A stretch of DNA of 64,000 bases from a virus: IMG/VR virus record IMGVR_UViG_3300032240_002045, positions 33,994-97,993 of that record. One strand, given 5' to 3'. Within the stretch, counting starts at the first letter, position 1. The number at the start of each line of letters is the position of its first letter. The position numbers and the translations under genes were made by a program. Under the pieces are notes generated by a model. That model did not search any database. It was given only the letters and a program-made list of their open reading frames with translations, and was not told where the DNA came from. This document shows, piece by piece, positions 1 to 64,000 of this stretch.

Positions 1-1133
1 AATGAAACAATACCTGTTGGTGATTCTAAACCACTCTTGTCACGGAACCAGGCGCTTCCGCCATCCATAGCCGGCACTTGAATCCACAAACGTGGGCCAA
101 CTTGATCAGCGCGGAAATGGTGGAAGTGACCTGTTAACAAAATGTCAGCAGAACCTACAGGTGTGCGACCAGTAGCTTGTCCTGCAATCCATTTGCCCAT
201 ATCTTTTGCTTGATGGCCGTGTGCCATACCAACAATAGTTCCGCCTAAATCAATTGCTAACGTTGCGTTGTCTGGCTTTGGATAATAAAAAGTAACATGT
301 GACAATGCGGAATTTTCCGCGCATGCATCTTGCACGGCTGATACAACTTCAATTTGCCATGAATCGATTGGGTCAGTCATCATAATTCTATGCGTTTCAT
401 CATGGTTACCTGGAACAACTGGAACAATAAGCTTTTCACATAATGGTGCAAAAGCTTTAATCCAAGCCATTAATACACGGCGTCCTACACGCACTTGTTG
501 GCTTACTCCAAGGTCACTGCGACCTAATACTTTTCCATTTTGTGAAGTGCTTCCTTCAATGCAATCACCTAATTGAGGAAGTACTACTGTGCCAATCTTT
601 CGCCCCAACTTCAATAGTTCTTTGTGACGAGCTACTGACTCGTCTATCCCCTTCAAAACTCTTTGAATTGTAGCTTCGGTTCCACCGTTGGCGTCCTTCC
701 CATACTGGGTATCGCCTATTGCGTAAATGGCAAACAGCTCCCCAACGTAAGATTCTGTCTTGTTTGGTTTCCACTTGCTTACCTCTTTTACCAATTCATC
801 ATAATCAACGTCATGCCCAGAAGTGTGCTCCGCAGGCTTTACGCTTACACGTGCCGCCTCTAGCCACTCACCGTCGTAACGTTGCCAACGGCTTTTACGC
901 ACACTAATTACTGTCCATACTTTTGGATCTAAATCAAAGTCTTTAAACATCTCTACAGCATCAGGTAACTCTCCGGCTGTACGGGGTGTAGAAACAAAAT
1001 AACCACCATCTGGCCCAATGTCTAAACGAGCTCTGTACTCTGGTGGTGTGTTAGTTCTTTTGTAATCATTTTCCGCGCCATTTAAATCAGCGTTAATCAA
1101 TGCTTTTCCAAGTATGTTTAATTTTTTGGACAC
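1..1133 (-). CDS. Calcineurin-like metallophosphoesterase (actinophage type); runs off the left edge; missing from the ORF track
   Basis: Manual translation from GTG at 1133 gives one open frame with motifs IGDTQYGK, LGDCIEG, PGNHDE, AHGH and TGHFHH. Confidence 0.85.
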   Translation of the reverse strand, partial: MSKKLNILGKALINADLNGAENDYKRTNTPPEYRARLDIGPDGGYFVSTPRTAGELPDAVEMFKDFDLDPKVWTVISVRKSRWQRYDGEWLEAARVSVKPAEHTSGHDVDYDELVKEVSKWKPNKTESYVGELFAIYAIGDTQYGKDANGGTEATIQRVLKGIDESVARHKELLKLGRKIGTVVLPQLGDCIEGSTSQNGKVLGRSDLGVSQQVRVGRRVLMAWIKAFAPLCEKLIVPVVPGNHDETHRIMMTDPIDSWQIEVVSAVQDACAENSALSHVTFYYPKPDNATLAIDLGGTIVGMAHGHQAKDMGKWIAGQATGRTPVGSADILLTGHFHHFRADQVGPRLWIQVPAMDGGSAWFRDKSGLESPTGIVS

Positions 1134-1354
1134 GTGCAATAGCTCCTTAAATGTGAGCGGAATGCGGTTAATTTAAAAGGAAGATCCTCATTTAAATTTA
1201 ATTCCGCATAAAGGCTTGAAATATTAATGTTTTTGCTATTTTCTTTAATAGACTCAAACGCTTTTTGCTCATCTACAGCTAGAGTAGAAAGCCAATAACC
1301 AACTGAGCATGCATCTGAAGCTGTTTGGATATGTTTATTAAGGACTTCCAACAC
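1118..1354 (-). CDS. Small hypothetical protein with C-terminal H..YCTC
   Basis: GGGAGA RBS before GTG at 1354; the longer track ORF runs through the tRNA and is unlikely. Confidence 0.65.
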   Translation of the reverse strand: MLEVLNKHIQTASDACSVGYWLSTLAVDEQKAFESIKENSKNINISSLYAELNLNEDLPFKLTAFRSHLRSYCTCPKN

Positions 1355-1512
1355 GCGTAGTCTCCCGTCTCGTCGCGACGTATCAAGACTAACATAAAAG
1401 TTAGGTTGGCGGGGGTTGTGAGATCCCCCAACTCCTGTAGCTGCATGTGCCAACTTCATGATGTAGTAACTGTGCACAGTCCTACAAGACACGATCTTGT
1501 GTCTGCCTCCCG

Positions 1513-1585
1513 CTGCCCTTCCTGGGATCGAACCAGGGACACCGCGATTAACAGTCGCGTGCTCTGCCGGCTGAGCTAAAGGGCA
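1513..1585 (-). tRNA. tRNA-Asn (GTT), no encoded CCA
   Basis: Acceptor stem TGCCCTT/AAGGGCA, D arm GCTC..GAGC, anticodon arm CGCGA-CTGTTAA-TCGCG, T arm CCTGG-TTCGATC-CCAGG. Confidence 0.95.
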
Positions 1586-1614
1586 AAAACTAGGGACACC
1601 CAAAGGTGCCCCTA
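1586..1614 (-). terminator. Hairpin plus T run between hsp20 and the tRNA (terminator or pre-tRNA leader)
   Basis: TAGGGGCACC-TTTG-GGTGTCCCTA-GTTTTT. Confidence 0.5.
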
Positions 1615-1646
1615 GGACAAGGTAGCGATACTCTGTCGAGCTTAGT

Positions 1647-2141
1647 CTACTTGATTTTTATAGTTTTTGGTTTTAGCTCTTCTGGAATTTGACGTTCTAC
1701 AGTGATAGTTAACAAGCCGTCTTTAAGATCGGCCCCCTTAACTACCATGTATTCGCCAAGTACAAATTGCTGTGTCCATAAACGTTTTGCAATGCCTTGA
1801 TGAAGAACCTCATCGGTATCTTCGTCAACTTTTTCAATACTTTTTACTTTAAGAAGGTCTTTTTCTACAGTAATTTCTACATCTTCTTTTGAATACCCCG
1901 CTAAAGCTAATTCTACTTTGTAAGTATCATCATCAACTTTTAACAAGTTATAGGGTGGAAAAGAAGACTGTTTAATGGGTAAAGTAGACCAACGATGAAT
2001 TTGATCTTGAAACCCTAAAAAGAATTGATTACTTAAAATTTCGTTTAAACTCGTTTGATTATTAACAATCTTATGAGCAAACGCTGGTGTTAATTTAGGA
2101 TTTGGGTGATCCCATTGAGGATTTGCAAGGCCTGAAGCCAT
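1647..2141 (-). CDS. Small heat shock protein (Hsp20/IbpA family)
   Basis: FPPYNLLK, VELALAGY, LHQGIAKR, GADLKDGLLTI and C-terminal IKIK; AAGGAG RBS. Confidence 0.95.
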   Translation of the reverse strand: MASGLANPQWDHPNPKLTPAFAHKIVNNQTSLNEILSNQFFLGFQDQIHRWSTLPIKQSSFPPYNLLKVDDDTYKVELALAGYSKEDVEITVEKDLLKVKSIEKVDEDTDEVLHQGIAKRLWTQQFVLGEYMVVKGADLKDGLLTITVERQIPEELKPKTIKIK

Positions 2142-2206
2142 AATATATCTCCTTAGACGATATAAGTTAATTGACTCCCAATCGGCGAGTCCCTATAAGT
2201 ATACAT

Positions 2207-2248
2207 AAAAAAACCCCCGCTAGTCATAGACTGCGGGGGTTTATTTTT
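2207..2248. terminator. Intrinsic terminator, probably bidirectional
   Basis: AAAAAA-CCCCCGC..GCGGGGG-TTTATTTTT. Confidence 0.8.
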
Positions 2249-2253
2249 AAAAC

Positions 2254-2580
2254 TTATTCAGACATACCATCTTTAAACGTTGGAGCTGAGCGCTTAACGG
2301 AAGGTGAAAGGATACGACCGTTCCCTTGAGTAGCAGACGCTTCCGGTGAAGTCTGCTTCTGGAACATTACGCGAATTCCGTAACGAGCGCCGCCAGTTGC
2401 GGTAACAAACTTACGTGATGGCTTAGCCATACCGTATGGATCGCCAGCTGCCGTGTTCTTCTTCTTCATAAGCTTGCCCTTTAGAGGCTGAGCAACTACT
2501 GGCTTTGCGCCAGCCGCGTTGCGTGGTTCAGCCGATGTTGGGGCAATCGGTGCTGGGTTCTTCTTTGAATCTGATTTCAT
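2254..2580 (-). CDS. Basic, low-complexity hypothetical protein
   Basis: AAAGGA RBS; K/A/P-rich ORF. Confidence 0.7.
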   Translation of the reverse strand: MKSDSKKNPAPIAPTSAEPRNAAGAKPVVAQPLKGKLMKKKNTAAGDPYGMAKPSRKFVTATGGARYGIRVMFQKQTSPEASATQGNGRILSPSVKRSAPTFKDGMSE

Positions 2581-2621
2581 GTGTTTTCCTTTGGCCTAAG
2601 GTTTAAATAACTGTATCAGGG

Positions 2622-2900
2622 TTAACGTACTTCAACGGTGTAAACAATGGCAGAGATCTGACCATCGTGGCTATCAATTGTTGAAAACCCTGGGATGCAC
2701 ACTAGGTCAAGGCCTCGTGGTGCGGTGTAACCACGAGCAATTGCTATGGCTTTTGTTGCTTGGTTTACTGCTCCAGCGCCAACAGCGCGAAGTTTACATC
2801 CGCGTGTTTCATAAATGCTGTGTGCGATTGCTGACGCAACTGCTTGTGGGTTGGATCCAGCACTAACGCGTAGGATCTGTTCTTCTGTATGCTCGGTCAT
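2622..2900 (-). CDS. spoVS: Stage V sporulation protein S family (Alba-like fold)
   Basis: LRVSAGSNPQAVASAIA, AVGAGAVNQATKAIAIARGY, LVCIPGF and ISAI match the SpoVS consensus. Confidence 0.92.
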   Translation of the reverse strand: MTEHTEEQILRVSAGSNPQAVASAIAHSIYETRGCKLRAVGAGAVNQATKAIAIARGYTAPRGLDLVCIPGFSTIDSHDGQISAIVYTVEVR

Positions 2901-2971
2901 GTGTTCCTTCGGTGTACGAATAGTGGTGCCCCGCAGGAATAATTATGAAGTACTTAAGCTCAGGTGTAAGT

Positions 2972-3142
2972 CTAAAAATCAATAGGGGTAGGGGCGGTAG
3001 CCAAAGCCCCGCAAAGCTCGCATTCCATATCAAGCATATATAGGGATATTTCCCCATCTTCGAACATAGCTTTAACGTTCCACAGGGTGGAACCGCAAAT
3101 GCAAACGTGTAGTGGGGCTTCTTTATCCCTTAGATCAAGCAT
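2972..3142 (-). CDS. 56-aa Zn-binding micro-protein (CxC...CxxC); not in the ORF track
   Basis: MLDLRDKEAPLHVCICGSTLWNVKAMFEDGEISLYMLDMECELCGALATAPTPIDF; start overlaps the upstream gene end. Confidence 0.75.
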   Translation of the reverse strand: MLDLRDKEAPLHVCICGSTLWNVKAMFEDGEISLYMLDMECELCGALATAPTPIDF

Positions 3143-3365
3143 CCCATTTAGCCTTTAACTCATCAAGTAATTTGCGGTTGCTTTCAATCTCTGCCTCAAT
3201 CAAAGCAACCTCTTCTTCAGACATTTTGTCTTTATTTTCTTCATAAAAGTTAAGACCAACATTAAAATTACTTTCAAATACGGCAATTTGCGCTTGTTTA
3301 CGTTGTTTTAAAAATTCATGCTGTTCGGCTATATTAGCCGCAATCTTGTCTTGACGATTACTCAT
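3135..3365 (-). CDS. Hypothetical helical protein
   Basis: ATG at 3365 coupled (ATGA) to the upstream stop. Confidence 0.7.
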   Translation of the reverse strand: MSNRQDKIAANIAEQHEFLKQRKQAQIAVFESNFNVGLNFYEENKDKMSEEEVALIEAEIESNRKLLDELKAKWDA

Positions 3366-3532
3366 GATTGACCGCCCCAACCCCCGCCTTTAAATTGAAC
3401 GGCTGGTGGGGTCCACACTTTAGTCATAAAGTTTGCGCATTTAGAGCACACAGGCCGGTCAACGGCATCAAAAGCCATGTGAATCTCAACAGTGCTATCA
3501 CATGTTACGCATGTAAAATCGTAATTAGGCAT
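3362..3532 (-). CDS. FmdB-family zinc-ribbon protein (56 aa); not in the ORF track
   Basis: MPNYDFTCVTC...PVCSKC...VQFKGGGW signature; TAATG coupling with the upstream gene. Confidence 0.85.
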   Translation of the reverse strand: MPNYDFTCVTCDSTVEIHMAFDAVDRPVCSKCANFMTKVWTPPAVQFKGGGWGGQS

Positions 3533-4068
3533 TATTTCTCCCTGAACTTTGGGTCTTGTAGCTTATCGTACACTTCTTTTTCATATGCCGTTTCGTGCAT
3601 CCCCGCGACTAAACGGGCTAACGAGTAAGAGTCAGCAGCGTTGTCGTCTGTAAACTCAACCCCCCACTTCTTGTACACGTACAAAAGCATTTGACTCTTT
3701 GGAACCCCGTTGCCTTTTCCGGTTACATACTTCTTTAAATTAGTGGGTGGGACAATAAGCGGGTAAATGCCAAAATCTAATAACGTAAGTTTTACCATTC
3801 CCCCAAGTTCACCAAGCATGTTAGCCATCTGGGATCCAAATGCGTAACCTTCCATAGCTACGTCTACAATTTCAAAATTAAACAAAGTCTCCATGATGTG
3901 AACCTGTATGTCTTTAAGGCGCTCAATTCCACGCTTTTCTGACTTGTAAACAGTAGTCCATTGGTTTTCCCCGCGAAGTACAGTTATGGCAAATCCACTA
4001 TAAGACTGGTCTATTCCTACGTGTACTGGGCCGTTAAATAACTCAGCGGGGCTACCAAAACTTTTCAA
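3532..4068 (-). CDS. RuvC-like Holliday junction resolvase
   Basis: VGIDQSYSGFA, VAMEGY, PTNLKKYVTGKG..K and DNAADS catalytic motifs. Confidence 0.85.
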   Translation of the reverse strand: MKSFGSPAELFNGPVHVGIDQSYSGFAITVLRGENQWTTVYKSEKRGIERLKDIQVHIMETLFNFEIVDVAMEGYAFGSQMANMLGELGGMVKLTLLDFGIYPLIVPPTNLKKYVTGKGNGVPKSQMLLYVYKKWGVEFTDDNAADSYSLARLVAGMHETAYEKEVYDKLQDPKFREK

Positions 4069-4562
4069 GTAGTCATCCAGGTCGATCTGCCTGACATCTT
4101 GTTAAGGTTGACTCGGCGGGTGATCTCACGATTAATAAAAGATATATCTTTAGAAAGCTTGCCTGACATAATATTAATTAAACCGTGATAATTAGACAAC
4201 TCTTGAAACTTATCCGCGCTTGTGCGGTAATCCTCATCTACTTCAATCTCCGCATCAAGTAAAGCTACTGCTATACCGGCAGCTTTCATTGACAATTTTT
4301 TCTTAGCCTTAATCACAGTCATTTCTTTTTCAGCTTCTGCTTTATCAGTATTTGCGCACCACATTTGCAGGTTAATAAACTCTAAATAAGCCACGTACTT
4401 TGCATACATATCCATCAGTTCATCGTCGTCCACGGAAGTAACGTCGTCTGGAATTGCTGGCGGATCGTAACTATAACCTTCATTAAGGGTTAAACCTTGA
4501 CCTTTTAACTTATCAATAGCACGTTTGCTGGCCTCTGCTAGCTGTAGCTCAATTGGACTCAT
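4065..4562 (-). CDS. Hypothetical coiled-coil protein, possibly a recombination mediator
   Basis: All-helical ORF inside the recombination operon; ATG at 4562. Confidence 0.6.
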   Translation of the reverse strand: MSPIELQLAEASKRAIDKLKGQGLTLNEGYSYDPPAIPDDVTSVDDDELMDMYAKYVAYLEFINLQMWCANTDKAEAEKEMTVIKAKKKLSMKAAGIAVALLDAEIEVDEDYRTSADKFQELSNYHGLINIMSGKLSKDISFINREITRRVNLNKMSGRSTWMTT

Positions 4563-5421
4563 TTGTGTACCCCTCACATTTTTTGCAACCTGCTGGGTTA
4601 ATATTACAGTCAAGAGGGGTTAACGCGTCAACCGCTTTAACAATACGTTCTGCTGCTGCAAAAATATGGTTGATAGAAAAATCACTCTTTGGAACAATAA
4701 ATTCTTTTATATCTTGTGTTGCTTTAGACTCATAAATAAGAACGGCTTCTTGAGGGACATCTGGGTAACCAATTAATTCAGCTAATTTCATGTAAATTTG
4801 GATTTGAGTTACATGTTTACCAAAAGGTTCTGTTAATTTTTTCCAAGTTTTTTCAAAATCATTATCATTTTCTTTAAGTAATTGAGGGGCTTCGTACCTA
4901 AAAGTTCCTACACCCACTGATTTAATTTCTAACATTAAAGGGTTGCCAAACCCAATCAACCAACCATCTGAGTGGCCTGATATACGCAAGGGTTCGTAGT
5001 TAAGCGGGACTTCGTTATATTTCCAATTGTTTTCTCCGCAATCAGCACACTCTGTGTTTCCCATATTCCAAAACTTTGATCGACAATTACGGCATAAATA
5101 AAGGCCATAAAGTTTTCCCATTCCATGTAACCAACCTTGCCATTTAGCATGGATTGAATGGCCCTCTTCAAATACAGAAAGCAATTTAAATGAAAATTTA
5201 CGGTCAGCTGGAGCGTGACCTAAAAGTTGAAAATACGAAGCTCTGTGGCACCAATCAGCTCCTGCCATCTCTGAAGGATGTAATACATCATGTCGACGGG
5301 CTTCTTCGTCTCTAGGGGTTGTTAATACGTGTCGTTCTACTGAACCTAACACGCGGGTATCTGTTTTACCAGCTTTTACAAATGCTTCTAATGATCCGGT
5401 TGATTTATATTGCTTTGTCAT
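4549..5421 (-). CDS. Cas4-like PD-(D/E)xK exonuclease
   Basis: HPSE..WC, GHSIH, SGHSDG, LEIKS, QIQIYM and C-terminal C..CxxC; extra CxxC..CxxC insert. Confidence 0.85.
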   Translation of the reverse strand: MTKQYKSTGSLEAFVKAGKTDTRVLGSVERHVLTTPRDEEARRHDVLHPSEMAGADWCHRASYFQLLGHAPADRKFSFKLLSVFEEGHSIHAKWQGWLHGMGKLYGLYLCRNCRSKFWNMGNTECADCGENNWKYNEVPLNYEPLRISGHSDGWLIGFGNPLMLEIKSVGVGTFRYEAPQLLKENDNDFEKTWKKLTEPFGKHVTQIQIYMKLAELIGYPDVPQEAVLIYESKATQDIKEFIVPKSDFSINHIFAAAERIVKAVDALTPLDCNINPAGCKKCEGYTNESN

Positions 5422-5433
5422 ACGCGGACACTA

Positions 5434-5757
5434 TCACGCTTTTTTAAGCTCTACCCATTCCTTTAAAGTTTTTCCCGCTTTTGTTGCTTTACGTTTTAAC
5501 GCGTTGCGTTCGCGGTGTGACATGCCTCCCCATATACCGTGTTGTTCATCCATCTTGTCTGCGTACAACAAGCATTGTTTACGAACAGGGCATTCAGGTA
5601 ATCCATCTTTACCGTAACACACTGCTTTAGATATCTCCGCAATTGGTTTGTACTTTGCTTTATCTCTTGGGGGATACCAAAGCTCCGTGTCTAATCCACG
5701 GCATTTAGCGTTGTATCGCCAACTTTCGACATGCTCGTTATCTTGGTACAAGTACAC
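5434..5757 (-). CDS. whiB: WhiB-family transcription factor
   Basis: AKC..CPVRKQCL..HGIWGGMSHRER. Confidence 0.92.
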   Translation of the reverse strand: MYLYQDNEHVESWRYNAKCRGLDTELWYPPRDKAKYKPIAEISKAVCYGKDGLPECPVRKQCLLYADKMDEQHGIWGGMSHRERNALKRKATKAGKTLKEWVELKKA

Positions 5758-6068
5758 TCCTGAAGATTCTGGCGTAGTTCCAGAAAATCATCTTCAGTAA
5801 GCACAACGTAATTTTCGTTGTTCAAACTAAAACCGAGGACGGGTGTCCGACTGTCAAGAATTGCTTCTTTAACAATCTTTTCCAAAACTGTCGCTTTGAC
5901 AGTGAAGGAAGTTTTGCCCGTCCACTTATGTTCAATAAGTAGATCGCTACTACGGACATCACCTTTACGACTCCAGAATGATCCGCTTCCAGCTGAGCGC
6001 TGTCCGCCAATCTCTTTTGCTAGTCGTACCTCGTGCTTCTTAGACTGCTTTTGTCCCTCAGTCCTCAT
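5691..6068 (-). CDS. Hjc-like (PD-(D/E)xK) Holliday junction resolvase
   Basis: HEVRLAK, GSGS, KGDV and LIEHK motifs. Confidence 0.75.
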   Translation of the reverse strand: MRTEGQKQSKKHEVRLAKEIGGQRSAGSGSFWSRKGDVRSSDLLIEHKWTGKTSFTVKATVLEKIVKEAILDSRTPVLGFSLNNENYVVLTEDDFLELRQNLQECTCTKITSMSKVGDTTLNAVD

Positions 6069-7119
6069 CGGACTCAACAGCTACGTGCTTAGATCCGGCT
6101 TTAATCGAATCCAACACGTCCCGTTCAAGGGCTTCTTTCAAGTCTAGCTCTTCCCGTATAGAATCAAGCATAGCATCACTGCCCTGCCACTGGCGACCTG
6201 CGTAACGGTAGTAAGCGCCCGCTCTAACAATAACTTTGTTAATGATGCCCATCGCTACAATTTCTTTAGCAAAATCAAATTCACCGGCTGGTATGTCTCC
6301 ACCGGAGGCAAAGTAAAAGTCAACTGTTGCCGTCTGTGAGGGTGGGGCTGACTTGTTCTTAATAATTCTTACCTTAATAGACTGACCAATACGACGTTTT
6401 TCTTGACCCGTTCCCGACTCAATCCATTCATCACGGCGTACCTCCATGCGGGTAAAGAACGCGTAGTCCTTTCCTAAACCACCTGGGGTTGTTCGTGGGT
6501 CGCCGTACATAACGCCAATTTTAGAACGCCACTGGTTGATAACAATTCCAATGAATGGGCGCTCTGCTTCTGTAAGGGAACGCTTTGAAGCTTTACCTAC
6601 CTTGCGAAAGAACTTGTTAGTTAAAAGGGCTGTTCGTCCGACTGTTGATTCTTCCATTTGTTTTTCATCTTCAGATGAAGGTACAAGGGCAGGAAGGCTA
6701 TCAATAACGATACAGTCCACAGCTTTACTTTCAGTGAACTCGATAACTGCTTCATATGCCATCTCCATAATGTTAGTAGAAACTACGTATACGCGTGAAG
6801 TGTCAACCCCGCACATCTCTGCGTAACCGGGTACCCACTCTTCTGCTGCAACCCATACTGTTGTAAAATTTGGGTCACGTTTTTGGTTTGCTGCAATAGT
6901 CTTTAACGCTAAAGCAGTTTTACCATTGCTTGCTTCACCAATAACCTCATGCCATTGATTAGCCGGCCATCCGCCACCAAGTGAAACGTCTACAGCTATA
7001 GATCCTGTTGTAAAACGAGCTGCTACAGCAATAATATCTGACCCTAAAACAACAGTGTCTGCACCCATCTTCTTGTTAATTGCGTTAAGAACTTTTGCTA
7101 AATCTGCTGTTATTGCCAT
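6058..7119 (-). CDS. recA: RecA recombinase
   Basis: TTGSIAVDVSLGGG, Walker A GEASNGKT, IVIDSL, INQWRSKIGVMYGDPRTTPGG, KNKSAPP. Confidence 0.95.
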   Translation of the reverse strand: MAITADLAKVLNAINKKMGADTVVLGSDIIAVAARFTTGSIAVDVSLGGGWPANQWHEVIGEASNGKTALALKTIAANQKRDPNFTTVWVAAEEWVPGYAEMCGVDTSRVYVVSTNIMEMAYEAVIEFTESKAVDCIVIDSLPALVPSSEDEKQMEESTVGRTALLTNKFFRKVGKASKRSLTEAERPFIGIVINQWRSKIGVMYGDPRTTPGGLGKDYAFFTRMEVRRDEWIESGTGQEKRRIGQSIKVRIIKNKSAPPSQTATVDFYFASGGDIPAGEFDFAKEIVAMGIINKVIVRAGAYYRYAGRQWQGSDAMLDSIREELDLKEALERDVLDSIKAGSKHVAVESDED

Positions 7120-7478
7120 TAAATATGTCCAATGATTGTCTGTGGGTTAAATCCGCCTGCTTGTACCTGCTTTGATGCTTGAGTTGGCCCGGATGATTTA
7201 GGTCCACTAGTAATACCGGTGCCTATACCTGAACCGCTTTGTTGAAGTGGGTAACCGCAATCGTAACAACGTTTACGTGCTTCAGGAGTAGCCCCTCCAT
7301 AGTTACCACTACCGCAACCGGGACAACGATCACCTACAGGTGTTCGCATAGTCGGGTAATTTTGTGGCGCATTAGGCGTCTGTGGCGCTTGTTGTTGAGG
7401 TATTGCCACACCTTGGTATGAGGGCTGTTGTGGTACCGGCGTGGTACCAAGTTTATTTGCCCACCAATTAGAACTCAT
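7119..7478 (-). CDS. Zn-finger (CxxC..CxxC) protein with P/Q/G-rich flanks
   Basis: CPGCGSGNY...RCYDCGYP; AAAGGAG RBS. Confidence 0.7.
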   Translation of the reverse strand: MSSNWWANKLGTTPVPQQPSYQGVAIPQQQAPQTPNAPQNYPTMRTPVGDRCPGCGSGNYGGATPEARKRCYDCGYPLQQSGSGIGTGITSGPKSSGPTQASKQVQAGGFNPQTIIGHI

Positions 7479-7968
7479 CGTCATCTCCTTTTATCTCAAT
7501 CTCTTCCAAGGCTACTCCGCCTTGCTCTAAAACGCCAAGTCTTACTCCGATAGATATAGCTCCAAGTAAAGTTGTGGCAGCTACAGATTTATAAATTTCC
7601 CGCATAATTTTTAAATCATCTTCTAATTCTTTTTGAAGCTCTGGGCTTTTACTTTCAGTACTTTCTTTTAATATTTTTAATTGGGCTGCGGTAATCACAT
7701 CCGAACTAATAGTTGAAATATAATCTATATACGGTAAAACTTCTTTAATCTCAATTAACCTATTGTCGCTATCTTCTTGTTCTTTTGTATTTCCCTCGTC
7801 ACTTACACGAGTTAACCCTAAATACTCTGCAAGAGCGTTCTCATCTCCCACTCCTACGTCGTATATAAACCAACGAAGTAAAGTACTAGAAGGAAACTCA
7901 TCTGAAACAAAGTCAAAATCAAGGTTGTCATCGTCATCTTTTTTAAAGAAATTTGAAAACCAACTCAC
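7468..7968 (-). CDS. Acidic hypothetical protein
   Basis: GTGA coupling with the polA stop. Confidence 0.7.
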   Translation of the reverse strand: MSWFSNFFKKDDDDNLDFDFVSDEFPSSTLLRWFIYDVGVGDENALAEYLGLTRVSDEGNTKEQEDSDNRLIEIKEVLPYIDYISTISSDVITAAQLKILKESTESKSPELQKELEDDLKIMREIYKSVAATTLLGAISIGVRLGVLEQGGVALEEIEIKGDDDEF

Positions 7969-9941
7969 TTAGCATCTCCCCAACGCTGAACAACTGAAAT
8001 GTCAGCAATCAAAGGGATTGGAATAATCTTTAAATCCTCCATCGCTTCGCGAATAGCTTCTTTGGTTTGATCTACCAAATGATCGGGAGTAAGTGTCACC
8101 AATTCGTCATGAACGGTTAAAATCAACTTAGCCTCCTTTGGAATCAAGTTATGAGCGCGAACCATGGCTAACTTAATAATGTCAGCAGCTGAACCTTGAA
8201 TACGAGTATTAAAGGCCTGTCGCTCTGCGCTTGCCCGAAAGCCTACCACGCGTGAGTTAATGTCAGGGAGATAGCGTCTACGCTTAAGAAGGGTGGTTAC
8301 GTAACCTAAGTTACGCGCCACGCCGATAACAAGGGTGCGGTATTCGTTAACGGCTGAAAACTTGTCACCGAAATCTGTTAAAAGTTTACGAGCCTCTTTT
8401 ACGGTACACCCAATGCTTTTAGCAATTTTGTCTGGCCCCACACCATAAGCCATAGCTAATACAAGTACCTTACCGGCTTTACGATCTACACCCATAGTGT
8501 CACCTACGGTTGTATAGATATCCCCGCCCTTTAAATAATTGTCCATCATGATGGGATCTTGAGACATTGCAGCAATAACACGTGGTTCGATCTGTGAATA
8601 GTCAGCCACTACAAGCTTGTAACCTTCTGGAGCTTTGAACAAGTTCCGAATCGCTTTACCGTGGTCTGTGTTAGGTGCGGGAACGTTTTGTAAATTTGGA
8701 TTACGGCTTGAAAAACGCCCGGTCTCCGCCCCCCATTGAATGAAATCTGCATAGACGCGACCATTTACCAAAAGGCTGTCCTTATGCTCTGTCTTAACCT
8801 TACCGTTTGTAGTCTTGGTAACCTCTCCGCCAAGGTAAGGAATCACATAGGTGCTTAATAATTTGTTTAAATCAGCGTATTTAAGCAAAGCACCAGCTAA
8901 CTCATCAGTATCACGAAAAGGTTCTAAAGCCTCAGCTGATACAGAATAATCTTTGTAGTTTAAAGCGCCTTCGTTCTTCTCACCTTTACCGGTCAAAATA
9001 ACGGGCTTGAGTCCACGGCAACCTTCGTCTTTAGGGCCGTACAGAAGATACTGTTTTTCGGAATTAGAGTTAATATTAAAAACCCCAGCTATTGAATAAA
9101 TCTCTTTGCGTACATCTTCAATCTCGATGTTTAGCTTGTCGTACAAAATTTGTAACTGCTCCATGTCAATCGGTGCACCTGTAAGTTTCATATCGCATAA
9201 GACTTTAAGAACATCCATCTCTATACCCATAACATAATCAACATCCGCGGCTTTTACTTTTTCGCGAACAGCTTTCCACAAAAGAAATGTGTACTTAGCG
9301 TCAAGGTAAGCGTACTTGGCAACCTCATCAAATGAATAGATCTCCACCATGTGGCCAATGCCTTTTTCCATCTTAAAACCAAACTCACGATCTAAACAAT
9401 CATCAAGTCCAACTTTGTTTTTGTTCTTGTTGTCGTAAAGAAACGAAGCCATAAGCGTGTCAAAATAAGGACCTGAAGGTATTTGACCATCGTAGTACTT
9501 GGCAACAGAACTGAGATCAAATCCTAAATTGTGACCAATAGTTAAGATCTTGTCATTAAAAAATAAAGGTTTTAAAGCTTTGAATACTTGCGCAGGATAT
9601 AGTTGCGTGGGTGCTGGACCAAAAGCTTTAATAGCTTTTTTCTTATCCCTAGAATAATCCGAGTCTCTAGCTTGAAGACCAGCGAGGATGCGCTTCTCCC
9701 CTTGTCCGGTGAGAGGAAATGCTTCACTAATAAACGCACCATGAGGGTGGCCAAGCGGTATGACATCACCTCTATCATGCGTAGACAGACTAATCCAAAG
9801 AACCTCATTTACCGCCGGAACCCCTCTTCGGTCCCCAACTGTTTCTACGTCAAATGCAAACGCATCTTGTTTCATGTAATGCTCGACCATATTGTTAAGT
9901 TGCTCAACGGTCGTAATTATGTGCTCCAAAGTAATCTCCAA
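7965..9941 (-). CDS. polA: Family A DNA polymerase with 3'-5' exonuclease (start may be TTG 9929)
   Basis: FDVET, GHNLGFD, YAYLDA, TGRFSSRNPNLQN, motif A DYSQIEPR, motif B RKAGKVLVLAMAYG, motif C VHDEL. Confidence 0.97.
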   Translation of the reverse strand: MEITLEHIITTVEQLNNMVEHYMKQDAFAFDVETVGDRRGVPAVNEVLWISLSTHDRGDVIPLGHPHGAFISEAFPLTGQGEKRILAGLQARDSDYSRDKKKAIKAFGPAPTQLYPAQVFKALKPLFFNDKILTIGHNLGFDLSSVAKYYDGQIPSGPYFDTLMASFLYDNKNKNKVGLDDCLDREFGFKMEKGIGHMVEIYSFDEVAKYAYLDAKYTFLLWKAVREKVKAADVDYVMGIEMDVLKVLCDMKLTGAPIDMEQLQILYDKLNIEIEDVRKEIYSIAGVFNINSNSEKQYLLYGPKDEGCRGLKPVILTGKGEKNEGALNYKDYSVSAEALEPFRDTDELAGALLKYADLNKLLSTYVIPYLGGEVTKTTNGKVKTEHKDSLLVNGRVYADFIQWGAETGRFSSRNPNLQNVPAPNTDHGKAIRNLFKAPEGYKLVVADYSQIEPRVIAAMSQDPIMMDNYLKGGDIYTTVGDTMGVDRKAGKVLVLAMAYGVGPDKIAKSIGCTVKEARKLLTDFGDKFSAVNEYRTLVIGVARNLGYVTTLLKRRRYLPDINSRVVGFRASAERQAFNTRIQGSAADIIKLAMVRAHNLIPKEAKLILTVHDELVTLTPDHLVDQTKEAIREAMEDLKIIPIPLIADISVVQRWGDAK

Positions 9942-9942
9942 T

Positions 9943-9983
9943 TAAAAAAGGGGGCTAGGAAAGAGTGTGCAAACCTAGCCCCC
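9943..9983 (-). terminator. Intrinsic terminator between ssb and polA
   Basis: GGGGGCTAGG..CCTAGCCCCC-TTTTTT. Confidence 0.75.
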
Positions 9984-9989
9984 AACTAA

Positions 9990-10679
9990 TTAAATAAGGG
10001 AAAGTGCTACGCCCTCAAGCTCATCCCAAGTCGATTCCTTAATTGCGGAACGATCAAAAGGCTTGAACTGCTGGAACGCTGCTTCCCCAGCGGCTTCGTC
10101 AAGACCAAGATGTGAAGCATCTTCGGCCAAATCACGAGGCTTAATTGGAGTAATGATGTAGTTGGTTGTTTGCTGCTTACCTGTGCGTGTAACTGACCAA
10201 TACTTGCTGGTTAGTGGGCCTGCTCCGGAGTGTTCAATCCCGGCAAGTTGCTTAAACAACTTTGCACTAGCAACTAAAAGTTGACGTTGTGGGCCACCCT
10301 CTACGCTGTAGTTAATTACAGTAAAAGCCTTCTTATCTTCGGCTTTGTCTTGTAAACGAATACATAGCGGACAGTTGTTTTCTAAACAAACGTAAGAACG
10401 CTTACCGCTTGTTTTTTGATTAAGAAAATGTTGCTTATAAACAGCAAACGGTCCCTTAATACCTTCTGGATCCATGAAACGAATAATCTGGTATTCGCCC
10501 TCAAGGAACTTAAAATCTGTTGGGTAGTCTCCAACAGGTGCTGCTGCTTTTTCTGCTGCATCCCAACCAGCTTGAATAACTGAGCTAGTTGCTTGAATTG
10601 GGCGTGCTGTTAAAGCATCGCTATTGATTGAGAACTCGTCGTTCTCTGGTACGAACGTATCTGTTCGGTCTATGGCCAT
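9990..10679 (-). CDS. Single-stranded DNA-binding protein (gp32-like)
   Basis: IIRFMD, YKQHF, YVC..CPLC and VTRTGK..TNY; position next to polA. Confidence 0.75.
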   Translation of the reverse strand: MAIDRTDTFVPENDEFSINSDALTARPIQATSSVIQAGWDAAEKAAAPVGDYPTDFKFLEGEYQIIRFMDPEGIKGPFAVYKQHFLNQKTSGKRSYVCLENNCPLCIRLQDKAEDKKAFTVINYSVEGGPQRQLLVASAKLFKQLAGIEHSGAGPLTSKYWSVTRTGKQQTTNYIITPIKPRDLAEDASHLGLDEAAGEAAFQQFKPFDRSAIKESTWDELEGVALSLI

Positions 10680-10692
10680 TGGCTGATTTCTC

Positions 10693-11166
10693 CTAGTTTA
10701 GTTTAGTTTCGGTTGCGCGGATGTTATCCCACGCCTCGGCTATCTCGTTAGTGAGTTTCCGGTGTTCTGTCCATTCTATACGTTTAATGTGTAGAAGTCC
10801 AGCTTTTCCAAATACCTCAATAACGGTTTCAATCATGGAACGCGTATAAAGCCTACGCCCCATTTGGTCCTCTCCGCGAATATTTTTCTTGGAAGGGAGT
10901 CGGTATGGTGAAGCAGGAAGATGTCCTTCTTTTATCCATGTTCGGATTGTTATTACAGGACGACCTAGTGCTTGCGCAAGCGCACCAATAGTAAACATCT
11001 CAACGTCTACACCGTTAGGTAATGTTTTCATATACGGCTTTGAGTCCCAACCTTGAAGAGGTTCAATCTCTCTCTTCTTTGGTTCTGCAACTTTTCGCTT
11101 ACGTTTACTGCCTGGATAAAATGCATCCAAGTCAGAAAAAGTAGAATCAATTAAATCATCAGACAT
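10693..11166 (-). CDS. MerR-like HTH DNA-binding protein
   Basis: FTIGALAQALGRPVITIRTWIKEGHLP..RRLYT. Confidence 0.8.
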   Translation of the reverse strand: MSDDLIDSTFSDLDAFYPGSKRKRKVAEPKKREIEPLQGWDSKPYMKTLPNGVDVEMFTIGALAQALGRPVITIRTWIKEGHLPASPYRLPSKKNIRGEDQMGRRLYTRSMIETVIEVFGKAGLLHIKRIEWTEHRKLTNEIAEAWDNIRATETKLN

Positions 11167-11558
11167 TAGAGCTCTTTTACAATAAACGCATAAGAAATCT
11201 TTTTAGGGAACATCTCATCAATATCATTTTCGGAAAGTTCCCCGGTATACACACAAGCTAAAATTTCATTTTCTTGTAGTACTGGAACCATTTTTATACA
11301 TTTGTCATAAATGTTTCGTTCCTTAAGCAATCTTTCAGCAATATCCATATCTAAAGGATTGGAAACTTTTCTTTGATTAGTTAATTTAACGTCGTCAATT
11401 TCTAAAACAATGTGACCACGCTCGTCTGTTTTGCCAAGAGCTTCAACATCCGCTTTTAAACGAGTTTTAAGTTCGTTTGAGCGATCAACCAATAAATCAA
11501 TCTCTGATTTAATGTTTAAATACTGTTTGACCGTTTGTTTTACCGTGTTAATGTCCAT
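11166..11558 (-). CDS. Hypothetical protein with N-terminal coiled coil; probably leaderless
   Basis: ORF; -10 element 6 nt before the ATG. Confidence 0.7.
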   Translation of the reverse strand: MDINTVKQTVKQYLNIKSEIDLLVDRSNELKTRLKADVEALGKTDERGHIVLEIDDVKLTNQRKVSNPLDMDIAERLLKERNIYDKCIKMVPVLQENEILACVYTGELSENDIDEMFPKKISYAFIVKEL

Positions 11559-11564
11559 AGCCAG

Positions 11565-11594
11565 AACCTAATGGCTACCCCTGACAAACGTCAA
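11565..11594 (-). promoter_or_regulatory. Sigma-A-like promoter
   Basis: TTGACG-N18-TAGGTT-N6-ATG. Confidence 0.6.
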
Positions 11595-11606
11595 GACGAC
11601 ACGCGG

Positions 11607-11750
11607 TTAGTCTTTTAAGTAAGCCTCAAGAGCGGCAATAATTATGCTTGTGACTGTGACGCCTTCAATAGCGGCTTTCTTTTGAACGGCTGTCCACAGG
11701 TCATCGGACACGCGGATAGTACGCGTAGGGGTCTTAGGTGCGTTAGGCAT
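11607..11750 (-). CDS. Ribbon-helix-helix DNA-binding protein (47 aa); not in the ORF track
   Basis: MPNAPKTPTRTIRVSDDLWTAVQKKAAIEGVTVTSIIIAALEAYLKD; TACAAT-N6-ATG. Confidence 0.85.
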   Translation of the reverse strand: MPNAPKTPTRTIRVSDDLWTAVQKKAAIEGVTVTSIIIAALEAYLKD

Positions 11751-11791
11751 TAGATAATTGTAATGTCACCCAACCGGTATTATTGGGTAAA

Positions 11792-13381
11792 TTAGACCGC
11801 AGAAGCCCCTAGGAAGGCTTTTAAGCTCCCAACCGTCATTGGAATACCCCCCTTGTCGTCAATCCCCTCACCGTCCACCACAGCACTTGCTAGGGCATTT
11901 TTCTGTTGAAGAGACTCAAACTGACGTTCTTCAATAGATCCTTGGACAATCAAATCTTGAATAACTATCGACGGCCACGTTGACGAAGCGCGTTTAATGC
12001 GGCCATTGCGTTGGGTAGCAGCGCCAGAAGACCATGGTAAATCAAAGTTGATAAGAAGGTTAGCAGCAGGCAGGTCCACGCCGTAACCCCCAGCATCAGA
12101 GCTAATAAGAACACGGATATTGGGTAAAGTATTAAATGCAATTTTGTTCTCCTCTTTAGTTTTAGCGTCAATTTTACCTGAGTAAAGTCGACATTGATCT
12201 GGACCTAACGCTTCTGCAATCATATTTAACATGTCTACATAAGTTGCAAAAATAACAACTTTGTTAGCGTCATTTTGATCAAGAAACTCATTTACGTATT
12301 GAATTAGGTAATCAAGTTTTGGGGAATTATCTAAACCATCAAGCGCTCCTGATTGTTTTAAGTCATTAGCGTAAGCAGATCCTTCACCTTTTGCATCAAG
12401 GTATTTCTTTGAACTTGTATGTAACAGTTGCGGATGGGAACAAAGCATTTTTAAACAACCTACCTTAGACATAATACGTCCGCGGATTTCATCTTCTGGA
12501 CCACCGTGCTTGTTTTCATACCCGTAATGAGCCATTACGTTAAATCCAGCGCCAAAAAGGTTCTGCGCTTCATCAAGGTCATTAACCAAATCGTTAGCTA
12601 TGCGGGCGTACAAACGGGAAGATTTACGGTCTAGAACAATCTTTACCGGCTCTTTATGAATTGAGTCGGGCAAGAAAGGAGCAACGTCAGCATCTTTCTG
12701 AGCTTTACGTACACATGCATCTTTAAGTTTTGTATGAAGCACGGGCAGATTGCGATAGTTGTTAACCGCTCCCCAATTGTTACGTACGATAAAAGTAGAG
12801 TCAAAAATATCAAATCTACCTAATACGCCAGGGTCTACAAACTGCATGATGCTGTACAGCTCTTCCGGCTTACCATTCTCAATTGGGGTGCCAGTTAAAG
12901 CAAATCTAAAATCAGCATTGCCTAGCTTCTTTACAGCTTTAGATCTTTTTGATTTAAAAGACTTAATAGCTGTTGCTTCGTCAAGTACTACAAATCCGCG
13001 AGGTAAGTTTCGTACGGACTCCCAATCATTGACAACTTGTTCATAATTAAGAATGATGTAATCGACCCCAGAATTACGCCAATCAAGGGCTTCTTGGTAC
13101 TGCTCACTTCGTTTCTTAGGCGTTCCATCAATAACAAGAGACTTTGAAGTTCCATTTGTAAATTTTCCAATCTGGTTGTGCCATTGGTATTTAAGACTTG
13201 ATAAACAAATAACAAGCCCTGGCTCTTTGATTTTCTTTTCATCCATCAAGCGCTCAATTGCGGCAATAGTCAAAACTGTTTTGCCAAGACCTAAGTCGTA
13301 CGCAACCAGCATCTTTTGTCGGTCGCACATGCGATCAACTGCTTCTGGTTGGTAGGGCAATAATGTCCCTGTAAAAGTCAT
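11792..13381 (-). CDS. SNF2-family superfamily II helicase
   Basis: DLGLGKT, LDEA, LTGTPIEN, AGGYGVDL and QRNGRIKR. Confidence 0.92.
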   Translation of the reverse strand: MTFTGTLLPYQPEAVDRMCDRQKMLVAYDLGLGKTVLTIAAIERLMDEKKIKEPGLVICLSSLKYQWHNQIGKFTNGTSKSLVIDGTPKKRSEQYQEALDWRNSGVDYIILNYEQVVNDWESVRNLPRGFVVLDEATAIKSFKSKRSKAVKKLGNADFRFALTGTPIENGKPEELYSIMQFVDPGVLGRFDIFDSTFIVRNNWGAVNNYRNLPVLHTKLKDACVRKAQKDADVAPFLPDSIHKEPVKIVLDRKSSRLYARIANDLVNDLDEAQNLFGAGFNVMAHYGYENKHGGPEDEIRGRIMSKVGCLKMLCSHPQLLHTSSKKYLDAKGEGSAYANDLKQSGALDGLDNSPKLDYLIQYVNEFLDQNDANKVVIFATYVDMLNMIAEALGPDQCRLYSGKIDAKTKEENKIAFNTLPNIRVLISSDAGGYGVDLPAANLLINFDLPWSSGAATQRNGRIKRASSTWPSIVIQDLIVQGSIEERQFESLQQKNALASAVVDGEGIDDKGGIPMTVGSLKAFLGASAV

Positions 13382-13385
13382 GGCG

Positions 13386-13916
13386 TTACCCTAGCAGGGT
13401 ACGTATCTGCTTAATCAAATTGGGCATATCGCTGTTGTTGGTGATAACCCCGTCAAAATCCCAATCATCCAAATCAATCTCTGAAATATGGTCATTGGCT
13501 GGCCCTACGTTTACCCTATTAATACGCCAAATATGTCCGCCAAGATTTTTAATACGCGCTGCTTCATTCTTAAATCTAACATCAGTAACAACAACCTTGT
13601 CGTCTGCAGTAAAGCTGTTAAGGGCAGCGTTAATCCAAACCGTGTCGTCTAACAGTTGTCTACCACCCACACCTAAATCTTGTAAAAGACGTCGAATCTC
13701 AGGATGCTGTGTTTTTGCTTCTTCCCAACCTTTAAACTCAACGATATCCTGTAAACGAAAACTCATACCGTTATGATCAATAAGAGGGTCCATAGCAAAA
13801 AGAAGTTCGCGGATTTTGTCAGCAAAGGCTACACGTTCGTATCCATGAATTCCCATAAGCATCCCAGCTACAGTGTCTTTTCCTGATCGTGCGTAACCTG
13901 ATAATCCAATAATCAT
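13386..13916 (-). CDS. Deoxynucleoside monophosphate kinase
   Basis: IIGLSGYARSGKDT, FADKIRE, RRLLQDLG, TDVRFKNE and HISE. Confidence 0.92.
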   Translation of the reverse strand: MIIGLSGYARSGKDTVAGMLMGIHGYERVAFADKIRELLFAMDPLIDHNGMSFRLQDIVEFKGWEEAKTQHPEIRRLLQDLGVGGRQLLDDTVWINAALNSFTADDKVVVTDVRFKNEAARIKNLGGHIWRINRVNVGPANDHISEIDLDDWDFDGVITNNSDMPNLIKQIRTLLG

Positions 13917-14842
13917 AAAACCGCCTTTAATCCGTGTACGGAATGTCTAGCATTTGTTATACCTAAATTTACCTCATCAAGACTCATTCCGCCAATATCT
14001 TTCATATCGGTGTGGTTGTAGTTAAAAAACCAAGCTTCCATGTCGTACTCTTGACAAATTGATAACACGGATTTAGAGGCGTTCTTTCCCGCTTCATCGT
14101 TGTCTAAAGCAAATATTAAACGATCAGCTCCGCGTAAGTAAGTAAGTTGTGACATTGAAATTAAAGCACCGTAAGTAGCAACTCCACCAGTAATTCCAAG
14201 GGAGGCTAAACGAACAACATCTAAAGGAGACTCAACAACAATCATATCCCCTCCAACATATTGTTGATAACCAAACAATGAGTTGCTTTTCTTCATTTTT
14301 GCTGGTGTGTTATTAAAATATCGTTTTGAGTAACCTTTCTCCTGCCACCCAAGTAACTTTTGAGTTTTTGCATCTCGAATAGGGATAATCCAATTTTTGT
14401 TTCTTGCGTCCCAGCACAGCTCATAGTAACGCGCCGCGTTACTAGTCAATCCCCTAGCGATTAAAGCCTCTGCTGGTGGTTCTACAAAAGCACTAAGCAT
14501 TGATTCTGTTATATGAGTGGGTTCCTCAATTGGAGCTTTCTTCTCTTCGATAATTCGGTTAAATCTAGAAACTAAAAGAGAAGGGGAATCAAACCATTCT
14601 TTAGCTTTATCGTAGTCAATACCTGAAACATAATTAATAAGTGAATAAACGTTTCCTTTAAACTGACAAGAAAAACATATAAATGCACCGGTGTCGGCGT
14701 TAATCCAAAAAGAAGGGTTTCTATCTTCATGCCCTGTTCTGTCTTTGTGTGCAGGGCAGTAACTCTGTAGCTCATCACCGCGAGTTGTAATTGTTTCCAT
14801 ACCTAAACGTGTAAGCGTGTCCTCCATCTCCTCAACTGTCAT
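13913..14842 (-). CDS. DNA primase (CHC2 Zn finger plus TOPRIM)
   Basis: CPAH..D.NPSF..CFSC; VVESPLDV; LDNDEAG; KDIG. Confidence 0.92.
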   Translation of the reverse strand: MTVEEMEDTLTRLGMETITTRGDELQSYCPAHKDRTGHEDRNPSFWINADTGAFICFSCQFKGNVYSLINYVSGIDYDKAKEWFDSPSLLVSRFNRIIEEKKAPIEEPTHITESMLSAFVEPPAEALIARGLTSNAARYYELCWDARNKNWIIPIRDAKTQKLLGWQEKGYSKRYFNNTPAKMKKSNSLFGYQQYVGGDMIVVESPLDVVRLASLGITGGVATYGALISMSQLTYLRGADRLIFALDNDEAGKNASKSVLSICQEYDMEAWFFNYNHTDMKDIGGMSLDEVNLGITNARHSVHGLKAVL

Positions 14843-16065
14843 AGATCTTCCATACCTAATTCACGGAATTGACCAGTCTCCCAATCCCAACATAGGGAAA
14901 CTTCGCTGTTGCCGGAGTTACGACTTGCAACAACTCGGAGCAAACGCGTGTCGTCTACAGCCTCATCTTCTTTCTGCAAACCAAAAATAACATCCGCATC
15001 TTGATGAAATGATGATGAGTAACCAATTGCATCTGCTGTTACTTGTCCCTTCTTCATCTTCCAAGAAAGTACTTGAGTTGAAATAACAATAGGCTTTTCA
15101 ATCTTTTGAGCAAGACGTTTTAAAGAACGTGTAATGTTGGTGAGAGCCTGTGGCGTATTTGATTCCCCAGTCTGCTCATCAATCATTAAGTAAGTGCCGT
15201 CAATAAAAACAATATCAGGATTCTTAGCTTGAATTTTGCTAGCAATACCGCTTACAGTTTGTCCGCCAGATGAATCAATAAACCAAAACTTATCGCGCAT
15301 ATTAGGTATGTTATTAACAATGCGGTAATACATAGCTTCTTCTTCAGGAGTAAGAGCTCCGGTCATTAAACGCCTATGTGAAATACGAGATCGCATTGCG
15401 TAGTAACGGCTTAACTGTTCTGAGTTGCTCATCTCAAACGAGTAAAACATTGGCGTGTGCCCTTGTAGCTGAGCATTTATAGCAATCTGCAAAGCAAGAG
15501 TTGACTTACCCGTTTTAGGGGGAGCAATAATTACAACAAGCTGACCGGGTTGTAGCCCAGAAGTAGATTGGTCAATAGTGTTAAATCCTGTAGGTATGCC
15601 AAGTAACCCGGGATTACTTTTACGCCATTCGTAATCTGCTATTGCTGTTGCGGCGGCCTTAGTTACTTCAAGGTCATTAGATTTGTTAAGCCCATCTTCT
15701 TCAAGCTTAATCATTCCATTTTGCAAAGCAAGTAACGCAGATTCGTGGTCTTGTTCTCTTTCTAAAGCCTCTAAAGCAGAACCAAGCGTAGAAACAATAC
15801 GTTGCTTGCGTCTTTCCGCAATTAACTTATCAATTAAATAAAAAATACTATCTGGACAAGGAGTTAGCTCATAAGTTGGAAAATTTTCTTTTACAACATC
15901 AATACTTGGGCACTCTTGATACTCAGAAAAATGACTTTGAATAAACCTAAATAATTTTTTATCTGTAGCGTCAGCAAACCAAGACTCGTTAATATTTTTT
16001 TCTAAGGCTAAAGATGCATCGCGACTATCGATGATCTTGCTAATTAACTTAACTTGGTTATTCAT
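14839..16065 (-). CDS. dnaB: DnaB-like replicative helicase
   Basis: GIPTGF, APPKTGKS, FSFEM-like motif, IVFID, QDAD and SRNS. Confidence 0.92.
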   Translation of the reverse strand: MNNQVKLISKIIDSRDASLALEKNINESWFADATDKKLFRFIQSHFSEYQECPSIDVVKENFPTYELTPCPDSIFYLIDKLIAERRKQRIVSTLGSALEALEREQDHESALLALQNGMIKLEEDGLNKSNDLEVTKAAATAIADYEWRKSNPGLLGIPTGFNTIDQSTSGLQPGQLVVIIAPPKTGKSTLALQIAINAQLQGHTPMFYSFEMSNSEQLSRYYAMRSRISHRRLMTGALTPEEEAMYYRIVNNIPNMRDKFWFIDSSGGQTVSGIASKIQAKNPDIVFIDGTYLMIDEQTGESNTPQALTNITRSLKRLAQKIEKPIVISTQVLSWKMKKGQVTADAIGYSSSFHQDADVIFGLQKEDEAVDDTRLLRVVASRNSGNSEVSLCWDWETGQFRELGMEDL

Positions 16066-16469
16066 AAACTTTGTATGTCCAATCCCCAATGGCCGTAACT
16101 TAGAATTCTCTTTGGTATGTCAAGCACACCAATTACTTCTGGTCTATACGGTAACTCTGCTACTAAATGATTTATTGAATCGTACGCCGAGAAGTATCTA
16201 AACGGATTAGTACCCATGCTGTCAAGCACATCTACTGTTTTGCCTAGTTCTTCTTGGTCTATGTCAAAAGAGGCAAGCTCTAAAGTCACACCGTTTTTTG
16301 TAGTATACAAATAAAGAAAACTTAAAATTTCTCTTCTAATTTTCTTGTCGACCTTTGGTACAGGGAAGAACTTTAATTTTTTTTCAACCTTGAGCTCAAC
16401 TGTTAAGAATATATCGCTGACTACAATAATTCTTCTGGGGAGCTCGTTACTGATGTCCCCGTTTCTCAA
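16062..16469 (-). CDS. Hypothetical protein
   Basis: ORF coupled to dnaB (ATGA). Confidence 0.65.
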   Translation of the reverse strand: MRNGDISNELPRRIIVVSDIFLTVELKVEKKLKFFPVPKVDKKIRREILSFLYLYTTKNGVTLELASFDIDQEELGKTVDVLDSMGTNPFRYFSAYDSINHLVAELPYRPEVIGVLDIPKRILSYGHWGLDIQSL

Positions 16470-16470
16470 T

Positions 16471-16785
16471 CTAAAGTACCTCTACCTTGCCAAACTTAAT
16501 AATGAACTCACGGAAGTCTTTGCTTGACTTCTGGGCTTTGGCAGCATCGTCAGTAGTTGCCCTGCTTGAGATCTCTAACGGGTATGTCCCGTTATTTGTT
16601 TCAATTCTTGCTTGAACAAATTTAACATGTTTGCAGGTATCTCTTGAAGAAAAACCGGGGCAAGTGCAATTAAATTCTTCCGTGTCACCGACGGACACTT
16701 CATAAATTCCCGGTCCTTGCACATTTTTTTGAGGTAAAAAAACTTGAACTAAACGAAAATCATCAGTCATTTGAAATTCTTTCAT
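16471..16785 (-). CDS. SWIM zinc-finger protein
   Basis: CTCPGF....CKH. Confidence 0.8.
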   Translation of the reverse strand: MKEFQMTDDFRLVQVFLPQKNVQGPGIYEVSVGDTEEFNCTCPGFSSRDTCKHVKFVQARIETNNGTYPLEISSRATTDDAAKAQKSSKDFREFIIKFGKVEVL

Positions 16786-17471
16786 CGACGCAGGTCCCCT
16801 TTAGCGGCAGTGATGGGTAAATAAGAAAAAGCTTCGTTTGCAAAGCTTTCAGTTGCATCACCGTAGAGTCCCGCCCAGTTCTTGAGTTCGATATTCGTTG
16901 TGACAATAGTAGGCAATCCATTGTTAAAACGGGTTCTCAACACGTGATGAAGTAAGTTCTTTTGCCACCCGGACAGACTAGCGTGTTCTTTGCCCAAGTC
17001 GTCAATAATGAGAACGCGGATGTTATAGGCGTCATCCTTGCATTCCCCTAACATACCGTTATAGAGGTTTTCCGCCTCGGCGGTAAAATCATCCATAAGC
17101 TCACCCTTTAAATCAATAATGTCATTAAAGGTGGCAAAGTAGCAAGGTCGTATTAAAACCTTGTTCTCAGATGGTGAGAAAGAATCTAAAGGAAACTTAG
17201 TAATCATCTCTTGAATTATTGCTAAAGCTAAAGTTGTTTTGCCTCGACCCGGTTGACCGCAGAGGAGAAGACCGCGGCCACAGGCCTTTGAACCAACTGC
17301 ACGGATAATCTTTCCGTCCTCTACTGATTTAATCCAACGCCGGATCTTTTCAATATCTGAAGGTTCGGTATCTGTGCAATCGTCAAGGGTCCAACCGACC
17401 CGTGCATCGGGAACAGATGCAATCTGCAACCAAGAACGGCGTCGAACCTTTAACTCTTTTGGATTAAACAT
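16782..17471 (-). CDS. DnaC/IstB-like AAA+ helicase loader
   Basis: GLLLCGQPGRGKT, LIIDDLGKE and R...GLPTIVTTN. Confidence 0.9.
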   Translation of the reverse strand: MFNPKELKVRRRSWLQIASVPDARVGWTLDDCTDTEPSDIEKIRRWIKSVEDGKIIRAVGSKACGRGLLLCGQPGRGKTTLALAIIQEMITKFPLDSFSPSENKVLIRPCYFATFNDIIDLKGELMDDFTAEAENLYNGMLGECKDDAYNIRVLIIDDLGKEHASLSGWQKNLLHHVLRTRFNNGLPTIVTTNIELKNWAGLYGDATESFANEAFSYLPITAAKGDLRR

Positions 17472-18346
17472 TAAATACCTTCCCAAGATTTCTCCGCGGA
17501 GACCTTAGCAGTTTCAAGATCTTCATCGGTAACACTAGCCCTTCGGCAATCAATTGCAAGAGAGCCAAATTGGGAAACAAACCTTTTCCAAATATGTTCA
17601 GGGTCATTGATATGAGTTTCATGAGCTAACTGACTGAAATACCGGTCCATCATAAGTAACTCAAGTTCGCCATCTGTGCCGTGAGCTTTTCTAGCATTTG
17701 CAAAAGCTATCTTAAAACGGCTCTTAGCCACGGTCCAAGGTTTAACATGCCACATGTCCTCAAGTCTGCGAACAAATTCTGTTGAAGACTTATCGGCAGA
17801 CCACAAAGCAGGATTTTGATTTACGGAAGCTGCCAAAACGGAATCGTGCTTTTTCTGTTTTGCTTCTTGGTATTCCGCGGTTCGGCGGGCCCTGTCTTTT
17901 AATAGCCGGTCTTGGATGTCATCCGGGTCGTTATCCATCTGCCCTAAGAACGTCATTTCGCCTCCCGTTTTTAAATCTACTTTGATAAAAGTTTCTTCCC
18001 CGACCTCGTCGGGAACTCTTTCTTGCTTATCAGCAAATAAGCTATTAGTGCTTAATCTGCTATTTGACTGTGTCTGTATACAGAGAGAACGGGTTTTCAG
18101 TACTTCTGAAATACGGCTTTCCAGTAAATCCCACCCAGCGGGTGTGATCTCAATAATGCTTCTATACGCACCATTGGAATACTTCTGTTTTGTTGTACGG
18201 GTCAATCCAGAGGCCTTTAACTCGTTCAGTGATTTTTGGCAAGCATCTCTACCCTCTTCAAATACCTCTGAAAGGGCTTTGGCGCCCCCGTAGAGCTCTT
18301 TAGAGGCAATCTCCATGAGAACACCTAGGGCTCGGGCTGTAATCAC
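17471..18346 (-). CDS. Putative replication initiator (N-terminal wHTH)
   Basis: ARALGVL..EGRDACQKSLNELKASGL HTH; directly upstream of the loader (initiator-loader arrangement). Confidence 0.65.
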   Translation of the reverse strand: MITARALGVLMEIASKELYGGAKALSEVFEEGRDACQKSLNELKASGLTRTTKQKYSNGAYRSIIEITPAGWDLLESRISEVLKTRSLCIQTQSNSRLSTNSLFADKQERVPDEVGEETFIKVDLKTGGEMTFLGQMDNDPDDIQDRLLKDRARRTAEYQEAKQKKHDSVLAASVNQNPALWSADKSSTEFVRRLEDMWHVKPWTVAKSRFKIAFANARKAHGTDGELELLMMDRYFSQLAHETHINDPEHIWKRFVSQFGSLAIDCRRASVTDEDLETAKVSAEKSWEGI

Positions 18347-18954
18347 GCCTCAGAGGCCTTTCTGACTCTTTCTAACTCCTCAACAATAGCCTTAGCAAAG
18401 ATGTTGGCAATAGCTTCAATTCCAAAATAAAGGTTGGCTGCGTGCTCTTCATCGTAGGTCTCATCTTCATCATCTTCGTCTTCATCTTCCTCGTCTATAT
18501 CCTCATCCTCAGGTTCAACGTAAGGCTCTTCCACAACTTTTGGCGTTTCCTCTTCCGCGGTTGGGATTACAGGTTCTACTACAGACTTGACCCCATCGGA
18601 TGCCTTGATTGGTAGAAGCCCCTCGGTTAGATCAAAACAGGGAATTCCCAATTGAGTTGCTAAGGCAAGAGCATTTTGGCATTCAGGGTCTTCATCAGAC
18701 CACAGGATAAAACACGAAGTGTTCTTTGGGTCGGTTTTGCCAAGCGCCTCTGAAATCGGGCTTTGAAAGACTGGCTTGTTTTTGTCTTTAGAAAATTGGG
18801 CTGCAAATATTTTTGCTTGACTCATTTTTCCAAACTCAACAATATGAACAACACCATCTGCGCCTTTAGCGTAAAAATGATCTTCCATAAGGGCTTCTAA
18901 ATTAGCTCTGCTAGTTATCCCATTGCCGGCAATAACTACATAATATTTTTCCAT
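18343..18954 (-). CDS. Hypothetical protein with long acidic linker
   Basis: AAGGAG RBS; alpha/beta N-terminus plus D/E tract. Confidence 0.7.
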   Translation of the reverse strand: MEKYYVVIAGNGITSRANLEALMEDHFYAKGADGVVHIVEFGKMSQAKIFAAQFSKDKNKPVFQSPISEALGKTDPKNTSCFILWSDEDPECQNALALATQLGIPCFDLTEGLLPIKASDGVKSVVEPVIPTAEEETPKVVEEPYVEPEDEDIDEEDEDEDDEDETYDEEHAANLYFGIEAIANIFAKAIVEELERVRKASEA

Positions 18955-18994
18955 TAGCTCTCCTTGTTAGGGGAGGCCTACCATACACGATTAT

Positions 18995-19276
18995 TTACTC
19001 AGGTCTAGTCGGGTTAATGACGGCTGATCGGTGTGTTGCGACCTTTTCAGCTAAGGCTAGTAAAAACGATCCAAAATATCCCCCAGCAATTGCCCATACA
19101 ACAAGTTTAGGGAACGGTTGAGAGACCATCACATAAACAGAAACAGAAGAAATTCCCAAAGAAAATGACGCATTAATAAACAAATTTCCACCAAGAATTG
19201 ATAAAAAATTAATAAGTGGTTTTAATACAGCTAAACAAAAAGCTGTAAACATACCAATAAGCAATAGCTCTATCAT
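18995..19276 (-). CDS. Small membrane protein (about 3 TM); leaderless
   Basis: Hydrophobic segments; TAGTAT-N6-ATG. Confidence 0.7.
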   Translation of the reverse strand: MIELLLIGMFTAFCLAVLKPLINFLSILGGNLFINASFSLGISSVSVYVMVSQPFPKLVVWAIAGGYFGSFLLALAEKVATHRSAVINPTRPE

Positions 19277-19288
19277 GAGCCGATACTA

Positions 19289-21865
19289 CTACGTTTTTGG
19301 TTGAGCTAGGTAAATTGCTACAGTGCTACCAAGGTTTAATTGATTTTTAAGTGCGTAGTCCCCAAGTCGTGTTTGAACAGCAAAACGATTTTTATAAAAA
19401 TGGCTTCTAGCAGCATTTGTTGCTCCACCTTCCCATAACAAATCATTTGATGTTCCAGGGCCACTACTGCCATCAAAAAACGAAGAAAGAGCGGATGCAT
19501 TTTCAAATAGTGCCGAGTCAAGCCACATAATGTGTGTGCTCACAGCTACCCAATTAACTCCAACAACAGCTGAATAAGCATTTGATGGTGCTGTGCTAGT
19601 TACATACGCTCTATCCCAAACAGTTTCAAAAGAGGTTACATTGGTAGTTGATCCTGTAGTAGTGCTAATTAGTGTGTTGGTATTGTCGTACCAAGATATA
19701 TATGGGGTAACTAATTCGTCTCCAGTTACATATTCATATTTTTGTAAATAAACACTAAATGTGTAATTTGTATTTGGGTAATAAATTGGCATTAATTGAG
19801 ATGTTGTTGATCCGTCCCACGATTTAACGTTTACTGTTCCATCAGCCGTTGCTACTAATTTAAGTGAATTTCCCGAAGTCCAAGATGTTCCAGTAGTGGC
19901 CACTCTTGTTATATTTGTGTTAGTTACAGCAAATTCAATATATGATTTTTGCAAATTTGCTGTATCAACCCCTACTGCTGTAATAGTACGAAGTCCGTCA
20001 AAAGGCGCACCCACACCATAAACATAAACTACGCTGCCAACTCGATAATTATTGCTATAGGTTGTCTCTAATCTTGCAACATTTGAAGTAAGGCTTTTAA
20101 AAGCAATTGCCCATACTTCCGCACCAGGTTCTGCCGAGTTAGGATCAATTGTTTTTGTTGTTGCGCTTCCCGATACGGACCAAGGAGTTACAACAGGTGA
20201 AGAGTTAGTTCCACTAATTAAAGCAAAATGTGGGTTAGTCAATTCATTAATTCTTGTAGCTCGAAGAGTCATGTGTATTTGTCTAGCTTCATCAAATGAC
20301 GTTACTGATGCCGCTTGTTCAAATTGCGCACAATCAAAATAATGATATTCATTAGAAGAAGACGCTGCGGCAGATGCAATAGTTATAAGTGGTGCGGCGT
20401 AATATGCCGTAGAGGGAGCTGTTGCTGTAATTGTCGGTCTAGCGGAAAATGCCCCGACCGCGTTATTAACTGCGCTGCCTGTACTTGTGGAAATAAATTC
20501 TCCAAGTCGGTCGTACCAATTTATTTTAAGAGTGATAGCTCTTAAAGTAGTTCCAGCTGCGGAGTAGACACTAAATACATAGCTCAAACCCCCGGTAACG
20601 GGTATTCCTTTAAGAACAGGAGATGAGACACCGCAAGAGATAGTTACGGTACCTGCGGATGCTGTGGCATTTTTTACAGCTAAAATTCCAAGTTGTTTAT
20701 TTGGGTATTGAGTTAAAGCTGTGGATTCAGCCCAAGGGGTTGGGTACGGAACAAGATTTGGGTACGCATCAGTAGCTACGTTAAAACAATTAAACGAGGC
20801 GATATCACTTGCAGTTAACGCCCAAGATATTGAAGTAGATGTGACAGCTGTAATTGTTTTTGGCGTTCCTACGGTGTTAAACAGCGGTTGAGCAAACCCG
20901 TCTGTGTTTATTTTATTTCCTACGGCGTAGTTGTGAGCTCCGATAACAGCTGTAACAACGTTACTAGTTAAAGATATGCTGGTAATTAAATCTTTAGTTA
21001 AAGCTTTAAACAACCCAGTTCCGTCTACAGATAACCAATGACCAGAGCTTTCTTCAAAAGATGAATCGTTATAATCAAGCATTAAATTATTGCTTTTTAC
21101 AATGCCGTCTACACTTGGGTTTGGTGTACCAGATACAGGTTGTGGAACCGCGTAGCCTGTAAATGCTTTCATAAACTCTCTAAGCCCTTTTGAGCTTCCC
21201 TTTTTTTGACCAATTAATACCGCATCACGAACCAAAATACGAGTTTGTTGATAACCAATTTCAGGTTCATAGGTAAGACCAAATTCTTGCAAAAGGGATG
21301 GCAAAAGTGACCCATTAACTCGTTCAATGTCGTAACGGTTAATTAATAAAGATGTAATTGTTTGAGCATAGTCCAATTCAAAACCAAATAAGTTTAAAAA
21401 TGAACGCAAATCATCGTTATCCCAATCAGAGGTTGCGGTATAAGCTTGTGTAATTTTATAAATTTCAGGAAGATATTTATATAAGTTATCCCCATTGTTA
21501 TAATTTTTTACAGATACGCCTGTAACATCACCGGCGCGTACCCACGCATAAGTTAAAGTATTATAAACAAACATAGAATAATAGAAGAAAGCTTCTTGAC
21601 GTAAAGTTTGATCGTTATAATACGTATTTGTTAAAGCTTCTTTTGGAGAATTAACAAGAATATCTCCATCCCAAGCATTTACGGGATAACCGTAGCTATT
21701 TCTTACAATACGAATATTTGACCATTTACCAGAAGGCGTTGTCCATTTAAGCTGAATGTACCCATGGTCGCGGGATTGAGCAGTAAAAGATCCGGCTAAA
21801 TAGCTAACGGATGCAGAAGATCCATAGCTACTTAAACCGTAATAATCAATACCGTAACGTGACAT
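19289..21865 (-). CDS. Baseplate wedge/tail protein (P2 gpI-like) with carbohydrate-binding-like domains
   Basis: LYKYLPEIY, LRSFLNLFGFELD, LLPSL..G and KKGS..GL; two CBM-like repeats; follows the gpJ-like gene. Confidence 0.8.
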   Translation of the reverse strand: MSRYGIDYYGLSSYGSSASVSYLAGSFTAQSRDHGYIQLKWTTPSGKWSNIRIVRNSYGYPVNAWDGDILVNSPKEALTNTYYNDQTLRQEAFFYYSMFVYNTLTYAWVRAGDVTGVSVKNYNNGDNLYKYLPEIYKITQAYTATSDWDNDDLRSFLNLFGFELDYAQTITSLLINRYDIERVNGSLLPSLLQEFGLTYEPEIGYQQTRILVRDAVLIGQKKGSSKGLREFMKAFTGYAVPQPVSGTPNPSVDGIVKSNNLMLDYNDSSFEESSGHWLSVDGTGLFKALTKDLITSISLTSNVVTAVIGAHNYAVGNKINTDGFAQPLFNTVGTPKTITAVTSTSISWALTASDIASFNCFNVATDAYPNLVPYPTPWAESTALTQYPNKQLGILAVKNATASAGTVTISCGVSSPVLKGIPVTGGLSYVFSVYSAAGTTLRAITLKINWYDRLGEFISTSTGSAVNNAVGAFSARPTITATAPSTAYYAAPLITIASAAASSSNEYHYFDCAQFEQAASVTSFDEARQIHMTLRATRINELTNPHFALISGTNSSPVVTPWSVSGSATTKTIDPNSAEPGAEVWAIAFKSLTSNVARLETTYSNNYRVGSVVYVYGVGAPFDGLRTITAVGVDTANLQKSYIEFAVTNTNITRVATTGTSWTSGNSLKLVATADGTVNVKSWDGSTTSQLMPIYYPNTNYTFSVYLQKYEYVTGDELVTPYISWYDNTNTLISTTTGSTTNVTSFETVWDRAYVTSTAPSNAYSAVVGVNWVAVSTHIMWLDSALFENASALSSFFDGSSGPGTSNDLLWEGGATNAARSHFYKNRFAVQTRLGDYALKNQLNLGSTVAIYLAQPKT

Positions 21866-23580
21866 TAGCTTAAGATACCCCCAGTAAGAGTTAAGCCTAT
21901 GTTGGTTGCGTAATCAGTTTTTGGGATTTCATTAACGTTACAAACAATATCCCCAACTGTTAATGCCGTAACGCCGTTTGCAATGCTTACTACGGTTGTT
22001 GAAACATTTCCCGCAATACAAGCATATGAAAAAGTAGTTCCTGTAACAACCGTAACAACGTACGTTCCGTCAAAAGTGCTATCCACTCCAGTAACTTTAA
22101 TGGTTGTTCCAACGGTTAAAGTGTGAGTAACACTTGTAGTTAAAGTTGCCACATTTGAGGTAAGAATTTTATTTGTAATATTGTAAGTTTTATCTTGGTC
22201 TGATCGAACAAGTTTTGTAATTGCAACTCTAGAGACCCCGTCTATAGAAGCTATTGTTGTCATAACATCTTGCAAAGTAATTCTGTCGCCAAAGGCAACG
22301 TTTTCAAATGCAAGTAACTCTGTCAAAATTGCGTTTATATCTGTTTGAACAAGAGATTGTCGGTATTGAGGTAGCACAGTGATTGATGCGTTAATAAGAA
22401 CTGTTACATAAGAAGGTGGTTGAAATGTTATGGTCGTATTTGCTGGAATTTTGTCTGTCATATACGACGATACTGTTGTTTTAAGAGAATTAAAGATTGT
22501 GGAGGGTGTTACGCCATCTACTTGAACTCCCGAATCTCCGTAAGGAGCAAAAAATACAGTTACACTTGTGTATACATCTGCAATAGCTGTTGCTTTAGCA
22601 ACTCCAGATACTTGTACAACAAGGGACGCATAGTCTGATAAAGCTACGGCTCGGTTTAAAGTTTTAATACTTGCGGGCGCTGATACGCGAATTGAATCAG
22701 TGCTTTCCTGATCAGCTCCTCCGCTAGCAGATCCCGGAATTGATGAAGAAATGTATTTATTAAGAACTGTTAACCCTGTTGCGGAAAAGTTAGTAATGTA
22801 CTTAATAGTGTTAACCGCAACATTTCCGGCAGCTCCTCCACCAATTCTATAGGTGGCTGTAATTTGAGCCGTATTTGGCGGAATACGTCCGCTAATACCG
22901 TCACCAAACACAATGTAAGTAACACCATTACCGTTTGTGTATGTAGAAAATACTGGGTCATAGCCATTGTAATCAATAAGATACGGAACTTGGGTGTAGT
23001 TAGTGCCGCCCACTACAACTGAAATGCTTCCGTTAATAACGGAAGATTGGTTTAATTCAAAAGATTGATTTACTGTTCCGTCTGAGGTACCAATCTGCTC
23101 ATCTGTAATAGTTTGCCCTTGAGTAACCGTAACCGTAGTTGTAGTAGAACCCGCCGGTACAACGACGGCAGCATCGGTTTCAAAGATAATTTGAGTTGTA
23201 GAAGCATTAGAAACTGCAGAAGTTGCTACTTTTGTAAGTTTAGGGACAGTAACGTTAACAGCGGATGTGTTACTAAATGTAACCGTACAGGTAGCTGCGG
23301 TTGGTTCTGTTGGCTTATACCCTAAAAGTTTTGCTAATTGAAGGACGTTTTCACGTTGGCTAGCTGTAGAGATAAATGCTTCATTTGCAGATTTATCAAT
23401 ATAATAATTAAGGATATCTCCCATATAGGCAAACGTTTCAAGGATGGTCATGCCAAAATCTGCGGGATCGCGGTTTGTCCAAAGTGGGGCATAGTATGGA
23501 ATTAGATCAACTAGATCTGCGCGAAGAGATGTGTAATCTCTAGAGGTGTAATCCACCTGTGGGATGTAATTGCTTGCCAT
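21865..23580 (-). CDS. Baseplate J-like protein
   Basis: DYTSRDY, FGDGISGRIPP, YRIGGG, GGADQES and RAVALSDY. Confidence 0.92.
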   Translation of the reverse strand: MASNYIPQVDYTSRDYTSLRADLVDLIPYYAPLWTNRDPADFGMTILETFAYMGDILNYYIDKSANEAFISTASQRENVLQLAKLLGYKPTEPTAATCTVTFSNTSAVNVTVPKLTKVATSAVSNASTTQIIFETDAAVVVPAGSTTTTVTVTQGQTITDEQIGTSDGTVNQSFELNQSSVINGSISVVVGGTNYTQVPYLIDYNGYDPVFSTYTNGNGVTYIVFGDGISGRIPPNTAQITATYRIGGGAAGNVAVNTIKYITNFSATGLTVLNKYISSSIPGSASGGADQESTDSIRVSAPASIKTLNRAVALSDYASLVVQVSGVAKATAIADVYTSVTVFFAPYGDSGVQVDGVTPSTIFNSLKTTVSSYMTDKIPANTTITFQPPSYVTVLINASITVLPQYRQSLVQTDINAILTELLAFENVAFGDRITLQDVMTTIASIDGVSRVAITKLVRSDQDKTYNITNKILTSNVATLTTSVTHTLTVGTTIKVTGVDSTFDGTYVVTVVTGTTFSYACIAGNVSTTVVSIANGVTALTVGDIVCNVNEIPKTDYATNIGLTLTGGILS

Positions 23581-23987
23581 TAGTTGCTTACCTCCAAGAT
23601 AACATCCCCTGATCGGCTAAGAATAGCCGTTTTAATTTGAACGCTTTGTTCATTTCTTTCTTTTTCGTACTTATATTGTACGGTAGCAATTACGTATCCG
23701 TCTGCTGGGTCTGTAGTAACGGTAACTTTTGTTAAAGTTAGGGGTTTTAACCATTGAGCAAACCCCGCTGCAACAGCTTGTTGAATAGATGATTCAGCCG
23801 TGGTTTCAGGTTCAAAAGCCGAGTTGCCGGCGGTGCTGCCAAAGGTAGGGCGCATTACGCGTTCACTCAACCTAGTCATAACTACCAAAACCACACGGTC
23901 TTGCCAAATCTTTTTTTCATCAGTTGTATAAGACACCGCCCCCGATGAATCAAAAGAAAACGGCAAAGAGATAGCTCTTTCTGTCAT
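23580..23987 (-). CDS. Baseplate wedge gp25/GpW-like protein
   Basis: ISLPFSF, TRLSERVMRPTFGS and FEP. Confidence 0.9.
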   Translation of the reverse strand: MTERAISLPFSFDSSGAVSYTTDEKKIWQDRVVLVVMTRLSERVMRPTFGSTAGNSAFEPETTAESSIQQAVAAGFAQWLKPLTLTKVTVTTDPADGYVIATVQYKYEKERNEQSVQIKTAILSRSGDVILEVSN

Positions 23988-24520
23988 GATAATACCCCCA
24001 TCCATACCGGAAAGTTAGGATCTCCGGCTATAAACATAACCCAAACTTTTTGATCTAAAGTTGGAACTCCGCGATGAGCTGTGTGCTCTTTTGCATCTGT
24101 TGAATCATTAAAAGCAGTACCTGAAGATTCATTCCATTTTTTGGCTGTATCTGCGGCGGTTTCGTGTTTATGGTCAAGATAATATGTTGAGTCTGGGGAG
24201 TTGCCTACATGGTTATTTGTATGAGCTAGATTTAACGTAATGCCATGAGTGTGCGCCGGACTTCCGCCACTTGCGGTTGTAACAGAGTCTGAGTGGTTAG
24301 CGTGAGCTTGGAGTAGGGCAGCCACCTCAGATGCTAAATGTTTTTTATGATTAGGGTGATCAGCATTAAAAACCACAGGTAAACATGGGTCTGCCCATTC
24401 AGTAGGGTTACTCCCAAGAACTTGTGGAACGATAAGTTTAATACGTTGTTTATTATCTGGGTCCGCGTTGTCTACGCATATCCCTAAATAAATTCCATAA
24501 AAACGTTTATCAAAAGTCAT
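23984..24520 (-). CDS. Gp5/VgrG OB-fold spike protein with His-rich insertion
   Basis: YGIYLGICVDNADP..RIKLIVPQV..WA.PC and P.LDQKVWVMFIAGDPNFPVWMG. Confidence 0.85.
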   Translation of the reverse strand: MTFDKRFYGIYLGICVDNADPDNKQRIKLIVPQVLGSNPTEWADPCLPVVFNADHPNHKKHLASEVAALLQAHANHSDSVTTASGGSPAHTHGITLNLAHTNNHVGNSPDSTYYLDHKHETAADTAKKWNESSGTAFNDSTDAKEHTAHRGVPTLDQKVWVMFIAGDPNFPVWMGVLS

Positions 24521-24522
24521 GA

Positions 24523-25860
24523 TTATGCCCCTTTCTTCAATACACGTTTAGTAATAATAGGGGATTTTTTGGTTTGAGGGATTATGTTATTAAGAGTTCG
24601 AGTTGTGCTTTTCCAAACAGGATTTGCTTGATCGCGTTTAGCCGCTGGCAACTGTTTACGGTTAGAAGATCCACCAAATGTGCCTTTACTTTGTGGGGTT
24701 GGAAAAGTAGCTGGTTTACTCAAACCTGTTTGGGGCACCACTTTTGTCTGTTTTACATTAGGAATGATTGTTCGTTTTTGCAAATAATCCGGTGAGGTAA
24801 TAACCTTGTTATCTGCCCAAGAGCCGGCAATACCCAAAGAATCAGCTCCAACGGTAATAACTGTTGTATAAAGTTGTTGGTTAAGCTGCTGCTCAATAAT
24901 CTTATGCTCAGTGCTAAGAACTGTCCAATACCCAGAATAAGTCGTACCGAGCCCATCTAAAAAGATTGGTAGATCTGGGCGTAGGTCTGGATTTCCCAAA
25001 ACTTCAACATAAGCACGGTATGGAAAAGTATTTCTATTCTCTGCAGCATCGGCCTCATATTGCGCGGTTTCAACGTCTTGAGCAACAATACTTGCGTCAA
25101 AATGATCAAAAATTTCAGGCTCTTGTTTACGTCTTGTTTTTGGGTTTTTAATTTGTTTTGTTATTGCCAACCTAGAGTTTGTAGTCTTATCTACACCACT
25201 AACCGCCACCGCAGATTTTTGAGCATCTTGAAACGCCAAAGTTTCACCAATTAATGGTTTAAAAGAATAAATAGTTGACCCTTGTGGATCTGTAACCGCA
25301 CGCATAATAAATTTAGGGGCATTTTGTCGAAGATTTGTAAAATCTTCTAGCATTGGTTGAAAATAAAGTTCAGTATTTTCCGCTCGTAAAGTGTAACCAG
25401 ATTGTTTTGCTAAACGAACCATAAATTCCCAATCAGTGTGGCCCGCTTGAGAAATTTGCGGGTAGACACGAGGGTGCGGTGTTGGATCGCAAACAAATGA
25501 ATGTTTTGTAGCAATTTCTTTAATAACCCTGTCAGCAGTGGTATTGCTATATATTCTTTGAGAAGGCTGCCCCATAAGATAAGACGCACCAATAATTACA
25601 AGTTCTGTAAAGTTTTTTCCAGGCGTTTGGTCTGTTCGTATATGGTGAACATAGCCATAAAAGTTTCTTTTTGTGGTTGTTCCAGTAATTACAAGTTTTA
25701 CAGCTGTTTTTGGTTTTATAACATCATAATCAACCCCCCAATCCCTAAATTTAACAATAGCAATTTCATGTTCAAATCGACTTTGTTTAAGGGTGGCAGA
25801 ATAAACATAATGGGGAGTTAAGTTAGTTCCAGGAAATTCTACTTGGATATGATTAAACAT
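24523..25860 (-). CDS. Baseplate hub (GpD/gp27-like)
   Basis: QISQAGHTDWEF..RLAK..GY, GNPDLRP and YSGYW.V....H. Confidence 0.85.
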   Translation of the reverse strand: MFNHIQVEFPGTNLTPHYVYSATLKQSRFEHEIAIVKFRDWGVDYDVIKPKTAVKLVITGTTTKRNFYGYVHHIRTDQTPGKNFTELVIIGASYLMGQPSQRIYSNTTADRVIKEIATKHSFVCDPTPHPRVYPQISQAGHTDWEFMVRLAKQSGYTLRAENTELYFQPMLEDFTNLRQNAPKFIMRAVTDPQGSTIYSFKPLIGETLAFQDAQKSAVAVSGVDKTTNSRLAITKQIKNPKTRRKQEPEIFDHFDASIVAQDVETAQYEADAAENRNTFPYRAYVEVLGNPDLRPDLPIFLDGLGTTYSGYWTVLSTEHKIIEQQLNQQLYTTVITVGADSLGIAGSWADNKVITSPDYLQKRTIIPNVKQTKVVPQTGLSKPATFPTPQSKGTFGGSSNRKQLPAAKRDQANPVWKSTTRTLNNIIPQTKKSPIITKRVLKKGA

Positions 25861-26134
25861 TTGGAATTCTCAACACAGTTCCAGGTGTAATATCTGTTAA
25901 GTTTGTAATTGTAGGATTGTATTCTGGAATAATCCACCAATATCCCGGACGTTTGTAGTATTTATAGGCAATTTGATCTAAACGTTCCCCTTGTACATAA
26001 ACGTGTTCCCAATACTCAACAAGGCCAAGTTGTGAAAATTCATAAAAAACAACAACATTGTCATCTTTTGTTATTTTTGTTGAAAAGTAGTCAACTGTTG
26101 AATATTCGTATCTGGAACCTTTATAAATAGCCAT
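25853..26134 (-). CDS. LysM/tail X-like baseplate protein
   Basis: QGERLDQIAYKYY....WWII...NP....PGTVLRIP. Confidence 0.85.
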   Translation of the reverse strand: MAIYKGSRYEYSTVDYFSTKITKDDNVVVFYEFSQLGLVEYWEHVYVQGERLDQIAYKYYKRPGYWWIIPEYNPTITNLTDITPGTVLRIPNV

Positions 26135-27210
26135 TATGCACCTGCTGAAATTCCTGAGCCTGAGAAGCACTCGATTGAGAAAGATACAGTAGTACGAAGT
26201 GGAATCATTGTTTCCGTAAATGCGGTATGGTTAATTGATATATTTGAAATCCATCCCACGTAAGATAAATTGTTTTGGGCATCTGGACCCAATGAAAAAG
26301 CCAACAAAGTTGGCGATAAATAACCAACATTTGATGTTTTTTTCTGTAAAAGAGTTGTCCACTCACCTGTAGCGGTTCCAGCACCGTTAATAGCTTTAAA
26401 CAAATATTCTATATCTGCCATTGTGCCTTGTTCTAACAGTTTATTAATTTGTTCATTAAAATTGTATTTTGCTAAAGGATAACCGCTTGCATAATAAGTA
26501 GAATCATAAATATTTGAAGCTTTTGCATAAGCAAAATCATTTGTTCTATCAAGCATAATACTTAAAGATACTGACTCTTGACCCGGAAATACTCCAGACA
26601 CAACGCGCAAAGTATCAGCGTTAGAAGGCGTAATATCCATATTACGTTGTACGTTTGTGCTAATGCTCTCAGGGTTCCAAAGGAATTGAAAACCATAATT
26701 GTGGTCAATTTGTACGCGCTTAGGTCCGGTTGTTGTGCCCGTTCCACCGCTTCTTGTTGCGTCTCCACTAGTGGTATCAACAGTGCTTACGTCTCCAGCG
26801 CCCGCAAAATACCAAATACGCCCGCGACGAAGTCCATGAAAATTTGAAGAAAACGTTTTGCCAACAACTTCTCGATCAACTATTCCGGGTCTAAGGGGTA
26901 GGCTCCAAGTATGAGGGGGAAGATTAAATTGATAACCTTCAGGTGTTATTTTACCCGTAAAAGGTTCAGCAACAGTATCCGATGAAGTAGGTTTAGCGGC
27001 AGCCAACTTTGCTAAAGCCAAACGACGTTCCATTGCAGCATCTGATAGATAGACCGCAGAAATCGTTCCAGTACCTGTTGCCGCTGTTACAGCGTGTACA
27101 TCAGTATTTTGATCAAGGCGATTTACGCCAACAGCCGTAGCTGCGTCTGTATTTGTAGCCGAAATGGCGGAAGCGTACCCACCGTCAATTAACAATCTAG
27201 AAATAATCAT
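26134..27210 (-). CDS. Tube-initiator protein (CIS tube/gp48-like)
   Basis: FQFLWNPESI, ISNISINHTAF..MIPLR; position after the tape measure gene. Confidence 0.65.
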   Translation of the reverse strand: MIISRLLIDGGYASAISATNTDAATAVGVNRLDQNTDVHAVTAATGTGTISAVYLSDAAMERRLALAKLAAAKPTSSDTVAEPFTGKITPEGYQFNLPPHTWSLPLRPGIVDREVVGKTFSSNFHGLRRGRIWYFAGAGDVSTVDTTSGDATRSGGTGTTTGPKRVQIDHNYGFQFLWNPESISTNVQRNMDITPSNADTLRVVSGVFPGQESVSLSIMLDRTNDFAYAKASNIYDSTYYASGYPLAKYNFNEQINKLLEQGTMADIEYLFKAINGAGTATGEWTTLLQKKTSNVGYLSPTLLAFSLGPDAQNNLSYVGWISNISINHTAFTETMIPLRTTVSFSIECFSGSGISAGA

Positions 27211-29309
27211 TTAGTGGCCGCTCCCTTAATTAGTTCTTCGCTTTCCAATAAACGTTTAAATTCATCAAAAAGTTGTTGAGCATTTTTACCATCCGCGTTA
27301 ATTTGAAGAGTAACTCCGCCAAGGTTATAAACTTTTCCATTATCACCAGTTGCTTTAAAACCAGCTAAACCTTTGTAGCCTGAGTTAGTTCCGCCATTTC
27401 CACCATCCCAGCTTGAAGAAAGGATTGCAGCAATAGCCGTTGTTTCATCGCCAGATTTTAAAGCGGCAATAATATTATCGTAACCTCTTGAAGCGCTGTC
27501 TTTTCCAGTTAAAGTTTTTGCGGTTGCAGATACTCCAGCTTCCCAACTTCCATAAGCTTTAACACCTGAATCAAGTTGACCTACAGCGCCCTCATCTAAT
27601 TTTGTATTAAGTGGGTTATATGCTGCACTGTTTTTCCAGTGACCGCCTTCTTTTTGTTCCCACATAACAAGTGCATCAATTGCACCTTTAGTTGGTTTAA
27701 TATTTAATTGTGTAAGAAGGGCAGAAGCAAACGCTTTTTGTCCCTTAGAAGAGTCTTTGTTACTGATGGTCATGTTACCGGCGCGAGGACCCCGTGGAGT
27801 TTGGGCTTGATACTCATATGATTGATCGGTCGCTGTTCCCTTTGGACCGCCAGCTGTCCCTGAGCCAGTTGACGGTAGAGTTCCGCCACCCACGGCTCCG
27901 GTTCCGCCCATAGGGCCAGTTTCATCAATTCCATATGCCGCAAATAGCCCTGTTCCAGCAAGAATTGCTGCTATCGCGGAATTTATTTTGCCGCCTCCAG
28001 CAATCTTTGATGCAATTACTTTTTCACCTGCTCCGCCAGCTGCTCCTAAAAACGTAACAATTGCCGCATTCATTGAGGTAAGTTTCTTTAACATACCAAG
28101 AGAGTTTTTAGTAATTGCTTCGCTCATATCAGAAATTGCATTAGCTGCTGTTGTGTATCCAGATGCACCAGCATCTTGTACACCCGCTAATTGTTTTGTA
28201 GCTGTTGAAGCGCGTCGACTTGTAGCAAGTACTGCGGTAGTTGTAGCTCCCAGTTCATTTAATTTTTCTTTAGATATAGCTTCTCCACCGGTTTCAGCTT
28301 TAAACAAAAGACCGTTAGCAACCATTTGTTTAGCCATTGGGTCATTTCCAAAATACATTTCAAGCATTGAGTCCATAGAGTTTCCTGGTTGTAAACCGAT
28401 TTGCATCTCTTGTTTGCTTGGTTTTTTACCAGAGCCATAGTTAGCTGAGTAATCTCGACAAATTTTTAACCACAAATCTTGAATAATTTGATCAGGCGGT
28501 TTCATATTGCCTTCAGCGTCGCGGATTTGAATACCGATACCGCGAAGCATATTTACATTTCGACCCTGTTGCATCGAACCGTAAGCTCGCATTGTTCCTT
28601 CAAATCCCTGTCCTGGGATGAGGTTAGATGCGCTTGCAACTCCCATAGCTACGCTATTAGCACCACCAGTTATATTAGGGCCAGATATACCCATGCTCTG
28701 TGCGGCAGCTAGCCCTCTTTGTACATCCATTGAGTTTGTAATTGTTCCTGCGCTAGCAAGACTGCCTACAGTGCCTTTCATGTTGTTGTAGGCTTGATTA
28801 GACCCAATTTGTTTATTAAAATTGTTAAAGTAGGAAGTACGGGCCATAAGAAGTTGGCTTTCAACAGCTTCTCCTGGAGAGAACATCATTCCACTTGCTA
28901 TAGACCCTGCGTATAAAGCTCCAGCCGCGGGGTTGTTTTTAATATAACTAGATAGATTAACGCCACCGCCACCGCCCGAGCCACCATTGCTTGTGTTAAC
29001 GTTATTAACTGGCGGTACGGTTGCAACAATATTTCCGCCCATAGGCTGATACGGAACCATAACTCCGCCAGCACTTTGATAATCCCTACTCCCAGCTGGA
29101 GGGGTAAATTTAGGGTTGGCAGCTACTTGAGTGCTGCTATAGCCACCGCCGCCTCCGCCGCCTCCGCCGCCTCCGCCAGACATGCGGGAAACGCCAGAGC
29201 TTAAGCTACTGACCCATCCTGCAGTGTCTTGCTTAAGAAGGTTCATTTGCTGGCGTACGTCAGAAAGGCCGTTCTTTATATCAACAATGACATTTTTTGG
29301 ATCTGCCAT
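27207..29309 (-). CDS. Tape measure protein with C-terminal lysozyme-like domain
   Basis: Position; A/G-rich helical sequence; WEQKEGG..YNPLNT..VKAYGSWEAGVSATAKTL..Y. Confidence 0.8.
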   Translation of the reverse strand: MADPKNVIVDIKNGLSDVRQQMNLLKQDTAGWVSSLSSGVSRMSGGGGGGGGGGGGYSSTQVAANPKFTPPAGSRDYQSAGGVMVPYQPMGGNIVATVPPVNNVNTSNGGSGGGGGVNLSSYIKNNPAAGALYAGSIASGMMFSPGEAVESQLLMARTSYFNNFNKQIGSNQAYNNMKGTVGSLASAGTITNSMDVQRGLAAAQSMGISGPNITGGANSVAMGVASASNLIPGQGFEGTMRAYGSMQQGRNVNMLRGIGIQIRDAEGNMKPPDQIIQDLWLKICRDYSANYGSGKKPSKQEMQIGLQPGNSMDSMLEMYFGNDPMAKQMVANGLLFKAETGGEAISKEKLNELGATTTAVLATSRRASTATKQLAGVQDAGASGYTTAANAISDMSEAITKNSLGMLKKLTSMNAAIVTFLGAAGGAGEKVIASKIAGGGKINSAIAAILAGTGLFAAYGIDETGPMGGTGAVGGGTLPSTGSGTAGGPKGTATDQSYEYQAQTPRGPRAGNMTISNKDSSKGQKAFASALLTQLNIKPTKGAIDALVMWEQKEGGHWKNSAAYNPLNTKLDEGAVGQLDSGVKAYGSWEAGVSATAKTLTGKDSASRGYDNIIAALKSGDETTAIAAILSSSWDGGNGGTNSGYKGLAGFKATGDNGKVYNLGGVTLQINADGKNAQQLFDEFKRLLESEELIKGAATK
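29142..29177. repeat. 9-bp tandem repeat (GCCGCCTCC)x3 encoding poly-Gly
   Basis: Direct reading. Confidence 0.8.
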
Positions 29310-29312
29310 GTG

Positions 29313-29471
29313 TTACTTCCTTCCTGAGTGCCGTTGAGACCTAGATATCCAGTTAGAACGTTCTCTAACTGACAAACCGCGAATTTCCGTTAATGTCCAT
29401 CCTGTAAACATCCTAGTAAGTAACTCGTACTCATTAAGAAGTTCGTCGTAATCTGTTGCGCTATAGTCGAA
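29313..29471 (-). CDS. Tail chaperone C-terminal extension, reached by a probable +1 frameshift
   Basis: FDYSATDYDELLNEYELLTRMFTGWTLTEIRGLSVRERSNWI..; no start codon ahead of the conserved part; fills the gap up to the tape measure gene. Confidence 0.7.
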   Translation of the reverse strand, partial: FDYSATDYDELLNEYELLTRMFTGWTLTEIRGLSVRERSNWISRSQRHSGRK

Positions 29472-30255
29472 ACAAATCTGTCAAACTAAGCGGAAGATTA
29501 ATATCTTCACCGCATGCCTGACAAGCTTTCTTCACCTCCCCGAGGCGTGGTCCCGGGTTACGTTTAATAATTTCGTCAAGAATTTTAGTTCGGTCAGCCA
29601 TACCTAAACTAAGAGCTGTAGTTGCTCCAGAAGATGGTCGATCGTCAATTCCTGTAATACATCCAGCTAACAAAATGGTGTTAATTTCCGCCACAGTTTT
29701 ATCTGTGTTATCAACCAACTTTTTTTGAACTATACCGTTTGGAAGAATTACAGAAACAGCCCCGCTTTTAGTTAACACTTTAAAGCTTCTGTCTGCAATT
29801 GGGTCTTCTAATGTTTGTGTTGGAACGTCTTCTACAAGGTCAATTTCTGCAGTTTGAGGTTGGTTACAATTTGGACATTGAATATTAAGAGAAAGAGTTT
29901 CCCCAAAAGTTGCTCTGCGAATACCGATTAAAATTGCGTCTCGATCACCCGAAAGCAAACTATCAATGTACTCTTTAGTAACTTCTTCATTTCCAAGTTT
30001 TACAAGCCCTCTTTGCAAAAGAACGTTAAAAGCTTTTGCCGAAGATCCTGCTTTAGCAATTACTTCTTCATCCATTCCATTGAGCTCTTTAACTTCAGCC
30101 GTCCGAATGACCTCACCAGATTTACTGATAAGGCCACCCGGCAACTGAACTTCTGACTCTGAAGGAGCCGTAGTTTTAATAACTGCGGCAGGTTCCTCCA
30201 TTGCTTTTGCTGCAAATTGTGATACAAGTTCTGCATCTGTAATGATGTTAGACAC
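29461..30255 (-). CDS. Tail assembly chaperone (T4 gp26/gp51-like, two CxxC)
   Basis: VKELNG.DEE, LLSGDRDAILIGIR..TFG, CPNC and CQACG; lies between tube and tape measure genes. Confidence 0.8.
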   Translation of the reverse strand: MSNIITDAELVSQFAAKAMEEPAAVIKTTAPSESEVQLPGGLISKSGEVIRTAEVKELNGMDEEVIAKAGSSAKAFNVLLQRGLVKLGNEEVTKEYIDSLLSGDRDAILIGIRRATFGETLSLNIQCPNCNQPQTAEIDLVEDVPTQTLEDPIADRSFKVLTKSGAVSVILPNGIVQKKLVDNTDKTVAEINTILLAGCITGIDDRPSSGATTALSLGMADRTKILDEIIKRNPGPRLGEVKKACQACGEDINLPLSLTDLFRL

Positions 30256-30277
30256 GAATTGTGCTCCTTAATTAGTT

Positions 30278-30868
30278 TTAGTTAGAGATTGAACGGCCAG
30301 TTGGTGAGTAGTCATCTTCAGTAAAGAATACTGAAAGACCCTCATGTACTAGCTGCATTGACTCAAACAATAGTGCTCCGTCATTTGCGTTTAGATCTGT
30401 GTAGTTTAGACCAGTAATCCAGGCGTTATGTACACGGAATCCCATTTTTGGAAGATTTGTGCTTGCCGCATTTGCGTTTGGATGGTCCATTACGTAGATG
30501 TTGATATTTACGCGGAAGCTCTTATTTGCTGTAGCAAGGCCATCGCCTGCTGCCGCTGAAAATAGCCCACGCATCCAAGTAATTGCCTGGTCATTGCCAT
30601 CAAGAACACCGCGTTGCAGTGTAATTGGGCTAAATGTAGTCATTCCAGGAACCTGGTGAACGGTGGTGTTATAGCCACCTTCACGGTATTGAATTGACTG
30701 CGTTGTGATGTTAAGACCGCTGATATTTGTAAAACCACCGGTCCAACCTGTTGTAATTTTTGTATCAAAGGCGGGTCCGCCTACTGCTGTGAATTCTGCG
30801 TAGAATCTAAAACTACGAAGTGGATCAGTTGCAGTCGTTGAGAAACGGTTGATTATGCTGCTTGCCAT
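30278..30868 (-). CDS. Tail tube protein (T4 gp19-like)
   Basis: DPLRSFRF, GFTNISGL, YREGG, PG...SPITLQRG, and LNA..E...LVHEG. Confidence 0.95.
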   Translation of the reverse strand: MASSIINRFSTTATDPLRSFRFYAEFTAVGGPAFDTKITTGWTGGFTNISGLNITTQSIQYREGGYNTTVHQVPGMTTFSPITLQRGVLDGNDQAITWMRGLFSAAAGDGLATANKSFRVNINIYVMDHPNANAASTNLPKMGFRVHNAWITGLNYTDLNANDGALLFESMQLVHEGLSVFFTEDDYSPTGRSISN

Positions 30869-30882
30869 TTATTGGGTCTCCT

Positions 30883-32376
30883 TTACGCCACAGTAACGGT
30901 GGTTCCACCGTCAAACTGACCAATTTTAATGATTATAAATTCAGCTGGACGCTGAAGTGCCACACCAACTTCGATATGGACTTCTCCATTGTCAATTGCT
31001 GATTGTGGGTTGTTAGTTGCATCTACTTTAACAAAGAATGCAGCCGAAGGTGTTGCGCCGGAAAGGCCGCCCTGACTCCAGAAATTTGTTAAGAAGCTAC
31101 TAACAGTTGCGTTAAGGCGGCGATACAGCGCTGCGTCGTTTGGTTCAAAAATTGCAAACTCAGTAAGGTCTGTAAGAGCTTTGCGCAAATAGATAAGTGT
31201 TCGACGTACCGGAACATACTTATCAACATATCCTGGCTTAAGTGTCTTAGATCCCATAACAACAATTCCTGAACCTGAAACATACTTGATAGCATTTACA
31301 GGTGCAGCGGATGAGTTAAGGGAGTCTAATTCAGCATTTGTAAGAACAGGCACGGATACCGCTCCAGCAAGACGTGCTTGAAGACCAGCAGGTGCTTTAA
31401 ACACTCCACGAGAAGCATCTGTTGCTGAATAAAGACCAACAACCGCGGCTCCAGCACCAAGTGTGATAGTTGCGTTTGAAGCTCCGCCTACACCGACTGT
31501 TGGGTCTGGAATAAGAATTTGTGGATAATATACAGCGGCGTAAGAAGAGGCGGTGTAAGCAGCTGAACGTGTTAGCTGGTTAGCTACTGTGTCCACCATT
31601 CCGTCAATCACAACAAAAATATCTTCACGAGATGCTGCGTATGCAATAGCGGCATTAACAGTTGTTGTATCTGTAAATCCTGGAACGTTAAGTACCAAAG
31701 ACTGTTTGATAGTATCAAATGTAGAATATGAAGTAATTGTTGAGATTGCTGAACCATTTGTACCTGTTGAAAGGGCTTGGTTTGGTGTAGCAACTGATGG
31801 GTTACGTGTAGCCCCTGTGCTTGCTGAACCAAGATCTGTCGCGGTTACGTATGAAGAACCTGTGTTAATTACAGATACAGCATAACGAGTGTTTGTTGTT
31901 GTCATTGAAAGGTCTGTAAACTTTTCAACAATATAAGCATCTGTGCTTCCGCCATAATAAATTGTGGCATCAAACAGTCCGGTTGTTGTAGAAGCGCTAA
32001 AGGTCACGTTAATTGAGTTACCCCAAGTACCCTCATTTGCGGCCGTCAATGACAATGTTGCAAGAGGTGAACCGGCAGTGTCGTTAAAACTACGTGTAGC
32101 TTTAACAGCGGAAGTTGCTACACGAGTAACATATGCCTTGTTTCCACCATTTGAAAAGAACATGTAAACAGCTAATGGAAGAGCATTAGAAGCTGTGGTA
32201 TTCCATGTTCCAAATTTTGTTGAGTAGTCACTCCAAGAAGTAACTAGTGTTGGACGTGTTGGTCCGCGATCATTAGCGCCAATAAAAGCACCAATTGAAT
32301 CTGAGTTAGGTCCAACTGTTGATTGAACAGGGTTTAACGTTTCCTGAACGTACACCCCAGGGCGTTGAAATGCCAT
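30883..32376 (-). CDS. Tail sheath protein
   Basis: RPGVYVQE, FFSNGG, RGVFKAPAG, YVPVRR, FEPND and PAEFI. Confidence 0.96.
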   Translation of the reverse strand: MAFQRPGVYVQETLNPVQSTVGPNSDSIGAFIGANDRGPTRPTLVTSWSDYSTKFGTWNTTASNALPLAVYMFFSNGGNKAYVTRVATSAVKATRSFNDTAGSPLATLSLTAANEGTWGNSINVTFSASTTTGLFDATIYYGGSTDAYIVEKFTDLSMTTTNTRYAVSVINTGSSYVTATDLGSASTGATRNPSVATPNQALSTGTNGSAISTITSYSTFDTIKQSLVLNVPGFTDTTTVNAAIAYAASREDIFVVIDGMVDTVANQLTRSAAYTASSYAAVYYPQILIPDPTVGVGGASNATITLGAGAAVVGLYSATDASRGVFKAPAGLQARLAGAVSVPVLTNAELDSLNSSAAPVNAIKYVSGSGIVVMGSKTLKPGYVDKYVPVRRTLIYLRKALTDLTEFAIFEPNDAALYRRLNATVSSFLTNFWSQGGLSGATPSAAFFVKVDATNNPQSAIDNGEVHIEVGVALQRPAEFIIIKIGQFDGGTTVTVA

Positions 32377-32414
32377 TAAATTATCTCCTTAAGTTTTAAC
32401 GTAAGTAACATATA

Positions 32415-33047
32415 TTAGACCGGTTGGTATCCAGAAGGGATATACGCAGTAGTAGTGTTGATTTTAACTGTAGCAACAAGTTTAGCTGAAATAGCATCAG
32501 CAACCGCCGGTGTCATTTCGCTTATTACTCTCAGTGTTAAAACGTTGCTAAGAAGTCTGCGGTTTCCCGTTTCCCCATCAACAGCGTCTCTTTTTACAAA
32601 TCCATCAAGAAATATAGAACGATAGCCTGTTTCAGTACCTAATTCGTTAGGTACAGCTAACTTTCCGTACTTTGATGGAAACTTATTCATTAACTGAAAC
32701 ATCACCGCACGATCATGGCGGGGATGACGTGTGTAAGAGGTTACTTGGTAAATTAAGTCATAAGCAACCGGTGCGTCATATGAGTATACAACCCCACTAA
32801 CCGGTGCGAGAGTTCCTCGAAAATCGTTATCTGTAAAACGACCTTGATGTTGGCGATCATTGGCTGGAACAATGTCCACAAGGTCCACAGTAATAAATGG
32901 AAAAGCCTGATCGCGAACTTCAACGTCAGGGTAGCCAAACCATACTTTAACAGAGCGGGCGGCTGATTTTTCATCAGAAACGGTAAGTCCAGCCAAATGT
33001 GTTTTAAGGGCTAGATCCTCAGCAACAATAAATGGATTACCCACCAA
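32415..33047 (-). CDS. Tail terminator/cap (Pvc16/gp15-like)
   Basis: Directly upstream of the sheath gene; P..YDL.YQV motif. Confidence 0.6.
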   Translation of the reverse strand: MVGNPFIVAEDLALKTHLAGLTVSDEKSAARSVKVWFGYPDVEVRDQAFPFITVDLVDIVPANDRQHQGRFTDNDFRGTLAPVSGVVYSYDAPVAYDLIYQVTSYTRHPRHDRAVMFQLMNKFPSKYGKLAVPNELGTETGYRSIFLDGFVKRDAVDGETGNRRLLSNVLTLRVISEMTPAVADAISAKLVATVKINTTTAYIPSGYQPV

Positions 33048-33375
33048 AGACCCCCTCTAGCTCTATTAAGTTACTAACTGAACGATTTGCCAATACGGAT
33101 TTAAGAGTATCCCCGCTACGATAAATAAATGATCGTATGACTGAGTTAGGGGCATTTCGGCTATCGCCGTATTCTAAATTGTCAACAGTTTTAGATAGCT
33201 CTTGTGGGTAATCTACAGATAAATCTTTACCGTCAAAGACTACTGACAAGGTACTAACAACCTCCGCGGGCCATCCAGAGGATTTAGCGGCGGATTTAAG
33301 GTCTTTTGTTAGCTGTGGGATTAAGTAAAAAGCGGCGTCAGATACAACCGCATCTAGATCACTTGTCGCGGGCAC
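33037..33375 (-). CDS. Hypothetical neck/tail completion protein
   Basis: LEYG motif; position. Confidence 0.55.
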   Translation of the reverse strand: MPATSDLDAVVSDAAFYLIPQLTKDLKSAAKSSGWPAEVVSTLSVVFDGKDLSVDYPQELSKTVDNLEYGDSRNAPNSVIRSFIYRSGDTLKSVLANRSVSNLIELEGVFGG

Positions 33376-33508
33376 TGTTCAAAACTTTCCGTGCGATACC
33401 TGCCGCCAATATGCCTAACCAGAGTTTGTCGCTATCCTTTTGCCCAGGAATGTTCTGAACAATAGCTTTAGCAAAAGCTACGTCATCTGGTTTGTCTATG
33501 TTAGACAT
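33359..33508 (-). CDS. 49-aa hypothetical protein; not in the ORF track
   Basis: AAAGGAG RBS; MSNIDKPDDVAFAKAIVQNIPG.. Confidence 0.7.
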   Translation of the reverse strand: MSNIDKPDDVAFAKAIVQNIPGQKDSDKLWLGILAAGIARKVLNSARDK

Positions 33509-33587
33509 GGCAATCTCCTTTAGGAGTGGGGCAAGGTATAACGCAAGGTAAAGCTTTGAATCCGCATGAATTCAGTTATAGGATAAA

Positions 33588-33612
33588 GCAAAAACCCCGC
33601 TTGCGCGGGGCT
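33588..33612 (-). terminator. Intrinsic terminator
   Basis: CCCCGC-GCAA-GCGGGG-TTTTT. Confidence 0.8.
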
Positions 33613-33618
33613 TAAGCT

Positions 33619-33792
33619 TTATTTCTTTTTGGCCGGTGTGGCTTTCTTTGGCGCATCTGATCCAAAATGGACCGTCTTAGTAACAATCTTCTTTACGGGC
33701 AAACCGGGAGAAGCCATAGGCGGCTTTGCTGCTTTGGCGGAGTTAACATTTTTGTTAACTTTATCCATAGTGCCTTTAGGAAGAGATTTCAT
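33619..33792 (-). CDS. 57-aa Lys/Pro-rich basic protein
   Basis: MKSLPKGTMDK...KKATPAKKK; abuts the upstream stop. Confidence 0.7.
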   Translation of the reverse strand: MKSLPKGTMDKVNKNVNSAKAAKPPMASPGLPVKKIVTKTVHFGSDAPKKATPAKKK

Positions 33793-34011
33793 TTACTTCT
33801 TCTTAATCTTCTTTGCTAGGGCCTTGTCCATTTTCATATCTGCCTTAGCTGATGGCTTCTTCTTATCCATCTTCTTATCTTCGGCCTTGAACTTACCCTT
33901 TTGAGCTGGGGTCATGCCCTTCATAACTTTGGCATCTTGCTTCTTATCTGCTTTTTTGCACGCGCCCTTACAATTTGGCTTAGAGCAGCCACAGCCACAT
34001 GATTTACACAT
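33793..34011 (-). CDS. Cys-cluster plus Lys-rich micro-protein
   Basis: MCKSCGCGCSKPNCKGAC + K-rich tail. Confidence 0.75.
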   Translation of the reverse strand: MCKSCGCGCSKPNCKGACKKADKKQDAKVMKGMTPAQKGKFKAEDKKMDKKKPSAKADMKMDKALAKKIKKK

Positions 34012-34157
34012 TACATACCCTTTTTTCTATTCATAGAGGATTTCTTTGACATTGCAATTGCTGCCTGCTGTGCTTTTTTGGCGGGTGCCGCCTTCTTAGC
34101 TACAGCCTTTTTCATTGTCTTCTTCATGTTGCCCATGCAACCACATGTAGCGCACAT
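34011..34157 (-). CDS. 48-aa Cys/Lys-rich micro-protein
   Basis: MCATCGCMGNMKKTMKKAVAKKAAPAKK..; TAATG coupling on both sides. Confidence 0.7.
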   Translation of the reverse strand: MCATCGCMGNMKKTMKKAVAKKAAPAKKAQQAAIAMSKKSSMNRKKGM

Positions 34158-34321
34158 TACTTCTTCTTTCGTAGTGCAGCTAGGTCTGCTGCATCAATTT
34201 TCTTTGGGTCTCCCGCTTTTTTAGCAATTTTCTTCTGCTTTGGTGAAAGGCTCTTAGCGCCTTTCTTGCAAGCTCCGTTACAATTTGGCTTTGAACAACC
34301 GCAGCCACATGATTTGCACAT
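34157..34321 (-). CDS. 54-aa Cys-cluster plus Lys-rich micro-protein
   Basis: MCKSCGCGCSKPNCNGACKKGAKSLSPKQKKIA..; AAGGA RBS. Confidence 0.75.
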   Translation of the reverse strand: MCKSCGCGCSKPNCNGACKKGAKSLSPKQKKIAKKAGDPKKIDAADLAALRKKK

Positions 34322-34322
34322 A

Positions 34323-34466
34323 TTACTTATCCTTTACCTTAGAGGGCTTAGCCTTTACTTTAGCAGGTAATTTTTTACCTGACGGGGTGTGTTCTTGCCA
34401 TTGTTTTGCCATTTGTGGGTGGTTAGCGTACATCCACCCTTTTTGAGCTTCTGATTTAAAAGGCAT
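34323..34466 (-). CDS. 47-aa basic protein (MPFKS.AQ type)
   Basis: MPFKSEAQKGWMYANHPQMAKQWQEHTP..; TAATG coupling. Confidence 0.75.
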   Translation of the reverse strand: MPFKSEAQKGWMYANHPQMAKQWQEHTPSGKKLPAKVKAKPSKVKDK

Positions 34467-34753
34467 TAGTTAATAATTTTAGAAAATACAACACCTACAG
34501 CATTTGCAGATGTTCCCGCTGAAGATACTGCGTACAGTACATCTCCCGCATTTAACCAAACTTGAAGATTAGTGTTTGTTGCCATACGAACGCCTTTGGC
34601 GGCTCCAGATACTGCAACTGAGGAGTCTCCAAGAAAAATAGGATTAGTATCTGAGTTAGAAATTTGAACAGCGGTAAGTGGGTTACCCGCCGGGATGGTA
34701 GCAATAATGGTGGCAGATGTGCCTACCGTTACTGAATTATGAACAATTGCCAT
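34466..34753 (-). CDS. Small beta-rich virion protein
   Basis: AAGGAG RBS; beta-strand pattern. Confidence 0.65.
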   Translation of the reverse strand: MAIVHNSVTVGTSATIIATIPAGNPLTAVQISNSDTNPIFLGDSSVAVSGAAKGVRMATNTNLQVWLNAGDVLYAVSSAGTSANAVGVVFSKIIN

Positions 34754-34762
34754 TGGGTCTCC

Positions 34763-35614
34763 TTAGTTCTGTGCCATGATCACCCAGTTAGTACCGTTAC
34801 TAACTAGGGTTGTCCACTTTCCCGCCGTGTTGGCAGAAAAGATGGTTGCAGCAGCTGTGGTGGTTGCCAAGGCTACTACGTTAGATGTTGCGGAAGTAAC
34901 CGCGCCAGTGCTGATTGTTTTAAAGTGAAGAGTGCGTCCTGTGTAAGAGGCTGCTGTTGGAAGGGTCACAGAAATTGCGGAGGCTGAGTTAAAAATAACA
35001 AAGGTATCAGTATCTGGAACTGTATAGGTAGAAGCAGTAATCGGTGTAGTAACCGCAGCAACAGCATATTTTTTATATGAGGTTACGCTAAGAATCGGAG
35101 CTGTAGCTGTTCCAGTAAATGTTGGGGATGCAAGGTTAGCTTTAAGATCAAGGGCTGTTTGCTGTGCTGTTGAGACAGGCTTGGCAGTATCAGCTGTATT
35201 GGTAACGCTGCCCAAACCAACCATAGATGCGGTAATGCCACTTACAGTGCCTGTAAAAGTAGGTGATGCAAGAGGGGCTTTTAGCGCGTCATTGGCGATA
35301 GTTGCATATGTTGAAGCCGCTGTTGCTGTAGTTAGATAGGTAGAAGACGCTGTGGCTGTAGCTAACTTAGCATCAAGCTGAGTTTGAATGGCGGATGTAA
35401 CACCATCTACATAAGCCAACTCCGCAGCGGAAACATTTCCAATAGAAGTTGTAGATGGCAGAACCACCGTTCCAGTAAAAGTAGGGCTAGCCGTAGTTGC
35501 ATAAGCTGTATCGCCAGATGTGTTGGCTGTAATGCGTGTGTCTAGATCATCAAGGGCGGCATTAAGGGTAACTCCCCAACCGCTAGCTCCAACTACAGGC
35601 TTAACAAATGTCAT
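34763..35614 (-). CDS. Fibre-like structural protein
   Basis: Repeated ASPTFTGT; GLGSVTNTAD.AKPVSTAQQ. Confidence 0.75.
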   Translation of the reverse strand: MTFVKPVVGASGWGVTLNAALDDLDTRITANTSGDTAYATTASPTFTGTVVLPSTTSIGNVSAAELAYVDGVTSAIQTQLDAKLATATASSTYLTTATAASTYATIANDALKAPLASPTFTGTVSGITASMVGLGSVTNTADTAKPVSTAQQTALDLKANLASPTFTGTATAPILSVTSYKKYAVAAVTTPITASTYTVPDTDTFVIFNSASAISVTLPTAASYTGRTLHFKTISTGAVTSATSNVVALATTTAAATIFSANTAGKWTTLVSNGTNWVIMAQN

Positions 35615-35616
35615 AT

Positions 35617-36192
35617 CTAAGCTCCTCCGTAAGTTCCATCGCCGTAATAACCTTCACCATACCCAAGAGCAACAGATGAATAGCTCCAGAACTGCGGGTC
35701 ATTGACCATTTCTTCTGGCATGACCTGAATACATTCTACTGTAACAAGTGTGTATCTTTCAGCAATAATTCCGCGCTGTTGAACTCCAAATGGGCGGTAC
35801 ACCTGGTTCTTCCAAACAATACGTCCGCGAAGTTGAATTTCTGGAATTTTAAAGAACCCCGGAGAAATCTTTTCAATATCTTCAGCGTTAAGGGTTAAAT
35901 GAAGCGTATCTGAATTGTAGTAACCAACCGCGGAAGTCTTAACATCGCCTTGGCTCCAAATAGCCCTTACTACAGGGATAGTAAATGGGCCTGTCCAACG
36001 TTTTCCGCCAACCGCGCCACTAATGTCTTGACCTACATCGTAGATGGGATCCAAGACAGTATTGACTGGGTCATAGATGTACCACAGCGCATAGGTGCCG
36101 ACAGGGTTTTTTAGGTCAGTATCAACGCCTACTAGTAGGTCATCGGTTTCAAAGTCGGCATCAAAGCGACCACCGGGTGTGTAGGCTCTCAT
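35617..36192 (-). CDS. Putative head-closure/neck protein
   Basis: Position and size; weak motif support. Confidence 0.45.
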   Translation of the reverse strand: MRAYTPGGRFDADFETDDLLVGVDTDLKNPVGTYALWYIYDPVNTVLDPIYDVGQDISGAVGGKRWTGPFTIPVVRAIWSQGDVKTSAVGYYNSDTLHLTLNAEDIEKISPGFFKIPEIQLRGRIVWKNQVYRPFGVQQRGIIAERYTLVTVECIQVMPEEMVNDPQFWSYSSVALGYGEGYYGDGTYGGA

Positions 36193-37874
36193 TTCTTAAG
36201 TTTAGCCTCAAGTGCTTCAACCTTTGCGGTCAATTCTTTAACAGCAGAAACAAGCACAGCAATTAGGTTAGTCTCAGCAATTCCAAGGAACTCCTCTTTA
36301 GGAGCAACCTCTTTGCCTTCGCTATCTTTTATTGCTTCGCGTACATTTTCCTTAATAATGTTGTTAACCCAAGGTTTATCACCTAAAGCTTCTTGAACTT
36401 CTTGCGCAATAAAACCAATAGTTTTTCCTTCAGGAAAAGCGTGAGCTTCTCTTACAAGTTTGTCATTAAGGGTTATATCTTCTTGCTTTTTCCAGTTAAA
36501 CTCAACAGGGCGAAGAGCTTTAATCATGTCAATTCCGCCGGTTAGCTCTTCTACGTTTTCTTTATAGCGACCATCAGAAGTAGCAATTGAAGCGGATGTA
36601 GCAAAGATTTGAGAATTAACCTGTAGTTTGTAAGCACCATTTGATGTGGTGTAACCAATAAGGAAATATCCAAGAGAGTTTAATTGAGCATAATCTTGAC
36701 CGCTAGTCATTAGAAAAACGGACTTTGCCCCGTCAGTTCCAAGGCGTAAATTACCTGGACCTCTAATTTCAAAACCAACGTTTGCGTCAGTAGTGTTTCT
36801 AGGTGTTGTATTTGAGTTGTTGTCCCAACCAGTAACAGTTGACCCGTTTAAAGTAAAATTCCAAAGACTGTTATCTGTTTGGTACATGTTATCGCCGGGG
36901 TAACCAAAGCGCATGACCTTATTCATGTAAAAGTTACCGTAAGTTGTAACACCGATTACAGGAAATGGCCAGTCAGATAGTTCTGTTGGAGCAGCTGTTG
37001 TTCCACCATAGTTTTTAAACCACGCAGTCATTTGACCACCGCCTTGGTTAACTTCTAAAGCGGCTGCGTCTGAAACATACGGACTGGATTGTTGCGTTAA
37101 TTTTATGGCTATATTTCCAGTAGGACTAATTTGAAGTCGATGAGTTCCCGCGTTACCTAAATAAAAGTTACCATTTCCTGTGCTATCATTATTATTAATA
37201 AAAAAATTACCGTTACGATATTTAATAATATCTGCAGAAGTTACAGCGGAATTTGTAGCATTATTAGTAATAAGACGTTGAATTACTCCCGCATTAACGC
37301 CAGAATCAACGTTATAAATATCATGAAAACGTAAAGTGTTTGAAGCAACTACTCCAGCACCAATTTGAATGTTACCGTCTGCATCAATACGTAAACGTTC
37401 TCCGCCAGTGGCTCCACCAGTATTCATAGCAATAATTCCGCCAGGTGTTCCACCTGTCCAAGTACCGATAAGACGGAGGATGTCGTTATCAGCGCGGATG
37501 ATGTGACGTTTAGTTGAATCTGAATAAGGCTCAATAGTTAAATCTGTTGTTGGGTTAGGGCTAGAAATATTTAATTTACCGCTTAGGTTAGTAGTGTTAA
37601 TTCCTACGTTACCCGCGGCTGAGTATGTGTAGGTTGCTGTTCCAGAGCTATTTTGGATCTCAAACAAGTTTGCAGTTTGCGCGGAGGCCCCTTGAATAAC
37701 AAGGCCTTTAAGAGTAGGTGCTTGGTTAACAATGGTACTTCCACCATTTGTTGAAACGACAGATGGAAGATCGGCAAGGCTGTGGGTGTGCGGACCTACA
37801 CCAATAGGCACCCATTGGTTATTAGCAGCATCATATACGTATGCTGGACGAGCTACTCCTGAGATAGTTGCCAT
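36189..37874 (-). CDS. Tail fibre with C-terminal peptidase S74 intramolecular chaperone
   Basis: ERLRIDADGN repeats; TSDGRYKEN, LRPVEFNWK, GFIAQEV and terminal coiled coil. Confidence 0.9.
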   Translation of the reverse strand: MATISGVARPAYVYDAANNQWVPIGVGPHTHSLADLPSVVSTNGGSTIVNQAPTLKGLVIQGASAQTANLFEIQNSSGTATYTYSAAGNVGINTTNLSGKLNISSPNPTTDLTIEPYSDSTKRHIIRADNDILRLIGTWTGGTPGGIIAMNTGGATGGERLRIDADGNIQIGAGVVASNTLRFHDIYNVDSGVNAGVIQRLITNNATNSAVTSADIIKYRNGNFFINNNDSTGNGNFYLGNAGTHRLQISPTGNIAIKLTQQSSPYVSDAAALEVNQGGGQMTAWFKNYGGTTAAPTELSDWPFPVIGVTTYGNFYMNKVMRFGYPGDNMYQTDNSLWNFTLNGSTVTGWDNNSNTTPRNTTDANVGFEIRGPGNLRLGTDGAKSVFLMTSGQDYAQLNSLGYFLIGYTTSNGAYKLQVNSQIFATSASIATSDGRYKENVEELTGGIDMIKALRPVEFNWKKQEDITLNDKLVREAHAFPEGKTIGFIAQEVQEALGDKPWVNNIIKENVREAIKDSEGKEVAPKEEFLGIAETNLIAVLVSAVKELTAKVEALEAKLKK

Positions 37875-38860
37875 TATAACTCCGCATCCCAAGCAAACCA
37901 ACTAAGGTCATTGTTTTGTAAAGACATTATCTGCCCTAAAGTCACCGTAAATCCTAAAATATAAGCTGCTCCAGTTGTAGTAGTTGACCCATCGCTTGAG
38001 CAAGATAAAGCAGTTGCTGATGCGGCTATCCAACCATTACCGTAAAAACCAATTTGCCCCGCTGTTCCAGGAAAAGACCCCGCAGGGACTTTGGTAGTTA
38101 AATTATGAGTAAAGCTAGTAGGTACGGTACGCATGGATATTGGAAAATCTTTTGAAAAAAAGATTGCTCCGGTGTCTCTAACGTAACATAAATGTTTGTT
38201 TAAAGAGTCTCTAAAATAGTACCGTTGGCAAGCTGCAAGCTCTGTTGCGTAATCTCCAGAACGTCGGCTAAACCCAGTAACGGCCCCACCAATTTCAAGC
38301 TGCATACCCGTGACTAAAGTTGTTGCTGCGGATGCCGCGTCTCTAACAATTCTAAACTCTAATCCTCTTAAAGTATCGCTTGTTAGCGTAAATGTTGAGG
38401 AGTATCTAACCCAGCTAGAAGATGGAGAGTAGGAGAACACGCCCACACCTCCTTGGTTAGTTACTGCACTAAAATCGTTGTTTGTGTTGGGTGTTTGATA
38501 TTCTCCGTATAACACCGCAGTTCCACTAACATTTTTTGCCCAAAAAGATAAAGTTACTTTTTTACCTGCAAGGAATCGACTTTCTTCTGACGGCATTCTG
38601 TATGCAAGAAGTGGATAGCTAGCTGTTGAGTGGCCAAAAGAGAGTGAATATTGAAAATTAGTATCAGTAGGGACATCCGTTGATCTAGACATGGCACTTA
38701 CGTTTATGCCAAACCATCGATCCATAAGATAAAGGTTTGTTTGAGCGCCACTATAAGAACTCCCACGCTGCCAAAATTCGCAAGCTCCGTTTAAAAACCA
38801 GTTTTTGGCAGCAAAGTTACTGGTGTTGATTGTATTAGATACGTCTCTAGCTCTTGTCAT
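37874..38860 (-). CDS. Fibre/receptor-binding protein with CBM-like domain
   Basis: NWFLNG..WQRG, DRW, VTLSFWAK, QLE.G and ELAACQRYY. Confidence 0.75.
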   Translation of the reverse strand: MTRARDVSNTINTSNFAAKNWFLNGACEFWQRGSSYSGAQTNLYLMDRWFGINVSAMSRSTDVPTDTNFQYSLSFGHSTASYPLLAYRMPSEESRFLAGKKVTLSFWAKNVSGTAVLYGEYQTPNTNNDFSAVTNQGGVGVFSYSPSSSWVRYSSTFTLTSDTLRGLEFRIVRDAASAATTLVTGMQLEIGGAVTGFSRRSGDYATELAACQRYYFRDSLNKHLCYVRDTGAIFFSKDFPISMRTVPTSFTHNLTTKVPAGSFPGTAGQIGFYGNGWIAASATALSCSSDGSTTTTGAAYILGFTVTLGQIMSLQNNDLSWFAWDAEL

Positions 38861-40341
38861 AGGTCCGCCGTAAATCCAATATAAGCGGTTGCATCGTTGC
38901 TACCGTTTAAAGTATATGTTCTGTATTGAGTTAACCCGGTTGATACGGCATTAAACCACCCTGTTGGAGATAGCTCTGTTGTTCCTAATATAGTAAAACT
39001 ACTTACAGCGGATGTAACGCTTACCGTATCGTATAAACGAAAGTTTCCACCAAATTCAAGAGCATAAGGAGAAACCCTCATAGTTACCGGTGAAAAATTA
39101 GGAAATTGAGCACCAACAGTTGCTGCTGCAATGCCCCAGTTAGGAAATCTTGCATAGGTTGCCCCAGCTGTCCAACGGGAATAATGACGTTGGCAAAGCA
39201 TTAACTCTGTTGCGTAGTTTCCTGTTGCTGTTTGAAACGGAGTTGCGGCAGATCCCGGTTCTAATTGAATACCAGTAATAGAAAAAGTTCCCGCATAAGC
39301 ACCGGTGTTTAAGTAAGGGACAATACTTAAAGCTAAGTTAGTTCCAGCGGGGCTAGCCGCAATAGTAAATGTGGTAGAAAATCTTCCCCAGGATGTGCTT
39401 GGAACACCAAGAGAGTTTCCGCCGACCACGGTTACCGGATTACCGCCACCAGCGGCAAGTGAATCTAAGAAAGCTGCGTAAAAAGTTAATTGAGAGGTTA
39501 CACTTGTTGAAGTTTTGGCATAAAAAGAAATTGTCCATGTAGATCCAATTTGAAAAGGACCGGCATTTCCTGCCGCTGGGAGTTCAATACTTTGTCTAAT
39601 AGCCGGATTTCCAACCGACCCTGTTATGTCCATACAATAAGGAATAAATCCCGGACCTGTACCACGAGCAGCTGTAGCGGTTGAATCGGGACGCCAACGA
39701 TCTGCTGCAAAAGCATTTCCACTTGAAAATGTAATTCCACGTTGCCAAATTGACATATCTGAGTTTAAAACTTTGTTAACGCCCTGTGACGCATATGATT
39801 TCCAAGAAACACCAGTTGTTGCTGCAGAATCTGCAACTAGCACTTGATCGTTACCGCCTACTGGAAGTCTGGCTGTAGTGTTGTCCGCAGTGGCAACGTA
39901 TAGGTCGCCTTTTGCATCCACTAAAGATTTAGGCAAATACTTATTATCGGCTTGGCTAGTTGTGTACACATCAGTTACTGCAAGGTTAGGTGTGCAAAAT
40001 ACCTCTATTACATCTCCCGCAACCGTGGCATCTACAAGGGTAATAGTTGTTCCATCTGTAGCTGCGTAATCAACTCCGCGGACTAGCAATACTCCGTTGA
40101 GGAATACTTCTTCATAGTTAGGGGTATAAACAAGTGAGAAGTTACCGTCATCATTAAGAGCTGTAAATACTGTGGTTCCCGCGGCGGGGGTTTTCTTCCA
40201 ACGAAGACGCTGAATAGAGGATGCAACACCGTCAGTCTTTACCCAGATTGAGCCATCTACTATGCCCGTAGGCTCAGTAGTGGTGGCAAAAGATCTGGCA
40301 TTAGACTGCGAGTTGTCGGCATTTACCCGGGAGCGCGTCAT
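38857..40341 (-). CDS. Fibre/receptor-binding protein with CBM-like domain
   Basis: VFLNGVLL..DY; AKGDL; WQRG..DRW..QLEPGS..ELMLCQRHY. Confidence 0.75.
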   Translation of the reverse strand: MTRSRVNADNSQSNARSFATTTEPTGIVDGSIWVKTDGVASSIQRLRWKKTPAAGTTVFTALNDDGNFSLVYTPNYEEVFLNGVLLVRGVDYAATDGTTITLVDATVAGDVIEVFCTPNLAVTDVYTTSQADNKYLPKSLVDAKGDLYVATADNTTARLPVGGNDQVLVADSAATTGVSWKSYASQGVNKVLNSDMSIWQRGITFSSGNAFAADRWRPDSTATAARGTGPGFIPYCMDITGSVGNPAIRQSIELPAAGNAGPFQIGSTWTISFYAKTSTSVTSQLTFYAAFLDSLAAGGGNPVTVVGGNSLGVPSTSWGRFSTTFTIAASPAGTNLALSIVPYLNTGAYAGTFSITGIQLEPGSAATPFQTATGNYATELMLCQRHYSRWTAGATYARFPNWGIAAATVGAQFPNFSPVTMRVSPYALEFGGNFRLYDTVSVTSAVSSFTILGTTELSPTGWFNAVSTGLTQYRTYTLNGSNDATAYIGFTADL

Positions 40342-40358
40342 TAGGCTAGTTTACTTTC

Positions 40359-40532
40359 TTATTCTTCTTCAGTCAGGGTTAGAGGGGCGGGGGTAATCTG
40401 CTGTGCATCCCATACCTCTTTAGGCATTGATGTGTATTCGTCATTTCCGCGGTCAATAATTACATGCTCGGTAATTGAGCCGTCTGGTCCCGGCACTTCA
40501 ATGATTCGTACGTTATCTGGCAGTGTTGTCAT
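40359..40532 (-). CDS. 57-aa hypothetical protein; not in the ORF track
   Basis: MTTLPDNVRIIEV..HVIIDRGNDEYTSMPK; GGAG RBS. Confidence 0.7.
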   Translation of the reverse strand: MTTLPDNVRIIEVPGPDGSITEHVIIDRGNDEYTSMPKEVWDAQQITPAPLTLTEEE

Positions 40533-40534
40533 TA

Positions 40535-42496
40535 TTAGACTCCATATCTTATTCGGTCGGCGTTAAAATTTTGTAATACTTCAGCAGCTGTAAGCGCTTT
40601 TCCAATATAAAAAGATAAACGACCTAAATTTCCACCCCACGTATAACCAGAGTTTGACCCGCCAAAACCAGTGGCTAAAGTTACGCTAGCAAAACTCGTA
40701 GTTGCTGTAACTAAAGTGGTTGATCCTTCTAAATACCCATTGTGATAAATGGTAATTGTATTTGAGCCGCTTACAACAATAGTTGTATTAAGCCATACGT
40801 CAGCAAATTGGTTAATAGCGTGGGGATAATAATACTCGCCAATTCCAGCAGCATTCCAACTTGCGTCACCGTATTGATAGCCCGCGGATCCTCCAATTAG
40901 CATACGACCACCAAGGTATGCGATTGGGATACGTGTCCAAGAAGACCACGTATAGTTAGTAATACCCGTACCTAAGTTAGGAAGCGGTACGCTTGTGGTT
41001 GTTCCGTTAAATACTAGGGCCCCTCCGGCGAGGGTATTTGTAAAAGTTGAATTGCTTGCTGTTGCGTTATAGCCATTACCGCTTAAATCATAAATAGTGG
41101 AACCAGTGTTGTAGTTAATGCTTGCGGAAGTTGTTTTTAAATAACCAGCTGCGGTTCCCGCTGCTTTAACTTGGGCTCCCCAAAAATAAGTACCTCGAGT
41201 TGATCCAACTGTAGCACGACCAGCAGGCCAAAATCTAAAAGCTAACCCGGTCGTTCCTGTGCTTCTAGCGGGAACAACAAATGAGCATTTATACCAACCA
41301 CCACCAACATCTTCTATTGCTCCACTTGAATTTGGTGCCCCATTAATAGTGTTTGAGCCGTCAAGATAAAAATCTACATTGTATTCTCCCTCCCCATACC
41401 AATAACAATTAAATGTAAAATAGTTAATATTGTTGTAGGCTTTTGCGTAAATAGAGACTGTTTGAGCCCCAGTTCCCACTGGAATTGTTCCTTGCTCTAT
41501 AAGATTAAATGTTGTATCGTTTCCCGTATTTAGTGTTCCGGTGTTTCCGCCGATAGGGTCTGTTATTGCATTTGGGGTTACTGTTTGAGAATTAACTTTA
41601 CTCCAAACAGTTTGCGTAAAATCTTCAGACCAAAGGGCTGTATTTTGACCTCCATACGATCCTCGATAAAAATCATAATCTGCCGTAAGTCCCGTTGTTA
41701 CAAACCTAGTTCTATCAAGCTCACTTGTTGAATTATTAGAAAAAGTAGAAGCTCCGGCTATATTATTTGCTGTTCCAGAAAAAGAATAACGAGTATTGAT
41801 TGAGATAGGTCCGCCAGTAATAGGGACATTTGTTTTAAACACAACAGGTGATGTGGCGGAAGTTACCGCAATATTTCCTGGTTGCGCATAAAGAGTGTAT
41901 CCAGTAATTGCAGAACCACCCGTTGCCCCCGCGGTGACGGGTACAGAAAGCCCTTCAAATGTAGCGGTTGGTGTTCCAACAGTTGGTGCTTGCGGAACTG
42001 TTACAGGGGTAATTGAATTACTTGTAGCAGAGGATGTTCCGTAGTTATTAGTTGCTGTTACAGTAAAGGTGTAAGCCGTACCTGTTGCTAAACCAAGAAA
42101 TGTAGCTTGGTTGGTGGTTGTAGTTTGAGAAAATCCTCCTGTATTAGAGGTAATTACGTAATAGCTAGCTGGTACGTTTGTTGTTGCCGGTGTCCATGTT
42201 ACTTTTACACCTGGAAGTCCGCCGTAAGGAACTTGAGCACTAACTGCTACTACGTTTGTTGGCGCATCAGGTTTGGTAGCTGCTGCTACCCATCCATTGG
42301 TTGTATAAACTTGCAGCACGTTTGTGGTTGTATCAAAGTATTGATCTCCAATAGAACCTACCGCGGGTTTTACAGAGGTAGCCCCGCGATTAGGTGTATT
42401 AGTGTTATCACCAAAAGAGGTGATGTTAGTGTTAATACTAATGTAGGGGTTTGCAATGCCGTCATTAGGTATTTGGTTCGCTTTATTAAGCGCCAC
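40535..42496 (-). CDS. Virion protein with FN3 repeats and a LamG/concanavalin-like domain
   Basis: PDAPTNV..YTFTVTATN FN3; DLSGNG..ALTAAEVLQNFNA. Confidence 0.8.
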   Translation of the reverse strand: MALNKANQIPNDGIANPYISINTNITSFGDNTNTPNRGATSVKPAVGSIGDQYFDTTTNVLQVYTTNGWVAAATKPDAPTNVVAVSAQVPYGGLPGVKVTWTPATTNVPASYYVITSNTGGFSQTTTTNQATFLGLATGTAYTFTVTATNNYGTSSATSNSITPVTVPQAPTVGTPTATFEGLSVPVTAGATGGSAITGYTLYAQPGNIAVTSATSPVVFKTNVPITGGPISINTRYSFSGTANNIAGASTFSNNSTSELDRTRFVTTGLTADYDFYRGSYGGQNTALWSEDFTQTVWSKVNSQTVTPNAITDPIGGNTGTLNTGNDTTFNLIEQGTIPVGTGAQTVSIYAKAYNNINYFTFNCYWYGEGEYNVDFYLDGSNTINGAPNSSGAIEDVGGGWYKCSFVVPARSTGTTGLAFRFWPAGRATVGSTRGTYFWGAQVKAAGTAAGYLKTTSASINYNTGSTIYDLSGNGYNATASNSTFTNTLAGGALVFNGTTTSVPLPNLGTGITNYTWSSWTRIPIAYLGGRMLIGGSAGYQYGDASWNAAGIGEYYYPHAINQFADVWLNTTIVVSGSNTITIYHNGYLEGSTTLVTATTSFASVTLATGFGGSNSGYTWGGNLGRLSFYIGKALTAAEVLQNFNADRIRYGV

Positions 42497-42508
42497 GACA
42501 ACCTCCTC

Positions 42509-45500
42509 TTAGGCTTGAGCTTCAGACCAAGAAATACGGCCGAGTGCTTGAGCTGTACCAGTACCTACGTTGGTAACAACAATAGTTAATGTATCTGGAC
42601 CATCTGGGTAGATGTTTGTGTTGGAGTTAGTTCCTCCACCGCCAAGTGCAGCATTACCCAAATCGCGGACGTTAGAAAGGTCAATGCTAGAGGTACCTGT
42701 TACGAAGAAACCACCTGTTACTTCACCACCAGATATAGTTGTGTTACCTGCTGCATAGTCAGCAATCTGTGAAAGGGACGAGTTAACTCTACCTGCAACG
42801 TTACCCACCGCATTTGTCCATGCTGTAGATGAGCTCGGTACTCCATTAAGAATGGCCTGCACAAGGATGTTTGAGTTAGCGTTTGCAATCGATACGTCAA
42901 GTGATCGAAGAAGCAACTGCATGCGGTTGATAAGCTCTCGCTGTCCAAATGCGGCAGCAACACCATTATCTGCTGAAGGTGCTACACGGATTGAGAACAA
43001 GGCCTTTGTGCTTGCTCCCGTAAAGGTTCCGTTTCCAGAAACAGCGCCTGAGTTAACTACAGACAAAGTTACCGTTGTACCGGAGATTGCAGTAATGATT
43101 GCGTTAGTTCCAATACCTGTGCCTGTTACGACTTGACCTGGTGCTAAGTTACCCGCCGCTCCCACCGTGATTGTGCTTGCTCCAGAGCTACCAGTAATGG
43201 TTGTTACCTGACTACCCTGAGGAGCGATCAATGTCGGTGTGTTTTGGCCGTAAGTAAAGAGGAGCGACTTATCGTCATCGTAACGGCCATCCATAATTAC
43301 CGAAGTACCCCAGTGAGAGATAGATGGTGCAAATGAAGGGAACGCAAGTTCAACCGCGGTTGGGGCAGTTGCTGTGTATGAAAATGTCTGAGCTGATCCA
43401 AGACCCATTGGTGTCACAACAACTGTTGGATTAGCTGCTGTTACAGCCTGGCTTAGTTGCAAAGTTGATCCTGAGATGTTTGAGATAAACGCGCCTTCAG
43501 GCACGTTTGCGCCATAAACTTTTTGACCAATCTGCAAACCTGAAGTACTCGCTACAGTTGCAACGTTTGATCCTGAGCTAATTGTTAGAGACAAAGAGGT
43601 ATTACCAGCTTGACCACGAGTCAAACCTGTAAAGGTAGTTGCTGTTTTACCTGTGTAGTTAATAAACTCATATGCAGAGGCTGTACGAACAGCTACAGTT
43701 CCGGCTGTTGGGAATTTGCTTGTATCAGCTACTGTAATAGTTGTATCTGAAGAGTTAAGTGTTGCTGTTGTGTTTGTTACCGGAGGAGTTGTGTTTGTCT
43801 CATAGCGAGCAGGTAAGTTACCTGAACGCATGTAAGCCTCGGTATTAATATTGTTATTAATTGCACGGTGTACGTATACGATATTACCCTTAGGTCCACG
43901 CAGACCCCAACGTACGAAACCAGCTCCGTACCAAGTAAAGTCAATATAAAACATCTGCATCTTAGCTAAATCAATTGTGTAACCAGAAGGACCTGTGCCG
44001 TCCATCTTGTCCATATTCCACTGAGATTGCGGTGTGCGAAGTTCTTGAGTCTTAGAGATAACCACAAAGTTTGCGGTGGCCGCACGATATGAAGGGCTAA
44101 TAGTTAAAGAGGTATCTGAGGCAATATCGGTAATGCGATACGACTGACCGCGAAGAACAACAAAGTCTCCTACAGCAAGTTGTTTTGAAAAGTATGTTGG
44201 GAATGACGAGTTGGTCTGTGTAACAGTATTCGAACCGTTAGTTACAGAGACTTTACCTGAAAGCTGAGTAACAGAGTTACGACGAACCGCGTATAGCTGT
44301 TGACCGTCGTACTCAAAGAACAAGCCATTCTGCTGATCAAATAAACCTAGACGAGCTTGAGCGCCGTACCAACCAACAACCGATAGGTCATAGAGACCTG
44401 ATGCTGGAGATGCTGTAGGTACGCTTGTTGCTATGTAAGTAAATGTGTTGTAACCAGTTACGGAATCAACTGTAAATGTTCCGTTGTACGCGGGTTCGTT
44501 TGCACTTGAAACAAAAATAACTGTTCCTGGTTGAATATTGTGGCGTTCTTTTGTTTGAACAGTTACTGTTGTACCAGTGGATGTAAGTGAGTCAATAGCT
44601 GTGTACGGGCGAAGGATTGTTCCAGATGAGATCTGAACACCTTTACCTGATTGATAGCGGAAGTAACGTCGTGTTTGTCGGATAGCCTGCTCGTTGTTAG
44701 ATGCACCATTAGATGAGAAAAGAACTCCGCCGTCAAATGATCGGTGTAAGAATTGAGCCTGCGGAATTGGATAGATTGCAGCGCTTGAATATGTAAGTGT
44801 TCCTGATGGAGCGGGGTTTACATAGTAAGAAAAAGTAGTTGAGCTTGTAATTGTTGAAACATACCAAGAACCTGTTGGGGGGTTTGAACCAGATGTGGTT
44901 ACGCCCACAACTGCAATTTCGTTACCCAAAGATAATCCGTGAGGTACTGATGTTGTAACGGATACGATATTACCGCTGTAAGACATGCTAGCGGGAGCGC
45001 TACCAATTTGCGCATTTGCGTACAAAGTACCATTGTAAATAGCTGTTTTATTTGGGTCTAGGATATCTGTAATTGTTGTGCTATTTACGGAACGTGAAGT
45101 ATAAGTAAAAGTAGTTGATGTTGGAACGGTTTCAATAATATAGTTACCGTTTGCCAAAGATAGATAGGTATCTTGAACAACAATTGCGGTACCAACCGCA
45201 AGACCATGGGCCGCACTTGTTGTGACAGTTACTAAACGTGCGCCATTAGCCAAACTGATAGCGGTAATGTTTGGGATAGGTGCGTATGATTGATAAGCAA
45301 AAGCGCGGTTATTAACCATTCCTAGGTTTTCCCATTTAGAGATCTGGGTACCATATTCAAAGTCTGTATCGATAAGGGCTTGTGGCTGTGTCACACGAAG
45401 CTTGTTAGTCGGATCTAGCTGAGTTTCTCCAGGTTCAAATGTTTCATTGTAATCATCAAAAGTAATTTGAATCTTGTCTGTGGAAGCCATTGTTGTTGTG

Positions 45501-45718
45501 TTGTAGGCAAGAACAATACTTGTAGTTTCAGTAGCTCCCTGAGACAAAGTATAGCTAGTTGCAGACAAGCTAGGGTCAGAAAAGTTGTAAATGACCTTGT
45601 TCTTAGTTACGTTGGTGATTAGGAGCAGGCGCTCGCGTTGAATTAGCTTTGGGATAACAAGTGTTCGAGTAGCTGGCGTGAATGTATACGCGGTCTCAAC
45701 AACAACTTTTCTTGCCAT
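42509..45718 (-). CDS. Large virion structural protein (1069 aa)
   Basis: YTFTP..LLLITNVT..IYNF N-terminus; QTRRYFRYQSGKG; repeated H-G-L-x-x-G beta modules. Confidence 0.75.
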   Translation of the reverse strand: MARKVVVETAYTFTPATRTLVIPKLIQRERLLLITNVTKNKVIYNFSDPSLSATSYTLSQGATETTSIVLAYNTTTMASTDKIQITFDDYNETFEPGETQLDPTNKLRVTQPQALIDTDFEYGTQISKWENLGMVNNRAFAYQSYAPIPNITAISLANGARLVTVTTSAAHGLAVGTAIVVQDTYLSLANGNYIIETVPTSTTFTYTSRSVNSTTITDILDPNKTAIYNGTLYANAQIGSAPASMSYSGNIVSVTTSVPHGLSLGNEIAVVGVTTSGSNPPTGSWYVSTITSSTTFSYYVNPAPSGTLTYSSAAIYPIPQAQFLHRSFDGGVLFSSNGASNNEQAIRQTRRYFRYQSGKGVQISSGTILRPYTAIDSLTSTGTTVTVQTKERHNIQPGTVIFVSSANEPAYNGTFTVDSVTGYNTFTYIATSVPTASPASGLYDLSVVGWYGAQARLGLFDQQNGLFFEYDGQQLYAVRRNSVTQLSGKVSVTNGSNTVTQTNSSFPTYFSKQLAVGDFVVLRGQSYRITDIASDTSLTISPSYRAATANFVVISKTQELRTPQSQWNMDKMDGTGPSGYTIDLAKMQMFYIDFTWYGAGFVRWGLRGPKGNIVYVHRAINNNINTEAYMRSGNLPARYETNTTPPVTNTTATLNSSDTTITVADTSKFPTAGTVAVRTASAYEFINYTGKTATTFTGLTRGQAGNTSLSLTISSGSNVATVASTSGLQIGQKVYGANVPEGAFISNISGSTLQLSQAVTAANPTVVVTPMGLGSAQTFSYTATAPTAVELAFPSFAPSISHWGTSVIMDGRYDDDKSLLFTYGQNTPTLIAPQGSQVTTITGSSGASTITVGAAGNLAPGQVVTGTGIGTNAIITAISGTTVTLSVVNSGAVSGNGTFTGASTKALFSIRVAPSADNGVAAAFGQRELINRMQLLLRSLDVSIANANSNILVQAILNGVPSSSTAWTNAVGNVAGRVNSSLSQIADYAAGNTTISGGEVTGGFFVTGTSSIDLSNVRDLGNAALGGGGTNSNTNIYPDGPDTLTIVVTNVGTGTAQALGRISWSEAQA

Positions 45719-45721
45719 TTA

Positions 45722-46552
45722 TTACGCTCCTAATAAGATATCTGTGGCTAGGAATGGATAATTTGTAGTCTTAGTGTTATTGACCGGTCCCGCCATAACA
45801 CGTGCATCAAATGTTGACCCAGCTGGGGGAACTTCAGAAAAAGCTAAATAGCCGTCTGCGTCCACCATAAAGCCGTCCCGAGATAAATCTGATTGCCAGA
45901 CATATTCAGGAAAACTTACTGTTTGAATAATACCATTGACACTCAATAAAATCCGCAAAGGGTTGGAAATTGTTAGCGGAGTTCCTTGGTATGTGGGGAT
46001 AAAGCGACTTTCAATACCGTCAAATTGATAGCGCAGTGTGTCAATTGGGGTAATGTCATGTTCAGCCCAGTTAACGCCTGTAGGTTGGGTTGAATCCGCG
46101 ACAAGAATTGAATTGTCAGGGCCAACAGATTGAATGCCTGTTGAGCTATAGGCGGTACCTACTACTAAATCACCTTTGGCAATGATCTCTGTCTTCTTGA
46201 CAGAGTCTTGCATTTGGAAGGCGCTGAAACTTACAACCTCAATAACATCCGATACAGCCAAGGCTGAAAGGAAGGTAATTGAGGTTCCATTAGCTGCGGT
46301 GTAGTCAGTTCCGCGGACTAACAAGGATCCGTTAAGGAAGACCTGTTCTGAGCCTACGCGGTAGGAAAGAGCGACCCCCGCGTCAGAGTTACCTGTTGCG
46401 GTGGTCTGTCCCGCGGTGGCGGTTTTAATCCATTGAACGGTATCTGCGCCACCGAGAACAGAGTTCCAGGTAGTTCCATCCCAAGTCCACTGACGGCCGC
46501 CAGCGTAGATGCTGTTGCCAATTACAGGGGAGAGTGGGAAGTTAATTGCCAT
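45722..46552 (-). CDS. Virion structural protein
   Basis: MAINFP..WTWDGTTW; VFLNG..DY; shares modules with 38857-40341. Confidence 0.7.
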   Translation of the reverse strand: MAINFPLSPVIGNSIYAGGRQWTWDGTTWNSVLGGADTVQWIKTATAGQTTATGNSDAGVALSYRVGSEQVFLNGSLLVRGTDYTAANGTSITFLSALAVSDVIEVVSFSAFQMQDSVKKTEIIAKGDLVVGTAYSSTGIQSVGPDNSILVADSTQPTGVNWAEHDITPIDTLRYQFDGIESRFIPTYQGTPLTISNPLRILLSVNGIIQTVSFPEYVWQSDLSRDGFMVDADGYLAFSEVPPAGSTFDARVMAGPVNNTKTTNYPFLATDILLGA

Positions 46553-46557
46553 AAGTA

Positions 46558-46791
46558 CTAGCCTACTAGAGCTGCGACCTCATCGGCTGTTAAACCGAGC
46601 TTAGCTAGCTTTGCTTCAGCAGATGCTTTTGCTTCAGCTTTAGCTGCTGCCTCTGCGTCTGCTGCAGCTTGCTGCTCAGCAATTTGTTCAGCCATCTCAG
46701 CTTGTGCTGCGATTTCTGCGGGGGTCATATCACGAGTAGTCTCGATACCTGTAGAGCAATCGATCTCTGTGATCTTAGGTGTGTCTGTCAT
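46558..46791 (-). CDS. Small Ala/Glu-rich protein, possibly a fibre chaperone
   Basis: EIDCSTG...RDMT.AE..AKLAKLGLTADE; AAGGAG RBS. Confidence 0.7.
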   Translation of the reverse strand: MTDTPKITEIDCSTGIETTRDMTPAEIAAQAEMAEQIAEQQAAADAEAAAKAEAKASAEAKLAKLGLTADEVAALVG

Positions 46792-46803
46792 TTTATCTCC
46801 TTG

Positions 46804-47307
46804 TTATGTATTTTTGATGCCGTAAAGGGTAAGACTTGAATAATCCATAAAACCATTTCCGCTCAAAGTAATTGAGGTAATAGCTGCGGTGTTAGCCCAA
46901 TAGCCAGACCGCATACCCATGTAATGGCTTGTACTGTTGTTCTCCACAGCATGGTCTGCGTAAACGGATTTAAAATTTGAGGTAGCGTAGTTTGGTATAT
47001 AGATTCTTAAATATCCAAAACTGTTTGCAGTTGCAGCACCGTTTCCGGTGATCTCTCCAATATAAAAGAATGAGGTATTAGTCCAAGTATCTGAATATGC
47101 TTGTGTTGATCGAACCATGTAGTATCCAGCGGATGAACCATTAAAGGTCAATAATACGTTATCGTAAAAACCGCTACCGTTCATACGCACAGAGCACTCT
47201 AGAACAAGGTCTGTATACGTTTGAGGAATGCTATTAAATGACTGGTTTGCTGGTTGAGTGTTTCCAGTTACAGTAAGAGATTGAATTTTTGTGTATGTAT
47301 TTGGCAT
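46804..47307 (-). CDS. Tandem paralog family member
   Basis: SIPQTYTDL..AITSITL..LYGI. Confidence 0.8.
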   Translation of the reverse strand: MPNTYTKIQSLTVTGNTQPANQSFNSIPQTYTDLVLECSVRMNGSGFYDNVLLTFNGSSAGYYMVRSTQAYSDTWTNTSFFYIGEITGNGAATANSFGYLRIYIPNYATSNFKSVYADHAVENNSTSHYMGMRSGYWANTAAITSITLSGNGFMDYSSLTLYGIKNT

Positions 47308-47822
47308 TATGCTGCTGTCACCCCATATAGCGTAAAGGTAGAACCAGCAGCTAAGTTTCCACCGTTTGCTGTTTGAACCGTGATTGAAGTTATTGCTGCG
47401 GTAGTCGCTATGGTGCTAATTTGAATTTGTACAGCAAACCCTGTCGCACCAATTGGGTAAGCGCATCGACAAAACACCTGCTTGTTTCCAGAGGTGCTGG
47501 TGTAGTTGAAAAAGTTATACTCTTCCATAGACCAGATGTTAGCGTTGCTTGTTCCAGGTATATACCCACCACGTAAAGAAATTTCCGCGGTAGCCGCTCC
47601 CGCAGCGTTTCCAGACCCCGTTCCTTGAAGATAAATCTTGCTGTATCCGCTTGAAACACCGTTTGCTCGAATCGCGGTTATGTCAGATCCGTTTGTAACA
47701 CGGGCGGACTGAATTAAAACTAAGTCTGTGTAAGTCTGAGGTATGGATGAGAATGTCACAATACCTACAGCGCTTCCTGGAGTTTGAGTTGCTATAGGGG
47801 TATAGGTTGTTTGAGCTGGCAT
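47307..47822 (-). CDS. Tandem paralog family member
   Basis: SIPQTYTDL..AITSIT..LYGV. Confidence 0.8.
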   Translation of the reverse strand: MPAQTTYTPIATQTPGSAVGIVTFSSIPQTYTDLVLIQSARVTNGSDITAIRANGVSSGYSKIYLQGTGSGNAAGAATAEISLRGGYIPGTSNANIWSMEEYNFFNYTSTSGNKQVFCRCAYPIGATGFAVQIQISTIATTAAITSITVQTANGGNLAAGSTFTLYGVTAA

Positions 47823-47831
47823 GTGTCCCTC

Positions 47832-49127
47832 CTACGCAATTCCATAAAGAGCTATTTGAGTAAAGTTTCCAATGTTTTGGGTTCTAGCAGTAAAAGTTAT
47901 GGAGGTAATAGGAGATAGCGACATCCACATACCAGAAGTAAATTGAACAGTACCAGTACCTACAAAATCAAATCCGTACAGCTGAAATACTGTTTTGTTC
48001 TTAGTAATTGCGGAGTAATCTTGTATTTTTAAAATAGAAACTCCAGACTGGTTTCCAGAGTTCAATGTTGCTAACACTGCGTCTGGATAGTTGCTTCGTC
48101 CAGTAGATGTGGCAGATGTTCCAGGTCCAGAAGCTGTTCCATAAAATTGGTGGAAGGTGTAGTTATTTCCAGCATCATTGTTAAAATTCATATCAATTTG
48201 AGTGGATGTACCTGTTCCAGATCGAGCAATACATCTTAACTCTAGGTGCTTATATTGTTGAGGGATGTTGTTAAATGTAAAGGTTGTAGCAGTCCCAGAG
48301 GTCACTGTGTAGGTAGCAATACTTGCATAGCTATTGAATGTTGTAATAGAGGAAGAGTTTGCCGATGCGGAAGTTCCTCTGTCATTTACACTAGATACTT
48401 GATACACATAAGAGGTGTCTACCGCTGTTGGTATAACAATAGGGCTAGAAGCTCCATATGTAGTGGACCCAGCTGGGACTGAAGTAACCGCGTAAGAAGA
48501 AGATTGATCGTTCGTTGCGGGAATAAACGCTACAGAAACAAAACCTGCTTGGTCAGTTACTGAACCAATTGTTGGTGCTACGGGAGTGCCTCCAGCGTAT
48601 TTTTGCCCAATACCGTAGATAGTAATCGTTGTATTAGGTGCCAGATTTGTCACTGTTGTAAATTTAATAGAGGTGATTGGGCGTGTATCCCTATAAAGAC
48701 CGGCTGTAAGCATCATGTAAATTGCCGCACCGTTTGTTTCCGCTCCACCACTTCCATAAGTAGATTTAAACAAGCCACTGCTGTAATTTGATATGTAAAT
48801 ATCCGTACTACCAAAAGTGTTGGCTGTTTGAACATTTGTAGAAAGGTAACCCGCTCTTACATAAGCAGCTCCTATGTCTCTGTAAGAAGCTGTTGATGAC
48901 CCGTCTCCGTACATAACGGTATTTGAGTATTGAAGCGCTCCGGGGTACGGATCATTGTTAAAAGTTACCTGTACGCCTTGCCCATTTGGGTTTGTAGCAC
49001 TAGCTTCTCTTGCGGAAATTAAAACGTATAGGTCGGTGTATCCCTGAGGTATATTATTAAATACAATTGAAGAAGCTCCGCCAGCTCCAACTGTTTGCGT
49101 GTAAATTGGTTGCATGAATACTGACAT
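47832..49127 (-). CDS. Tandem paralog family member (two copies around an FN3-like domain)
   Basis: NIPQGYTDL..IYGI, FN3-like linker, NIPQQYKHL..LYGI; ATG at 49127. Confidence 0.8.
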   Translation of the reverse strand: MSVFMQPIYTQTVGAGGASSIVFNNIPQGYTDLYVLISAREASATNPNGQGVQVTFNNDPYPGALQYSNTVMYGDGSSTASYRDIGAAYVRAGYLSTNVQTANTFGSTDIYISNYSSGLFKSTYGSGGAETNGAAIYMMLTAGLYRDTRPITSIKFTTVTNLAPNTTITIYGIGQKYAGGTPVAPTIGSVTDQAGFVSVAFIPATNDQSSSYAVTSVPAGSTTYGASSPIVIPTAVDTSYVYQVSSVNDRGTSASANSSSITTFNSYASIATYTVTSGTATTFTFNNIPQQYKHLELRCIARSGTGTSTQIDMNFNNDAGNNYTFHQFYGTASGPGTSATSTGRSNYPDAVLATLNSGNQSGVSILKIQDYSAITKNKTVFQLYGFDFVGTGTVQFTSGMWMSLSPITSITFTARTQNIGNFTQIALYGIA

Positions 49128-49128
49128 G

Positions 49129-49671
49129 TTATGAACCCGCCATTGTTGAGTTTGAAATACCGTAAAGGTCAAAACGGGAATTTTGTTTAAATGTATTTCC
49201 TGCGATTGGTGTTAAATCTATTCTTGAAATAGCAGATGTGCTTAACCAAACACTGGTCGCTAAACCTGTTTCACCGCTTCCATTGTTGTCAAATCCGCCT
49301 ATATTTTTTGTTGTTTTGTTTTTGTTTGTCATTGTGTAATCTAAAATATCTACAAGACTTGCTCCAAAACCATTATTTGCGGCAGATGTGTATAGAAATC
49401 TTTGAACAGATACATAGTTATAAGAGCCTGCGCCAAACCCTCCAGAAGCAATTGTAGAACCGTTACCCAGCATTTCATGCCGTGTATAATTAGCCCCGGT
49501 ATCCGAATTAAAATTCATAAAAATTTGACCAGGTCCTCCGGCGTCCGCATAGGAGCACTGTGCGCTTACGCGTAAATGTAAATGCGAAAACGTTTGCGGA
49601 ATACTTGAGAAAGTAACTAAAGATACTCCACCAACCGGTACCAAATAACTTGCAATAGGGTACATACTCAT
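49129..49671 (-). CDS. Tandem paralog family member
   Basis: SIPQTFSHL..AISRIDL..LYGI. Confidence 0.8.
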   Translation of the reverse strand: MSMYPIASYLVPVGGVSLVTFSSIPQTFSHLHLRVSAQCSYADAGGPGQIFMNFNSDTGANYTRHEMLGNGSTIASGGFGAGSYNYVSVQRFLYTSAANNGFGASLVDILDYTMTNKNKTTKNIGGFDNNGSGETGLATSVWLSTSAISRIDLTPIAGNTFKQNSRFDLYGISNSTMAGS

Positions 49672-50219
49672 TGACCAATTCTCCTAACTCCGTATAAATT
49701 AAGTTGAATTGATTGTGTAAGACTGTTTCCGCCAGGGAATAGCATGTCAATTTGGCTTACTGCAGCTGTAGACCTCCAAAGAAAAGTGTTTAACTCTACA
49801 TAACCTGAGTCAATTCCATTGTTAGCAACTTTAAGAATTCCTGTTTTATGGGTAGAAGTATTTGCATAATTTATGATATGCATTTGAAAGGTTGAAGGTA
49901 ATCCTGGTTTTAAGTCAGGAGCGCTTCCAGAAATAATAGTGTTGTTACTGCTTCTACCGCTCGTGTTAGTGCCAGTACCTAAAGAAGATAATGCTGTATT
50001 GCTATAGTTACTTCCACCATCACCGTTTACACGGAACCACCAAGAAGTAGCCGTATACGCCCCACCAACAAGAACCGTACCTGTTAAAAATAAATCTTGA
50101 TAAATCCCAGGAATAGATGTTAAAGAGGTATTACTGCTTCCTGGAGGAAGAGTAACGGATGCAATAGGCACAACGGCACCTTGAGGTGCGCCCGCTGCTG
50201 AGGCTGCAAGAATTGGCAT
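49668..50219 (-). CDS. Tandem paralog family member
   Basis: SIPGIYQDL..WRSTAAVSQI..LYGV. Confidence 0.8.
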   Translation of the reverse strand: MPILAASAAGAPQGAVVPIASVTLPPGSSNTSLTSIPGIYQDLFLTGTVLVGGAYTATSWWFRVNGDGGSNYSNTALSSLGTGTNTSGRSSNNTIISGSAPDLKPGLPSTFQMHIINYANTSTHKTGILKVANNGIDSGYVELNTFLWRSTAAVSQIDMLFPGGNSLTQSIQLNLYGVRRIGQ

Positions 50220-50228
50220 TGTTACCCC

Positions 50229-50849
50229 TTACGCAGTCAAGTCGCCGACTAGAACCCACAGATCACTTGAACGCTTAATCAATGTTGCAAAAGACCATTG
50301 AGCACGAAGCTTTAGCCCTGGGTTAGCGTTAGCGGTAACACCACCAGCTACAGTAAATGATACTTGACCTGCAGATGTTTGAAGCACGTTAATCTGTGTT
50401 CCCACAGCTAACGGCACTGATGCGTTTGTTGGAATAGTTACTACGCAACCACCTGAGTTGCTCAACTCTACAATCTTACCTGCATCTGTTTGAGCTAGTG
50501 TGTATGTAGATCCGCCCTGTGCATTTGTTCCAATATTATAAACAACGTTACCGGTTACGTTAATGCTTCCAGCTTGTATAGCGCCTGTAACTCCAAGAGC
50601 GCCTAGTGTTCCAAGAGTTGTAAGTGATGAGCTAGTTACAGTTCCAGCAAGTGTTGTTCCCGTTAACTGTGAGGCGTCAAATGCACCAATTACATAGTTA
50701 AGGCCTGTCCATGCTGTAGATCCGTTACCAATTTTGCCTTTGTTTGTGTCAGATTCATAGCCAAATTCACCAGCTGCCAAAATAGGGTTTGCAGAAGTCC
50801 ACTGGGCTGCGGTACCGCGTCTAAACTGAAACTGCGTCTGTACGGCCAT
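50229..50849 (-). CDS. Fibre protein with Mtd/hyaluronidase-type N-terminal anchor
   Basis: RRGTAAQWTSANPILAAGEFGYESDT..KIGNG; C-terminal LIKR..W.LVGDL. Confidence 0.8.
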   Translation of the reverse strand: MAVQTQFQFRRGTAAQWTSANPILAAGEFGYESDTNKGKIGNGSTAWTGLNYVIGAFDASQLTGTTLAGTVTSSSLTTLGTLGALGVTGAIQAGSINVTGNVVYNIGTNAQGGSTYTLAQTDAGKIVELSNSGGCVVTIPTNASVPLAVGTQINVLQTSAGQVSFTVAGGVTANANPGLKLRAQWSFATLIKRSSDLWVLVGDLTA

Positions 50850-51253
50850 TAAGGTGTTCCTCCGGAGATCGTTGTTGCGTAGTACGTTGTGAACGGCGTA
50901 CCACCATTATAGGGGGCAATGCTGTCGTATGTTCCGCCATCTACTTCTAAAATTGCACTATTTCCACCACCGCCACCAGCTACTTCTAGCCAGTAGGTGC
51001 TGTAATAAACAAATAATTGACCCGTAAGTGAATCAAACCAAAGAGATCCATTTATAACAGCCGCTCCGGTAGGAGGAGTTTCTGAAACAGAAACGCCGCC
51101 ACCACTTCCGCTACCCGCAACTACCCAAGCAGTTCCTGTATAAACTTTAATAAGGTTGATAGAGGTATTGAAATACATGTCACCAGCTGAAGCAGACCCC
51201 GGGTCAGTAGCCTGTTGAACTAAGTTTAGGGGGGTTAAAAATTTCATTGACAC
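50849..51253 (-). CDS. Small virion protein
   Basis: GDMYFNT..VY.G.W and GSLWFDS..LFVYY repeats. Confidence 0.7.
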   Translation of the reverse strand: MSMKFLTPLNLVQQATDPGSASAGDMYFNTSINLIKVYTGTAWVVAGSGSGGGVSVSETPPTGAAVINGSLWFDSLTGQLFVYYSTYWLEVAGGGGGNSAILEVDGGTYDSIAPYNGGTPFTTYYATTISGGTP

Positions 51254-51267
51254 TTAGGTCCCCCTTA

Positions 51268-52776
51268 TTAACCGATGACTACGACTCGATATGCATTTGC
51301 TAAAGGAGCCGAAGCGAAGTTAATTGTAACAGTGTTTGTTGTAGCACGTAAATTATCTACCATTACTTCAGAACCATCGGCTACTGTGTAAACTTGGACA
51401 ACCACATCAAGTGTGCCAAGGCTGTGAGTAACTGTGTATGAGGTAGCTGAGGTAGAAAGCGTAGTTGAGTACTTGCGAGCTACTACTGTGGCATCAACAG
51501 AGATTGTGTTAGCTCCAACAACGATACCGTTACCCGCACCGATTGCAAAACCACTACCGTCTGTAGCCGCACCTGAATTAGTAGCAAGCTTGATGGAAGC
51601 GCCACCTGAAGCTGTTTGCAAACCACCTGTTGAAAGTGGGGCAAAGGTAAAGTTAGAACCTGTAAGAAGAACACCATTAGATGCTGTGTAGGTTCCAGCT
51701 CCAGAGAACTGTGTAAATGTAAGGGCGGTAGTTCCTAAGGTAATTGGGTCGTTTGTAGTAAGAACATAACCAGTATCCGCGTTGGCTGTACCTTCGGCAA
51801 TAAATACAAACATTCCCGCGGTAACTTCAGCACTAACATCGGCATCAATTGCGCGGGTAGGTGTACCTGTTGCGTTTACTGTATAGATACCATTTTCAGC
51901 GCCAGAAGCCTGGTTCTTAATAAGGATACGGTCGCCAGTTGCAAGGGTAACTCCGTCAATAACAGAGCCGTTAGCAAATGATGTTGCAAGTGTTCCCGCT
52001 ACAGCGGTGGCTGCGCGTACAGATTGCTTTACATCAAGGCCTTGTGCCGTTGAGTCTACGTAGGCCTTAGTTGCGGCATCTTGTGCAGATGTTGGGTCAG
52101 CAAGACCTGTGATCTTCTGTGCGTTAAACGCAACAGCAGAAGTTGGTACGCCAAAAGCACTAAGTGCAAAACCGCTAGGTGCAAAACCGTGAACGTGGTC
52201 ATCCTTGGCGGGAGCTGTTCCTGTTCCATTTGCTGCGGTTGTTGTAGAGATATTTGTTGCAGCATTTGATGAAAGAGCGGGGGTACCGTGGGTGTGATCA
52301 GAACGAGCTACTGTAGTGGCAGAGCCATCAGCTTTTGTAAGACCGTAGGTTGTTGTTCCTGTTGATGTTGCAAACCCGGGACCAGCGTGTGTGTGATCTG
52401 CTCGAGCGTAGTTAGTTGAAGACCCGTCTGCGGATGCTCCAGAGATAGTTAATGCTGTGCTTGCGGAAGAGCCAAATGCATTTACTTGCTGCCAGACAGA
52501 GCCATTTGAATAGTACTGAAGATAGTTATCTGTGGCGTAGTAGAAAGTGCCGGAGTTTGCAGTTGCTGCTGCTGGGCGTGCCGATAGCAGGCCTGTAGAC
52601 ATGCCGTCAGATTGACGCCAAGCTGTACCATTCCATGTTAAGAGCTCATTTACAGTTGTGTCAAAGTAAATCTGACCCAATACTGGAGAAGACGGAGCAC
52701 TAGCAAGGTTTTGAATAACCGCGTTTTGCAGTTCGTTCTTGACTAGGTCAATCGACGTTAAAAATTTACGTGCCAT
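51268..52776 (-). CDS. Fibre-like structural protein
   Basis: Three ARxDHxH-type repeats; DAATKAYVD; DGVTL..GDRILIKNQ..ENGIY. Confidence 0.8.
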   Translation of the reverse strand: MARKFLTSIDLVKNELQNAVIQNLASAPSSPVLGQIYFDTTVNELLTWNGTAWRQSDGMSTGLLSARPAAATANSGTFYYATDNYLQYYSNGSVWQQVNAFGSSASTALTISGASADGSSTNYARADHTHAGPGFATSTGTTTYGLTKADGSATTVARSDHTHGTPALSSNAATNISTTTAANGTGTAPAKDDHVHGFAPSGFALSAFGVPTSAVAFNAQKITGLADPTSAQDAATKAYVDSTAQGLDVKQSVRAATAVAGTLATSFANGSVIDGVTLATGDRILIKNQASGAENGIYTVNATGTPTRAIDADVSAEVTAGMFVFIAEGTANADTGYVLTTNDPITLGTTALTFTQFSGAGTYTASNGVLLTGSNFTFAPLSTGGLQTASGGASIKLATNSGAATDGSGFAIGAGNGIVVGANTISVDATVVARKYSTTLSTSATSYTVTHSLGTLDVVVQVYTVADGSEVMVDNLRATTNTVTINFASAPLANAYRVVVIG

Positions 52777-52787
52777 TTATCTTCTCC

Positions 52788-53087
52788 TCATGAAAGATAC
52801 GCATTTCCGCTGAATGCACCGGTAAAAGTTATCGTTAGAACGTTTACGCTCGTATAGGTTATTTCACCCTCTACGGTCGATCCGCCCGAGTCCTGAACAG
52901 TCACGTTTGGTAACCAGCCTAGATTATGAGTTATAACCCATGATGAAGCGGGAACACCTTGTACATGATGATACGCGACCGGGGCGTTGTTTACGCGCCC
53001 AACTGAAATTTCGTTTACATTTACAATAGGACCCGAAGAAGGGGTTACCTGAACAACAACTTGCCCGTTTACTGGTATGACTGCCAT
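52788..53087 (-). CDS. Small virion protein
   Basis: W.ITHNLG..P.V.V.D..G..FSG.AYL motif. Confidence 0.7.
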   Translation of the reverse strand: MAVIPVNGQVVVQVTPSSGPIVNVNEISVGRVNNAPVAYHHVQGVPASSWVITHNLGWLPNVTVQDSGGSTVEGEITYTSVNVLTITFTGAFSGNAYLS

Positions 53088-53088
53088 G

Positions 53089-54147
53089 TTAGTCCAATGT
53101 TACCTGTTGAGTGACAAATACTTGCCCTCTAACATAGGTTTGCTCGAAGGTAGGGTCTACAGCACTTGTTGCTTGCAGATCCCAAAAAGCGCGTGCTGGT
53201 AGATACGCCGTGGCTGAAGGGTCAAGGGTAAGACGGATACGGCCATTAACTGCGTCAAATTTAGCAATAGAAAAGGTTGCATAAAGTGCCGGAGCATTTG
53301 GGTATGTTCGTATCTGTGCTTTAAAAGTAATGTCAGTGACATCAAATGGAAAATCAAATTCGCCTGACCAAGAGTCCCCTTGATACAAAGCTATGTCGTA
53401 CACACCCGCGTAGCTTGGCGCCGGTTTGCGACCCTTGAGATCATTTTGAATATAGACACGCTCTGGCTTGCGGGAGTCATCCATTTCTTGAGCTAGGTAA
53501 ATAGGCACAAGCTTGTTAGTAAGGCGGCTAACGCGGCGCAGGGTACCCATTTCAATACGCCATAGTCCGATGTTAAGCGCAGAAGATAACTGCTTGTACT
53601 GCTCCATGCGCTGTTGAATAATTTGTGAAAGTTGTCGGTAGCGCTCAGAACGCGGAATTGACACGCCATCTGGTGCTTGAATATCAATGTCAAATGCGGC
53701 GTCTGTAGCAAGAGCCCATAGAGCCTCAATAGTTGCCAAAATAGCCAGTGGGTACTCTTCAACGGCTGGCAACATATACAAGTTCATCTGCGTACCAAAG
53801 CCATCTGTACGCTCGTTTGTATGCTGTTCTACGGCTGTATTAATGAACTTAGTAAGGTCCGCGTCTGTAAAGTAGCGGTAAGAGGTTCCAACAATTTTAA
53901 TAATTTGACCACTAGGTGGGGCTGTTACAAAATGGAATACGCCTAAGTCTTTTTCAACCGTGTAATACGTAGGCTGTAGTTGAGCCACATTGTTTACTGT
54001 TACAACAAGTGTGGTGTCCTCAAGTGGCTTAATTTTTGTATCAAAGTCTTTAGTTACGCCATCGCCAGTAAATGTGGAGGTGAACTGTTTAGGCATATCA
54101 CCTAGCTCTAGGCGAACCCTAGAAACAAGATCTGACAAAACCGCCAC
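53089..54147 (-). CDS. Head-tail adaptor/neck protein
   Basis: RVRLELGD..YFTDADL adaptor signature; near the capsid gene. Confidence 0.65.
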   Translation of the reverse strand: MAVLSDLVSRVRLELGDMPKQFTSTFTGDGVTKDFDTKIKPLEDTTLVVTVNNVAQLQPTYYTVEKDLGVFHFVTAPPSGQIIKIVGTSYRYFTDADLTKFINTAVEQHTNERTDGFGTQMNLYMLPAVEEYPLAILATIEALWALATDAAFDIDIQAPDGVSIPRSERYRQLSQIIQQRMEQYKQLSSALNIGLWRIEMGTLRRVSRLTNKLVPIYLAQEMDDSRKPERVYIQNDLKGRKPAPSYAGVYDIALYQGDSWSGEFDFPFDVTDITFKAQIRTYPNAPALYATFSIAKFDAVNGRIRLTLDPSATAYLPARAFWDLQATSAVDPTFEQTYVRGQVFVTQQVTLD

Positions 54148-54202
54148 TTATAGCTCCTAACGTACGACTAAATGGTCGCAGTTTTCTAGTTAAAAATCTC
54201 TA

Positions 54203-54248
54203 CAAACGAAGAAGCGGACCCAACAAGGATCCGCCGCTCCGATTCGTT
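54203..54248 (-). terminator. Terminator-like hairpin
   Basis: GCGGATCC-TTGTT-GGGTCCGC-TTCTTCGTTTG. Confidence 0.55.
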
Positions 54249-54253
54249 ACTGG

Positions 54254-54616
54254 TTATAGAACGCCAGCTAGATAGCCCTTTTCCTTAAGGTGCTGAGCTA
54301 CTGCCTTAGAAACAATGTACTTCTGTCCTGCTTTAAATGTGTAATTGTTTCCCGCGCCAAGTGTCATGTTTTCAATGTCTTCAATTACTCGAATCTCAGA
54401 AGTTTCGTTAGCAGAACCTACTGTGATAGCTTCATCTACGATTACTGTTTGACGATCTGGAATAGTTGCGTCGATTGCTTCATTAAGCTTTGCTTGAGAA
54501 GTGGCTGTTGCCATTGACATTTGTCCTGCACGTTCGTTTAGCGCATCCATGTTTTCAGCAATCTGCGCTTCACGTGAGCGACCAGTTACGTCGGTCGGCT
54601 TTACTTTACTTGCCAT
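54254..54616 (-). CDS. Hypothetical head-associated protein
   Basis: GGAGG RBS; directly after the capsid gene. Confidence 0.7.
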   Translation of the reverse strand: MASKVKPTDVTGRSREAQIAENMDALNERAGQMSMATATSQAKLNEAIDATIPDRQTVIVDEAITVGSANETSEIRVIEDIENMTLGAGNNYTFKAGQKYIVSKAVAQHLKEKGYLAGVL

Positions 54617-54691
54617 TTAGATCCTCCGGTTTAGTGTCTGATGTTTGTGTTGGGCGGGGGCTTTGACACCCCCGCCGCAACTATTAAGTTA

Positions 54692-55762
54692 TTAGTTTGT
54701 TTCTGCAATAACAACAGCCTGGTCAGTGATTAGACCAAGACCGAAGATTGAGTACCAAGCAAGAGCGTGCTCACGACCGAAGTCCAAGATACCGCCATCG
54801 CGTAGTTCAACAGGAAGTGAGATAGCGTGACCGAATGCGTTGTCTCCAATGAATAGAGCTGCATAACGATCTGATCCGCCGTTACCTGTCTTTGTTGCTG
54901 GTGTTGTGTAACCTCCACCAGGAGTTACTGTTGGGTTAGCAACAGCTGTATCAGCTGTGTATGAAGCACCGGCTCCACCAACAACCTTAAGAACCTGTGT
55001 TGTTTCGATGAATACGCAGTCGTACAAACGACCGATTTCACCTAGCATGAAGTTTCCTGGGGCTGCGTACTTAGTTACTTCGATGAACTCTGGGTTGTCA
55101 CGAAGCTTACGAGATTGGTGAGGGTGAACGAATGCAACATATGTCTCACCCAAGCGAGGGATGTTCTTTGTTGATAGTGTCTCAACTGCATCCTTAACTG
55201 TGTGAGTTGTCATGTTGTATGCGCCTGTCATAGCAGCACGGTTTGCAGCTGTTGTTCCATCTGCGTACCAGTTGTTTACAGCTGAAAGAGCTGAGCGGTC
55301 TTCACCGTAAATTGTTGATGTTGCTGCGTAGAGTGTGTCGCGTGAAAGCTGATCTAGGTAGACCGCCATGTTACGACCAAGAAGACGTGAAGCTGATGCC
55401 ATTACGTCATCGAATGAAGCGTTGAGCAATAGCTCTGAAACAGCAAGAGCATAACCATGCTCTGATACTGTGATTGAGAACTGCTGTGCTGTTAGTGCGT
55501 TTGTCTGCATACGTACACCTTCAACTAGGCTATTTGCAAAGCCCAAGTTGTTGTAACGCATGAAGTTGATCTGAAGACCAGGTGCAACACCTAGTTCTGT
55601 CTTCTTTACCGCGAACTGCTCAAAGCGCAAGATTGGCATGGCCTGGAAAAGAATTTCCTTTGACCAAATAGTCTGGATCGCTTGAGTCAGCTGGGTATTT
55701 GTACCTGAGTACGCTGTAGGTGCGGCTGCGAGTGAGCCGGTTCCTGTAATACCTGATGCCAT
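54692..55762 (-). CDS. Major capsid protein (N4-gp56-like)
   Basis: INFMRY..LVEGV, EHG, YVAFVHP, GEIGRLY...FIET and DFGR...AWY. Confidence 0.9.
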   Translation of the reverse strand: MASGITGTGSLAAAPTAYSGTNTQLTQAIQTIWSKEILFQAMPILRFEQFAVKKTELGVAPGLQINFMRYNNLGFANSLVEGVRMQTNALTAQQFSITVSEHGYALAVSELLLNASFDDVMASASRLLGRNMAVYLDQLSRDTLYAATSTIYGEDRSALSAVNNWYADGTTAANRAAMTGAYNMTTHTVKDAVETLSTKNIPRLGETYVAFVHPHQSRKLRDNPEFIEVTKYAAPGNFMLGEIGRLYDCVFIETTQVLKVVGGAGASYTADTAVANPTVTPGGGYTTPATKTGNGGSDRYAALFIGDNAFGHAISLPVELRDGGILDFGREHALAWYSIFGLGLITDQAVVIAETN

Positions 55763-55798
55763 TTAAATTGACTCCTTGTTGGTTTGGTTGGGTTGTTA

Positions 55799-56578
55799 CT
55801 ATCCGAACATGCCTGAGGCTTTGCCTCGGGCTTGTGGACTCAACAGACGATCTCTATATTTGGCGTATTCGTTCTGGGACATTGCCGCAATTTCTTGTGG
55901 CGTAAAGTTACGTTGTTCCGAATTAGTTTCCAATGGTCCGGCTGGTGGCAAGGTCGCCCTTGTTCCAGTCATTTCTTTTCTTGCATTCTGCATTGCAGAT
56001 TGCGCTGATTCCAAAATCTTTGCTGAGCGCTCTTTCAAACTTTTCACACTTGCTAAAATCTCTTCGCGGGTGTTACCTGCAATAAGATCAACTAGTTCGG
56101 GAATGATTGCTTCGCGTTCAGTTTCGAGCACTTGCTGGCGATAAGCCTGTAAGTCTGCATATGTCTTTTCGCGCTCCAGAAGAGCGAAGGCTCGTTCACG
56201 TTCAGAACGCTCACGCTCCAACTGCTCCTGCAATTCTCTTGTCTTAAGCTCTGCGTAAGATTTTGCGTCTAGTTCAGACTCTTCCGCTTCCTTAATACGA
56301 AGTGCTTCAGCTTGCGCTTCTGCATTTCTACGAACTGCTTCTTCTTCTTTTTCTTTACGTAGTGAGTTAAGCTCTTCCTTCAATGAATCAATTTCAGGGT
56401 AGAGCTTTGACTTCTCCTGAGAACGGACTTTAGCTAGGTCATCTTCAGTATAAAACTTCTGATTACTAACTGGTTCCGTAGTAGTAACAGTAGGCGCGTC
56501 AACGCCCGACACATTTACGACTGGAGCCGTACCGGCTTCGCCTTCAAAGGCTGATGCCATATTTTCTGCAGTTTCCAT
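55799..56578 (-). CDS. Scaffolding protein
   Basis: Charged coiled coil between portal and capsid genes; I.AMS..EY...R tail. Confidence 0.8.
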   Translation of the reverse strand: METAENMASAFEGEAGTAPVVNVSGVDAPTVTTTEPVSNQKFYTEDDLAKVRSQEKSKLYPEIDSLKEELNSLRKEKEEEAVRRNAEAQAEALRIKEAEESELDAKSYAELKTRELQEQLERERSERERAFALLEREKTYADLQAYRQQVLETEREAIIPELVDLIAGNTREEILASVKSLKERSAKILESAQSAMQNARKEMTGTRATLPPAGPLETNSEQRNFTPQEIAAMSQNEYAKYRDRLLSPQARGKASGMFG

Positions 56579-56693
56579 TGCTTATATCCTTAGTCCTAGG
56601 GGTCGTTGTCCGAAGTGAGAGCACGTATGACCTAACAGTTGTTTCTATATTGAATTTTGCCTTACACCACTGAAAAACAAGTGCTAAACGCCT

Positions 56694-58409
56694 TTATTTT
56701 TCGTAGTCTTTCGAAACCCTTCGCTGAGGAAGTTTGGTTCCGTAAGCTTCAGTTACTAGGGAATTACGCAATACGTTTTCCCCTTGTTGGGCCATCATGT
56801 CGGCCCCATCTAGCAATGGTTTTTCCATTGCAGCCCCCATAGGGGTTTGTCCGTCAGGCATTCCGCCACCTTGAGCCATGCCTGATGCGCCTTCTGGCAT
56901 CATTGTGCCGGTTAGCTGCATAATCTCTTGTTCAATCTGTGTTTGAATAAGCTTTAATGCGCCATCCGCACGAGCATCATCAAGAAGCTCTTGACGAATT
57001 TCGTGTAGTTTTTCTGTTGGGAACTCTTCTCCAAGAGTGCGAAGTGCACCTTCTTTAGATTCAAGGCCAAGTGAAAGCATTGATTGAACTTCGTTCAAAG
57101 CAATTAATTTATCTAGCGGTAGTGGCTGTGGGAAGTGCGCATAAGAGCGATAAGTAATTGGGTCCTGTGGGTCTAAGCGGTCGTACTGCCCAGGCTTTAA
57201 TGGTGTATCTGTATCAGGGTTCCAGATGAATGTTTCTGGTTCTTTAACAGCAAGGCTACGAATAATAATCTCGTTAACGCGCTCTAGTCCGTGAGCGTAT
57301 TGAATAATCTTCTGGTGGTATCGGTTCATCAAAGGCTGGAATTGAATAGCAAGTGCCACACCTGATGTGTTTGAAATAGGCTGTGCTTGACCCAAAGCAG
57401 TCTCTGGAACACCAATCATTTCGTGCATAGTCTTCTTAAGCATTGCTAAGAATTCCATTGCACCCTTAAGGCCTTGAGCTCCGCCTTCTAGGTTTTCGAC
57501 CTTTGCATCTTTAGGAAGCCCGCCCCATACTTTATTAGCGCCCTTTTCAAGCTGCGAAGCCTTAGCTCCAATAATTACCGTTACTGGCGCAGCGTGGTAA
57601 TTAACGATGTCAGCGATATCTGTAGCAGTTTCATTATAAGTACGATTAATATTAATAATGTCATTGCAATCGCTAAGACCCCAAGGGCTACCGCTAATGC
57701 GGACGTTAGCAATATGAATAATGGGAATAATGCCAAGCGGGTTAGGGCGAGAGTCAATGAGTTCGTCGTTGATGTATTCTTCAATGATGTCATCTGTAAG
57801 AATTTCTGTGTAAGTAAATACTTGGCGGGTACCTTCAAGGGATGTTCCCCAGAAACGATACTTGAGTTTAAAACGAATTAAACGTTCGCGGTCATGAGGG
57901 TGAAATTCTGGAAATGCAAAAGAAGAGTTTAAAGGCAGAACACGAACTCGACCCGGATGAGCCAAACCTGCTGGATCTGTGTAACCTTCTTCGTAAGCAA
58001 CTTTAATAAAACAGTCGCCTGATACGGAACCTTGTTGACCAATTTCCCACAATACTGTGGCTTTATTGTTATCTACTTCCCATACCCGCTCTAGCAAATC
58101 TGGAATGATTGCCTCTGTTGCTTTAGGGCTACGAAACTGTACGCCTTTACCAAAGGTAAAATTAATTACAAAGTCCGTAAATGCGCGATAGTAATTAAGA
58201 ACCATCTGCGCTTCGCCTGTTTGACGGCGGTAAGAATAGTGATGACCAAGGTACATTGCCCAGTTAAGGGAATAGCGATTTAAACGAGGACCGTGTACTT
58301 CAAACTCTTCATCCGCAAGCTCAACAAGTCCCAATGGAGATATGGAGATTGTTAGGTCAGAGGAGGCTGCGCGATAACTCGGAGGCGAGAAATCAATACC
58401 GCTCACCAA
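56694..58409 (-). CDS. Portal protein (SPP1 gp6-like)
   Basis: NYYRAF.D, NPLG.IP..H, SGVAL and LS..T/G..L motifs; position. Confidence 0.88.
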   Translation of the reverse strand: MVSGIDFSPPSYRAASSDLTISISPLGLVELADEEFEVHGPRLNRYSLNWAMYLGHHYSYRRQTGEAQMVLNYYRAFTDFVINFTFGKGVQFRSPKATEAIIPDLLERVWEVDNNKATVLWEIGQQGSVSGDCFIKVAYEEGYTDPAGLAHPGRVRVLPLNSSFAFPEFHPHDRERLIRFKLKYRFWGTSLEGTRQVFTYTEILTDDIIEEYINDELIDSRPNPLGIIPIIHIANVRISGSPWGLSDCNDIININRTYNETATDIADIVNYHAAPVTVIIGAKASQLEKGANKVWGGLPKDAKVENLEGGAQGLKGAMEFLAMLKKTMHEMIGVPETALGQAQPISNTSGVALAIQFQPLMNRYHQKIIQYAHGLERVNEIIIRSLAVKEPETFIWNPDTDTPLKPGQYDRLDPQDPITYRSYAHFPQPLPLDKLIALNEVQSMLSLGLESKEGALRTLGEEFPTEKLHEIRQELLDDARADGALKLIQTQIEQEIMQLTGTMMPEGASGMAQGGGMPDGQTPMGAAMEKPLLDGADMMAQQGENVLRNSLVTEAYGTKLPQRRVSKDYEK

Positions 58410-58469
58410 ATCCCCCTTCTGTAATTAACATGCGTAGTTTAGCACGAATGTCGACAAACCGATAAGACG

Positions 58470-58781
58470 TTACTTACGGAAGCCTTCGCCAGCTACCATC
58501 CCACGACCTACGGGTTTAGTAACCTTTTTCTTTTGCATAGCTTCTTTTTTATCTTGTTCTTCTTTTACATAATCTCTAAAACGTGGGTCAATTTCTTTTT
58601 TAGACTGCACATATTTGCCGCCCATTTGATTGTACTTAGTATGAACCCAGTGCGCTGCGGCCGGTGAAGGGTATTTAGCAAATCGTGATTTAGCTTGAAC
58701 AACAATACTGTTATACATTTTTGGATTTGCAGGTAACTGCGTTGGACCTTCTTTTACTTCTTGACCTCTAATTAGAGCCAT
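58470..58781 (-). CDS. Basic hypothetical protein
   Basis: PANPKMY..AKSRF..YPS..W....Y...GG.Y; AAAGGA RBS. Confidence 0.7.
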   Translation of the reverse strand: MALIRGQEVKEGPTQLPANPKMYNSIVVQAKSRFAKYPSPAAAHWVHTKYNQMGGKYVQSKKEIDPRFRDYVKEEQDKKEAMQKKKVTKPVGRGMVAGEGFRK

Positions 58782-58853
58782 TTAAATTCCTTTGGTAAAG
58801 AGGGCCCAACCCCCGCGACGTATTCGCCGTACAAACGGGGGTTGGAAACCTAA

Positions 58854-59252
58854 TTAGTCGTTTACTACTGCTGGGTTTGCAGCTTTTTGATTAGCGCCAT
58901 TACGGAAAACGCGCTCAATCTGGTTATCGCCATAATCGGCAAATCCGCCTGCAGCAAAATCTGAAAGACTTGCTGGAGCTTCTACCCATGCTGCTGAACC
59001 AACATGTGCGCGTTCGCGCATTGTCTCTTCTGCAGTCTTTGTGTGAACAGCCTTGTTACGGTTTGGACGACCTGCAGCTGGCTCGTAACCCTGCATAGCT
59101 CCATTTGTAAATTCTGCTGGAACATCTGTATCTGTTGCGAGACCTTCTTCGAAACGAAGTGGGCCACGTTGTCCTGGAGTCGCAGCTGAGAACTTACGAT
59201 CGTAAGTATTGCCTGGACGCTCCGCGAACTTTGGATCTGGTGCAATTGCCAT
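58854..59252 (-). CDS. Hypothetical protein
   Basis: AGGAG RBS; ORF. Confidence 0.7.
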   Translation of the reverse strand: MAIAPDPKFAERPGNTYDRKFSAATPGQRGPLRFEEGLATDTDVPAEFTNGAMQGYEPAAGRPNRNKAVHTKTAEETMRERAHVGSAAWVEAPASLSDFAAGGFADYGDNQIERVFRNGANQKAANPAVVND

Positions 59253-59332
59253 TTATTTACTCCTAAATTGGTTTGAGGACCTCGTGTAAAAGTGTCCTAC
59301 TTTTGAGGTTCATTAACAGGCTAAAGTGATAA

Positions 59333-60928
59333 CTATCTATAAAACGGTGATGACGACATTTCGACAGAGGGCATAGTCAGATCGATAGTTAACGAGCAAG
59401 CGATAGCTAAAGAATCCGCAAAATCATCGTGAGCGTGGGCTTCCTCGGGCGCATGTGCCAAGAAGTTAGGACCAGTAAATTTAGTCTCTAGGTCCGTCAT
59501 TTGTTGGTAAAAACGCTTCCAAGTACGAAGGCGGCGAGTTTTTGCATGAGCCGGCCATCCCACCATTCTACGATCAAGCAAAGCTTTAAGGTGTTTCCAG
59601 CGCTTAGATTGTTCTGGTTGACTACTTCCAATAGCGTGAACTTCCGCCCTTGGTAACAAAAGTTTAAGGCGTTGGGCTACCGCATCGCCAACACCGTTAG
59701 CGTCAACCCCCACAGCAAGCACATCGTAGTTAGAAAGAAAGTTAACAATTTGGAAATATTGATCTTCCCAATCATCGCCTTGAATTTCCATCCAATTAAG
59801 TATTCGGTGGTCAAAGTAACCAAATTCGTCTGGGCGATCCCAGTCAACCCATACAACGGTTACAACAGTAGAGTCAAGTTTACGCGCAGGGTCAATACCA
59901 ACAACTACAGGAGAACGGTGCCAAGCCTTGACTATTTCTTGAGACGTATCACCAAGTTCATCCATAACTGCGGATGTGACAAACATACCGCGCTCAAGTA
60001 ACCACTTGTTAGAGTACGACATTTGGAACTCGTCCGAGTCCTCGCCGATACGCAACATCTCTTTTTTAATGAACTTACCGTAGTTAGCGTTGTTCTTAGC
60101 TACTTCCCGCCAGTCCCATTCAAAGTGGTTTTGTCTGGATCCTCGACCTGTCTGGCGTCGCTTGTTTAATTGGATAGATCGGTAAAAATTATTTTTGTGC
60201 GTGGTAGGTGTGCCTGTCTTAACCATAGTTCCTGAGTAGTACGCAAGCATTGGGGATATTGACTTTGATACTACAAAGTCATCTGCCTCTTGACACTCGT
60301 CAATAACAATAAGATGGAAAGACTTAGATTCAATTTTTGCGCGAGGGTTTGCAGTCATCATCATTAAAGATGAGCCTGAGTTCTTTAACTTAATTTGGCG
60401 GGTTACTCCCGGCACTTTTCCAAGAGAGTCATCAATCTCTGGATCTCCCAAGATCTCTAGTGCACGCTCAGATGTAAGGCGATTTACTGTACGACCAAAG
60501 AGAGTTTCTACCTGGCCCTCAACGGGTGCAAACATTCCAATCCAGACGCCGTTCTTAAACTTACCTAGAAGGTCTGGGTACATGCGTGCCAGGCGTGGCA
60601 AAAGAACCATAAGCGTAGCCACGGTGTTTGCGATTGTTTCTGACTTACCTGACTGGCGTGCCGCTAGCGCGGTTACTTCTTCACCGTCGTTAATAATTAC
60701 AGACTCAATAACACGCCTAGCAAGCGGCATCTGGTATGGGTGAAGCTCATGGCCTACAAGGGCTGTCATGAATTGAATACAGCGGTCTACAATCTTTTTG
60801 ACAAACTCTTTAGATAGTTCGTCGAGTTCTTCTTCCAGATCTTCTTCAGGCGCTAAGTCCTCTTCGTCAGGAAAAAACTCTTCGTCATCTTCGTCTACTA
60901 ATATCGGTTGGTTGTCCATGTTGTCCAT
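59333..60928 (-). CDS. Terminase large subunit
   Basis: LHPYQ, ARQSGKSE, IVIDECQ, GTP, VGIDPA, VDANGVG and HDDFADS. Confidence 0.95.
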   Translation of the reverse strand: MDNMDNQPILVDEDDEEFFPDEEDLAPEEDLEEELDELSKEFVKKIVDRCIQFMTALVGHELHPYQMPLARRVIESVIINDGEEVTALAARQSGKSETIANTVATLMVLLPRLARMYPDLLGKFKNGVWIGMFAPVEGQVETLFGRTVNRLTSERALEILGDPEIDDSLGKVPGVTRQIKLKNSGSSLMMMTANPRAKIESKSFHLIVIDECQEADDFVVSKSISPMLAYYSGTMVKTGTPTTHKNNFYRSIQLNKRRQTGRGSRQNHFEWDWREVAKNNANYGKFIKKEMLRIGEDSDEFQMSYSNKWLLERGMFVTSAVMDELGDTSQEIVKAWHRSPVVVGIDPARKLDSTVVTVVWVDWDRPDEFGYFDHRILNWMEIQGDDWEDQYFQIVNFLSNYDVLAVGVDANGVGDAVAQRLKLLLPRAEVHAIGSSQPEQSKRWKHLKALLDRRMVGWPAHAKTRRLRTWKRFYQQMTDLETKFTGPNFLAHAPEEAHAHDDFADSLAIACSLTIDLTMPSVEMSSSPFYR

Positions 60929-60939
60929 AGTCTAGAAGA

Positions 60940-60971
60940 AAACAAAAAGCCTGGGCGTTTAAACCCAGGAC
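60940..60971 (-). terminator. Intrinsic terminator
   Basis: CCTGGG-TTTAAACG-CCCAGG-CTTTTTGTTTT. Confidence 0.75.
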
Positions 60972-61007
60972 CTTTTGGTGCCACCATACGGGGAGATGAA
61001 GAGAGGC
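60944..61007 (-). ncRNA. Candidate ~64-nt small RNA
   Basis: Own TAGACT -10 (61014-61019), C/U-rich 5' segment, own terminator. Confidence 0.4.
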
Positions 61008-61036
61008 GAGCGTAGTCTAACACAAAGTCGACAAAT

Positions 61037-61279
61037 CTATTTAACGGATCTTTTGTAAAGCTCTTCCACAACAGCATGCAAAGCCTCGGCACCTGTACGG
61101 GCCTCTTCTAAATAGAATGCTTCCCTGCTTTTGGTATAACCAGAAAGACAACGACCCACTTCATAGATTGACTGATCAATCCACATCTCTAACTCTGATG
61201 TAGGGATTCTAGAAACCCGTTTTGCAATTTTTTCTGGAAAAGGCTTTGTCCAAGCTTCTTTGTTAAAAAGTTTCATCAT
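61037..61279 (-). CDS. Hypothetical protein
   Basis: ORF overlapping its neighbour. Confidence 0.7.
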   Translation of the reverse strand: MMKLFNKEAWTKPFPEKIAKRVSRIPTSELEMWIDQSIYEVGRCLSGYTKSREAFYLEEARTGAEALHAVVEELYKRSVK

Positions 61280-61553
61280 ATGCCCCGTCCTCTGGTTTCC
61301 ACGCTGTTCTAGATTTCATAGCCTCAGATAATAGCTTATCGATTTTATCGTCATCATCCCAGTCAATATCGGGGCGATTAACCCACAACCCAATATAAAA
61401 CCCTGGGTGTGTGAAAGGCAAACGGAATACTAAACACTTGCCCTGTTTAAATGGCATTTCCGTTTCTTGGGTGGTTCCTATTTCAACAATAGGCAAAATC
61501 TTTCTATGCCAATATTGAAGTGTTCCTACGTATAGTGGTCCGTATGTTTTCAT
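61263..61553 (-). CDS. Hypothetical protein
   Basis: TAATG coupling. Confidence 0.7.
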   Translation of the reverse strand: MKTYGPLYVGTLQYWHRKILPIVEIGTTQETEMPFKQGKCLVFRLPFTHPGFYIGLWVNRPDIDWDDDDKIDKLLSEAMKSRTAWKPEDGAYDETF

Positions 61554-62035
61554 TAATATTTTGAAAAGAACTCCGCAGCTGTAAAGTTTCTTAAATCAAT
61601 CTTACCATTATTGGCTTGAATTCTATCTGAACGCGATGCGTTGTCAGCTAACCGTGTTTTGGCTTCTGTAGACATTGTTGATAGATCTGCTGGGCCCATG
61701 TCACCCCAGGTATCTAAACCTGAAGATTTTAAATATTTTCCGGTTGATGAGGCGTTTTGAATACCAACCCACATGTTTACTGGAACGTTTCGGTATTCCC
61801 ACCAAGTGCCGTCTCTAAATACAATATACAAAATATTGGTATTTGGGTTGTAACCAAGGCTTTTAGCTCTTGGCCTATTTGGGTTACTAGTTGGAGCGGT
61901 TTCCATCTTAGTGCCTGCTTCCGTAATTTCACGGGGTATTACAGACTTAAACTTAGCAAGCTCTTGAGCCGCATCATCAAATCGCTCTTTCATACGAGCT
62001 TTTTGAAGTTTGGTTGGTCTAAAGTTATCCGCCAT
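61553..62035 (-). CDS. KTSC-domain protein
   Basis: GYNP....LYIVFRDG..WEY.NVP...W.....A.STGKYL. Confidence 0.85.
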   Translation of the reverse strand: MADNFRPTKLQKARMKERFDDAAQELAKFKSVIPREITEAGTKMETAPTSNPNRPRAKSLGYNPNTNILYIVFRDGTWWEYRNVPVNMWVGIQNASSTGKYLKSSGLDTWGDMGPADLSTMSTEAKTRLADNASRSDRIQANNGKIDLRNFTAAEFFSKY

Positions 62036-62298
62036 TATTCCTCACATACGTGGTGTTGAGTTTCCGTCTCCAAAACTCTAACAAAGCATTTTGAACAACG
62101 AAGGTGTTTTGCAGGTTTAAATTGGTTTTGTGCAGTTGACCCTAAAGCAAATCCAGCACCGTCTTCAGCTAACTGCGGTTCATAATCTTCAACAATTTCT
62201 GGTTCTCTAAAAAGTTCCCGCGGGAATGGTCCTACAGGATCCATAATATGAGAAGGTACTGAATGTACTTGAACAGCTTGGCGCTTAGTTACTCTCAT
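62035..62298 (-). CDS. Hypothetical protein with C2H-C Zn motif
   Basis: CSKC...HVC. Confidence 0.7.
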   Translation of the reverse strand: MRVTKRQAVQVHSVPSHIMDPVGPFPRELFREPEIVEDYEPQLAEDGAGFALGSTAQNQFKPAKHLRCSKCFVRVLETETQHHVCEE

Positions 62299-62491
62299 CT
62301 ACAGGCGCTTCCGCATCTGTCTTTTTCTTAGATGACTTTTCTACAACAGGCGTTGCAAGGGGAAAGTGGTTTGCGCTTGCTCTATCTTGTAGCCAATATG
62401 GCAAGCAAGTTCCGCAATAATCCACCGGATTAGCTCCTGGATCAGCGACCGTGTACACCGCTTCTGCTTCGCAGTTAGCGCATTTAATCAT
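62285..62491 (-). CDS. Small Zn-finger protein
   Basis: CANC...YCGTC; AAGGAGG RBS. Confidence 0.75.
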   Translation of the reverse strand: MIKCANCEAEAVYTVADPGANPVDYCGTCLPYWLQDRASANHFPLATPVVEKSSKKKTDAEAPVDESN

Positions 62492-62533
62492 ATAAGCCTC
62501 CTTGACTTCATGGAAAGTTTACCGCATAAAAGC

Positions 62534-62559
62534 AAAAAGGGCGGCCGTAGCCGCCCTTT
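62534..62559 (-). terminator. Intrinsic terminator
   Basis: AAAGGGCGGC-TACG-GCCGCCCTTTTT. Confidence 0.8.
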
Positions 62560-62573
62560 CACATTAATAACTA

Positions 62574-62825
62574 CTACTTCTTAGCTGCCTTCTTGGTTGT
62601 CTTAGCCGCCTCATTAGCTAACGCATCTCCAACAAGCTTTGATACCACACCAAAGGCTGGGTCTTTAGGGTTGATAGCGCGTAGGGCTACTGGAAGCGTT
62701 GAAGCTAGGGCAGCGATAGCAATTGACTTAACGTCATGATTTCCTGTTGCGTACACTGCTGTGGCTGCTGCTAGAAATGAACGCCCGTATGAGGCCAACA
62801 TTGCTTTAATTTTTGCTTGATCCAT
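62574..62825 (-). CDS. Holin-like membrane protein
   Basis: LASYGRSFLAA..LRAINPKDPAFG with basic tail. Confidence 0.65.
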   Translation of the reverse strand: MDQAKIKAMLASYGRSFLAAATAVYATGNHDVKSIAIAALASTLPVALRAINPKDPAFGVVSKLVGDALANEAAKTTKKAAKK

Positions 62826-62842
62826 TTGTATCTCCTTAGTTG

Positions 62843-63064
62843 TTATTCGCCGAGTTTAGCCTTGAGTACCAAAAAATTAGTTTTAAGGTCTGTCAAGTCT
62901 TGGCGGGTGTCATTCATCTGGTCTTTCATAGAACCCCCGCCATTTTCATACAGTTGGTATTCAATTTTGTCAAGACGTCTTTCAAGGCGTAAAATGTACT
63001 TAATAGCTGCGCCCGTTTGTGCTAATAAAAATAACGCAATAGTGATCTTATCACTTGCTGACAC
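62843..63064 (-). CDS. Membrane-anchored coiled-coil protein (lysis-module type)
   Basis: N-terminal TM; NGGGSMKD motif. Confidence 0.65.
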   Translation of the reverse strand: MSASDKITIALFLLAQTGAAIKYILRLERRLDKIEYQLYENGGGSMKDQMNDTRQDLTDLKTNFLVLKAKLGE

Positions 63065-63133
63065 GTGGATACCCGTTCTGTAGAAATGTCGAGGAAAAGA
63101 CTAGCACAGAATGGTTCTCCAAATAAAATCACA

Positions 63134-63209
63134 GTAAATGTGTATAACTTCTATGTAAATGTTAATAACATGTGGATAACTTGTCATATTAAAAAAAATA
63201 TATTTTTTA
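63134..63209. other. DnaA-box cluster plus AT-rich tract (candidate origin)
   Basis: TGTGTATAA at 63139, TGTTAATAA at 63160, TGTGGATAA at 63171; A/T-only run 63186-63209. Confidence 0.55.
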
Positions 63210-63212
63210 CGC

Positions 63213-63243
63213 TTGACAGGGGTTGTAAAGCCCGTGCTAAGGT
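63213..63243 (+). promoter_or_regulatory. Sigma-A-like promoter
   Basis: TTGACA-N19 with extended -10 TGcTAAGGT. Confidence 0.6.
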
Positions 63244-63298
63244 AGTTAATGACATGGCCACCAGCAATGGTGGCTTTTGCCTACTGAGAGGAGCAGCG

Positions 63299-63841
63299 AT
63301 GCTCAATATCAGAATTAATCTAACGATTAATCTAAAAAAGGTGTTTGCGGGCGGAATGGTAGCTTTTATGTTACTGGCCCACCTAATTACACCAGCGTAT
63401 GCTTTAACAGCTGTTGTAGAGCCTGTGGGGACCGAAAAGGTTGTCACTGTGTCTCTTACACACTTAAAAGTTAGTACGACTAAGAGCCAAGCTAAGAAAG
63501 CCTTAGCTAGCCCAAGCGTAAAGTATTTTGATGCTGAAGCGCTTGCATTCCTAACTGTATATACCCAAGATTGGTCTATAGCAGAATGGAAGTGCTTACG
63601 TAACATTTGGACAAAGGAAAGCCACTTCAATCCAAAAGCGGAAAACCGATCTTCAGGTGCTTACGGTATTGCACAATTTATGCCTTCAACATGGGGCAAC
63701 TACAAGGTCACTAAGACCACTAGCGCAGCATTACAAATTAAATACGGACTACATTATATTAAGAAAAGATACGGGAGCATAAATGACACCACAGGTGCGT
63801 GCAACGCGTGGAGATTCTGGCAACAGAAGGGCTGGTATTAA
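63299..63841 (+). CDS. Exported lytic transglycosylase (SLT/Rpf-like)
   Basis: GAGAGGAG RBS; signal/TM segment; CL..IWTKES.FNPKA.N.SSGAYGIAQF; YIKKRYG..CNAW.FWQ..GWY. Confidence 0.9.
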   Translation: MLNIRINLTINLKKVFAGGMVAFMLLAHLITPAYALTAVVEPVGTEKVVTVSLTHLKVSTTKSQAKKALASPSVKYFDAEALAFLTVYTQDWSIAEWKCLRNIWTKESHFNPKAENRSSGAYGIAQFMPSTWGNYKVTKTTSAALQIKYGLHYIKKRYGSINDTTGACNAWRFWQQKGWY

Positions 63842-64000
63842 TAACGCTCCGGCGTTTGACGGCAGTCAACCTTGTATATCACTGGACTTAGCTGTGTTTT
63901 TCCCCGATGATCGGGTAGAGGAAGCTAAAGCAGCACGAGAACTTAAATCTGTATGTAAAACGTGTAAGTTCCAAACCGCTTGTTTAGAGTGGGCGCTTGA
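63783..64000 (+). CDS. whiB: Second WhiB-family protein, truncated at the window edge (start uncertain)
   Basis: FDGSQPC....VFFP.....KSVCKTCKFQTACLEWAL. Confidence 0.85.
   Translation, partial: MTPQVRATRGDSGNRRAGINNAPAFDGSQPCISLDLAVFFPDDRVEEAKAARELKSVCKTCKFQTACLEWAL

Follow-up and report, generated by a model that had tools for sequence, protein, structure and literature searches.

A conserved promoter-RNA-terminator unit lies directly upstream of the large terminase gene of an uncultured actinophage

The window analysed here, 64,000 nucleotides long, forms the final 64 kb of an IMG/VR virus record of 97,993 bp that is rated complete. The phage genome has a G+C content of about 43% and contains two whiB-type genes, which together point to low-GC actinobacterial hosts. 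One of these genes lies at window positions 5497-5721 on the minus strand. The other occupies positions 63870-63998 on the plus strand and continues at genome positions 8-172; as it is split by the record ends, the direct terminal repeat reported for the record reflects a circular assembly and not true genome ends. No near-identical genomes were found among deposited phages, and the large terminase subunit (TerL) encoded in the window shows 55% identity to its counterpart in Streptomyces phage BRock. The phages represent a very abundant uncultured freshwater lineage, with at least 596 contigs encoding a TerL relative among the 599 matches listed in a TerL search.

The element described here is located on the minus strand of the 98-kb genome, between an 80-amino acid open reading frame (ORF) and terL. 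All surrounding genes are found on the minus strand except those encoding the transglycosylase (SLT) and WhiB. The 108 bases of the intergenic region hold, in this order, a predicted promoter (P1), a pyrimidine-rich RNA, a terminator, a second -10-like hexamer and the terL start (Table 1). An earlier sequence-only reading of this DNA had proposed a self-contained candidate small RNA composed of a TAGACT-N6 promoter, an anti-Shine-Dalgarno-like 5' end and a terminator. All three parts are present on the minus strand, the 5' end being pyrimidine-rich, and the promoter-RNA-terminator unit, as a self-contained entity, is real, so that the label of candidate small RNA holds. An RNA starting at position 61007 is predicted to be roughly 67 nt long, with a 5' tail that lacks purines and leads into the terminator. 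The consensus of the C/U tract contains two CCUCUC-like blocks, with UCCC(C)GU forming its most invariant core. The region contains three motifs with GAC (61027-61032, 61015-61019 and 60930-60934).

Table 1. Features of the terL upstream region and of its gene neighbourhood (window coordinates).
Feature	Position	Strand	Description
Transglycosylase (SLT) leader	63213..63301	plus	leader of a gene with an SLT domain; earlier proposed target of the RNA
Five small ORFs	62491-61037	minus	upstream of the element
80-aa ORF	stop at 61037	minus	directly upstream of the element
TCGAC box (TTGTCGAC)	61027..61034	minus	separated from the -10 by 7 nt; in many relatives a 10-nt palindrome
Extended -10 promoter P1 (predicted)	61014..61022	minus	TGn 61022-61020 and TAGACT 61019-61014
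Predicted transcription start G	61007	minus	six bases after the -10; placed by actinobacterial promoter geometry (PMC3898074)
C/U-only tract	60990..61006	minus	no purines
G/U tract	60977..60989	minus	includes UGGUGGC 60986-60980
Intrinsic terminator (predicted)	60939..60976	minus	7-bp G+C-rich stem, A-tract/U-tract extension, U-run
Terminator stem-loop	60969-60950	minus	within A/U extension 60976-60939; U-run 60948-39
Second -10-like hexamer TAGACT	60929..60934	minus	4 nt after the U-run
terL start region	60917..60928	minus	from alignments
Large terminase gene terL	59333..60928	minus	Pfam Terminase_6C and Terminase_6N
Two small ORFs	between terL and portal gene	minus	
Portal gene	58409-56694	minus	

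The unit is strictly linked to terL and its C/U tract is among the most conserved blocks

The intergenic region was aligned for 46 distinct versions using blastn and MAFFT. A pattern search recovered a 20-nt core in 76 contigs, with one copy in each, and in all 72 contigs extending far enough terL is located 3' of the core, on the same strand and at a fixed distance. A covariance model built from 50 versions detected the element immediately before terL, in the orientation of the gene, in 79 of the 80 loci examined, which had been retrieved using a 78%-identical TerL as query and include TerL relatives down to 73% identity. With this model, a single copy is detected in the present phage genome and none in BRock, LuckySocke, pSt2308 or Bacillus phage BCD7.

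Conservation is highest in two blocks, the C/U tract together with the start base (60990-61007) and the post-terminator hexamer, with majority fractions of 0.90 and 0.91, respectively. These are followed by the terminator (0.84) and the -10 hexamer (0.81), with values of 0.68-0.73 in flanking coding DNA and 0.47-0.60 in the spacers. The constant position of the unit next to terL and the terminator covariation described below place its conservation far beyond chance. Relatives show 1-2-nt insertions or deletions in the C/U tract, indicating that the tract is not coding; the same indels rule out a small 64-amino acid ORF that spans the region (60898-61092). The order of promoter before terminator is kept in all relatives examined. 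In BRock-like Streptomyces phages a hexamer resembling a -10 precedes terL by about 50 nt, without the RNA and terminator. Taken as an outgroup, these phages carry a -10 and a TGTCAA motif upstream of terL with a different box spacing, which supports the ancestry of P1 only weakly.

P1 resembles actinobacterial extended -10 promoters and belongs to a small class of predicted promoters

Among 77 distinct versions the P1 hexamer is found in 15 variants, all of which follow TAnnnT. TG is present at -15/-14 in 70 versions, the spacer between the -10 and the start measures 6-7 nt in 76, and the predicted start base is always a purine (G in 38 and A in 5 of 43 distinct versions). Actinobacterial promoters carry TANNNT 7-12 bp upstream of the start and no -35 element, with TGN accompanying the strongest promoters (PMC3898074). 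P1 displays this sigma-A-type extended -10 pattern (TGnTAnnnT, 6-7 nt, purine start) and, matching the rule, is predicted to be an extended -10 promoter.

A TCGAC box lies upstream of the -10 in 58 of the 77 distinct versions, at a distance of 7-8 nt (49 versions) or 16 nt (9 versions). The sequence TGNTANACT occurs only twice in the 64 kb, compared with 10 expected copies, namely at P1 and at a putative portal promoter 25 nt upstream of the portal Shine-Dalgarno sequence (SD). The latter (58436-58457, minus strand) consists of TTGTCGAC (58450-58457), 8 nt and then TGn with TAAACT. Many relatives likewise show a TCGAC box and an extended -10 upstream of the portal gene with a spacing of 7-8 nt. 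The shared box, spacing and extended -10 place P1 in a small class of predicted promoters found at packaging and head genes. As a box-to--10 spacing of 7-8 nt is too short for a normal -35 element, a putative factor may read the TCGAC box. Three perfect 10-nt palindromes, TTGTCGACAA, are located outside the window at genome positions 22600-22648 and 28398-28407, two of them 39 nt apart and beside a long (GA)n tract. These palindromes may be operator sites for the same putative factor.

The terminator helix covaries while the 5' region of the RNA is largely open

The terminator was called by a terminator scan and is composed of a 7-bp stem with five G:C pairs, a 6-nt loop and a run rich in U (DNA sequence T5-G-T4). 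For the 71-nt RNA, the predicted fold has an energy of -23.7 kcal/mol and a z-score of -3.6. Across 63 distinct sequences, 97.4% of the cells in the terminator helix are paired, compared with 31-53% in slid controls, and 12 of 13 pairs have changed on both sides, a result matched by none of 500 shuffles. By its stem-loop, U-run and covariation the structure has the make-up of a canonical intrinsic terminator. Elsewhere in the window, a strong terminator-like hairpin with a U-run directly precedes a tRNA-Asn gene (1586-1650, minus strand), with TAGACTA further upstream, representing another gene located directly behind a terminator.

In the 5' part of the RNA, the GGC of the G/U tract can close a weak hairpin with GCC at 61007-61005, yielding a loop of 16-26 nt and a fold of -4 to -7 kcal/mol. 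Two of the closing pairs are invariant C:G in 43 distinct versions. The third is G:C in 35, G.U in 3, A:U in 2 (compensatory, in two lineages) and A.C in 3. These pairs were counted with an anchored script; the MAFFT and covariance-model alignments shift the CT indel to the 5' end and misalign the GCC. Support for the putative 5' hairpin from these pairs is modest. A riboswitch- or T-box-style test revealed no antiterminator helix competing with either terminator arm in single-sequence or consensus folds.

A universal hexamer follows the terminator and in three lineages has the geometry seen at putative leaderless genes

All 77 distinct versions possess a TAnAnT hexamer 3-6 nt after the U-run, the position of which is anchored to the terminator and not to the ATG. 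The hexamer lies 9-10 nt before the ATG in 64 versions and exactly 6 nt before it, without an SD, in three versions representing three lineages. An SD-like triplet is found between hexamer and terL ATG in 72 of the 77 versions. The terL start of relatives reads AAGG-N5-ATG, with AAGG 5-6 nt before the ATG in most versions, and both AAGG and TAAGG are frequent SD-like motifs ahead of the genes of this phage. In the present genome and its closest kin, TAAGG has changed to TATGG, giving an extra in-frame upstream ATG (60928) and a tandem 9-nt repeat in which ATGGACAAC occurs twice (60911-60928, minus strand). The conserved terL start is probably the second ATG, at 60919.

Hexamers of the TAnnnT type ending exactly 6 nt before the ATG are found at 10 of 144 predicted genes compared with 2.3 expected, and at only one gene each for distances of 5 or 7 nt. 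Three of the ten start within the window at 13381, 36192 and 11558, all on the minus strand, and the other seven lie outside it; several have TGn ahead of the hexamer. The TAnnnT-N6-ATG geometry is typical of leaderless actinobacterial mRNAs (PMC3898074), and the excess in this phage suggests that, as in Actinobacteria, some of its genes form a leaderless class. The TCGAC box with an extended -10 and the TAnnnT-N6-ATG arrangement together provide a candidate promoter grammar for annotating such phages.

Complementarity to the transglycosylase leader is judged to be coincidental

The sequence-only reading had further proposed that the RNA acts in trans on the transglycosylase-whiB operon, repressing or tuning it by pairing of CCUCUC with GAGAGG in the SD and of UGGUGGC with GCCACCA in the 5' arm of the leader hairpin. 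Each complementarity is present in this genome, in the antiparallel order described. The SLT leader consists of a -35 (TTGACA), an extended -10, a hairpin (63257-63274) with 7 bp and a GCAA loop, four U and an SD, GAGAGGAG (63286-63293), followed by the ATG at 63299. GCCACCA (63257-63263) forms the 5' arm of the hairpin and GAGAGG (63286-63291) is part of the SD, which lies 5 nt before the ATG. The leader is conserved in 26 relatives with 14 nt around the SD being invariant. Its hairpin arms change often and each change is compensated inside the leader. As a structure in its own right, the SLT-whiB leader could represent a second promoter-proximal terminator or a 5' stabilizer.

In 20 relatives carrying both elements, the G/U tract of the RNA does not track changes in the leader arms. 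Cognate RNA-leader duplexes have an average energy of -24.6 kcal/mol compared with -24.2 kcal/mol for non-cognate duplexes in 21 x 21 combinations, and the rank of the cognate leader among the 21 leaders looks uniform between 1 and 21. With regard to co-conservation of the paired sites, a condition set by the sequence-only reading itself, the first (CCUCUC-GAGAGG) is invariant on both sides and thus uninformative and the second is not co-conserved, so that the two-site model fails this test. Both partners of the second site are already sequestered in their own hairpins; the 60-nt region of the SLT leader self-folds at -19.9 kcal/mol, helix included. In addition, a C-to-A change in this genome has removed a second, better CCUCUC block that most relatives carry. 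The sequence-only reading had itself allowed for chance matches, and genome counts as well as start-region ranks place the complementarity within chance. The genome contains 17 UGGUGGC-type 7-mers, close to the chance expectation. The 60-nt SLT leader window does fall within the top 0.5% of genome windows for duplex energy, but about 100 equals remain, and among 144 start regions the rank of the leader is 43 for the window seed, 20 for the consensus seed and 5 when all 31 nt are used. GAGAGG is rare and found at the SD of only 2-3 genes, which had favored the model; 12 copies are present on both strands of the whole genome compared with about 48 expected from length alone. From these comparisons we judge the pairing between RNA and SLT leader to be coincidence and consider two-site control of the operon extremely unlikely.

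Genome-wide scans and database searches return no co-varying target or known RNA family

The strongest duplexes in a genome-wide scan have energies of -40.4 and -37.2 kcal/mol, compared with -39.3 kcal/mol for the best of 25 shuffled RNAs. As these energies are barely beyond those of shuffled RNAs and both sites (29525-29554 and 40001-40030, minus-strand RNA) lie inside coding regions, they were taken as chance matches. At 29525-29554, just upstream of a putative tail-chaperone frameshift site, 14 contiguous pairs form with the first 30 nt of the RNA. At 40001-40030, 26 of 30 nt pair with the same stretch; the gene holding this site resembles tail-fibre genes, and four of five long related records lack it. 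The 80-amino acid gene has a start region complementary to the UCCCCGU core. This region was rejected as a target because it is part of the coding sequence of the preceding ORF and shows synonymous drift with no matching change in the RNA. Neither this region nor the SLT leader, the two candidates tested, shows co-varying complementarity.

In a search for host homologues or targets, the exact 20-mer core was absent from about 186,000 prokaryote genomes, and 17-mer core matches in prokaryote genomes were scattered over all phyla and taken as chance. Rfam at gathering thresholds detected only a tRNA within the window. At E<=10, only noise of 8-13 bits was observed at the element, with no match to 6C (RF01066) or any other family. 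The lack of an Rfam match indicates that the element represents a new RNA motif. A literature search found no report of such an element in actinophages; isolated phages that infect 'Ca. Nanopelagicales' have been reported (PMC10202952).

The unit may gate terL transcription by promoter-proximal termination

The reading we favor, if tentatively, is that a promoter-proximal terminated leader gates terL and releases an RNA of about 67 nt, with or without the help of a factor acting at the C/U tract. Transcription would start at G61007 from a promoter of the TCGAC box and extended -10 class, and the polymerase would copy the unstructured C/U-only tract followed by the G/U tract. Most polymerases would then stop at the intrinsic terminator and release the RNA. 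A minority of read-through transcripts would give rise to TerL translation, as only those carry the conserved AAGG ribosome-binding site, and a factor recognizing the near-invariant C/U tract may assist read-through. The anatomy of the unit, its conservation, the terminator covariation, the promoter signature and the linkage to terL are observed here, and the start site, termination efficiency, read-through and any such factor are inferred.

Several observations are consistent with terL gating. The unit is strictly linked to terL and present as a single copy in the genome, and the promoter class of P1 is otherwise seen at the portal gene. The hexamer about 50 nt upstream of terL in the BRock-like cousins fits terL opening its own transcription unit at this position. 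Given the conserved promoter-then-terminator order, transcripts from P1 must meet the terminator. Transcripts initiated from the downstream hexamer would begin 3' of the SD, so that SD-bearing terL mRNA must start upstream of the terminator. On the other hand, the presence of this hexamer in 77 of 77 versions and its leaderless geometry in three lineages argue that terL may have its own promoter with the upstream unit being independent. Folding revealed no antiterminator helix, the complete 98-kb record contains neither of the Q-type antiterminator domains PF06530 and PF03589, and the sigma-70 region 2 domain is absent from the phage genome; an antiterminator of an unrelated kind may still be encoded. 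Plain attenuation also does not explain the conservation of the C/U tract (0.90). For the sequence-only reading, an element that only attenuates terminase transcription had been an outcome counting against its small RNA. Attenuation has now become the leading reading, and release of the RNA would leave room for a further use as an sRNA.

The main alternative, which we consider somewhat unlikely, is a stand-alone trans-acting sRNA, with terL being transcribed separately from the hexamer at 60934-60929. A UCCC-type seed would pair with purine-rich, SD-like stretches of host or phage mRNA, or the RNA would titrate a pyrimidine-binding host factor. Such an RNA would account for a strong promoter signature and terminator of its own, for a C/U tract that is highly conserved and tolerates indels like a single-stranded pairing or binding tract, and for the universal post-terminator hexamer with its leaderless geometry in three lineages. 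Hfq-free sRNAs with C-rich seeds are known in Actinobacteria (PMC6486639). However, a trans-acting gene would not need strict adjacency to terL, and most versions keep an SD that only transcripts initiated upstream contain. The results for targets described above point in the same direction, given that neither tested candidate co-varies, the best genome duplexes barely exceed those of shuffled RNAs and map within coding sequence, and the prokaryote genomes searched lack the core. The leader and independent-sRNA readings are, in our analysis, compatible, as the terminated late-promoter leader of Shiga-toxin phages doubles as a trans-acting sRNA (PMC7547250). In a broader form that we regard as unlikely, a clade-wide and highly expressed sRNA would use its purine-free tail to mask purine-rich ribosome-binding sites or to soak up a pyrimidine-binding factor of the host, for example ribosomal protein S1. 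If true, late-infection translation could be tilted, for example toward the leaderless genes of the phage, by an RNA made from the very promoter that also feeds the terminase.

The conserved tract could also act within the transcript that contains it or at the level of DNA. Sites such as nut and put lie between a promoter and the first terminator, and a cis-acting RNA of this kind would load host Nus factors onto its C/U and G/U tracts or act on the polymerase so that only transcripts initiated at P1 pass this and later terminators and transcripts of the upstream operon stop. The terminator would then tell two transcript sources apart. The tract is conserved in sequence and not in structure, which fits this processive antitermination model; any likeness to boxA or boxC would be tentative. 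We nevertheless consider the model quite improbable, as the folds contain neither a boxB-like hairpin nor a put-like double stem-loop, Rfam returns no match and the portal gene has its own promoter copy 2.5 kb downstream, making long-range antitermination not obviously needed. Alternatively, the polypyrimidine/polypurine tract, the TCGAC box and the TAGAC-like repeats could bind a packaging protein (pac/TerS) or a regulator, with the terminator merely ending the upstream operon. A location beside terL would be usual for a pac site, three motifs with GAC occur in the region, and the terminal repeat of the record, which splits whiB, does not mark the true genome ends. Yet the -10 varies freely within TAnnnT and retains TG and the purine spacing, a behavior expected of a promoter and not of a protein site. 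The tract accepts 1-2-nt indels, and the terminator follows the promoter everywhere instead of preceding it, making this DNA-level explanation very unlikely.

The element is related in kind to short terminated leader RNAs and phage sRNAs

Short terminated leader RNAs and phage sRNAs are known in kind, but the motif, the phage clade and the promoter context described here are not catalogued. The element represents an uncatalogued RNA motif at what would be the switch point for packaging, and its comparative support is unusually clear. RsaE and RoxS are C-rich-seed sRNAs of Gram-positive bacteria. The actinobacterial 6C and B11 RNAs share with the element exposed C-rich or UCCC motifs followed by a terminator and possible Hfq-free pairing to SDs (PMC6486639). 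In contrast to their two stable C-rich loops, the element has at most one weak loop closed by 3 bp or an open 5' tail. It also differs in being phage-borne, locked to terL, without an Rfam 6C match and without a co-varying target. Should the released RNA act in trans, it would be among the few phage sRNAs known outside enterobacteria. The likeness to nut sites of lambda N and put sites of HK022, namely a conserved RNA element transcribed after the promoter and ahead of the first operon terminator, is positional only, and the element contains neither a boxB hairpin nor a put double stem-loop.

The closest parallel to terL gating is found in the lambda PR'-tR' region, the source of 6S RNA, and in StxS of Shiga-toxin phages, the short and abundant by-product RNA of a lambdoid late-promoter leader that can itself regulate (PMC7547250). 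In these systems an intrinsic terminator lies within about 70-200 nt after the promoter and ahead of the late genes, a short terminated RNA is made by default and late genes need read-through. The element shows the same promoter-close terminator and short predicted default transcript that characterize the lambda Q-type arrangement. Differences from PR'-tR' are the actinobacterial host, the predicted RNA length of about 67 nt, the restriction of the 5' end to C and U, and the lack of sequence similarity. No Q-family protein was found in the complete 98-kb record and no conserved -10-like pause element is present among the initial 25 nt of the predicted transcript; TATGGT, which lies some 20 nt from the start, is limited to close kin of the window, with most relatives carrying TGTGGT or lacking the motif. 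If terL is gated as proposed, the element would represent lambda-like promoter-proximal termination control in an actinophage without a recognizable Q protein.
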